NCBI GenBank assembly: GCA_951406725.2
Contig: OX597823.1
Coordinates: 113,150,001 to 113,214,000, forward strand
Source of the DNA: Octopus vulgaris
Lineage: Eukaryota
DNA length: 64,000 nucleotides
Reading direction: 5' to 3'
The translations under genes were made by a program, and so were the position numbers. The notes beneath the pieces were generated by a model that was not told where the DNA came from, made no database searches, and saw nothing but the letters and a program-made list of their open reading frames with translations. Shown here piece by piece: positions 1 through 64,000 of this stretch. Every line of letters begins with the position of its first letter. The stretch's first letter is position 1.

Positions 1-126
1 CCATTATGTTATTTCAACAGTTGCCCATTGTTTCAAATACCTTTTTACATTGTCGGTCTGTCTTTTTTTAAACAATCACATACGATTCGTCCCAAAGAAT
101 CAACCTTTAAATAAGAGCTTCGGATA

Positions 127-665
127 GAGTTATGATGTAAGCACGTGCTAAAACCCCTCATATCTTTTTATTTTTACGAATTTTTACAAATATTTTTCGA
201 TTCTGTCTTCTGCATAATGGAATTAATACGATTATGCAACTTTTTTCTTCTTAATTCGTGGTTTTAACATACGGTCAGTCCGAATCTACCATTGGTCTCT
301 CTTTAAAATTTCCAAATAATTTTTAATACTTTTACGGAATAAAAGTCAGTTGACAGTCTTCTCACATTTTTTTTTACATAATCCTGGACTTTATATGTGT
401 AATGTCAGTGACATGCTGTATGTCCATCAACAATATTAGTAGACAGACATCCGTACAGTTGTATGACGGATAGTCGAAGTAGACGAAAGCTTCTTTTTAA
501 GAGGAACAAAATCATGTTGGACGAGTTTTGGATACCTATCATCGTCGTAACCGACGGTGTGTCAGTTTTGTATGTGAGTATGTGCATGTGTAAAGATATA
601 ATACCTATACACCCACTTATATATATACATACATGCATACATACATACATACATACATACATACA

Positions 666-699
<34 letters not shown>

Positions 700-1290
700 C
701 AACAAAGCCTAATGGTCTTAATGTTCTAAAACTCCTTTAGGGACAAACGGTTTTCACAATGAATTCCAATTTGACCTGAAGCATATTTGTAGAAAATTTC
801 ATTAAGAAACATTTAATCTTTGGGACATAATTGTGTAGATATGCCGAAATATTTATATATATAATTCTGTAAAAATGTATGTGTGTGTATATATATATTT
901 ATATATGTTTCAGTAAGCATTTATACATGTATATGAATAAGTTTCAGAAGGTATTTGAACAATACACTAAAAGTCAATCGTGACAAGAGAATTCCCCCAA
1001 ATTTATTTCCTTAATTTTTCACTACTGTTTCTGGCGCACATATTTAAGCAATTTTGATTTTGAAGTATTTAAAAATTATTTGGAAATTATATGGAGAAGC
1101 GACTGGTAGATTCTGTATTTTAAAACAACGACGTATATAAAAAAAAATTGTGGGGAAAGAAATTATATATTTTTTTTTGCATAGTCTTATCAATTCCATT
1201 ATGCAGATAACAGAATCGAATAAATTTTGTAAAAAATCGTAAAAATAAAAAACTTATGAGGGGTTTTAGCACATGCTTACATCATAACTC
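127..1290. mobile_element. Diverged long inverted repeat (127-332 vs ~1063-1290); TIRs of a non-autonomous DNA transposon or two inverted copies of one repeat
   Basis: gagttatgatgtaagcacgtgctaaaacccctcat...ataatggaattaatacgattatgcaa...aatttccaaataattttt is matched in reverse complement at 1063-1290. Confidence 0.65.
625..700. repeat. (TACA)n microsatellite
   Basis: Visible tandem array. Confidence 0.95.
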
Positions 1291-1864
1291 CGCCAAGTTT
1301 TGCTTCCACTAGCGAAAGCTACACATATCTTTCAGAAAGCTCTATACCAATTTAACTTTATGCAGTATTTGTTGTGTATTTTATGTGCAGGCTATGTGTG
1401 GAGACAGAATAAAAAGGCTTTTTGTTAGGTTATCACCTGGAAAAAATAGCTCCCTTTGCTGTTAAATAAAACAAATTCGCAGAGGGGAAGTTTCAACGTC
1501 TTCCTTGAATTTCCTTTCACCATTAATGTGGCTGTTTCTGACAAGAAATTTCGCTCTCATGTAAACCAACTATATTATCCATAATCCCCAAACACTTCAG
1601 TAGCTCTACTTTGCATCGCTTGCAAATTTATATCTTCAATGATCCTTAAAGTACAACGACATGCACAGTATCCAGCCTTCAGGTTAATCTTCCAATCTCA
1701 GTAGTTCAATTATTTGGTGAAAAATACACCACCAAAGCTATTTAAACCGTCAAAACGACTGGTGCGTTTGCTAGTAATTTATAAGATAGACAATTCTCAT
1801 CCCAAAATGAGCGTGCATTACACTTAATATAAGCGTTACAATTATTTTTAATGTTTGAATAATA

Positions 1865-2046
1865 ATCCTTTCTACTATAGGCATAAGGGGAGGGGACCAG
1901 TCGGTTACATCTACCTCAGTGTGTGTAACTGGTACTTAATTTATCGACCCCAAAGGCAAAGTCGTCTCCGGCAGCATGAAGACAGACGAAATACTGCTAA
2001 GCAATTCGCCCGGCTCGCTAAATAATTCTGCCAGCTCGCCACCTTA
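1865..2046 (-). mobile_element. tRNA-derived SINE family 1 (GGCGGCGAGCTGGCAGAA head), diverged copy
   Basis: The minus strand begins taaggtggcgagctggcagaa and contains ggggtcgataaattaagtaccagtt; homologous to 25701 and 47621. Confidence 0.85.
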
Positions 2047-2084
2047 AATGTTTGAATAATAAGAATGATAACAATAAAGGCGAT

Positions 2085-2189
2085 GGTAATGATAATGATG
2101 AAGTTGATTTTGATAATGATGATAATAATGATGACAATGATGATGATGATGATGACGACGACGACGATGATGATGATGATGATGACGAC

Positions 2190-2230
<41 letters not shown>

Positions 2231-2235
2231 CGACA

Positions 2236-2272
<37 letters not shown>

Positions 2273-2330
2273 CGATGATGATGATGATGATGATAGTGGT
2301 GGTGGCGGTGTTGGTGGTGTGATAATGAAG
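2085..2330. repeat. (GAT/GAC)n microsatellite
   Basis: Tandem array; source of the poly-D/H/M/S ORFs. Confidence 0.95.
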
Positions 2331-2629
2331 ATATGACTATGGCGATAATATTTTTCCTTCTTTTCACTTTATTCTTATTAAATTACACGTACTGCTATTA
2401 TTGTTCATATTTATATTTTCGTAGCCCTTGCTGTCGTGTTGTACAGTTTGTTTCAAACTGCATTTTACTGTGCAGTAATATTTGTTTCATCGTTAGCAGG
2501 AGATTTATGTTATAAATAAAACTATTGATGTTATTATTTTCTGCTACTCAAACTTTAACGTAAAATACATCAATACTCTAACACAAACCATCCCATATTT
2601 CATACAAACTGATACATACATACACACTA

Positions 2630-3160
<531 letters not shown>

Positions 3161-4168
3161 TGAAGGGAGAGAAGAGGAGAGACAAAGAAAGAGACGTAGG
3201 GAGATGAAGTAGATGTGGAAGAGAGGGGGAGAAACATTTATTCCTCACAATATCTTGTTATTCTCATTTTAGTTGGCTGCGATTTTGGTTTGGTTTCATT
3301 TTAGTATTTTTATTTTATTTATTTATTTTTTTTTTCCTTTTCTCTTTCGTCTCTGTTATTTTTCATTTCTGCTGTGAAAACATTAAGCTTTCTCGCCAAT
3401 ATAAAACGCTTTGTATTCTGAAAACAAAGGATCTTTCAAGTTAAAATTACTTTTATATGCCTGGTGATTGTTTTTCGCAGTTATACTTTTTGTTACTGAC
3501 TCCATTATGTTCTGTTGTTTTTCTGTCTTCTTCTAGAGGGAGAGAATTATTTCTATACATTTACAACGTAGTAGAGATTTCCTATATAGGCAATGCTTAA
3601 AGCACATTCGCTCATAAATACGCACATACTGCATACATACGTACATACATAAACATATATATGTGTGTGCTTCTGTCTGCGTTCGCGTGTAGTATTTTAT
3701 AGGGAGTAGTATACGTTGGCTACAATAAGTGTACCACTACCCGCACACTCGTTCATGCAAACATACATACGCACACACGTATACATATATATAGCATACA
3801 TACACACATATATGTATGTATATGCGTGTGCGCGTGTGTGTGTGTGTATGTGTGTGTGTGCACGTATTTATATATGTATGCATACATAAATATATTCACT
3901 CATGTCAAAAATTGATTCTTTACATTAATATACACGTAAGTATACCGTCATGTTTCCGAAAATATATTACCTATATGCAGCTAAGCACAACTATTTTCAT
4001 ACTTCACTCATAGTGCTTTTGACCTCTTAAATGTGTGCAAGAATGTGTATATCTATCTATCTAGGTATCTATCTAATTATATATATATACACATATATAT
4101 ATATATGTATATATATTAACATGCATATATCTATGTATATGTATATATATAAATGTATATATATATAT

Positions 4169-4241
<73 letters not shown>

Positions 4242-5106
4242 TACACATACACATACATCTATATATATCGTTAAGTTTTTGCATGTATGTATGTTAATAT
4301 TAGTAGGTATACTTACGAGTATGCGTTCACGAATTAGCCGTTTGAAATGTTGAAATGAATTCGCTGTACAGACTATAAAAGATAGGGCGAGACTAATGTA
4401 TCTTGGTATGGTTTACATATTTATACAATATCGCTTGTGTCTTTTACAATATTCGTATCTCCAATAGAACGATATGTTTGATGTTTGAAGCGAGTTTCAC
4501 ATATCGTTATAATTTATATATAATACTTGGTTAGGAATTGATATATTTCCTTTCAAATGTGATATGAAATGTATTGTGCTTCTTTTTAAGTAGGTTCTCT
4601 GACCTCATAAATCAGTCGATATTACAGAGTATCACACAATAATGCATTATGTATTGCTTTGTATTGATAACAATTCTTTTCTCATTGGATATTAACATAG
4701 TGTCTTTGGGTTTATTTTTAATTTACATTTTCCGTATACTTCAGATAACTGTTTTTTTGTGCCATAGCAACTAAAATGATATAACATATGTTACATTTTT
4801 GAGTGAGTTATTAATTTCCTACGACCTGGTAAAGTGGACCCTATATTTTACTGGGTATTACACGAGTCATAATCGAAGTGGAATATTTTTAACGGTGTTT
4901 CAAGTTACCATCTCTGTCTGAGATCACTGTCCCTTGCAGATCATGCTTCAGTTTGATAGAGAAAACAAACCAGAACCATTCCTTTTTATGGGCTGTTCAC
5001 CCTTTTCATAACCCAACATAGACTATGTTGCCATAGTGACTTCCGTAGATGTAAATAAAATCGTACTGTCTCCCATACGCCATCGCTCCCCACGTTTATA
5101 TATCTA

Positions 5107-5206
<100 letters not shown>

Positions 5207-8162
5207 AACTAGCTAGCTAGCTATCTATCTATACAAGTGTATGTTTGTGTGTGTGTGTGTCTGTGTGTTTTTGCATGTTGTGTGTTGTCAGGGATAAAGA
5301 GGACAGAAGAGAGAAACAAGATGGGAAAAGAAAGACGGCGAATTTATAATCTGTGACTAAAAATTTTGTGAGATTTACGCCAGCCTCTATATATATATAT
5401 ATATATATGATATATATATATATATAACTGTATTTCGAGACAGAAATAGGCTTCTGAAAAATAACTCAGCAGTATACTTCCTTTTGATGTGCTTCACTGT
5501 TATTGGTACGATGGATTATTTAGAACAATCCCCAAAGGCGATTAAAGTGTTAGTATCATACGACGATTAATTATTAAATATATCTAACATAAAATATTTT
5601 TAACATACAAAAATAGGATTTTTCAAAAATATTGAATGGCTATGAAGTTCCATCTGTGTAAAAAAGGAATCAGATTCGTTTCAGTATTTCCAAAGAATTA
5701 ATTTGGAAGTGGAAAACCTGGACCGAATGATTTTTACTAGAGTATTTTCCACTAAGACTGGTTTCCACTAAACCCAAGGTAAGGCACTAGTGTTACACCA
5801 GAAACCAGATGTACACTGTATTTGTATATTAATAGCTCACAGGTTCACTCAAGGTCGATATAGAAGCTAGACCCAGCTTCAATGAAATGTTCACCTTGCA
5901 ACAACCATCATCAACGTTACCTAAGCTGCATCACAAAAACTGGCATTAAGTTCAAATCAAAATATTCATTCCACCTCCCAATAACTACAGTCCACAAAGC
6001 TAAGCTGAGACAGCAAAATAGTTTACTTCTCTCACATAAAGGAGAATGCTGCTGCTTCACACAGAGGTGTGTTAGAAGGCAACCAAGGGAAGGCTACTGC
6101 ATTGATTTGAACAAATTAATTCAATTCAAAGGGCAACCTCTGGTTCACAGAGGTTTTACATCACTTTACCATCGCTCTCGAAATGACAGTGACCATTATT
6201 TCCAGAAAATAGCTGTCCCAATCTACTGTCGTTCATACACAATTTACTGAAATCCTTTTTTCAAATATCCTGCCTAATATATTATCCCCCAATATATTAT
6301 ACCCAGCATTAGACATTTTACTCAAAATGAGTACTTAAAAGGAGTCGCCTCCCGGCCGACCAGACTAGCAGAGAGCAGTGTACCACTATTGCAAAGGTTT
6401 GTGCTAGAGGTTTAATAAAACTACAAAATACCACAAAAATGCATATTTTGTTTGACGCTGGTACAAGAATAGAGTTTAAAAATAACAATTTCTGTTCAAT
6501 AACAAATAGGAAGATAAAACTTAAAGTTTCTTTTCACTAGCACTTTTACATTATGAATTCAACTTTCACTAGATTTGGTATAGCATTTTGGTTCCGTGAT
6601 GTCAAGAAAATAAGAGTAATTTGTATACTTAACTTGATTCAGTCGATTCATCTCCCTGTCTTCAACACGTCAGCTTGTACATAAGTAATAAAGTCTCATA
6701 GTTCTTCATGCAATATAATTATTTAAGCATTACACATTTTTCTTAAACTTATAGATTCTTCATCCTCATACTGCGCTGCTATCTAAATGCATTTGTTTTG
6801 TCATGTAAGGTATTCTTTTCGAGACTGGAATGGTTAATTCATTCTTGGAGCTACATTTATCTAAACAAAACAGATTATTGGAACTCTAACTAGAGAATAA
6901 TATACATATGCATGACCGACCAGCAATCTATCTTCATTGGAGTATATGCAAGGAATAAAACATAGTAACTTACGTTTAGGAGCTGCTCTGTAAAACAATA
7001 ATTCTAACATTATCTTTGAAAAGCTGCAGACACACAGAGAGGGAAAATGTTGGGCCAAATAGCGATAATTTCCATTAAAGATAATCGTGCCAAGGTTTCT
7101 ACATTAAGTATTATGGTTTATTCAACAGAAGAAAAAACAAATTTCGGACTAGGTGGTAAAAACGTTAAAAATATGAATAAATAAATAAGGAAATTATACG
7201 GTTAGGTATCTGAAACTTACTTTAGCGCACAAAAGTTTCTATTCTAATCAACTGAATGGTAAAATTTAGTCATGGTCACGCTGAACCTAACTACTTGATC
7301 TTTGGATACTTTAAGCACAGATTCAACCTGTGCATGCACTTGATCCTGATCCCTGAATCGCTCATCCCAAACCTCTCTCTTACAATTGCATCAATCTTAC
7401 AAGTCTGGGAGACGTTACAGGGATCCTAGTCTCTGATGTACCTGGTCTCCTTAGAATAATTCATTCAAAATATATTTGATTTATAAAGTAGATATCCCAG
7501 ATACTTTAAGCTGGAAAGGACCATGAATTATTTATACCTTATGGAACATTATTTCAATATAGCCTGATATTTAAAGAGGAGTAGTTGTTATGGAAACAAA
7601 GAACTGGTTACAATTTGAATACTTAGGAAAACAGTTGAAATAAAAATGTTCTACATTTCTTGTTACCTACAATTAATTGTTGGACAATCAGTCAATGAAT
7701 AAAATGTGGTATAACACGCAACCGTACAATAGAAATTAATGGGAAGAATTTTCTTAATCAAATGCTTTTAATTTATAATTAGCTGTATTGATTACTTAAG
7801 AGGAACACTAATATATTACCCTGGTAGGATTAAAATTGCTGAATTTATATAAACAATACAATACTAAATCAATTTGTACCGACACTTTATGGAAACACTT
7901 GTCTGTAAATTGCCTTGCTTTTGGAAGTTCGCAAAATCGTAAGCGTTAGAAAATAATAAACGAAACCTCACATTTGTAACACGACAATATTACCTTATTC
8001 ACTTGGATTCTTATTTATTCAAATAACACAATTATTATTTTAGACAAAATTCTATCAATACCAGAATTGTCTAATGAAAGTATACAAAAGTATGTATAGA
8101 TAAGCATCTGTCTATCTGACTGTCCATCTACCAATTTTTCTATCTATCTATCTACTAATTTG

Positions 8163-8230
<68 letters not shown>

Positions 8231-8266
8231 GCTAGCTAGCTAGCTATCCTTCAATTTTCCTGTCTG

Positions 8267-8311
<45 letters not shown>

Positions 8312-8655
8312 TTATCTGTCTATCATCTCTTTATATATATATATATATATATACACATGTATATAAAGAAGGAGAGAGGAAGAGAGAGGAAGAGAGAGAA
8401 AGGGAGAGAGAGGGAGAGAGAGTGACACAATATATAAGGAGTGTTCATCAACTGACGTTATATATTAGGTATGTACTAGTAGTGCTCAAGTTGGTTTACT
8501 GCTAAAACTCCAGCTTGAACTACAACTGAAAAGTGTGGTGATGAGACTGCCTATCGAAGGCGGTTAGAAGGGATTATTCTTTGAGAGTGTGGCTATGGAT
8601 TAAAATTAAAAAAATGAAAAAGCAAATCATTTGGCATCACACGAAAAGTAAATTA

Positions 8656-8991
8656 CCATATTTGATGGCGTATAAAACGCACCATTTTTTTTTTTACCCC
8701 AAAATGGCTTTAACTCCAGCCCCCTGCTTCCAATGCACTCAATGTATGCTCAAAACCCGCGACTGTTGGCCGAAATTATACATCAGAGGTCACGTAGATG
8801 TAGCCTGGTAGCCTAGCCAACGGTATGTTTATATAGAATGTTGATGCAATGCATTGCTTATAATTACCGGTAATAACATAAAGTTATACAGGAATTAAAC
8901 ATTATTTTAGTGATTATTTAGTGCACAAAAGTATAGCCGAGGCTAGGGTGCGTCCTAAGCACTCCTGCATCTTATAGGCCATCAAATACGA
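8656..8991. mobile_element. Tc2/pogo-like MITE
   Basis: TIRs ccatatttgatggcgtataaaacgca / tgcatcttataggccatcaaatacga, flanked by TA on both sides (8654-55, 8992-93). Confidence 0.75.
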
Positions 8992-9020
8992 TAGCTTAGA
9001 TAGAGAATATAAACATAAAG

Positions 9021-9707
9021 TCTCTTACGGCCGTTTCTAAAGTAACCAATCATGTGGATCATCATAATGAGTACAAATTCCATAAACTGAGCATTCCATC
9101 ACAAGAGAGAGAGAAAAGGAGAGGGAGAGAGAGAGAGTGGGAGAGAAAGAGGGAGAGTGAGAAGTTAGAAAAATATAAAAATGAGAAAATATCCCCAGTT
9201 TTTCAGAAATAAATGAAGGATCATACATAAATATGCACATATGGGTACAGAACAAGTAACACAGAGAACAACCCTTCATCAGTTGTGGCTGTCTATTTAC
9301 TCCCCATTTCGAGTATTCAACGACAATATGAGTCTTCGTAAACAGTTGCCCCCATAAATTGCAAAATAATATTTTGAATTTATGGTGGGTCAAAGTTGGG
9401 AACAAAAACAGGACAGTGGTGACGTACGAGGAAACCGAACGAAAACGGACATCTTTTATTTCCTGCACGACGTTCCAAGGACTGGATGTCTCCTATCTTT
9501 TCTCTTTTCAAAGAAAATATTTTCATCAGCGTTCACTATATTCCCCTCGCTCTGGTCTAGCGATCGTCCATGTTTTCATTCGGTTTCCTTCCATGTATCC
9601 ACTGTCCTGTTTTTATTCCCAACTTTGACCGTCAATAAATTCACAATTTTATTTTGCAATTTATAGGGTCAACTCTTTTCCAAAACTTATATTGTCGTTC
9701 AATGCAT
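9021..9707 (-). mobile_element. Penelope-like/retrozyme relic block: inverted repeat 9312-9450 / 9565-9707 and two decayed HHR motifs
   Basis: Arms of about 140 bp. The spacer on the minus strand reads CTGATGA...gtcctt GGAA cgt C gtgcag (9463-9535). A second relic, GAAA cggccgt A agaga, lies at 9021-9109. Confidence 0.55.
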
Positions 9708-10201
9708 TCTTCAATTATTCATTTATTTTGCAGACTTCTAATTCCGATTCACTTTTCTTTTTTGTATATTTTGTATACGCTCGTCATACCTTTCTTGGTT
9801 TATATCTCGGTGCTATTCTAATGGATTTCTCATGAAGGAATAACGTGCAAAAGTCTAAGAGATACCGCATTTATATTCAAAATCTAATAGATTCTTTCAC
9901 CTTTTGTGTTAATCTGTTTTAAAACTTATTGAAATTCAGCCCAATACAAGTATTATCTACACGCACGAGCGAGCGCGCTAACACACTTACACGCGCAGAC
10001 AGTCATATATGTTTGTATATAAATATATATAAAATATCTGAGCCAGCGCAGGAGTGAATATGTGGGTGACTTTAAGGGTGTCGCCAACCTTTAGGGTACA
10101 TTTACTGGGTTTAAAAACGTAAGGACCGCTACAATAGGTTTTTGAATGTGAGAGAGGAATATGTTGACCATAATCATAGTTAACTGATCCTCCTATATTT
10201 T

Positions 10202-11130
10202 CTATACATACATACATACGTACATACATGCATACATGCATACATGCATACATATATACATACATACATACATGCATACATACATACATACATACATACA
10301 TACATACATACGTGCATACATACATACATACGTGCATACATGCATACATGCATACATACATACATACATAAATACATACATACATGCATACATGCATACA
10401 TATATACATACATACATATATACATACGTGCATACATGCATACATACATACATACATACATACATACGTGCATACATGCATACATGCATACATGCATACA
10501 TATATACATACATACATACATACATACGTGCATACATGCATACATGCATACATATATACATACATACATACATACATACACACATACATACATACATACA
10601 TACATACGTGCATACATGCATACATACATACATACATACATACATACATACATACATACATACGTGCATATATATATACATACATACATACGTGCATACA
10701 TGCATACATGCATACATGCATACATACATACATAAATACGTGCATACATGCATACATGCATACATGCATACATACATACGTGCATACATGCATACATGCA
10801 TACATGCATACATACATACATACATACGTGCATACATACATACATACATACATACATACATACGTGCATACATGCATACATGCATACATGCATACATACA
10901 TACATACCTGCATACATGCATACATGCATACATGCATACATACATACATACATATATACATACATACATACATACGTGCATACATACATACATACATACA
11001 TATACATACATACGTACATACACACATACATTCATACATACATACATACATACATACATACATACACACATGCATACACACATACATACATACATACATA
11101 CATACATACATACATACATACATACAAGCA
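10202..11130. repeat. Compound (TACA)/(TGCA)/(CGTG) tetranucleotide satellite, ~930 bp
   Basis: Visible array; explains the 400 aa MYVC ORF. Confidence 0.95.
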
Positions 11131-12425
11131 TACATATATTGTAACATATTCCCGGTTTTTAAATAATTTTTAACGCCATCTCCATTCAAGCACTGAAATC
11201 ATTAAAAATGCAGAGATTTTAATTGAATATTGTCGCCGAGCGTAAAATTGTTTGAGATCCTTAATCGGTAGATTGAGTGGACGATGCTGGTGAATTATAC
11301 TGAAAACAGGTATTCAATACAAAAAAATATGTAATTTACATTGAATCTGAATAGAAATTCTACTGACAAACGTGAACATTCATTGCGTGACTTCCTGCCT
11401 CCTTCATTTTCGTTCTGGTGCAGTGATGCGGCATTATTTTCGAGATAGTATTTCGTTCTACACAAAGAGAGGTGTTTTGTAAACAATTTTTAATTAGCAA
11501 TGACTATAATCTAAATTATATATCCATTAATAGTAACCTTAATTGTATAAAAGTGAGAATATCTTACAGCTCGGGGATATAGCACTGGGCCTGAATCCGA
11601 GACTACATCGTTGCGAATTGGGTTCGTTAAACACAGACGAAAACATGTACTTGTCTTCATATATGTGAAAATATATATACACATACACACGCACACACAC
11701 ACGCGCGCAAACGCACATGAACGCACATATACCTCCCCCTACACACAACACACACTCATGCATGCACACACAAAATTACACATACACGTGCATACACACA
11801 CGCACATACACGCATACACACACGCACACATACGCACGCCCACGCACATATATACACACACAGGGATGTACATATAACTCCACATAGATATCCAGGCACA
11901 CACACATACACACAACCACATACGCACACGCACTTAAACACACGCATGAACACACACCAGGCACAAAATACATACAACCAAAACACACACACACAACATA
12001 TACATACACGCACACACATATATACACACACATACACATACTTAAAACTACCAGTCAAACACTTTTCTGCTGACCATTCATCTACGCACATGTGAAGTGA
12101 TACACAACTATGCAAAAGACCACCACTCTTGTTATCAGCCTGCTGAATTCTTCCTACCACATATTGAGTCACAAAGATCTCTCACACATACACATATAAA
12201 CAGCCAACATCACACAGACAACACACACATCCTATCATACACAGAGACACTTTCGCGCATGCACATGCCCACAAACACACACAGATATCGCCTCTTACAC
12301 TCTCCTGTCTTAGAAGAACTTTTGCTTCATCCAATCCCTTCCGGTCATTTCAAAATATAACCACGTGGATCATTGGCGATTTATTCCTCCATGTTCTTTT
12401 TCCCTTGGACTTTCATCCGTCTCCT

Positions 12426-12461
12426 GTTTCTGACGAAGAGCTTCGCTCGAAAAGTAAAAAC
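12426..12461 (+). ncRNA. Minimal type I hammerhead motif with damaged stem III, in a Penelope-like terminal repeat
   Basis: gttt CTGACGA a gagc ttc gctc GAAA agt A aaaac; related to the 17110 and 17562 copies. Confidence 0.55.
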
Positions 12462-12584
12462 TATTATTCTTTCCTTCCCTGAGCGTCTGCTAAGTCTTTG
12501 CATGTACCACGTCCTCACGTTGTTGTTTTTCTATTGTTGTGTTCTTCCTTTTTTAAAAATTTAATATATATGTATATGTATGTA

Positions 12585-12640
<56 letters not shown>

Positions 12641-12756
12641 TAGACATACATATGTATATAAGTATATATATGGTGTGTGAGTATATAAGTGAATATATAC
12701 ATGCACACACATACATATATACATATCAGATTATCTATCTACCCCTCTCTCTCTCT

Positions 12757-12806
<50 letters not shown>

Positions 12807-12855
12807 GTATATATATATATAAATATATATATATGTATATGTATATGTATATGTA

Positions 12856-12927
<72 letters not shown>

Positions 12928-13591
12928 AGGCAAGTTGAGTGTATGTGATTGACATAGTATGCGATTCTTCAATAAAATTACAATACATTTATATTACTTT
13001 TCTCATTTACTGTCACTATTCTTCTTCTTCCTCTTCTCCTTCTCTTATTCTGCTATTTTATCGTTTACTAATTCTACTTTATCGCCAAATTTCGTTTCTT
13101 CTTTGTATTTCCTCTTTTATCCACCGTCCTTGTTTCTAAGACTCGTAGTTGTTTTGGTTGTTCTACTTACTCATGTTTGTTGTCGTGTCTGTTGGTATTT
13201 GTAGTGGCGATTTCTATTTCCGAATAATTTTACATTACATTAACGTTCTCATAAATGTTGGATGGTGTTGAATAGATGACTGATTAAATGATTGCTTTGA
13301 ACTTACTCATAATGGAAACCGTGTAGTGGACGGAGGAGATGAAGCTAAGAAGACCACGCTAAAAGTTCACCAATAGATATAAAGAGATATATGGCAAAAA
13401 GAAGAAATATATATGTTTCTATTGACAATAATATAATCAGAATATATTAGAAATTGATGGGAATACTGAATATTTGTCTTTCTCATCAGATCTGGTTTTC
13501 TCGTTTAAGGTTATACATACATACATTCATATACACATACATACATACGTACATAAATTCATACATACATATATGTACATACATTATACAC

Positions 13592-13635
<44 letters not shown>

Positions 13636-13968
13636 GTGTGTGTGTGTATATATGTATATATATATGTATATATATATATGTGTGTATATATACTAGTCTG
13701 TATTCAAATATATTTATATGTATACATGTATTATGTCTTACATTTACTCACACACACACACACACATACACATATCATATGCATGTGTGCGTACACATAT
13801 ATACATAGACACAAACGTACATGCACACATTTGAGTGTATTTATTGAAATTTTGTGTGAGTATGTATGTACGCATGCATGTATGTATTTATCTACCTATG
13901 TACATATGTCTTTCACCCACACACACATGCATGCCCATGCATGCATTTATATACATATACATATACAT

Positions 13969-14022
<54 letters not shown>

Positions 14023-14039
14023 ATGTATATGTATATATA

Positions 14040-14600
14040 TAATAAAACTGTTATTATATATATAATAAAATTCTGTTTTGGATGCCGGGACTGAAGTTTG
14101 CTTCGGGACTGAAGTTTGCTTCGGGACTGAAGTTTGCTCATTACTTATTAAGACAAGGAACTGCTCCATAAAGCCCTGACTTCCGCAAGTTAAACGTTTG
14201 TCTTAATAACTGATGAGATGTCGGACCAGACTTCATCCTGGTTTCATCTCCGAGACCAGCTCAAAGCCATTATCTTCTGCTGATCCGTTGATCCAAATAT
14301 CCGGGAGACGATCGTCAAGAACCGTGTAGCGTGGCTGTATGTCATCGCGAAAGAACAGACCTGATGGAGAGTAACGGATATCAGTAGACAGAGACGAGGC
14401 GTTGAAGATGCAACGGATATCAAGAGACACAGATCAGACATCGAAGAGCTACCCGCACCTCCTCGTCTCCCAGCAGCTCTCCCTTGGCCTGATCAGCCAT
14501 CTTAGGCATCGGCATCCTGCGCACCGATCAAGATGAAGCGGTCAATCAATGGCAACAGACCTATGACACGGATACGAGTCAACTTCGACGATATTATAAG
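14040..14600. mobile_element. Unclassified GC-richer interspersed element with 18-bp tandem repeat and internal hairpin
   Basis: About three copies of gggactgaagtttgcttc (14087-14138); inverted repeat ctcattacttattaagacaa / ttgtcttaataactgatgag. Confidence 0.45.
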
Positions 14601-14890
14601 CGTCTTTGTGTGTGTGTGTATGTGTATGTGTATGTATGCATATGTTCATATATACGCATATATTTTACAAACACGCACACGCACACAAACATGCATATAC
14701 ATGCATATACTTATATAAATATATATATATACACACATATTTATATATATATACATACATATATACACACGCCGAAATTGCGAGGATGAACCGCTTCTTG
14801 ACTGAAGATTAAAGTCCGTGTTTTTTGTTTCGTCTATTTGGATGTTTTGCGTTCTTGTCTCATTTTGTATTTTATATATATCTATGTATG

Positions 14891-15085
<195 letters not shown>

Positions 15086-16731
15086 TACATATATATCCAT
15101 ACACATAATTGTCCTTCTCATATCGAACTCATTATCTAAATGATGGAGCTTCGTTCAAACTTCTGTGGCGGTGAGGGTTCACCTTTTGAAATGACTAATC
15201 AATATTTATGAGTGATTTCAATAACTTTTGATTGGTGGATTGTGCATAGAATTTAGTACAATGTAGCAAATAAGAGATTATATGAATTTTGGGAAAGGCG
15301 GTTTAGTTCAACCCCAAAGCTATATATAAATGTTCACTATGACAACCGCAATGTCGATAGCACCATTGATTATGATGAAATATTAGTTGAGAAAAATAGT
15401 TCGTCTTATAGAATATGATGGCGGTAGTGGTTTTCATGGTGATATTGGTTGTGCCAATGATCGTGATGATACTCATGATGATGGTGATAAAAATGATAAA
15501 ATTGGTATTATGATGGATATATTATTGATAACAATTAATTACTGTGATGTCAACAATGGCCCTAACTATCATAATTACTGCAGAGAAAGAAAAGGTGGCG
15601 GTAACTGTGATAAAGATGAGTTTATAATTGTTATAAAGATGAAGAAAACGATGTCAACTATGATGAAGCAAATAACGATAGATGTAGAGTGTGATGACGA
15701 TGCTGATAAACAGTATAGTGGTGATGGAGATGGCGATGATTTCTGTAGTCTTACGATTTTACGTTCTTATATTCCCCACTCATTTTTCTTCTTTTTTGTC
15801 TAACGCTAAGAGATGTAACTGGATTAAGATTGTAATAAAACAATAGAAAATAAGACTTGTGATTAATTTATATCGTGATGACGGTAATGAAGATAACTAG
15901 ATATTACTTGGGAAGAATGATGGTTGACATTAAACGTCATAGTAATGTTTGTGGCAGCCGCAATATATACTTGCATTAAGGCGCATGCGTCGAATAGTGT
16001 ATGGCCTTTCTTCAGGTTCCTCAAAATAAATTGTTTACTGCTAGCTCCTTATTAATTACAAAATTCACTCCCACCACAAAACTTCCTCCTCCTCCTCCTC
16101 ATCCATTAACTACTATCCTACCGATAATATCATCAGATCAAACTAATAAATTTCTCAGTGTATGTTTATACACATGTACATGTGTGTGCGTGTATGTGTG
16201 CCATTGTTTGTGCGTGAGCTCTTCTATAATAATAATTTTATTTATCGATTTAATGTTTCATTTTGTGTCTTTCTTCTCCTCAACTAAGATTTATCACCTA
16301 CGCTCTCTCTTTCTCTCTCACACGCACTTTCTCAGTATATCTTGATGGCGTTCGCCGTTGTCTCCACTATAAGCACAACAAAAGTAACTAAATTTCTCAA
16401 TGTCCACAAGCCAATACCTTGAGATTTCCCTGGGTTCCGCTACTTAATGTTACTATCACAATTTTATTATCATTATTTTGATGATGATGATGATGATGAT
16501 GATGTGACGACGACGTATATGCGATGGCAAAAATCATGATATAAAAGTTTTCATCACATAATTTGAATTATAACTAATTTCATGCATTCTTCACAGACAC
16601 AGATGTATATTTAGATCAATTATTTAACCAGAATTACTTGCTTCATGCATCCAGATTAAAAAAATATAAGTGTGTTTATGAGTGCGTGAGTGTGCTTACG
16701 TATTTTCATCGTTATTTAGTAATGTATACGC

Positions 16732-16782
<51 letters not shown>

Positions 16783-16800
16783 AAGTAACTGTTGTTCTGC

Positions 16801-16855
<55 letters not shown>

Positions 16856-16989
16856 GTTATAAAATAAATTACTTTGCCGAGAACTCATTAGAAATAAGTA
16901 AAAAACTTTTTTAAAACTAACTGTTGTTGCTGCCACTAACGTTACTTTGAAAAATCTTTTAATGTCAAATTGATCATTCTTCCCAAGTA

Positions 16990-17031
<42 letters not shown>

Positions 17032-17109
17032 TGAATACTTGGTGAAATTGATTAATTAATTAATTTTACCTCAATTGTTGAAATATATATATATTATATA
17101 TATACACTC

Positions 17110-17665
17110 ATGTTTCTTTCTGTTGAAGAGCGTAGGCTCGAAAAGTAAAATACTTTCTTACTTTCCCGAGCGTCAAACTAATACACCTATTTGTTGTTTA
17201 TACACCTGTCTCCGTCTTTTGTTTTTCCGTAAATTTGAAGTATACACCTCCCAAAAACATCACACCACACTACACTACACCATACGACACTACACATCAC
17301 ATCACAAAACACCACCTCCACACCCATCCCCATTTTTTCACACCTACACATACACACACGCACAAGTCCAGGCCACCAGCCCTCTTTCACACGCACATAA
17401 TACTCTCTTATACACACACGCACCTTCGTGTATGGGGGTCATCTTTACTTTGTTATCTCCCCTACTTCTTCCCTCTCGTGTGTGACACTTCTGTCCGAGT
17501 CAGTCGTCATGATACATCGTTAGCCACTACACATATTTTTTTCTCTCCTTGTTTTTTCTGTGTCCCTTTCTGTAGAAGAGCGTAGGCTCGAAACGTAAAA
17601 GACTTATTCTATTCCTGAGCGTTATACTAATACAGCTGTTTGTTTGTACATCACCTGTCTTCGTA

Positions 17666-17670
<5 letters not shown>
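17110..17670 (+). mobile_element. Direct repeats 450 bp apart, each with a hammerhead-like motif (core CUGUNGA)
   Basis: gaagagcgtaggctcgaaa at 17125 and 17575 with shared downstream gagcgt...ctaataca...cacctgtct. Confidence 0.65.
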
Positions 17671-17741
<71 letters not shown>

Positions 17742-17745
<4 letters not shown>

Positions 17746-18662
17746 TATTACAATATATAAAAGGGCTTAGTAAAATAAATTACTTTGCCGCATACTGAAC
17801 TCATTAGAAATAGCAGCTAAAAAACTTTTTTAAAAACCATTTCTAAAACTTTCGTGAGTTGAGTTGACCAAACACTATACGAGAGAGATTTTCTTTAAGT
17901 ATTAGAAATGGTTTTTAAAAAAGTTTTTTAGCTGCTATTTCTAATGAGTTCAGTATGCGGCAAAGTAATTTATTTTACTAAGCCCTTTTATATATTGTAA
18001 TAATTTGAATTCGCCTTAAATGGTCCCTTTGCATACTGAACACTTGGTGAAATTAATTAATAATTAATTAATTTTACCCTCAATTGTTGAAATTATAATT
18101 AATCTCCCTCTAATTAATGCTTCGGATTTTACCGAAATAAGCAGAGTGTTTGTTGATTTTAACCCACGCTGGTGGAAAGGGGAGGACAGAAATTCTTCGC
18201 TTGCATGTTTGAGTTTGTTGGCACTGTTAGTTACGAGCAGATCTTCGAAGGCGATGAGAGGCCGAAAGAGTATGCTCTGACTTTCAGTGTTTTCAAATCC
18301 AAACCATGGAGTTTCTGAGCTGATGATAGAAGTGTCTTGATGACTAATCTTGAAACGTACGTTCTCAAATAACCTTTGCATTTGATTTTTTTATGTCTTT
18401 ACCCCCAAACTTTCGTGAGTTGAGTTGACCAAACACTATACGAGAGAGATTTTCTTTAAATATTAGAAATGGTTTTTAAAAAAGTTTTTAAAAAAGTTTT
18501 TTAGCTGCTATTTCTAATGAGTTCAGTATGCGGCAAAGTAATTTATTTTACTAAGCCCTTTTATATATTGTAATAATTTGAATTCGCCTTAAATGGTCCC
18601 TTTGCATACTGAACACTTGGTGAAATTAATTAATAATTAATTAATTTTACCCTCAATTGTTG

Positions 18663-18670
<8 letters not shown>
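17742..18670 (+). mobile_element. Young retrozyme/Penelope-like insertion: inverted arm plus ~1.45 copies of a 561-bp monomer, in (TA)n
   Basis: 17742-17846 is the reverse complement of 17902-18006; 17847-18097 is repeated almost identically at 18407-18670. Confidence 0.8.
18316..18367 (+). ncRNA. Type I hammerhead ribozyme motif
   Basis: tgag CTGATGA [tagaagt..actaatctt] GAA ACGTACGT T ctca: 4-bp stem I, palindromic stem III, imperfect stem II. Confidence 0.65.
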
Positions 18671-18754
<84 letters not shown>

Positions 18755-18768
18755 CATATATTTATATA

Positions 18769-18957
18769 TATCTGTAAATATAATATGTGATAATTATTCA
18801 GTAGTCATGATATAACTCCGAGTTTCGGATGTCGGGGCGGAAACCCACGCCGGCATCTCTTCAGTTATCGGGCCGGCGTGGGTTTCCGCCCTGACATCCG
18901 AAACTCGGAGTTTTATCATGGCTACCGAATAATTGTCACATATTATATTTACAGATA
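18769..18957. repeat. 86-bp inverted repeat with 17-nt spacer containing a minus-strand HHR motif (18809-18869)
   Basis: Arms 18769-18854 / 18872-18957. The minus strand reads gataa CTGAAGA gatgccgg..ccgacatc c GAA ACTCGGAGT T atatc. Confidence 0.75.
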
Positions 18958-19185
18958 GATTCCTCTATTTACATAATATCGAGGTCTCTTTCATTCTTTC
19001 GTTGTCTTACCATTTCTATCAACATATATATATATATGATGTGTGTGTATGTATGTATGTGTGTGTATGTATGTATGTGTGTGTGCGCGTGTATATATAT
19101 ATATATATATACATACATATATGTATATATATAGGTGTATATATATATATATACATACGTACATGCGTTCAGACATACGTACATG

Positions 19186-19423
19186 AATTACTGAGAATTC
19201 TGTAGTCACTCTATCCCGATTACAAGTTCGGATTTATACCTGGGATTATTGAGACCCTGAGATATGTGACACACTACCGATCTTGAGAAATTAGGCTTCT
19301 CAAAACCAGAAAGGAGAAAGCTAATTCGAAGACTACCGATCCAATCCATCGCTAGAACTGTAAAAAATCTATAAAACTGTAAAAATCTATAAATCTATAA
19401 ACTTTCCAGAAGTTTATCATTTA
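19186..19423 (+). pseudogene. C-terminus of an RLE-type (R4/Dong/CRE-like) non-LTR retrotransposon ORF
   Basis: Translates with a stop and frameshifts as ELLRIL*SLYPDYKFGFIPGIIETLRYVTH / LEKLGFSKPERRKLIRRLPIQSIARTVKIYKT..FQKFII*, resembling the end of a restriction-like endonuclease domain. Confidence 0.6.
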
Positions 19424-20288
19424 AATATATATGTGCATGTATAGATATGCAACTGTATGCATGGGAATATATACGTAAAACATACAAATCTGCACGCACA
19501 TAGATACGTACATAAATGTAAAAATAATGACGTACATACATACATACATACCCCACATACATACAGACATACATAAATACATACAGTGGCAGACTGGCCA
19601 GGGGGTCACCTTGACCGACATTAGACGTTAGAGTCCATATATAAATTAAATGTTGGAAAAACTTTTGGATTAACTACAGAAATTAACTCATGAAATAATC
19701 CTTTTTAAGTTGATTTCTCAAGTAATTAAATCATTCCCTTCTAAGTGAAACTTTTTATTTATGCAATACACTGTATATTCTATTAGGTAAATAATTACCG
19801 TTATTTGCCTTGTCAAGTACCTTACAAAGTGTGATGTCAAATTCAGCATCAACCCGTCGTAATTGAATAAAGTGATCTATATAATAACGTTTCTTCGTTT
19901 ACCCGTTATACTTCATTTAGTTAGAGAGGTGGAGGTGGCATGAGAGACGTGAGTGAGAGAGAAATGGGGAGGGTGAGAGAGAGAGGGTGTTGAGAAGAAA
20001 GACGTGATGAAGATGTAGAGTAAATATGTATAAAGCCGAATCAGTCACGTCGTTAGTTGAATGGAGAGGCGAAGAGCGATAGAAAATGACAATGAGAGAA
20101 AAAGAGGGAGAGAGAAGTGTTAACGACGGCCTTTGGGTGTGGGAAGGGAAAGGTGAAGAGAAAGACATGTTTGGGATACAATATTTAGCAGAGGTGAATA
20201 TTCTGGTGGTGAGGTGAAGGAAAGGCAGATAAAGTGAGATGGTCAGGGAAGGTAGTTACATCAAGATTAAATAGATAGATAGATAGAT

Positions 20289-20344
<56 letters not shown>

Positions 20345-20916
20345 AAGTTGGTTCAAGTAAGAGGTGAAGAACAAGAAAATGCTAAAGACATGAAGACGGT
20401 GATTACATAGAAAATTTTGTTGAAGAGGTAGAAAGAAAGAGAAATATAACGTGCTTAGTAGATGGAAATCTTAAAATATAATATATTATTGTGACTGGAA
20501 GTGAAATATTTAGCAAAATAAAATCAAAATGCAAATCATCTTTTCTACCTGAAATAGCTTCTCTTAATCCATTTCGTTCTGTGATATTTCCACGGTTTCC
20601 ACTAGTAAAACATTAATCTTTGTGCAACACATTTCCATAAAGCAACGAACTAGGTGAACTAATGATATTTTGAGTTGACCTTGTGTCGTCTATATATGTG
20701 TATATATATATGTGTATGTGTTTGTGTGTGTGTGTGTGTGAGTGAGTGTGTGAGTGTATGTGTGTAAGAAATTACTGTGGACAAAGCTGTGTGGCGTTCG
20801 ATTAGAAATGAATAAAAAAAAAACATTAAGTAGAGGACATCACTAACGAGTGATAAATACGTAAACGCACAGTGTGCGTATGGGTGTGTGGATGTGTGTG
20901 AATGTATGTGCGTAGC

Positions 20917-20952
<36 letters not shown>

Positions 20953-21228
20953 TAAATTAGAGATAAAACCACTATTAGGCAAATCAAACAGTGAAAAACA
21001 TAAGCCAGTACATAAAATTAATTTAAAAATATAAAAGTTAAAAATTAAAAAATTATTTAAACTTATAAATTTTAAATATATATATACAAATATATATATA
21101 GATATATATGAATGTATATTTTTATATTTATATATTATTTAATTTATTAATTTATTTATTTATTAATTAAACATTTTTTTTTATTATATAAATATCAAAA
21201 GTATTAAAAGTTTAATAAAAGATAAAGA

Positions 21229-21294
<66 letters not shown>

Positions 21295-21316
21295 ATGTAT
21301 GTATATATATACATAC

Positions 21317-21348
<32 letters not shown>

Positions 21349-21640
21349 GTATATATATATATGTGTATATATATATATATTTATATATTTATAATCTGAG
21401 ATTGTGAGAGTGAACAATACTATTTGTCTGATTTTAATTTATATTAACTAATCAACCAACATAGTTGATTAAACAGTAGCTATAGTATTACTTTAGAAAT
21501 ATATAATCTACTATATTTATCCTAATCCTAGTAATGTATCAGTAATTATGTATAAATATTGTATGTGCTAATTTTTCCCAATGTAGGGTATTTTAAATTA
21601 AGTTTTAACTTTTAATATCAGGAATATTACTCCTAACAGC

Positions 21641-22060
21641 ATGGGAAAGGAAAAGCAGAAATCTGGATTACTGATATGCAAACAGCAGAAGAAGCAAACT
21701 GGTATGAACCAGGCATGCAGTGCAAATCTATTACAAATTTTTAATACCACAACGGTCATCCACATCAATGTCTAGCTCGGTAACAAATAATCAAGAAGCA
21801 ACGAACAATACTCGTAGCGATGATGCAGTGGCATATCAGTTGCAAGAAATGGCAAGATTTTCACTGAGTGTTGAGACAAACACAAGTGCATCCTTTACCA
21901 ATCGACCAATCGACTTCATTGTTCCAGTATCTATACAGCTTGTAGTTGTAACATCTGAGCACGTAGCTTCAACAAGAGTCAGGGATTCAGATATTGATTC
22001 AGGTATAAATGACTTGGTTTCTGAAGCAAGTCCTGTAAATGAACCTATTCATATGTATAC
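21641..22060 (+). pseudogene. Possible N-terminal relic of a hAT/ZMYM-like transposase
   Basis: MGKEKQKSGLLICKQQKK...ANL/YKFLIP followed by an S/T/D-rich stretch; frameshifted and truncated by microsatellite. Confidence 0.3.
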
Positions 22061-22225
22061 GCGCGTATGTGAGGATGTATGAGTATAAATACACATACAT
22101 ACAAACATACCCACATACACATAGACCATATATACAATAGATGTATACATACATACATACATACATACATACATACATACATACATGCATACATACACAC
22201 ATACATACATTCATACATACATATA

Positions 22226-22289
<64 letters not shown>

Positions 22290-22372
22290 CAACAAAGTGA
22301 AGTTGTAAGATACCGCACGAGTGGAAATATATATGAAAGAAGGTTTGAAAATGCAGTTTTAAAATATGTATA

Positions 22373-22420
22373 TTCACTTGACCAGTTTCACTTTTTTAGA
22401 AAAAGATTATCAAAAGTAAA
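22373..22420 (-). ncRNA. Type I hammerhead motif with U3-A8 core
   Basis: tttactt TTGATAA t cttttt cta aaaaag t GAA ACTGGT C aagtgaa. Confidence 0.6.
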
Positions 22421-23179
22421 ATGTAAAGCTATGTATAAGCTTTGTTGTGTTAAGTACTGGTTGACACAAAATATTACAATACATATATACATTTTGTGAT
22501 AATAATAGGAAAAATGTTAAAACAGTTTACAAAGAAAAATCTTGTGAAAATATTAAACAGTTAATTGAAAATAGGATTTCATTAAAAAGCCTGTTTGTTT
22601 GGAAGTATCTATATATACACACAGAATATTATAGGTTCAAAAAGGTCATATTTTGGTGGTATACATATATATATATATATATGCATAATTTAACTGTTTA
22701 CAAATAATTTGAGATAAACTGACCTGTTTTACCATTTTCTGTGAAACTAAATATAGACTGATTACTATTTTAAGGGACAGTGTGTGTGTGTGGGGGGGGA
22801 GGGTAAGGAGGAGCAATGTGGGATTGAAAGGAAATTTTTGTTGTTTCTCTTTAGTCTCACGGTTCAGTGGTTTTGGGGACTGGTCTGTGAGGTCAGAATG
22901 GTGTGAGTGTGTGTGTCTCTGGGTGTGTATATGTGTGCGCCATTTGGTGCGTGTTTATGTTTGTGTGTTTGTGTGTTTTTGTGTTGGTGGGGATGCCATG
23001 TGTGTGTATGTGAGTGTGTGTTGTGTCTGTCTGAGTATATTTGTGCTTTAATTGTCGCTGTGGTGTGTGTGTATGTGAGCAACCTTATGTGTGCGTGAAG
23101 GTGCATATGTATGTGTGTGAGTATGTGTGGATGTATGTATATATATATATATATATATGGGTTTGTGTGGATGTGTGGA

Positions 23180-23229
<50 letters not shown>

Positions 23230-23513
23230 AACATGCACATACATAGATATATATATATATGTGTGTGTGTAGAGGAAGAGAGAGATGGAGTGAGAGAGAG
23301 AGAGTGAATGAGAGAAAGATAACTGCATTCTATTAAATCCCAATCTATTTAGAGAATGAAATTTAGGATCAATTCAAAAGTGCGTTTGAATATTTGTAAT
23401 CGTTAACCATGTTAGGTAGATATTATAAGAGTAATACATAATTCCGTAAATGAGTTTAGAAAGGACTCAGAGTATTTAAATGTGTGTCTATACACACATA
23501 GACGCAATCATAT

Positions 23514-23546
<33 letters not shown>

Positions 23547-23622
23547 CAAACATAAATAGACAGACAGATAGATACGCATCATATGAAATATTCACATATA
23601 TATATATACATTTATATATATA

Positions 23623-23699
<77 letters not shown>

Positions 23700-24611
23700 C
23701 ATATTATATTATATATATATACATAAAAATATAACAGCATATATAGAGTATGCATTGATGTATATATGTGCACATTTTAGCTAATGCCAATTAGTAGGTG
23801 TACTCAGATATGTATGTCTATGAGTACACAGACACATACACATAGACATACACACATATACACACACAGCCACACACACACACACACACACGCACGGAGA
23901 CATACACAAAAACACACACGTATGTGCGTATATATAATTATATATACAAATATTTGGTTTCTATTTAATAGATCAATATTATTGATTATAATACCAGATT
24001 TCAACAAACAAATTATCCTCATAGAATTTCAGACAATTATATATTTAGATATTTAGATTCTTTTCAGAATAGCCGGCTAAATGAAGCTAAAGGTCATTTC
24101 AATATATTTAATGGGATCAACCATTCTTATAGTCATTCACTAGACATATATGCCGCTCATAAACGGTGTCATAATTTCTGAAGCGTAGAAATAAAACCTC
24201 TTAATTGACTGATGGAGAACGCTTGAATACAGCTGATCATGTGTCACAAGAGCCAAGGAGGTTGTCAAGGTTGTCAAGATATTTTCTAGAAATGTTTAGA
24301 ATGATGGACGTTGTATATGTAATTGACCTCTAATATGTTTCTTATTTGGCAAATTGTATGTATTATTTGATGTACTATTGTTCTAATTTTTTAGTATATT
24401 TATTTTCGATTTAATGGCATCTGGAATGAGATAAAGTGTTTCCATTTAGTTCTAGCTGGAAAAAAATCTTGAACATGCAAGTAGGTTCATGGTATCGTAG
24501 ATTAATTTAATATGTGCTTTACTACTTCATCAATGATGTTGAGGTATGTCTATTCAGCTACTCACTTGTTAGTTTCCATTTCAACTTAGAGTACTGCGCT
24601 TTATCGATTAT

Positions 24612-24665
<54 letters not shown>

Positions 24666-24978
24666 TTTCATTTCACTTACGTTAATGACAGAATTGCGGA
24701 AAACATGAATATATAATAATATCAAATATAGAATATAAAGATTGTTGATTTGTTGTAGTTCCTTTGCCCCAGGTCTAACATTATTCAAAAGGATCCATAA
24801 TTAAATTTGTTGCTGCTGTGAATCACATTTTGTTTAGAACGTAGTTATGTTTTAGATTAAATTATGCTGTGTACTCCATTTTCTTTATTCGGTTTGTAGG
24901 AAATTTAGCTGCTATTTCTATTAAGAAAAGCAATGGGATACTAACGTAATCTTGGTGATTGACATTGTTGTCATATTA

Positions 24979-25237
24979 AAATATATAAACGCGCCCTTTT
25001 AAAGCCTAGCCAGGGTCATGGGCCTGGTTTCCCGGTTTCAATGGCGTATGTGGTCCCCAGATGGACGGGACGCCAGTCCGTCGCAGCGTTACTCATTTTT
25101 CCCAGCTGAGTGGACTGGAGCAACGTGAAATGAAGCGTTTTGCTGAAGAACACAACACGGCGCCCCTTCCAGGAATCAAAACCACAATCTTACGATCATG
25201 ATGCTGACACCCTAACCACTAAGCCACGCGCCTCCAC
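24979..25237 (-). mobile_element. tRNA-derived SINE family 3 with 13-bp TSD
   Basis: The minus-strand head is ggaggcgcgtggcttagtggttagggtg; contains ctgagtggactggagcaacgtgaaa; TSD tgttgtcatatta at 24966-78 and 25238-50. Confidence 0.85.
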
Positions 25238-25700
25238 TGTTGTCATATTACTTGATGTTATAGCTTTTGTTAACAACGTCAAGACCTTCTATATTCACTC
25301 TTTCTATAATTTACCAATACAGTTTATGATTCACAGACTGATAGAAAATACGGAAAACTGGAAGATCTTGATGTGTAGATAATACAATGGACCAAGGGTT
25401 ACACGAACTTTATGAATTTGTAATTCTTATTTTAGACTCGTCCAGACACAATTTTCAGTTGCGTGAAGTAAAATACGAGACTGCATGAATGTATGCGAGT
25501 GAACTGGTGCAAATGTTATGCATCTCCAGAACTACAGCTATTGTCATCAAAATACTACTAGTTATTAGGCAAAAAATTCATACCCTTTATGTAATTCTTT
25601 CTACTATAGGAAAAGCAAAGTCGATCTTGGTGGAATTTGAACTCAGAACGTAAAGCAGGAAGAAATGCAGCTTGGTGTTTGTTTTGTCTCACGTAGTATA

Positions 25701-25924
25701 TATTTCTTTACTACCCATAAGGGGCCAAACATAGAGGGGACAGGCAAAGGGATTAAGTTGATTACATCGACCACAGTGCGAAACTGGCACTTTATTTATC
25801 GACCCCGAAAGGATGAAAGGCAAAGTCTAACTCGGCGGAATTTGAACTCAGAACGTAACGATGGACGAAATATTGCTAAGCATTTCGCCCGGCGCGCTAA
25901 CTTTTCAGCCAGCTTGCCGCCTTA
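25701..25924 (-). mobile_element. SINE family 1, near full length (fragments also at ~25595-25665 and ~25950-26095)
   Basis: The minus strand begins aaggcggcaagctggc, has a B-box-like gagttcaaattcc and the central gcctttcatcctttcggggtcgataaa. Confidence 0.9.
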
Positions 25925-26939
25925 CATATCCCTTATGATTTTTTTCTGTTTTAGGTGCAAGGCCTGAACTTTGGGGGTGGGAAGAGACTAGTCGATTATG
26001 CTGAGATCTGTAATACTTAATTTATCGACTAGGAAATAAGGAAAGGCAAAGTCGACTTCAGCGCAATTTGAACTCATAACGGAAAGTCGAAGACATGCCA
26101 CGGATTTGATGTTATATCATACATAACACATGAATATGGAGAAGACACACGATAACTTTTCTCTGCCTTCTACATATTATTTGCTACATTGAAATTTTAA
26201 TTCTTTGTTAATTGAACCTAGTTGTAGGGCTGTCTTTCCTCTTCATAGCAACGATAAGATAAATTGTAGAAAAAAACTGTGGTCGATGTAATCGAATTTG
26301 CAACACTTCCAAATTTTAGCCTATGGTAGTATGATAGAAATCATTATTTAAAATAATGTATTTCTGTATCTTTTGTTTGTAAAAGAGAAGACAGACACAC
26401 GACTCTCTGTATATTCTGAATGCACGTTAATTAGCGTAAGCGTAAGTAGATAGTGCAGAAGCAAACTTAATTATGATATAAACGCAGAAATCATATATAT
26501 ATGTATGGTTGTGTGTGTGTATGTATGTATGTATGTATGTATGTATGTATGTATGTATGTATGTATGTATATGTGTATCAGTTTATTGAAATATGAATGT
26601 ATTATTGTATTGACTGATGAATTCATTCTATGGAGCACACGAAATTCGTTTTCTAAATATAAGTTTGCTGAAAGAAATCGGTTTTACTAAGCATATCCAT
26701 CTCCGGGCTTTAGCAATACAAACGAATATGTCACGGCATTCAAATGACATGATGTAAGACGGCACGCTCTCCTATCCATGCTCATCAGAAATTAGTGACT
26801 GCTAAGTTTATTACGGACATGCAAACGATAATGTATTTCCTCATACACTATATTGTGTGATTCATGGGATTCGAAATGACAGCCCCTTTCTTTGCACGTT
26901 ATGTGACTCTCTAAGACAATCTTCTATATCACTCCCCAA

Positions 26940-27400
26940 AGTCCATCCCCTCCTCACCGTGGTGGGGACGCTGGCAACGGGTAGTGCCTGAGCTATGCCG
27001 TCGGGAACTTCGGTTCCTGGTAGGGCCACCCAAGGCGGATTGGTCTGACACCGAGTGGTATTAGGGCCACAACTTCGGTTCCAGGTAGGGCAACCCAAGG
27101 CGGATTGGTCTGACACCGAGTGGTATTAGGGCCACAAACAGGCAGACGGGGCTCTGGTGAAAATCCTCGGAGTGCCTGTTTCGGCCACCGGCGGCTCCTC
27201 GGTCGTTCTGTCCCTGCGTCTGCGGACAATCTGCGGCAAACAGGATGTCTCTACATGTGGGATTGTTGGGGACCGCTTGTGAAATTCATATTCCCACGAA
27301 ACTTCTTCCACTGCCATGGTTCAAGATGCCTCGAGGGTGGTAGAAGAAACCGACTCGACTCGGCCAGGGTGAATGTCGCCACAAGTACAAGTAAGTATAT
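26940..27400 (+). mobile_element. RTE-LINE 5'UTR-derived non-autonomous element with 65-bp tandem duplication
   Basis: gagctatgcc...cctggtagggccaccca resembles RTE 5'UTRs; duplication 27006-27070 / 27071-27135; acaagtacaagtaagta tail. Confidence 0.55.
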
Positions 27401-28579
27401 CACTAGCAAAATAGCTCAAAACACGTTTACTGGAACTTGCAAAATACTCCTGAAAATAACAACTAGTAATTTGTATCAAGTCTTCATTTATTAGTAATTT
27501 GTAGGCGTCATAGGGTAATAACAGAATCATTTTTAATCCTAAAATTTGAAATATATTGGTAGTGAAAGATGTCATATATCTCAAGCAATCGCCGCGTTTC
27601 TATTTCTTGATGTTTTACTCATTTCTGTCATGTGATCTGTACTTAATCCAGCTGTTTCATTTAATCTCTGAAACGAATCGAATCAGAAATTTCGTATTAT
27701 ATTTCCGAGTGGTTAAATTACATTTAACATTTCTAAATACTATTTAAGATTGGCAACGAGATTCTTCCTATGCTTTATTTTCGCAACACTCTATGGAGAT
27801 GGTATTCTTGAGTGTACTGAGGGAATTGTTGAGATCAAGCTGATAAAAAAAAGTTAATTGTCGACAGAATAGTTTCAAGCAAAATGTGACATAAATAATT
27901 TAAATGGAATATTTCTGAACCATACAATATATTAGTTTTGTTACCATGGAAACGGAATTTCAGTTTTTTTTCTTTTTTTTTATTTCTTTCTATGCACAAC
28001 TAAAAGTAATATTTATAGCTCTCCCGTTTTCTCTGAAAATACTAAAGAACCTTAAATGAAGATGAAGTAGTGATAAAACTATATCAGTGGATCACATGGT
28101 TAGGAATCAATCAAAACCACGTGATCCGCTGATTAAATTATTCACCTGACGTCCATATTGATTTAATTGTTGAGAAGACCTCAACAAAACAATGACGTGT
28201 ATTAAACACTGTCTATGAGATACATAAGAGATTTGGAAAAGAGCACTAAATACACGCCGAAGGCTTGCAATTAAACAACATAGTTTAAGAGAGGATACGT
28301 GATATCTCTATGCACAACTGTTAATAAAGAATTAGAGCAAGGAAAACGCTTAACTTATTCCATTAATGAAGATTCTACGTAAATATATTTAAGTGTTGCT
28401 TTAAATATTTCAGCCTCATAAACGTCAAAAATCATTTATCGAAGTCTATTCAGCATTCAAACTCACCTAGCCATAAACAAGCACGCTTAATCAAATATAA
28501 TAATTACAATCAGCTTGGGATAAGATGGTTATCAGAAAAGGATCGTGTAGAAAAAGGATTTGTAAGTAATATATACATA

Positions 28580-28715
28580 CTGTGTGGTAAGCAGCTTGCT
28601 TACCAACCCCATGGTTCCGGGTTCATTCCACTGCGTGGCACCTTGAGCAAGTGTCTTCTACTATAGCCTCGAGCCGACCAAAGCCTTGTGAGTGGCAACT
28701 GAAAGAAGTCCGTCG

Positions 28716-28780
<65 letters not shown>

Positions 28781-29010
28781 GCAAGTGTGTGTATATGTTT
28801 GTGTGTCTGAGTTTGTCCCCCCAACATCGCTTGACAACCGATACTGATGTGTTTACGTCCCCGTAACTTAGCGGTTTGGCAAAAGAGACCGATAGAATAA
28901 GTACTAGGCTTACAAAGAATAAGTCCTGGGGGGCGATTTGCTCGGCTAATGGCGGTGCTCCAGCATGGCCGCAGTCAAATAACTGAAAGAAGTAAAAGAC
29001 TAAAAGAGTA
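28580..29010 (+). mobile_element. SINE family 2 (tRNA head, ccttgggcaag-type CORE-like block, internal TA/TG microsatellite)
   Basis: tgtgtggtaagcagcttgc..ccttgagcaagtgtcttc..ggcggtgctccagcatggccgcagtc..taaaagagta. Confidence 0.9.
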
Positions 29011-29294
29011 TATGTATGTTTGTGTGTATTTGTGTGCGTGCGTGTGTGTGTATGTGTGTGTATGAGTGTATGTGTAAAATCTGTGAAGATTCATTGATTT
29101 CAAAAGTAATAACGTCAATTTCAGACCACCAAAAACAATCTCATTTCCAAGCGCAGAAGCCCGGTGATAATATATTTCCTAGGTTCCTTGTCAGCTTTCT
29201 CACTTTCCAGTGGTGTGTGCTGTATACTCAATGAAATCAATCTAATACAGGCATAGTACATGGATACGAACGCTCAAGATGTTATTAAATCATT

Positions 29295-29518
29295 TATAAC
29301 TTCATATCGTCAACATATGTTTCGATGGATGCATTCAAAATACATCCGACAGGATGAATAAAGTTCAGCAATGCATCAATATCATCAAATGTCTATTTAA
29401 TGACCATTGTTGTTCATATCCTCCCTGATGAGAGTGAAGCATTGCTGAACTTTATTCATCATGTCGGGTTTATTTTGTATGCATCCATCGAGCCATTTGT
29501 CGATGATATGCAGATATA
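29295..29518. repeat. ~94-bp inverted repeat; each arm is a decayed HHR with long stem II
   Basis: Arms 29295-29388 / 29425-29518. Combined consensus: catatc(g)tc CTGATGA..atgcatccatc GAA ACATATGT C/T gacgatatg. Confidence 0.7.
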
Positions 29519-29521
29519 GAT

Positions 29522-29951
29522 CTTACTCTTTTACTTGTTTCAGTTATTTGACTGTGGCCATGCTGGAGTACCGCCTTTAGTCGAGCAAATCGACCCCGGG
29601 ACTTATTCTTTGTAAGCCTAGTACTTAATCTATCGGTCTCTTTTGCCGAACCGCTAAGTTACGGGGACATAAAGGCACGCGCATCGGTTGTCAAGTGATG
29701 TTGGGGGGACAAACACAGACACACAAACGTGCACACACACACAACACACACACACACACGCACACACACACACATATATATATATACATGACAGGCTGTT
29801 TCAGTTTCCGTCTACCAAATCCATTCACAAGGCTTTGTTGGCCCGATGCTTTAGTAGAAGACACTTGCCCAAGGTGCCACGCAGTGGTATTGAACCCAGA
29901 ACCATGTGGTTGGTAAACAAGCTACTTACCACACAGTCACTCCTGCGCCTA
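29522..29951 (-). mobile_element. SINE family 2
   Basis: Reverse complement of the 28580 copy. Confidence 0.9.
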
Positions 29952-31086
29952 TATAAATGATTTTGTAACACCTTGAGCGTTTGTCTCCCTTTTCAATTTT
30001 CCCTATGTTCTCCGAAATACGTCTTGTTTCTACCACACATGTGTGACCATTGATTCCTTAGGACACTTTTAGCTGCTACCTTGTAATTATTCACCCAGAT
30101 CATTCGTATAGGTTAAACACTGATGAAATGAATGAGATTGGGACCAAGAACAGCTAAAATTAAATTTTACGAACACATTGAGAGACAAGTTCATACTGCG
30201 CTGGTGTAAGAAAATGTCCACGCGCGAATGACTTCCTTTGAAGTAAACCGTTTACAGATTAAGGAGATAAGGATTTCATCTAGTTTATGTTGTATTAAGG
30301 TGATCCTCTATTTTCATAAACGGAGATGTGTCTATGCTAAAGAACGAACTAAATAAGAGATTTTCCGAATTTATATTTTTATGCTTTTAATTTCCATTTA
30401 TTAATTCTAGTTTGTTTATGTTATAATTTGCATCTTTGATTTTTGTTCCCATTAATTTATTGTCGTATTGTTTAATAATTTGCATCTGTTTGAATCTACA
30501 TGTATTTGTTTTTCAAAGGAATGCTAAAAACAGAATGTAGCTATAAAATAATGAGAAGCTATCGGTGATTCAGCAGTGTCCCCAAAACCACTCACTTGAT
30601 GACGTTCAAGCACACACCTATTGCAAGATCACATTTACATATTTATATGCAGAATATGTAAAACACTCCACGACTAACTGCTTATACTAATGCACAGGAA
30701 CAATTGTCGTGATTTGGATTTAAAACTGATCATAAAATCTATTACAACTTTTTTTCTATGAAGTCAGTGTACACTAACAGATTTCAACATGTATATCAAG
30801 TATTCCTGCAACATAATAATATATGGTGGCCGATAACCTTGGAGTAACTTAGAAAATGCATGTTTTAAAGTTATTGCACTCAACACATTAAATAGAATTT
30901 ACATGTTTTAGTGTTTAAAAGAGTTTGATTCTGCTCTATCTGACATAAAGTTCCAATTTTAGGCTTAGGTTTTTGAAAACTGTTATTTAAGCCTGGAAGA
31001 TCTAAGTGCGATCGAGAAGCTTGTGAAACTTCAAGTCCCATGGAGTCGAATCAAAATATTTTAAATACTAGTAATGATAATAAATA

Positions 31087-31495
31087 CCCTGATGCAGTAA
31101 TATGTAGTGGCTTCATGGATTCTTATCTTCACTGATTGCAAGTATTACCGTGTAAATGTTTGTCTTGGTACAAAAAATGAGCTACAACAATTATTCTGCT
31201 CTTCACAGCAGATTTGCTTTTCAGTTGTTTGACCATAACCAGTTGAGAATGTCGCTTAGTAGCTCATAAAATGTGCATATCTGATCACGAGCATTAATAG
31301 TGGGGAAGTATCATAGTCATGTGTTGCGAGGACTTTTGGGAGATGGAAATATGGCTGTTTAGGTCAACATCCTAAATCAAACCTTATTCAAGAGTCTATT
31401 GAGGTATGAGGTTCCCATGCCGTGCACCTATCGTTGAGGTGCATGTTCCTGGTGTATCCTTATCAGAAGGTAGTCATGATGGGTATATTGCGCGT
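31087..31495. mobile_element. ~500-bp (AAT)n-associated interspersed repeat, diverged copy
   Basis: Homologous to the 36257 and 36924 copies (ctgatcacgagc, tcatagccatgtgttg). Confidence 0.8.
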
Positions 31496-31944
31496 AACTT
31501 GTTCATGTGTCATGCAGGTGCTGCGCGATCAAATGACTAAAATGTCGCGAAGTCCTGAATTCGATCCAACTATTTGGTGTGTCCTAGGCCAGTGTCTCTT
31601 TATCGTGAGCGCGGGTCATGCTACACCATAAAAACGAAACTCTTTGATGGAAACAATCTGGTAGCCTATTGTAAGGATTATTTCTCAATTTTAAATGTCC
31701 CATATTGTCAAACAGAGCTACGCTAATGGCATTTACCTGTCTATTAAGTTTAGAATTGACTGGAATACTCGGCCTCTTACACGCTTATTCATTGAGCAGT
31801 AATTTACTCCTGAATGAATTATGCACCCATTACCGAGCCGGGCTAGAGCCGTTTATTTAATCATTATTTTACATACACGCGCGCGCATGCATGCAACCAC
31901 AGTGTCTCTTTCTCTCTCTCACTCTCTCTCTCTCTCTCACTCAT

Positions 31945-31976
<32 letters not shown>

Positions 31977-33824
31977 GAACTCACACAGGAGGCAGAGTTA
32001 ATTCTCTAGACTTTTTGAAACATTTAAAGTGAAGTTTTGAAACTTCCTCTCTATCTTCATATTCGTTTTGTTGACAAGTTATCTAATGGAACCTCAACAC
32101 TGTTCCTCAAACTGCTAGACATAGCAGCCAAATAGTGGTTGAATCAAAGCTCACCTTCTTACAAAGGGTTACAATTGAGAATGTTGCATCTAGTTGTCTG
32201 CATATAGGACAAAGTCGAGATGGCCACTGAGTGAAATACTTTAATTTTATTTCTGCATGACGGAGTGGATGTGGAAATCAACAAAAACTTCTGTAACAAC
32301 AAACACACGAATCCGAAGAACATGGATGAGGTTTGAGAAGGAGAGGTATATTTGATTAAAGCCATAGCTATAATACATTCTGGATTTGGAAAGATTAAAG
32401 ACAAAGCTGCCGGAAATATGATTCGAAATTTAAGCATACACTGGCCAAATAAATATCATGTATAATTTTTTTTTTAACTTTTTTTTTATGTTAGATTACT
32501 TCCTGTTTTTATTCGAATATTAAAAATAAATAAATAAAATTTGATAGTAAGAATAAGAAACAGTCAGAAGCAAGGAAAAGTCAATAAAATTAGCTGGCAT
32601 TTTATTTTAATTTGGGTGCAATAGAACATGTTCTTACAACATATCGAAGTGATGTGGACTGTATATCAAATATTAAATTAAATTGATTATACGTATATTA
32701 AGTCTCTTTCGATTATTAATTAAAAAAAATATTTCTGAATCTCAGACAACGATGCATAATTATTAATTTCACGCTACATCCACATCTGTTGCAATTAAAC
32801 GCATCTCAGTACTAGGCTTGTTATCTGTAGCTTCATCATTGTTGGAGTGATTGCTTATTATAGCTTATTAGAGTGTTTCGTTGTCCATTCGGTGTGGAGA
32901 AGTAAATCCAGTTTGTCCGTATTTGCATCGTCATGGTCGTACTATTGAAGATGTTTGTAACAGTTGACTGGCAGGACACTTCCATTATATATCTACTGGC
33001 ATTCAGTGACAGTAATCATCTTCATTGAATGGAGTAGATTATGCACGGGTGTTATCAAATCGATCTAGTCCTTCGGAGGATCCGGAGCGCGTAAAAGGTT
33101 CATGCAGGTAAATAGTTTATGATATTCATTCCATATATTAGTAAATTGTATTAGCTGTTCAAATACCTATCAGAAACAAGCTACTGTTAATATATCTACA
33201 TTACCGACCTTTAAATACACTCCAAGTTGTTGCTATTGTTCCGTTTTCTTGCTTCCGCCAACTTCTATGAATGGCAAAATTGATTGATTGGTTATTCTAG
33301 ATTTCTTGTTAATCTCCTTTTTGTATTAATATATCGTATAATCCAAAGGAATTCTGCTCAGTTGACATTATGAAACGTGTTGATACTCTGACCTCCCAAA
33401 TCATCCACTTTGCGTAGATGAGGAATATATTGGAAATTTGTGCTTCGATGAATTAACATCCAATAATACATTCCTCAAGAAATCAAAAGCATATACGTAA
33501 TGGAAAAGACGGAGATTTTAACTATGAAATTAACAAAATCGCTCAATGTGAAGAATATTCCATTACATATATTCTGACTTACATCAGTGTCATAATTTCT
33601 CAAACTCTTCTCTAAATTTTATTAGAATTCAAACAAAACTATTTGAAAGTTTATCCAAGCCATAGCAGTAACTGAGTCATACCACGAACATATATTTTGT
33701 TTCGCCTCTAAATATATCAACATATTGTACTTAGTAAGGTTAATGTATACTGTACAACAATATCCATTCTCACTTCAGTGGTTTTCCTCAAGCTTAACGA
33801 TGTGGCCATTCCACATTCAAATTA

Positions 33825-34021
33825 TACTATTTTACTTGTTTCAGTCATTTGACTGCGGCCATGCTGGAGCACCACACCGCCTTTAATCGAGCAACTCGAC
33901 CCAATGACTTATTCTTTGTAAGCCCAGTACTTATTCTATCGGTTACTTATGCCGAACCGCTAAGTTACAGGGACATAAACAATGCTAGGGGGACAAACAC
34001 AGACACACAAACATACACGCA

Positions 34022-34095
<74 letters not shown>

Positions 34096-34257
34096 TACGA
34101 CGGGCTTCTTTCTGTTTCCGTCTACCAAATCCACTCACAAGGCTTTGGTCGGCCCGAGGCTATAGTAGAAGACACTTGCCCAAGGTGCCACGCAGTGGGA
34201 CTGAACCTGGAACCATGTGGTTGGTAAACAAGCTACTTACCACACAGCCACTCCTGC
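33825..34257 (-). mobile_element. SINE family 2
   Basis: Same consensus, with internal (CA)n(TA)n. Confidence 0.9.
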
Positions 34258-36057
34258 AACTTTCTCTATTTAACATCTGTTTCTATAACCGTTCTATATT
34301 TACATGGTATATCATTTTTTAGATATACACGGTAATATTGTTTTCAAACCATAAACTGTAATATCCTGTATCAGATAAGCAGAGTAAGAAATTGCAAATC
34401 GAAATAGAATGGTAACACAGAGACTAAACGTCTGGATAAATTTGCTAACTCAGTATTATTTTTTTTTAATGCAATGATTTGTAACCTTATCTGATTTCTT
34501 GCTTCTGTTTCAAAACCGTCTAAATATTGATTAGTTGCTACGCTGGAAAGACTTTTGCTACTGCGTGTTGAATAACAAGAATAACAATTCTAAAACTATC
34601 TAATGTAAGTCTAGCTGCAAATATATTTTCATATTACAGTTGCATCTAATTGATAGAGTGTAAACCTCCATAAAAAGGACACCACACGTTGGTTTTGATT
34701 TTAGACATCTTGAGATAATAAGGTTTGGAAAAATAGTTTAATGGGAGCAGGTACGGTTCGAAGAACCGTATTGTTGGCAGGTTCACTTCGTAACTATAGT
34801 GTTTCTGTTTTGGTGTTAAGATGCAATAGCCTTAGTCAACTATATTCAGTCGTAAGGTCGGAACTACCACTAATTTTAACAGTGAAATATCGTTAACGGA
34901 AACTGTGTGGAAACCTTTCGTTCTCGTTGTTCCTGTTGTCTGTTGGTGAACTTACACCATCAATCTCAACGATGAGGATTGAATTATTCAACCGATTGAA
35001 TTAGTAAACTTGAAATTCATGAACACGCAGCTGAGTGTTTCACTAATATATGCATGCTTAGTATGGCAAGATAACGAGATTTGATTTACATATACAGGAA
35101 CACGTATTAGGGTGGAATCGTTTTCTTTAATTAACTGTTATCCTATTTATCACCGTTCACATAATGAAAGACAGAATTAACTGTTCTGGGATTTGGAATG
35201 AGAGTGCATGGTCCAATACTACAATTCATTTTATCCGATACTCTAACCACTCAACTGATTTACTGTCATGCTCAAGTGACATACTTGATCCATTGTTTAG
35301 TTTAACAGCATCACATCGACCTGTAAAAAGACCGGCGCAGTCTTTCGTCAATGAATGAATTGTCCACCTAGGTTCTAAATATGGTCATCGACTTTTCTGT
35401 TCTGATTGTGACTAAATTAAATTTATATTAATAATTACTTGGAAAAGATAGGAAATAGTAAACCATTAATAGTGACTATTTATTTTACCATTCTTCTTAA
35501 ATCTTAAGACAATGTCTACTTCCTGTAACTCTCGCACCGAAGCTAAGTAGTATTTTAATTCTATAGTTTTATCAATTTAATCATTAATGTAGACGTTTTT
35601 CAAGTTGTTTAAATTTTCTAGCATATATTTTTTTGAACAGCAGCTTCTTTGTTATCAGTTTTCGAACGGTCAGATACTAAATTATGGCATTTCTGATGGA
35701 ACGCGATAATTTTCGATCATTAAACGTAGTGAAGGATAAATATCGCAAGATTTGATTCGACGCACACATTATTTGCTTCCTTTTCAATCTCAAATGCACA
35801 TAAACATGCAAATACACACTATGTCAAGAAAAATAAGCAACAACAGCAACAACAAGAACAATTACGATACTTTCAAATTTTGGCCCAACGCCAGGAGTTC
35901 TGAGGAGAATGGTAAGTCGTCTACATGGACCTAGTGTCTGAGTCGTACTTTATTTTATCAAGCTGAAATGAAGGGTTGTAAGAAATACCGTTAAAGTATT
36001 TTATTAGACGACCAATCCTTACGAAAGGTCACTTTAACCACAAACAATAATAACGAT

Positions 36058-36240
36058 AATCCTTTCTGGCATAGTCACAGTTCCTGAGATTTTGTGGTAG
36101 GATGGGGGTCGATTACATCGAGCGGGATGGATAAAAAGCAGAGCCAACCTCAGTGGATTTGATCTCAGAATAGAAAGACGGGCGAATAACAGCTCAGCAT
36201 TTTGTGCGGTGTAGTAACGAGTCTGCCAGCTCGCCGCCTT
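36058..36240 (-). mobile_element. SINE family 1, diverged
   Basis: Ends ctgccagctcgccgcctt. Confidence 0.8.
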
Positions 36241-36256
36241 GCAGTACCGGGTACAT

Positions 36257-36841
36257 TGCCCTGATGAAGCACCAGGCACTGGCTCTCGTGGCTTCTGATC
36301 TTAACTGACTGGAAGTGTTATCATGCACATTGTTGGTCTTGGTATAAAAGATGGTCTACAGCAAATAATCTGCTCAATACCACAGAGTTACTTGTCATTT
36401 ATTCGACCTTAACTAGTTGAGCATGTCTCTTAGTGGCTGACGATATGTGCATCTCTGATCACGAGCAGAAGTAGTGGGTGAGTGAGTAGTCATGTGTTGA
36501 CAAATTCTTTAGCGTTTGGAAAATTAATCTCTGGAAACATGGGTGTTTGGTCCAACATCCTTATACAACCTTTATTCAAGGACCATTTGAGCGGGATGGG
36601 CCCTACACATGAGGAACATTCTAACTGGGCCCCACCTGCAAGAACAAGCGTTGTTAATCTTGTTTTGAGACCACCATGTCGCGCACATTTGGTTGTGGTG
36701 CATGTGCCTAGTGTTTCCTTATCATAGGGGTAATCACGATGGGTACACTGGGCTTCGCATATTTTACCCCAGTGTCACTTTAATGGCATTCACTGCTCTC
36801 TGACACAATAATAATAATGGTGATGATGATAATGATGATGG

Positions 36842-36927
<86 letters not shown>

Positions 36928-37415
36928 CAGGCAGTGGCTGCCCTGGCTTCTGATCTTAACTGATTGTGTTATCACGTACATTGTTTTGTCTTGGTATAAA
37001 ATATTCCGCTCAATACCACAGATTTGCTTGTCAGTTTCTTAACCTTAACCAACTGAGCATGTCCCTTAGTGGTTGACGATATGCACATATCTGATCACGA
37101 GCAGAAGTAGTGGGGGATCATCATAGCCATGTGTTGAGAGGAAATCACCTTTGGAAACGTAGGTGTTTTGTTCATGATCCGTAAACAACCCTTATTCAGG
37201 GATCATTTGTGCGGGGTGGGCTACTCGACCTGAAGAAAATTCGAACTGGGCCCCACATGCAAAGTCATGCACTGTTTATCTTGATATAAGATCACTATGT
37301 CGCGCACATGTGGCTATGGTGCATGTGTCTGGTGTACCCTTATGAGACTCGTAGTCATGATGTGTTTCGTATATTTTACCCCAGTGTCATTTTGATAGCA
37401 TGCATCGCTCTCTCA
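36257..37415. mobile_element. Two head-to-tail copies (36257-36807, 36924-37415) of the (AAT)n-associated repeat, separated by (GAT)n(AAT)n
   Basis: Colinear homology from ggcagtggct..ggcttctgatcttaactga to ttttaccccagtgtca..gctctct. Confidence 0.85.
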
Positions 37416-38595
37416 ATAACAACAATAGCAATAATAATAATGCAGTTTTTAAAAATAAAAATGAGTAATGCATTTAAGAGACTCAGTAGAGAAACTATAG
37501 AAAGATATCTATATATATTGGAGGCGAAAAAAATAATTAACGATTAAAATTTGCAGCGAATAATCAGACGACAGTGAAACTATTGATGGCATATAGCATG
37601 CATAGCATTAGAGACAACGTAAGGAGGACTTGGGAGTATTGAAATGGTGAGAAAGGAGAGTGATAGTATGGAAGAAATGAGTGGAAGGGAATTAAGACGA
37701 CAGAGACAACGATTCACACAGGTATACTTAAAGAGGCGGTTTTACAATATTTAAGAGAAATTCGATGCATTTAAGTATTCAGAAAAGTGTTGTGTTGAAA
37801 AAAAAAACAAACAAACATATAATGCGGAAACATTATCCTCGAATAATCAAAACTGACAAGTAAGTGAACTAATTTTATTCTAAAAAAAGTTGATTGGAAA
37901 TAAAAATCATTATCATTGACAATTTTCAATTATTTTTCTCGTAGACAGTTTGGAATATATCAGTGTTTTAAGTTGTTTATTCATACAGGAAAGATTAGAA
38001 AAGGTTATTAAACTATGTCAATTACACGGTTTGTTGGAATGGTTATCAAGTTTTGTTAGAACTATTCGTCTACATTTGATGTCATATCTTGAGTTATTAG
38101 ATTTCAGATAAATGTAGACAAACTGGTGCCACTGGTTTTAAGGTAATGCCAAAAAGAATTAAGCTGGAGTGTTAACTTCGCTTTGGTTCGTTAGTCAGAC
38201 TGACCTAGGTTCTATCTGGCAGGAAAGACAGGGCCAAATATTCGTGAAGCCCTATTCATAGAATTGCCCACAATAAATGGAACGCAAACTAACAATATTA
38301 TATATGTATCTAATTCTTCAGTTTTATTTCAAGATTTCTTGCCAATAGAGAAAGAGCCAGTGTCTAACCAAGATCCAAGCCTCTTGCATTTGAATTTCAA
38401 CAATATCAACAGGGTATTTTTGCATTTATGTATGCGTGCAAATTTGTATTTTTTGTTTTATGTATGTCTTCTCATGGATATACTTGCATATCTACACATG
38501 CTGATATATACTTAAATGACAAACTTCTGAAACGTTTTAATAGATTGTTATACTTCCAGTGGTAGATTGAACCTATAGTCTTCGAATCAGCTTTC

Positions 38596-38680
<85 letters not shown>

Positions 38681-38717
38681 TGTATGCATGTATATATGGA
38701 TTATGCATCACTCGGAA

Positions 38718-38905
38718 CCACCCACCCGTTTGTCTGTGAACCTCAAGACAAGAAAGAATACAACGATCACCCATGTCCAATTTACATTATAGGTTAGTAT
38801 TAGTATATATATGAATGCATACATACGCACAAACACACGCATGCCTCCCCCTCTAGATCTTTGAGTGTATGTATGAATAAGTCTGCTCTCTCTCTCTCTC
38901 TCTCT
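38718..38905 (+). repeat. ~185-bp near-identical direct repeat of 40778-40960
   Basis: ccgtttgtctgtgaacctcaagacaag...gaataagtctgctctc occurs twice with few differences. Confidence 0.9.
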
Positions 38906-39199
38906 GTCTATTCTATGGTAGAATAACTTAAAATTCATTGAAAATATTTTTTTAATTGTTTACAAAACTGAGACGTGTGCCAGGGCAAAGAGCGGCAAAG
39001 AAAGCTGTAGGAGGGATCCGGCTCGCAAGACGTATGCTTTGCACCTCTGGTATAAAATATTGTCAACAGCGCAATTTCAATGAATTTGTATCGTACTGCG
39101 TAATGAAATCCCTTTAAAGTAAAGTTACAACAAATTGAATCATAATTCTGATAAATGTACTTACATGTTTGCCAAATTTAGGTTCAGGTTTATAATAGA

Positions 39200-40853
39200 A
39201 CTAGCAGCTAAGCCTGCTTTTACCCGGTCTGTTTGGATTATGTGGCTGTGATCGTTTTCAGTCAGGCATAATCAATAACAGCGTTTTCAAACCTTATAAT
39301 TTCGGATCCCCTGTTTCGATTGGAGCTTCGAGTTGTATGAAAATTTCCTGATCTTGTCAGAAAACAGCTTCAGGGGTTGTGGAAAAACATGTTTACGTAG
39401 TCTGTTTCTGAGAGCTATTCTATTGGACCTCTGTCTAATCACGTCTTTTAAAGTACACATACATACAATGAAAATGTGAGGTAATGGTAGAAAATGTTTA
39501 CGATAGTTGATTTATGGAAAAGATTATGTTACATTTTTGAAATGCAAATATGTGAATGAAAATTAAGTTCAGACCTTTACATGGTAGCTAGACCTGGTAG
39601 AAAAAGCAGCAAAATCTCCCTCAAAACACTCCATTGTCTTAATCCGACAATTCTGCCTATTATGTAGTTTGAATGAGAAAGTGTAAGTAAAGATGAAGGT
39701 GAAAGAAGAGCGACAGGATAGCGAAAGTCTTGGCTGACTGTCATCTTGTACTTCCCTTGTTGCTAGCGAAATGGTATATGCCGGCTGTGTGAGCAACTGG
39801 TTGTTTTAATGGCGGAACAAACAGGGGAATTCCATTAGAAAAAGTTTTAACCGATTTGCTCGGTAAGTATGGGGGGGGGCTAGGAAAAAACATAAGAGGC
39901 ATTAAAAAGTTGACGTTAAGAATTGCTTTAACAGTTAGAAAATGTTTGACATTTCAATCATCACCAAAAACTGAAGCTGTAAGAATTGTATGTAAGAAGT
40001 AAAGCAGAAATGATTTTTTAACTGTACTGCCAAAGTTCTGCAACTTAATAGAAGAGGAATCCAATTTAAGAAAAGTGAAGATAAAAGTTAAGTGGAGAAG
40101 TATCGAATAAGTCATTCTTATACGCTTATAGAACAATAGACACGCACCTTTTTACAGAACAAAATGTACCTGAGAACAATTGTATTGGACCTCTGCCTAA
40201 ACAGAGAGCAGAAATTGAAAGAAGATATATGAAAAATACGTGTGTGTGTGTGTTTGTGTGCGTGCTTGTGCGTGTGCATGTGAGAGAGAAAGAGGGTGAG
40301 AAAGAGAGATAGACGATAGTTGATTTATGGAAATGATTATGTTAAATTTTTGAAATGCAAATATGTGAATGAAAATTAAGTTCAGAATTTTATATGGTAG
40401 CTAGGCCTGGTAGAAAAAGCAGCAAAATCTCCCTCAAAACACCCTACTATCTTAATCCGACAATTCTGCCTATTATGTAGTTTGAATGAGAAAGTGTATG
40501 TAAAGATGAAGATTATTAACCCCACAAAGAGGTGAAAGAAGGGAGACAACATAGCGAAAGTTTTGGCTAGCTGTCATCTTGTACTTCCTTTGTTGCTAGC
40601 GAAATGGTACATGCCGTTGTGTGAGCAACTGGTTGTTTTAATTGCGGAACAACAGGAGAATTCCATTAGAACAGTTTTAATCGATTTGCTCGGTAACGAT
40701 GGGGGCTAATAATGAAATACAAACCGCATTCCTATTTAAGCATCTGTCCCCACATGCGTGCCATTTTTCACACGAATCCACCCAGCCGTTTGTCTGTGAA
40801 CCTCAAGACAAGAAAGAATACAACGATCACCCATGTCCAATTTACATTATAGG
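39200..40853 (-). mobile_element. Non-autonomous Helitron-like element with internal ~813-bp-period duplication
   Basis: The minus-strand 3' end has a GC-rich imperfect hairpin followed by CTAG-t (39200-39230); 39500-39880 is repeated at 40313-40707; the other end is cagccgtttg..tttacattatag. Confidence 0.55.
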
Positions 40854-40966
40854 TTAGTATTAGTATATATATGCATGAATACATACGCACAAACACACGC
40901 ATGCCTCCCCCTCTAGATCTTTGAGTGTATGTATGAATAAGTCTGCTCTCTCTCTGTCTCTCTCTC

Positions 40967-41006
<40 letters not shown>

Positions 41007-41541
41007 GATAGATAGATAGATAGATATACAAAAATTACTTATATGTGTATGTATGTATATATATACATATATTCATATATATGTGTACGTATGTGTGTGC
41101 TTGTGTGTGTGCGTGTGTGCACGTTTATGTGTGTAGGTGTGTGTGTGTGTGTATGTGAAGGTGTTCGGATCAGTGGTTGGAGCGTCGTGATAGCGAAGTT
41201 GTGAGTTCGATTCTGGGACTGGATTCCGTGTTGGGATCTTGAGCAAGACACTTTTTTGCGTTCGCCGGTGAGGCGACTTTGCGCCCAGATTTGTACGCCG
41301 AAGGGGAGCCTGTTAGGTGCACCTAATGTCATTCGTGACCGACGGAATCGAGGTTATATATATATATATACAGAGGACCCAAAGTGGCAGGTACCGCTAT
41401 GTAAGTGCTATCTTGGTTCGATAATGATACGAGTGAGGAGTCTAATGCAGGTCTTGTATGAGCATGTATGTGTTAAATAAAATGAGATAACAAAGCCAAG
41501 ACTGTGAGGAATTTTCAAGACATTTTTAAAGAGAAAGTTAC

Positions 41542-41578
41542 TCTTATAGTTGTCTCTGGGTTATCCCTTCATCAGAGA
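41542..41578 (-). ncRNA. Decayed hammerhead motif in a Penelope-like terminal sequence
   Basis: tct CTGATGA a ggg ataa ccc a GAGA caactat A aga; GAAA and stem III are mutated. Confidence 0.45.
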
Positions 41579-41772
41579 TGATGTGAGATGGTTAAATAGA
41601 GGGAAATATTAGAGTTCAATATGAGGGATTATTTTGGAAAAGGAAGGAAATAAGGAGTGTAGAGGCAAATAGGTGAATGAAAGTAGAAATGAAACTAAAA
41701 ATATGTTATATGTTATAGTTGCAATTGGATTTAAGACACACACACACACACATGTATATATATATATATATA

Positions 41773-42000
41773 TCTTACTCTTTTTCTCTTTTACTTGTTT
41801 CAGTCATTTGACTGCGGCCATGCTGGAGCACCGACTTTAGTCGAGCAACTCGACCCCGGGATTTATTCTTTGTAAGCCCAGTACCTATTCTTTCGGTCTC
41901 TTTTGCTGAACCGCTAAGTGACGGGGTCGTAAACACACCAGCATCGGTTGTCAAGCAATGCTAGGGGGACAAACACAGACACACAAACACATACACACAC

Positions 42001-42061
<61 letters not shown>

Positions 42062-42222
42062 TACGACAGGCTTCGTTCAGTTTCCGTCTACCAAATCCAC
42101 TCACAAGGCTTTGGTCGGCCCGAAGCTATAGCAGAAGACACTTGCCCAAGATGCCACGCAGTGGAACTGAACCCGGAACCATGTGGTTGGTAAGCAAGCT
42201 ACTTACCACACAGCCACACCTG
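41773..42222 (-). mobile_element. SINE family 2, full length
   Basis: Same consensus as the 28580 and 29522 copies. Confidence 0.9.
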
Positions 42223-44367
42223 ATTCTCTTTACATGAATAGAAGTATATATATTTTGTGCATTTGAACTTTATCAGTTTTTACTTGAATTATTGTCTGAG
42301 TGTGTATTTGTGTGTGTGGGCGCATGCACGCGAGTGTATACGTATATATGCAGTATTTGTAAACCTTTATAATGTATAATAGATTACAGCACATAAATGC
42401 AATGCAAAGATGTTTACCTGACTCAGTAGCTAAACGGTTCCCCACACCTGTCCTTCACAATTCTTCACACTCTCTGTATCACCAACCGGTTTAACACGAT
42501 TCCATTAATAATATAAAATTGAACGAATGTCAAATATGTGCATTTATACATTTTGTTTCATCTTCATGCTAATAGAAATGTAAAACGTAAAAGAAAACAG
42601 GAATTAAATCAAGCTCAAAATAACGTTTTAAATGGAACTTGCTCCGATATTATCAATAATTAATTGCTTTTTCAATTACTGGTAAATCCTATATTTCGTT
42701 GTGGTATCCAGTTTGTGGAGATAAGGCTCGTTGGATGGCCTTATCTTTTCAAAAGCCGATTCACTGTTAAACTTCTGATGAATATATGTCACAAATGTCG
42801 AGTGTGTGGCAACAGCTATTTCGTATAAAGTTTGATATACCTTTCTTTCGTTTCTTTAAAGTATGTATGTAAATTTATCTCTGTCGTTATCGGAAGGAGC
42901 ATTTCCTTGAAATGAAACATTTTGTCCTGGCATTTCTGACACAAATACATACGTATGCGCCTAGATACGTTTGTAGTAAGAGTTGCATGCATATCACATA
43001 CGTATGTGTTCGAATTTAGAAATATGAAAAAGCAGTATATAAAAAAGAAATGGTGGAGATTATTTATTTACTGCAGCTTGCCTGCATTGCATTCAGAAAA
43101 TATATATCATGAAGTAAAACTCAGAATAGCAATTGAAAGAATCTTCAGTTTCAGATAAAAAATATATAAGATCATTTAATGCGTCCACAATTTATATTGC
43201 AGTTATGCTGGGCAACGACCTTCAAGCGATTAGTCAATTATACGAAGCATGCACACGCGCACACACGCACACACACACACAGACGTATATATATATAGAA
43301 TATGATTTGGAGAAATATGGAGACCGTTGTCCATAAAAGTTCTCTCTGTCTCCCCATTCTGTCTATTCTACTACAACTACACCGACGTCGCTGGAGCTAG
43401 ATGATGTATCAACTACTTCCATCTCCACGCTCAACCTTCACCATTTTAAAGCATATTGTGCCCAACACCCTAATAATTTGTCACCTTATTCTTTCTTCCC
43501 GAACTTTGAATATCTGGAATCTACCCATTTCATGTTATATTTCTTGCCACCGACTTATATCTATTCAAGAGGGGTTCTAACTGCACCAATCTCGCTAGTG
43601 CCTGACCAAACCATTTTAAAGATAAAGAAAAGAATCAACTGAATTTTGTTTCCAATTGTTACTCTTAACTGTGGAATATTCACAATGATCTTGCACATTA
43701 ACCAAAAAGTATTACAAAATCTTTATTTTACTTACTAAATGTAAATAAACGAATCACATCTAGTCTAGAAATAGCGAAAACAATTTCCCTTCATCACTCC
43801 CTATCGTCTGAAAATCTAAAGAAAAACATTGGGTAATGTAATCAAATATGTAATTGTACTTCAGGATCGGAACTTAAAATCGCAGAAGCTACCTATAGAA
43901 ACGATGGCAGTCAGATGAAAAGCTATGTTACCTATGAACACAACCTGTAGTCTGTGTCACATTGTACGCAGATACATACAAACGCGGGCATATACTCATT
44001 CACGCAAATATATATTACAGAAATGCATATTAAAGGAGGAAAGTGTTGGTGAACGCAACAGAAAGGTTGATATGAACAGTTAGGCTTACAGACATATCAG
44101 CTTATTGAAAAAATGAAAATATAAATATATAAATCGTGACCAAGGCGTTGAACATGGCCACAAGCATACCCATCATAGTTGATGTAGTCGTCGCTGTTCT
44201 CTTCGACGACATCATGATAATCATCAACATGGTCGTCGTCCTTGCCACTGTAGACATCATAGGAGCCATTAGAGTTGGCTTCATCTTCAACATTACCATC
44301 GCTACAACCATTTTGCTATAATGCAATTATAGATGTTGAGTAATAATACGCATATCCAGGGTGCATA

Positions 44368-44423
44368 ATCATCGACATCATCATCATCATCATCATCGTG
44401 ATCACCATCATCACCACCATCAC

Positions 44424-44454
<31 letters not shown>

Positions 44455-44579
44455 TTCTTCTTCACCATCATCATCACCACCACCACCATCATCGTCATCA
44501 TCATCATCACCATCATCACCATCATCGTCATCATCACCATCATCAACATCATCATCATCATCATCATCATCCCCACCAC

Positions 44580-44621
<42 letters not shown>

Positions 44622-44689
44622 TCATCATCATCATCATCATCATCATCATCGTCGTCGTCATCATCACCACCAACATCATCACCACCACC

Positions 44690-44749
<60 letters not shown>

Positions 44750-44822
44750 GTCATCGTCATCATCATCGTCATCGTCATCATCATCACCACCATCATCACC
44801 ACAATCATCACCACCATCATCA
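44368..44822. repeat. (CAT/CAC)n microsatellite
   Basis: Tandem array. Confidence 0.95.
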
Positions 44823-45512
44823 CTGACAATTACGAAATAACCAAACCGAAAGAACACAATAGAGCGCAACTCTCCATTAATGTTACCAATCTAACATCTC
44901 AACAGAGTCTCTTTGGCTCTTCCTTTTTTTCCCTTCCCCTATCCTCATTTTATCTCTAGCTGTATCTCTGTATTTGTGTGTGTGAACGTGTGTATATGTG
45001 CGTGTGTGTGCGTGCGTACGTGCGTGTGTGTATGTGTGCGTGTGTGTGTGTGTGCTACTTGTGTTTCTACATGTGGTAGCCTATGTGTGTAAGTCTATAT
45101 ATGTATGTATCTCTATCAATATGAAGCTTAGTATATAGTTATGATTATCTCCTTATGTCTTTTTATCTGTAAGCCTTTCTGTATCCGTATGTGTATGTGT
45201 GTTTGCGTACGTGCTTTTCCGTTTGTTTGTCTCCCCATAGAGACACACGCACACAAACACACACACGTATATATTTATTAATGTATATATATATATGTGT
45301 GTGTTTATGTATGTGTGTCTATGTATATATATACATGTATATATATGTATAAATATATCATATATATATGTATATGTATATATATAAAAGCGTGTTTATG
45401 TGTGTATATCTATGTATGTCTATGTATATATATGTATAAATATATTACATATATATACATATATATGTATATATACATATATATATATATGTATACATAC
45501 ATATATATATGT

Positions 45513-45560
<48 letters not shown>

Positions 45561-46184
45561 GTAAGTTAATATCGTTATGTGTGATTATATTTATATGTGC
45601 CTCTCCGTGTCCCCCCTCTGCCCTTCTTTCTCTCAGCATATATACGAGCGTTTGTATGAGATGTGTGTATCAGATGCGCATGATCGCCTTCTTTCAACGG
45701 TTCCTCTTAGTTATTAAAATAAATGACAAACAAATAAGGAAACAAACCAAACAACCATTAAAAATAGCAACAATAACAATAACAATAACAATAACAACAA
45801 CAAAAAGGTTGATTTGAATGTAAAATTTTTTGCTGCTAACAAAACTCTAACAGTAGGCAGCTCAGCCTTTCTATAAACTGCATTGCAAGAGCTATTGAAC
45901 CTAACATAGTTAATTCTTTCACCTCACATCATTTTGCTTCTACCGTATGCTGTAACACGCATAGTCCACACACGGTTTATATTATTCTTGGTAGCATAGT
46001 TAGCACGAAACAGCGGTATGAATTTTTTTGTTTGTTTTTGTTTTTGTTTTTTGTTTTTTTTTTCATTTGCCACAAGTTCGAGATATGAAACAACAATGCT
46101 ATGATCATCATCAATACGAAAGCAACAACAAAAATATTTCAGATATAAAAAGAAAAAAAAAACAGAACAGAAATTATACATACA

Positions 46185-46246
46185 ACATCATCATCACCAC
46201 CACCATCATCATCCTCATCATCATCATCACCATCCTCATCCTCATC

Positions 46247-46325
<79 letters not shown>

Positions 46326-46436
46326 CCACCACCTCTACCACCACCACCATCATCACCACCACCACCATCACCCCCCACCATCATTCTCATCATCATCATC
46401 ACCACCACCATCATCACCATCACCGTCATCATCATC
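46185..46436. repeat. (CAT/CAC)n microsatellite
   Basis: Tandem array. Confidence 0.95.
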
Positions 46437-46512
46437 GCTGACAATTATGAAATAACCAAACCAAAAGAACACAATACAACGCACACACACACACACACTC
46501 TCTCTGTCTCTG

Positions 46513-46544
<32 letters not shown>

Positions 46545-47620
46545 GAACGCACAGACACATTACACAAACTCGCCGCAAATGCATGGAAAGGGAGAAAGAG
46601 TGAGACAATGGCAGACAGGAGTGCCTAACGTTATTACATTACTGAATTTCACAATGCCATTCACTCATCGTTTTCGTCATCAGCGCCATTGTCGTCGTCG
46701 CCGCCGCCGTCACCTCTCTCCTTGTCATCGTCGTCGTCGTCATTATCGTTGTCCCATTCGTCGTCATCGCCGTCCTAATATATTGATCCCAGCTTCCCAT
46801 TTGTATCGAAAAAGTCACGTACCCCGTTCCATTATCAGTGTCACTCTATCACGTTATTGACCATGGAATTCGAAAGACGCCCACGGAACATCCTCCAATT
46901 GGCTGCTTCCAAGATGAAGACTGTTAACAGCTAATACAGCAACAAATTTTGCTGCAGATATTTTGAACAACCGGTCGAGCGATCACAGAATAATACATAA
47001 CATTAACTCAAGGCCACATATTTTAGACGAGGATAAAAATACCTAAAATTAATCACAATACTTGAATAGTGTTTAATGGATTCCAGAAAAGATAAAAAAC
47101 GATCTCGGTTGTATATGAATTCAGAAGAGAAAGGATCGTGGCTTTACAAAATGTACCGGTAATTACTCCGACACTTTATGAATTATACCAATCCACTACA
47201 CGCAGGTGCTAGATGGACGGCCGGACACAGGGTTAGGTGGCAAGTGTATAAACAAAAATATTAACATAGGATACTAACATAGAAAGGTTAAAATAGAAAG
47301 CTATAAATTAATACAGTTATAAAATGGTTATTATATGACTGACTGAAAATAATGCTTTCAAAAGTATGTCCAAAGAAATATATAGTACTTCACTGGTCAA
47401 TATTTAGTTAACCCACAAAGGACTGGTGTGAATCTATCTTGACAAATAATCTAGAAACTTATAAGATCAGTATATTTCATTGCTGTTCAAGCAATATTGT
47501 TAATTTTGTTATTCAGGGGATGTAAATCGATGGGGATGTATTATTTAAATGCGATACATGTCTGTATCTCGGCAGCAGAGTAGCATTGCATCACGGCATC
47601 ATAGTCGTACAATATGAATC

Positions 47621-47851
47621 TATTTCTTTACTAGCCACAAGGGGCTTAACACAGAGAGGACAAACAAGGACAGACAAACGGATTAAGTCGATTACATCTA
47701 CCCCAGAGCGTAATTGGTACTTATTTAATCGACCCCGAAAGGATGAAATGCAAAGTCGACCTCAGCGGAATTTGAACTCAGAACGTAGCGACAGACGAAA
47801 TACTGCTAAGCATTTCGCCCGGCGTGCTAACGTTTCTGCCAGCTCCCCGTC
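47621..47851 (-). mobile_element. SINE family 1, near full length
   Basis: Closely similar to 25701-25924. Confidence 0.9.
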
Positions 47852-48886
47852 GTGCAATATGTACCGTGGTGTAAACTGTGTTACTCCTGTAACATATCAC
47901 TTGTGATAAAATTGCGTGACATGGCAACTGTATGACACACGCACGCACTACTATTGCAATGATTCAGTTTGCTCTGATTTGATTGTGATACATTCGTGTA
48001 AGTACACTACTTGTGAACCCTGGCAGCACTGAAAAACCCTATAAGCAGGCAATAGTGTGAAACATTTGTGTAGCATGGCAATTGAAATGCAACTTCAATG
48101 AAAGGTTTTCCAGGGCATTGAAATAAAATAACTGTATATGATTTCAAAGACAACTATACAGAACTAACATCATATAAATTAGGAACCATTCATATTCTTT
48201 CGGATTCAGAGTTAAAATACTGATCACCTACCGCTTTCCCGATAAGTCTGAAACCTGAATGGCAATACAGTTGCTACTATCCTCATAAGATGCTTTACAT
48301 TCACATGCTACAAAACAATAAATACATTCGTGATAAGCTCGTGTTGCATGACAAGGGCTATTGTCTCTTTCTTCTAGGTATTATAACAGTCGAAGAGATT
48401 CTAGCTTCAGATATCGTAAACAGATTTATAACTGAAAGATCGTTAAGTAGACTTCTATTCAATGTTTCGTCTGAGTCATTGCCTTTTTTTTTTTTTCGCT
48501 TTTTTCTACATATTTAAAATTAATCACTTTTACTACATGGCTTCTTGTTGAATCCCATTCAGTGATATTTTAGGCAAATGTTTCCTATCGTAATTTCGTG
48601 TTTGTCATAATCTTGTGAGTGCCATTTGAAAAAAAGGAAATTGTGTGGAAGGTTATCGTTATAATCAATTCTGCTCTTGCATTAAATCGAAGCCCGTTAT
48701 AAGATCAATAATTAGTTCTTGTGTTTTTTTAGCGAAGTCCACACTATTGCAATCATTTGGTTCAGGTACATTCTATGAGAATGGCATCTTCCCTTCTATC
48801 CATCTGTTAAGAGAGCCCTGAAATGGGTCATAGGTGTTGTCCTTCCTCGTTTGATGAGATCATTATAAAATATTTCGTTAGCTCTT

Positions 48887-49213
48887 GAGACCCCCTTCGG
48901 TCATGACTGACTGTGGGATTGAACCTAGAAAGTTACCCTCCCAGGCACAAGTCTGGGCAAGGTTGTTTACGGAAGACCAGCAGTTGCCCATGCATACCAG
49001 GCTCCCCTCTCCACACCACTAATATTATCCAAGAGAAATGCAAAGGCCGTTACAGCTTGGCACCTGTGACGTGGCAACTCATTTCTACAGCTGAGTGAAC
49101 TGGAGCAACGTGAGATAAAGTGTCTTGCTCAAGAACACAACACGCAGTCCGGCCCGGGATTCGAACTTACAACCTCACAATCGTAAGCTCGACGCTCTAA
49201 CCACTGAACCATG
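48887..49213 (-). mobile_element. tRNA-derived SINE, family 3 head/core with a different tail
   Basis: The minus strand reads catggttcagtggttagagcg..gttcgaatccc..cttgagcaagacac; shares the ctgagtgaactggagcaacgtg block. Confidence 0.85.
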
Positions 49214-49492
49214 TAATGTGTATAATGAAAAGCCACGTTTCACAAATTTGAAAACTATATAAAGCAAATATTGGAGAGAGTTTGTGTAAGTGTTGAGTGA
49301 ACTAAGAAATAAGTCCAGGATGATATACGAATGCTATTGTGTGTCATTTACATTCATTCACACTCTACTCTAAGAAGTAAATTACCTATAACATTTGCGG
49401 TATTCACATACTTCTGTTACATCCTCAATACACAGAAATCACTGCAAAGATTATACGAAAATCGATCATCTGCCTCAGTGTCCATAAGTATC

Positions 49493-49524
<32 letters not shown>

Positions 49525-52321
49525 TGTACGTGTGTGTGTGTGCGTGTCATGGTGAGAGAAAAGGCACTCAATACATGTAGAAAACAACTTTGTTCGTCTG
49601 AAACTGATGAGGTATTACATTGTGGCCTCGTATTTCTTTCAGGGATAACAAATATAACTGAATTTGTTAGGTCCGTTGTACACATGCAACATCGTTCTTA
49701 TTTATCAGAATTCAGCCCTGCACCAATTATATCCTCGATGGACCAAGCCTTGAGTGCAATGCAATGTCGTCTATTGCTGTTTCTACTTAAGAGTGCATTT
49801 TACGTATTATGTGGATGCTCTTTGAAATAAATTACTGTCGTATAGATATTGTAAACAGAAGACAATTGACTGACTATACAGGTTGTTGCATGCTTACTTG
49901 TTAAATAATAAATAGTTATTCATGTGTGTTGATTTAGCAATTTTCTAATTTTACATCTGCATTAAATTTCTCAGCTAAGCATAGACTTCATCCTTCGTAT
50001 TATAAGTATACAGTTAAATGTGAACCAAGTAGCAACTGCATTCTCTTTCAATTTCCAAACGTACAAGGAGAGGTAGGTGGTAATCTTTTTAAAACTGGAT
50101 ATAATCTACATCATTTCTTTCAAATATATTTCATATTAAATATGTAGAATTGTTTCTTTTATTATATACGGATATTGTTTTAGCTCGGATCACTAAGAAA
50201 AATTTCGGTGGGTAGATTGAATGAAATGGAATTAGTTAATTTCATGCTGTTGAATTGGTAAGTCTCAAGTGCTACTTCATGAAAAAGCCTATCTTGAGTT
50301 GTCATATTGTTAATGCAGCCACAGATAATATTTGGGTGAAGTTTAGTGACATTCAAAGGGACTGACAATACATTTGTTGTGATGCTATTGACAAGAAAAG
50401 TTTATCTGAAACCAGCGAATGAAAAATATTTCAGCTACAAAATCCATAGGAAAAATTGGATAATATTTAACTTACTTTCTAGCTTTAGTATGAAACACAC
50501 ACATATGTGTATATATAGACATGCACTAACATAAACAAACGCGCACAGATACACGTTTACATATATATACGCACACACATGCACAACGGACAAACACTTA
50601 CCACATACACACATATATGTATGTGAGTAGCTCTCTCTCACTCTCTCTTTATATATATATAAATATATATATACATATATATAGAGAGAAAGAGAGAGAA
50701 ACGAAAGAGAGAGATAAGGAATGGGAGAAGGAGAGAGAGACACACACGGATAGACATACAGACAAACAGAAAGTGAGAGCTACATCTACTTACCTGTCAA
50801 CATATGGATATATTTGTCCATCTTGATAAATCTTTTTTCTCATATAGTTTACTAAAAAACGAAAATAATTGTCCAAAATAAACGGTATTCTATATAGAAT
50901 ACATAACACAATAAAGGATATTTTTTCCAAAATCTTGATATCTATTTGCATGCATCTGAAACCAATTCTGGGATTCTGAAATCAATCTGTTTAATCAATC
51001 TACGCAATAATTGATTTTGATATGAATAATATAAACGGACTTACTTGGAACAAAAAAATTTAACTGAAAATTAAGATAGGAGCTGAAGTAAATCATGATA
51101 TTAATTAATTTTATTGCTTTATTCCGTTTTTGAGATATTTACTCAATCTCATTGCTTCGGGTTTTTCATGGAGAAAATTAAAGTATTCTGCCAATACTTT
51201 GTGAACTGAAGGGAATAATTCAGTAATTTCGATGGAGTCTTCTTTATCCTCTCCCACAGTCCCCATGTTGAAGAATTTCGTCGATAAAATAATGCCACAT
51301 ATTGCAAATTCTCCTTCAGTCAAACATACACATGCGTACTGGAATGATTACGCGCACACAAAGACGTATTTTTAAATGGTTTCATTTATGGCGATCTAAA
51401 TTAATGTTGCAATTCAGTGTCTGATATTAGTTAATATCATCTCGTTAACTTCATGTGGTCGACAATGAAAATGTTGATTATGGAGGAGAAAATTTAAACA
51501 CGGCTGATTACAAGAGATAATTTAAAGAAGGATGAGACTCAGTGTCAGCCGAGATACTGAACAGTTAAATTTCTTGTATTTTGTGATATTCACTTATAAA
51601 TATAATTAGATAAACGCAGACAAATATAGTCTATTACAAAATAGTGCCGTTTTTGATACATTATCTTGAGAAGGACATCAACATGAACAACAAAATGAAA
51701 TCCCTACAACACTTAAGAAATTAAAAAGTTTACCCATGTATATTAAAAGCACAAAAAACTACGGAAAACAGGTTAGTTCGGTAATCATTGAAATTTTGTG
51801 GTAACTTTGAAAATAGTTGCATAATATACAATATTTACCAGATGTTTTTCTTTCTGTGTAGTAGCAAATGGCAATAAGCTTACATTTCCTTAAGATTTAC
51901 TCTCTAACATCGCAAAACAAAGCCGCAAGAGTTATAGAGTCCTAAATGGATAATATATCGATAACTCAGTAATTGACAAAACAGTTTCAGCTGTAATATC
52001 GTTGAAGAAATATACATTAGATGACTGTGGTTATTAGGTGAGTGTTAATGAGTAATGAGAGCAACACACTTATGTAATGACCTACGATTAAATATTCCAT
52101 TAGCATAGACATTAGTATATTTTGGGAGGTTAACTGGTGTAAAATAAATTACTTGAAAGGGATTAAAAGAATTTGGTAGAGATGCTGTAAACGAAAAGCA
52201 ACCAATAAGAGAACAAATTCAGTTTCAGTACGTTTGTAGCTCGACTAAAGCCAGAATGTTTCAGGTGAGGATGAAAAACACAGATATAATTGTACTTACA
52301 TACATACACGATTATACAGAG

Positions 52322-52386
<65 letters not shown>

Positions 52387-52482
52387 GGAGTAAACACATA
52401 AATGTGAAACAAGGTGGAAAAAAGAGTACTCAAATACCAGTGGTAGAGTAATATGCTTTATTTTAAGCAGCAGAAAATTCAA

Positions 52483-52531
52483 CAAAATCTGTTACTCTGA
52501 GTTTCTCGTTGCCGTTCATCAGACGATTTTG
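52483..52531 (-). ncRNA. Type I hammerhead motif in a Penelope-like terminal sequence (element starts ~52385 next to (TA)n)
   Basis: caaaatc-gt CTGATGA a cg gcaa cg a GAA ACTCAGAGT A acagattttg. Confidence 0.65.
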
Positions 52532-53427
52532 CTAGAATGGAACCGATATATCAATTCAATCTAGACTCTTACAAACGCTACACCTTTAAAAAAATGGACT
52601 TGTTTGATTGGCCCTTTAGAAAAAACGGTCAATCTTCGAGCGATAAACAAAAAGGTCAAAAATATATGCATATATATATAAAAACTTATAAAAATTATAA
52701 AATCCGAGGAAAAAACCTTACATTGAATAAAATACATATTGACGTTATTGAAGAAAGTATAAATTACGCATAGAAATGAAACCTGTTATAAATATTACAC
52801 TGCAATACATATTTATATTAAAATGTACATATATATATCAACATACACAGAAGGATGCGTGCAAACGCCATACATATACAGACGTATAAATATAAATCTA
52901 AAATATACACATAAATGCATGCGTACATATATTTACGCAATCCATCTCGCACGCAAGCTAAAATCATCTATGTAGCGATTCTCATATACTGAGTAAGGGA
53001 GGGAGCCGAAAGAAGGGAAGAGAGAGAAAAAGGAACGAAGAAGGGGGAAGGAAAAAAGAAAAAGGAGGGGTGGGAAAAAAACGAAATAAGAAAAAATTAT
53101 GTATACAAGCTGTGTAACGGCATTATTGACATATATGGAGACAAGTATACAAATACACAAGTTCGAATGGATACATACACATACAGTCGTGTATATGTGT
53201 GCTTAAGCACAAACATACGCTCACTTACACATACACAGATACGCATGCTTACAAATACATATCCATGGCTATACACATACTTATATCAAAATTCTAATTT
53301 TTGACAACATTGCTATTTTTAAAAAAAAACATTGCTTTTTAAAAAAAAAAATATATATATATGTATGTATAAGAAATTAAAAAAGGAAAATACACACACT
53401 TTACATAGTTTTAATATAATTGTTGAT

Positions 53428-53462
53428 ATATCAACCGGTTTCGCTTTCGCTAATCATGATAT
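53428..53462 (-). ncRNA. 35-nt hammerhead motif with A3-U8 core
   Basis: atatc ATGATTA gc gaaa gc GAA ACCGGT T gatat. Confidence 0.6.
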
Positions 53463-54058
53463 TATGGTTTGCTTATTTGAATATGTATTTTCTTAAGGAG
53501 AAATTTTGTCCATGTTGTGTGTGATGATATTTACGAGTGAATGACTTCACGAGTAGAAAAACAAGGGGAGGTAATTTGTTATCGTTATTATTGTTATTGT
53601 TGTGGGCAAGGGAGATAACTGTTCAGATTTCAGTAAGAGGAGGGGAATATATATGTACAGACAAAAAAAGCTTTCGAAAATCTTGGTTAATATCTATGAA
53701 CATATATATATATATGTATGCCTGCGTGTGTGTATGTATGCATGTATGTTTGTATGTATGTATATACATACATATCTATACGAGTTTGATAAGAGACAGC
53801 GCAGGAAGTCCTTGACCCTTGAGTCACTTGAAGAATATACATACAGTAAGCCCTCGACTGTTGCGTGTGTTATATTCCAAAATCTCAAGCGACAGGTGAA
53901 AATCTTCGAAGTAGATACAGTACGGTATATTTTTTATTATTTTTTTTATTTTAATGATTTGTATGCATTTATTTTATTATAAACCAATACCAGGAAGGAA
54001 TCAATGTAAGCTTAAATAATAAATCGTGATAGGTGAACCAAGATAGGTGATTGTCACG

Positions 54059-54093
54059 CAGTAATCCCTCGCCATATCGGCGAGAGACTACTG
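54059..54093. mobile_element. 35-bp fused-TIR remnant of a Tigger/pogo-like MITE
   Basis: cagtaatccctcgc..gcgagagactactg followed by TA; a related TIR-like start tacagtaagccctcg lies at ~53842. Confidence 0.5.
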
Positions 54094-54499
54094 TATACCC
54101 ATATTTGGAATACTGATTTTCCTGTTTGCATCATTTTACGTTTACATATACATTTACACACACACACATGTTTATAATGTATAAACATGTTTTTTATGTA
54201 CATAAATATCTATATGTATGTATGTATGTACGTACGTACGTATGTATGTATGTATGTATGTATGTATGTATGTATGTATGTATGTATGTATGTATGTATG
54301 TATGTATGTATGTATGAATGTATGTATGTATGTGTGAAAAGTGTGAGCTGAAAAGCATATAGGCTGACTATGAGTGACTGATGCTATAGTTGTGAAATCT
54401 TGCATGCATTAATTTTAAGCCCTTCTTATTAATAGCTGCATTATTTCTTTGCAGGTAAAATGACATCTGAAATTCCAAATGTAATTAGTAACGGCTTTA

Positions 54500-55130
54500 C
54501 TTGAAATTGGGAGAAAAAATGACATCGTAATATTACTAAGTCCTTGTAGCAAAGTGTTTATCCCCCAAGGACATTCATGCCGACACGGTAGCTGTATTGG
54601 CAGATGACGTTCCGGTTTTATTAACAAGGCAAAAGTGGGAAGCTAAATGTAGGAGCAGAAGAGTGAGTCCTGAAGATGACCCTATGTCTGGTCGTCTGAA
54701 ACCGCTACCTCGTGGAAAACATTGATCCTGTTCACGAAATGTTGATGGATGATAGGCAACTGACTATAAATCAAATAGCTAATGCTAGTAACATATCCCG
54801 TGAGAGTGTTGGGAATATTCTGCGAAATGAAATTAGCATAACAAAGGTTTCTGCTTGATGGGTGCCATGTCTTCGAACACCTGATCAAAAGCGCACCGGG
54901 CTGATCACATCACGGAAACATTTGATATTCTTTGAAGCAGATCCAGCTGGTTTCCTTGAATGTCATCTAAGCCAGGATGGGTGCTGGGTTCATCACTTTG
55001 AGTCAGAGACAAAGATACACACCATGAAAAAAAATCCATGCTCCACCTGCTTCAAAGATGGTCGTTTCGCCTGCAGTGACGGTGATGACCTCAAATTTTG
55101 GGATGCAAAGGACATTGTGCTTATACAAAA
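54500..55130 (+). pseudogene. Degenerate mariner transposase
   Basis: SPKDIHAD..EDDPMSGR..ENID..DDRQLTINQIA..VGNILRNE..KVSA*WVPCL..DQK..QDGCWVHHFESETK..FWDAKDIV, with stops and frameshifts. Confidence 0.9.
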
Positions 55131-55174
55131 ATTGAAACCCGGCATCAATGAAAAGCTTATATTCATATTGTTTT

Positions 55175-55575
55175 GAGATCTTGGCACAAAGCTAGCAATT
55201 TTTAAAAAAGATCGACAACTGGTACTAATTTCATTGACTTCGTGAGGATGAAGGGTAAATTCGATCTCTGCATAATTTGATCTCTAAACATAAAGATGGA
55301 CGAAATACCGCTAAGTATTTGTCAAGTGCGGAATCGATTGTGACAGCTCACAACCTTTATTTTCATGTACGTATTGGTTTCAAATTTTGCCACTGGACCA
55401 GCAATTTCAGGAGAGGAGCTAAATCGATTAGAACGACTCTATTCTTCAACTGATAGTTATTTTATCGACCCCAAAATGATGGACGGCAAAATTAGACCCA
55501 GTGGCATTTGAACTCAGAACTTAAAGCCGCTAAGCAATTTTTCCGGGGCGGTAATGATTTTGTCAGCGCCTCACC
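55175..55575 (-). mobile_element. Two old SINE family 1 copies
   Basis: Contains gacgaaataccgctaag, tttatcgacccc and tttgaactcagaac. Confidence 0.7.
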
Positions 55576-56563
55576 CATATTTATATATTCATATCGCAAA
55601 TTTATATGAATAGCTTTGACTTTGAAAATATGCGAGGCAGGGAGATATTCACAAAAATATCCAGCAATAAAATAACAAAACTAAAAAATCAACAACGAAA
55701 AATATGAGAAATATAATTTTTGAAAACACCAGCATATTTGTCTTTCGATCATTGCAATAAATCCTTTGAAAGTTGTATATATGTAGGTTGAATATAAATC
55801 AAGAATAATGACGTATATTGTTTCCAACTTTGTTATTAATATTCAATAGAACTCAGTTGATGTGTATATAAAATGGTAGCTATTTTTTCTTGCTACTCTA
55901 TAATTTCTATAAAGGTGAAATGCTGATAAACATTTCACTTTTGTATTGACATTGATGCGAAACTGCTTACAAATGTACACAAGGTATACAATGAAACCCA
56001 AGTAAAAGAAACAGAAAGATAAAGCAAAGCTTAGTTGCGTTAAAAAAAATTATACACACACGAGCATTCACACAGCTAAACTTACTCGAACAATGATACA
56101 TAGATATCAAAGATCTGCGGTGGGCTCAAATCTTACCCAATAACCAAATACGAAAACTGAGTACAACATTACTTCATTATTTCTATATATGTTTAGTCTC
56201 AGGTAACATTTTCCTGGCGCCAAAATTGTGGCCTTCTTAAAGGAATGTGAATCAATACTCTCTCTCTTACACACACACGCACACACATACACACACACAC
56301 ACACAGACACACACAGAGACACAGACACACACACACATACACACACACACATACACACACATACATATATTTCTGTCCATAATCTATAGTGATGTCAATC
56401 AATTAATCATTGTATCTATCTATTTATATCCCTATCTGTCAGTCTAACAGTCTGTCTGTCTCTCTGTCTGTTTGTTGGTATGCATGTATGTGGACCTATA
56501 AATGTTTATTTCAGAATAATTATATCTAATTAATTTAAGGCGGCGAGCTGGCACACACACATA

Positions 56564-56616
<53 letters not shown>

Positions 56617-56617
56617 G

Positions 56618-56808
56618 ATCTGATCTATCCGCTCAGTTGAAATCGACTCTCGGTTACTCGATGGATCAATGTCTCCAGCCAGTTCTATCCTTGGTCGCTT
56701 CTTTGAGATTGGCTATAGCCATTCCCGTGTCACTCTTGATGGTGTCAAGCCAGCGGTTCTTGGTTGGCCTCTTCCTCACTTGCCATTCCGAGCATGATGT
56801 CCCACTCC
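56618..56808 (-). pseudogene. 3' end of an RTE/BovB-like LINE
   Basis: DIMLGM..RGQPRT/RWLDTIKSDTGMAIANLKEATKDRTGWR/IHRVTESRFQLSG*, matching the typical RTE C-terminus. Confidence 0.85.
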
Positions 56809-56903
<95 letters not shown>

Positions 56904-57405
56904 TATATAAAATTTATATATTCATATATAAAATTGCAAAAATATTTTTCTTCTGCTTAGAAACATTTAAAGCCTCTGTAAACCCATCCACTGATCAAAA
57001 TAGATATGCACATACATTCACAAAAATTCAGTCAATTCAGGCGTGTTGAATACGTTTATATATAAGGGTTTATGAATGTTCTAGTCTAATGTAATTACAC
57101 TGTCCTGAAAGCGACGTCCCTCAACTTTTTACTAATATCTGCAAAAATTCAAAGGCTTGCGATAGGGAAATACCAATTAAAGAAGTTCCTGCATGAGTTA
57201 TTACTCCTTATCTGTGAATCTAATTACCAAAATAATGTTTTGAAGTCTTGAAAGCTCTTGTGTAATCGCATGCAGCCTTATCCAATATGGAGGCTGATTA
57301 CCAGTTTTGTCGTGGAACGCTTGACAAATTGCGGAATTTTCTGCATGGAAACATCGATAGAATCATTAAACCACAAATAAAGAATATGCGTACGTGTGTG
57401 CGCGC

Positions 57406-57449
<44 letters not shown>

Positions 57450-57574
57450 CAATAATAAGATTAAAGAATAAGAGACATAAAGGAAAACAGAGGCAAGTGC
57501 CATGAATAAAAATTATTACAGTTTATACTAAGTCGTGATACATTGAAAACGCGTGCAATAAGTGTTTATAGATA

Positions 57575-64000: not shown

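Follow-up and report, generated by a model that had tools for sequence, protein, structure and literature searches.

A non-coding 561-nt hammerhead monomer with the layout of a Penelope-type insertion in the Octopus vulgaris genome

Positions 17742 to 18670 of a 64,000-nt stretch of Octopus vulgaris DNA (referred to as a whole as the window) are occupied by a repeat insertion in a setting that is AT-rich (27-40% GC), carries 128 microsatellite rows and contains no recognizable gene when 150 of its stop-to-stop frames are compared with Pfam. The microsatellite listing and the sequence place (TA)n on both sides, as a preliminary description made from the letters had it: a run that is either target or tail, (TC)19.5 followed by (TA)18, lies on the left (17669-17741), and a TA run extends from 18667 to 18765 on the right. 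These runs at the two outer ends mask any target-site duplication. Between them, an inverted, 5'-truncated arm on the minus strand (17742-17846) stands head-to-head with a plus-strand forward part of 821 nt, or 1.44 units, forming a partial tandem. Reverse-complemented, the arm matches 17902-18006 with 0 mismatches over its 105 nt (the preliminary description called it near-perfect), and a repeat search stretches the match to 110 nt at 99%. The mirror goes no further than the edge of the element and does not include flank. At its inner end the arm overlaps the forward part by 1 nt; this end lies at the 5' foot of a plus-strand hairpin, an imperfect palindrome at 17901-17945 (folding z -3.25).

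The forward part comprises one full 561-nt non-coding monomer (17846-18406, 34% GC), strongly structured as RNA by folding (z -6.6), and a second direct repeat that ends in (TA)n (18407-18670). Repeat comparison identifies the first direct repeat as 17846-18097, a pseudo-LTR-like, 5'-truncated upstream unit on the plus strand that begins 44 nt past the predicted hammerhead cut position of the preceding unit. It aligns with 18407-18670, also on the plus strand, over 252 bases. A single substitution (17899 G / 18460 A) separates the two, and the second copy carries in addition a tandem duplication of 12 bp (18472-18483), the period being 561 at the start and 573 past the duplication. The near-identical direct repeats of about 250 bp with a period of 561 that were first described are thereby recovered.

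A single predicted type I hammerhead is present at the locus, outside the duplicated part (18316-18367, plus strand, predicted cut after 18363). It comprises a 4-bp stem I, CUGAUGA, a stem II with U·U and then 3+3 bp, GAAA, a stem III that is an 8-nt palindrome (self-dimer -9.8 kcal/mol), and a GUU site, a poor cleaver. When 5000 dinucleotide shuffles of the monomer were scanned, 0 gave a strict match, 1 a looser one and 15 a match of any kind, and in the whole window the strict test found 3 matches against 0 in 40 shuffled windows; strict here means a palindromic stem III and a stem II of at least 3 pairs, in a descriptor written after the motif had been seen. A descriptor scan of both strands of the window gave four matches, at 18320, 60082, 60797 and 63090, all with a palindromic stem III. 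Rfam returned no hammerhead match, and no match of any kind, over the whole 64 kb at gathering score, and with E up to 10 over 16500-20000 none of its 63 matches was to a hammerhead, most being microRNA models on microsatellites. The one hammerhead of the preliminary description is thus sustained by the descriptor match and by the 0 of 5000 strict shuffles, as a non-canonical motif that Rfam does not match.

Several features bear on how well this ribozyme might work. The hammerhead fold is not the minimum-energy fold (-3.1 vs -7.2 kcal/mol; fold z +0.3), and the motif is without the G10.1-C11.1 pair, which has been called highly conserved (PMC4209133). The axolotl retrozyme hammerhead HHR_Amex2 is likewise described as having a stem II closed by U·U (PMC7229834), and the 20 of 205 loose ends listed include a relative in which CUGACGA precedes an A, so that its stem II would be closed by an A-U pair. 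Among the 40 family variants listed of 52, none falls in the hammerhead core, stem I or stem III, and the three inside the motif, together with the indels, are all in the stem II loops. Penelope hammerheads are described as having a palindromic stem III and low, dimer-dependent activity (PMC4209133), and no in vitro cleavage was seen for 8 of the 9 Xenopus retrozymes predicted (doi 10.64898/2026.07.22.740005). From its sequence, we read the hammerhead motif of the 561-nt unit as a genuine, if probably weak, predicted ribozyme.

The family to which the locus belongs is visible in public sequencing data, where the stretch or part of it occurs in 20 of the 24 runs listed, from 10 studies and under five organism labels; none of these 20 is recorded as RNA. 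Contigs of four runs were compared with 18080-18684 at 80% likeness (3727, 696, 27 and 506 contigs), and in each run 28 of 29 bins were covered, the uncovered last bin being the skipped TA run. Summed contig depth reached 1.56 million in run X1 and 0.49 million in run X3, with 6-60 for the lowest contigs listed; this sum, although itself no copy number, suggests thousands of family copies as an order of magnitude. By likeness to the locus, the X1 contigs fall into 1057 at 99% or above, 1412 at 95-99%, 1031 at 90-95% and 227 below 90%, and the family is therefore diverged, with subfamilies. The head-to-tail junction at 18097/18098 is crossed by contigs in all four runs, records 1, 9, 10 and 17 among them, in near-identical and 85%-identical forms, and the share of contigs that continue into unlike sequence is 0, 0, 0.01 and 0. 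This continuity with almost no run-on argues for a self-closed, non-coding unit. The points where diverged contigs rejoin the unit are 18341-18343, in the hammerhead's 3' half, and 18490, at block 1, one of the blocks discussed below. Family variants respect the predicted RNA fold only modestly: 12 of 39 break pairs where 17.8 are expected (P 0.025), and there is one compensatory pair.

An autonomous reading of the element finds no counterpart in its coding content. Neither a reverse transcriptase nor a GIY-YIG domain was found in the 150 longer ones of the window's 213 complex stop-to-stop frames of at least 55 aa, and the window scan against Pfam gave two weak matches, both under the curated cut-offs. 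The four frames of the element itself, the longest of 108 aa, have no Pfam match. Lacking an ORF, the element is not an autonomous Penelope-like element. It could still be that the unit represents no more than the terminal repeat of an autonomous Penelope-like element and the locus its 5'-truncated end, in which case the family would lead no non-autonomous existence of its own: Penelope insertions are mostly 5'-truncated (PMC8557442), Xenopus retrozyme families match the pLTRs of coding elements (doi 10.64898/2026.07.22.740005), and short contigs at such repeats could miss a rare coding neighbour. We consider this improbable, given that the unit closes on itself in both near-identical and 85%-identical contigs with a run-on share of at most 0.01, and that no known protein domain is found in its four frames.

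The copies at the locus also share alleles that are rare in the family. A rare T at the site equivalent to 18568 is present in the arm and in both direct repeats, A accounting for 98% of the summed X1 depth, and minority alleles at 18424, 18429 and 18441 are common to both direct repeats; the arm and the repeats therefore derive from one template or one source locus. The two direct repeats diverge by 1/252, or 0.4% (95% Poisson range 0.01-2.2%). Because the three copies are near-identical, the insertion is recent, and to this extent the preliminary description holds; its wording 'very young' has partial support only, the locus having gained two changes and departing from the X1 majority allele at 20 of the 40 variant sites listed. 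At 18250, the allele of the locus is missing from run X3 and in the minority in X1. In run X4, which carries another organism label, contigs of records 27 and 31 show one difference from the locus at a depth of 15-17, which could reflect a shared subfamily or a labelling issue. Near-identical contigs were also seen in run X2, for example one of 227 bp with 1 difference. We set these X2 contigs aside as evidence of expression, since the RNA nature of the run is only guessed and contig depth gives neither level nor strand.

The same contigs bear on whether the layout is an assembly artefact, either a collapsed tandem or a fold-back chimera. Such structures trouble assemblers (PMC8557442), no contig spans the stretch, and the strand-change joint of the arm is not among the contigs listed for the four runs, which cannot show its absence. 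An artefact is nevertheless highly unlikely, as a substitution and a 12-bp duplication set the repeats apart, the mirror stays clear of the flank, and the tandem junction is present in four of four runs.

Older remnants of the family, and other repeats, lie around the element. A minus-strand fragment at 16853-16916 (83% identical) is bracketed by a direct repeat matching at 22 of 24 positions (16783-16805 and 16917-16940), with a (TA)24 run inside the duplication; this suggests that the TA run there was made or expanded at or after insertion and was not merely a pre-existing target. A further fragment at 17028-17094 is 89% identical and has the same 3' end point before (TA)n as the main element. 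We do not read 16843-17089 as a single older unit of arm plus forward part, as its middle is unlike the monomer and two separate fragments fit better. Minimal hammerhead-like cores (CUGACGA/CUGUUGA ... GAAA), which we take to be typical Penelope ends, occur in repeats at 12430-12452, 17111-17215 and 17561-17664, one of them adjoining the left microsatellite flank of the element. Directly to the right of the TA run is a MITE-like palindrome of 195 bp (18766-18960; 89-nt arms, 93% complementary), and a dispersed, SINE-like repeat of 430-480 bp is present in four copies, 80-85% identical and in both orientations (28580-29047, 29523-29945, 33825-34256 and 41736-42222). A third non-coding hammerhead family is found at 59909-60335, 63033-63345 and 61095-61255; its motif has CUGAUGA, a C·A-closed stem II, a palindromic ACUAGU stem III and GUC, its 3' ends lie about 225 nt past the cut and are followed by simple repeats, and its first copy has an inverted arm.

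TA runs are unstable, which lends some weight to a purely DNA-level origin of the 561-nt locus, in which a satellite or foldback repeat was duplicated and inverted by repair or slippage at a fragile TA run and the hammerhead is a relic; the unit is also rich in hairpins, and the arm ends at one. This origin seems very unlikely to us. Both the mirror and the duplication stop at the edges of the element and take no flank, an older relative has the same 3' end point, the hammerhead core is free of variants among the 40 of 52 listed, and partial tandems or inverted arms are seen as well in two further hammerhead families of the window.

One of these is a 468-bp repeat with its own canonical type I hammerhead at about 60791-60884, which has a long, G-C closed stem II, a 12-nt palindromic stem III and GUC and was missed by Rfam. 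The 468 locus (60419-61443) starts 9 nt past its predicted cut, and the 3' part of another family breaks into it at 61095-61263. Three short plus-strand blocks of the 561-nt unit recur in this repeat, in the order that the preliminary description gave. Block 1 (17931-17949; 17 of 19 identical) is overlapped by the hairpin at the foot of the arm, and its second copy (18504-18522) is within the longest variant-free stretch, 18472-18568, as judged from 40 of the 52 family variants. Block 2 is a 16-nt exact match (18082-18097), and its second copy (18655-18670) is the 3' end of the element and would be the main point at which reverse transcription began. Block 3, of 9 nt, was found by sequence comparison at 18167-18175. 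A chain of short ungapped blocks between the two monomers scores 22 vs 10.9 +/- 1.5. None of 2000 shuffles attains this value, nor does any of 595 real stretches of the window, and this best chain leaves the third motif unused. The best single ungapped block (16 nt) exceeds all 2000 shuffles but is equalled by 10 of the 595 real stretches, and a local alignment of the whole monomers is marginal (score 50, reached by 26 of 1000 shuffles and 7 of 572 real stretches). The hammerheads of the two repeats are unlike in all three stems. Of the proposal that the two belong to one diverged superfamily, what stands is therefore a set of short, ordered blocks beyond chance; the monomer bodies are marginally alike, the hammerheads differ, and descent of the whole monomer is unproven. 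As far as the sequences go, a shared recognition module would fit the blocks as well as common descent of the whole monomer.

Block 2 is the point at which both the 561-nt insertion and the older fragment at 17028-17094 end in (TA)n, whereas the 468 locus ends elsewhere. Taken together, blocks 1 and 2 look like a hammerhead core that has no stem I, and in the 468 repeat the halves of this core are 37 nt apart. Naiad elements are reported to carry 'half-core' motifs 35-50 nt apart (PMC8557442), and by analogy the spacing in the 468 repeat may be a lead. We rejected the shared blocks as a second working hammerhead in the 561-nt family, since they have CUAAUGA instead of CUGAUGA, are without stem I and match no descriptor. 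Family A (60025-60335 and 63033-63345) was likewise rejected as kin of either monomer, its scores being reached by 583 and 936 of 1000 shuffles. A metagenome scan with the 19-nt shared block gave 71 loci, none with a second block or a TA run; these were rejected as relatives and put down to chance, the best match to either monomer being 36 bp around the motif.

When the locus is set beside known systems, it resembles two of them in different respects. Like the metazoan non-LTR retrozymes (Cervera and de la Pena 2020, PMC7229834; doi 10.64898/2026.07.22.740005), it is a non-coding, low-GC, structured head-to-tail unit with one type I hammerhead, and very abundant. At 561 nt it is longer than the 170-400 nt of studied retrozyme circles and within the consensus range of 51-972 nt given by Li, Clavereau and Pollet 2026. 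An 'active' retrozyme dimer as defined by Li et al. needs a hammerhead in at least two consecutive units, whereas the locus has 1.44 units and one hammerhead; it also has an inverted arm, and the word 'inverted' occurs 0 times in the accessible text of the retrozyme paper (PMC7229834). With EN+ Penelope-like elements (PMC3846280, PMC8557442, PMC11167929, PMC4209133) it shares a pseudo-LTR partial tandem, an adjacent shorter inverted copy placed head-to-head, a palindrome at the junction, different ends at the outer edges, a probably TA-rich target and a palindromic stem III. It differs from the autonomous members in having no reverse transcriptase or GIY-YIG frame, and its outer ends differ by about 90 nt, compared with a tail of 30-40 nt in Penelope-like elements. 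A (TA)n bias is reported for Naiad and Neptune (PMC8557442), and by analogy the (TA)n preference here would point to one of these two clades; Naiads lack canonical hammerheads. MRC1 of Chlamydomonas and other non-autonomous Chlamys elements (PMC8557442) are likewise non-coding, with pLTRs, head-to-tail copies and the need for a Penelope-like partner. Unlike the 561-nt element, Chlamys form a green-algal clade that is mostly without canonical hammerheads, favours (CA)n or (C)n and has known autonomous partners. On its sequence, the element appears to work like a Penelope insertion and to be built like a non-LTR retrozyme, and we do not file it as an active retrozyme.

We consider it likely that the locus is a Penelope-mobilized non-coding element, and a Penelope-type insertion of a non-coding hammerhead monomer, as first described, is supported by a layout that matches published ones (PMC3846280; PMC8557442) and by an abundant, non-coding family. 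In the typical Penelope layout, a shorter inverted pLTR lies next to two direct ones in head-to-head orientation, and the junction holds a palindrome (PMC3846280; PMC8557442). A purified Penelope-clade protein from Anolis cuts and extends both strands at AT-rich DNA in vitro, and it initiates reverse transcription internally on the RNA, at two positions that lie downstream of the hammerhead (PMC11167929). The 561-nt insertion was likely copied in trans into an AT-rich site by the reverse transcriptase and endonuclease of a putative autonomous partner.

Within this Penelope-type reading, we lean towards a version in which the template was a linear RNA of more than unit length. A tandem source locus would be transcribed into such an RNA, and a weak, dimer-type hammerhead would cut some of the junctions only, leaving a linear RNA with its 5' end at the cut site and one uncut ribozyme. 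The partner protein would attach close to the conserved blocks and nick the TA run on each of its strands. One nick may then prime internally at block 2 (18666, about 290 nt past the hammerhead cut) and be extended by 821 nt, stopping 44 nt short of the 5' end of the RNA, and the other nick may prime about 90 nt further upstream (18006) and be extended by 105 nt before stalling at the foot of the hairpin. Head-to-head joining of the two cDNA ends would complete the insertion. An alternative origin for the junction in Penelope elements, self-priming on an antisense template, has been put forward (PMC3846280).

The main competitor to a linear template is a circular monomer RNA, released by hammerhead cuts and closed by a ligase of the host, around which the reverse transcriptase would run 1.44 times, as in the classical retrozyme route. 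A circle has been proposed for both Penelope elements and retrozymes (PMC4209133; PMC7229834), the near-identity of the copies and their shared rare alleles would fit one molecule, and the monomer is strongly structured (z -6.6). We nonetheless regard the circle as the less likely template. It gives no reason to stop near the cut, and both tandem loci start shortly past it (44 nt at the 561 locus and 9 nt at the 468 locus), so that a linear RNA with a ribozyme-made 5' end is favored over a circle, although this pattern consists of two loci and was noticed after the fact. In addition, the ribozyme looks weak, folding as a circle brings no gain in stability over the linear form (-154.4 vs -159.2), and for the Anolis protein uncut RNA was the main substrate in vitro, with no Anolis reads ending at the cut site (PMC11167929).

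A more speculative extension of the preferred linear-template reading concerns the shared blocks, and we hold it to be doubtful when all its parts are taken together. The blocks might be a portable recognition and priming signal for a Penelope reverse transcriptase, with the look of a relic second hammerhead at the start of the cDNA (CU[G/A]AUGAG ... GAAA, a palindromic AUUA/UAAU stem and UC, without stem I); the working hammerhead would then only set the 5' end of the RNA, and priming would seed the (TA)n runs. If true, these elements would form a modular, SINE-like class of passengers of Penelope, and from their insertions one could read the two priming sites as well as the ribozyme cut.

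Retrozymes have already been argued to be non-autonomous Penelope derivatives (doi 10.64898/2026.07.22.740005), and the 561-nt family is likely new as a further member of this known class of retrozyme-like elements. An annotation of octopus repeats describes 31 recently active Penelope-like families, and the word 'ribozyme' is absent from its accessible text (PMC13282606). We found no description of the 561-nt family in the literature covered; subscription papers, supplements and repeat databases were mostly outside that scope, and the family could therefore be catalogued already. Nothing at the 561 locus points to a host function. The case for mobilization of animal retrozymes by Penelope elements has so far been built on co-occurrence, on hammerheads in common and on pLTR homology (PMC7229834; doi 10.64898/2026.07.22.740005), and a non-coding hammerhead monomer with a full Penelope insertion footprint is a more direct, though still circumstantial, sign of such mobilization. 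As the family apparently has many copies, a census of their ends could test the role of the Penelope hammerhead, whether in making a linear 5' end or a circle, and where reverse transcription starts.
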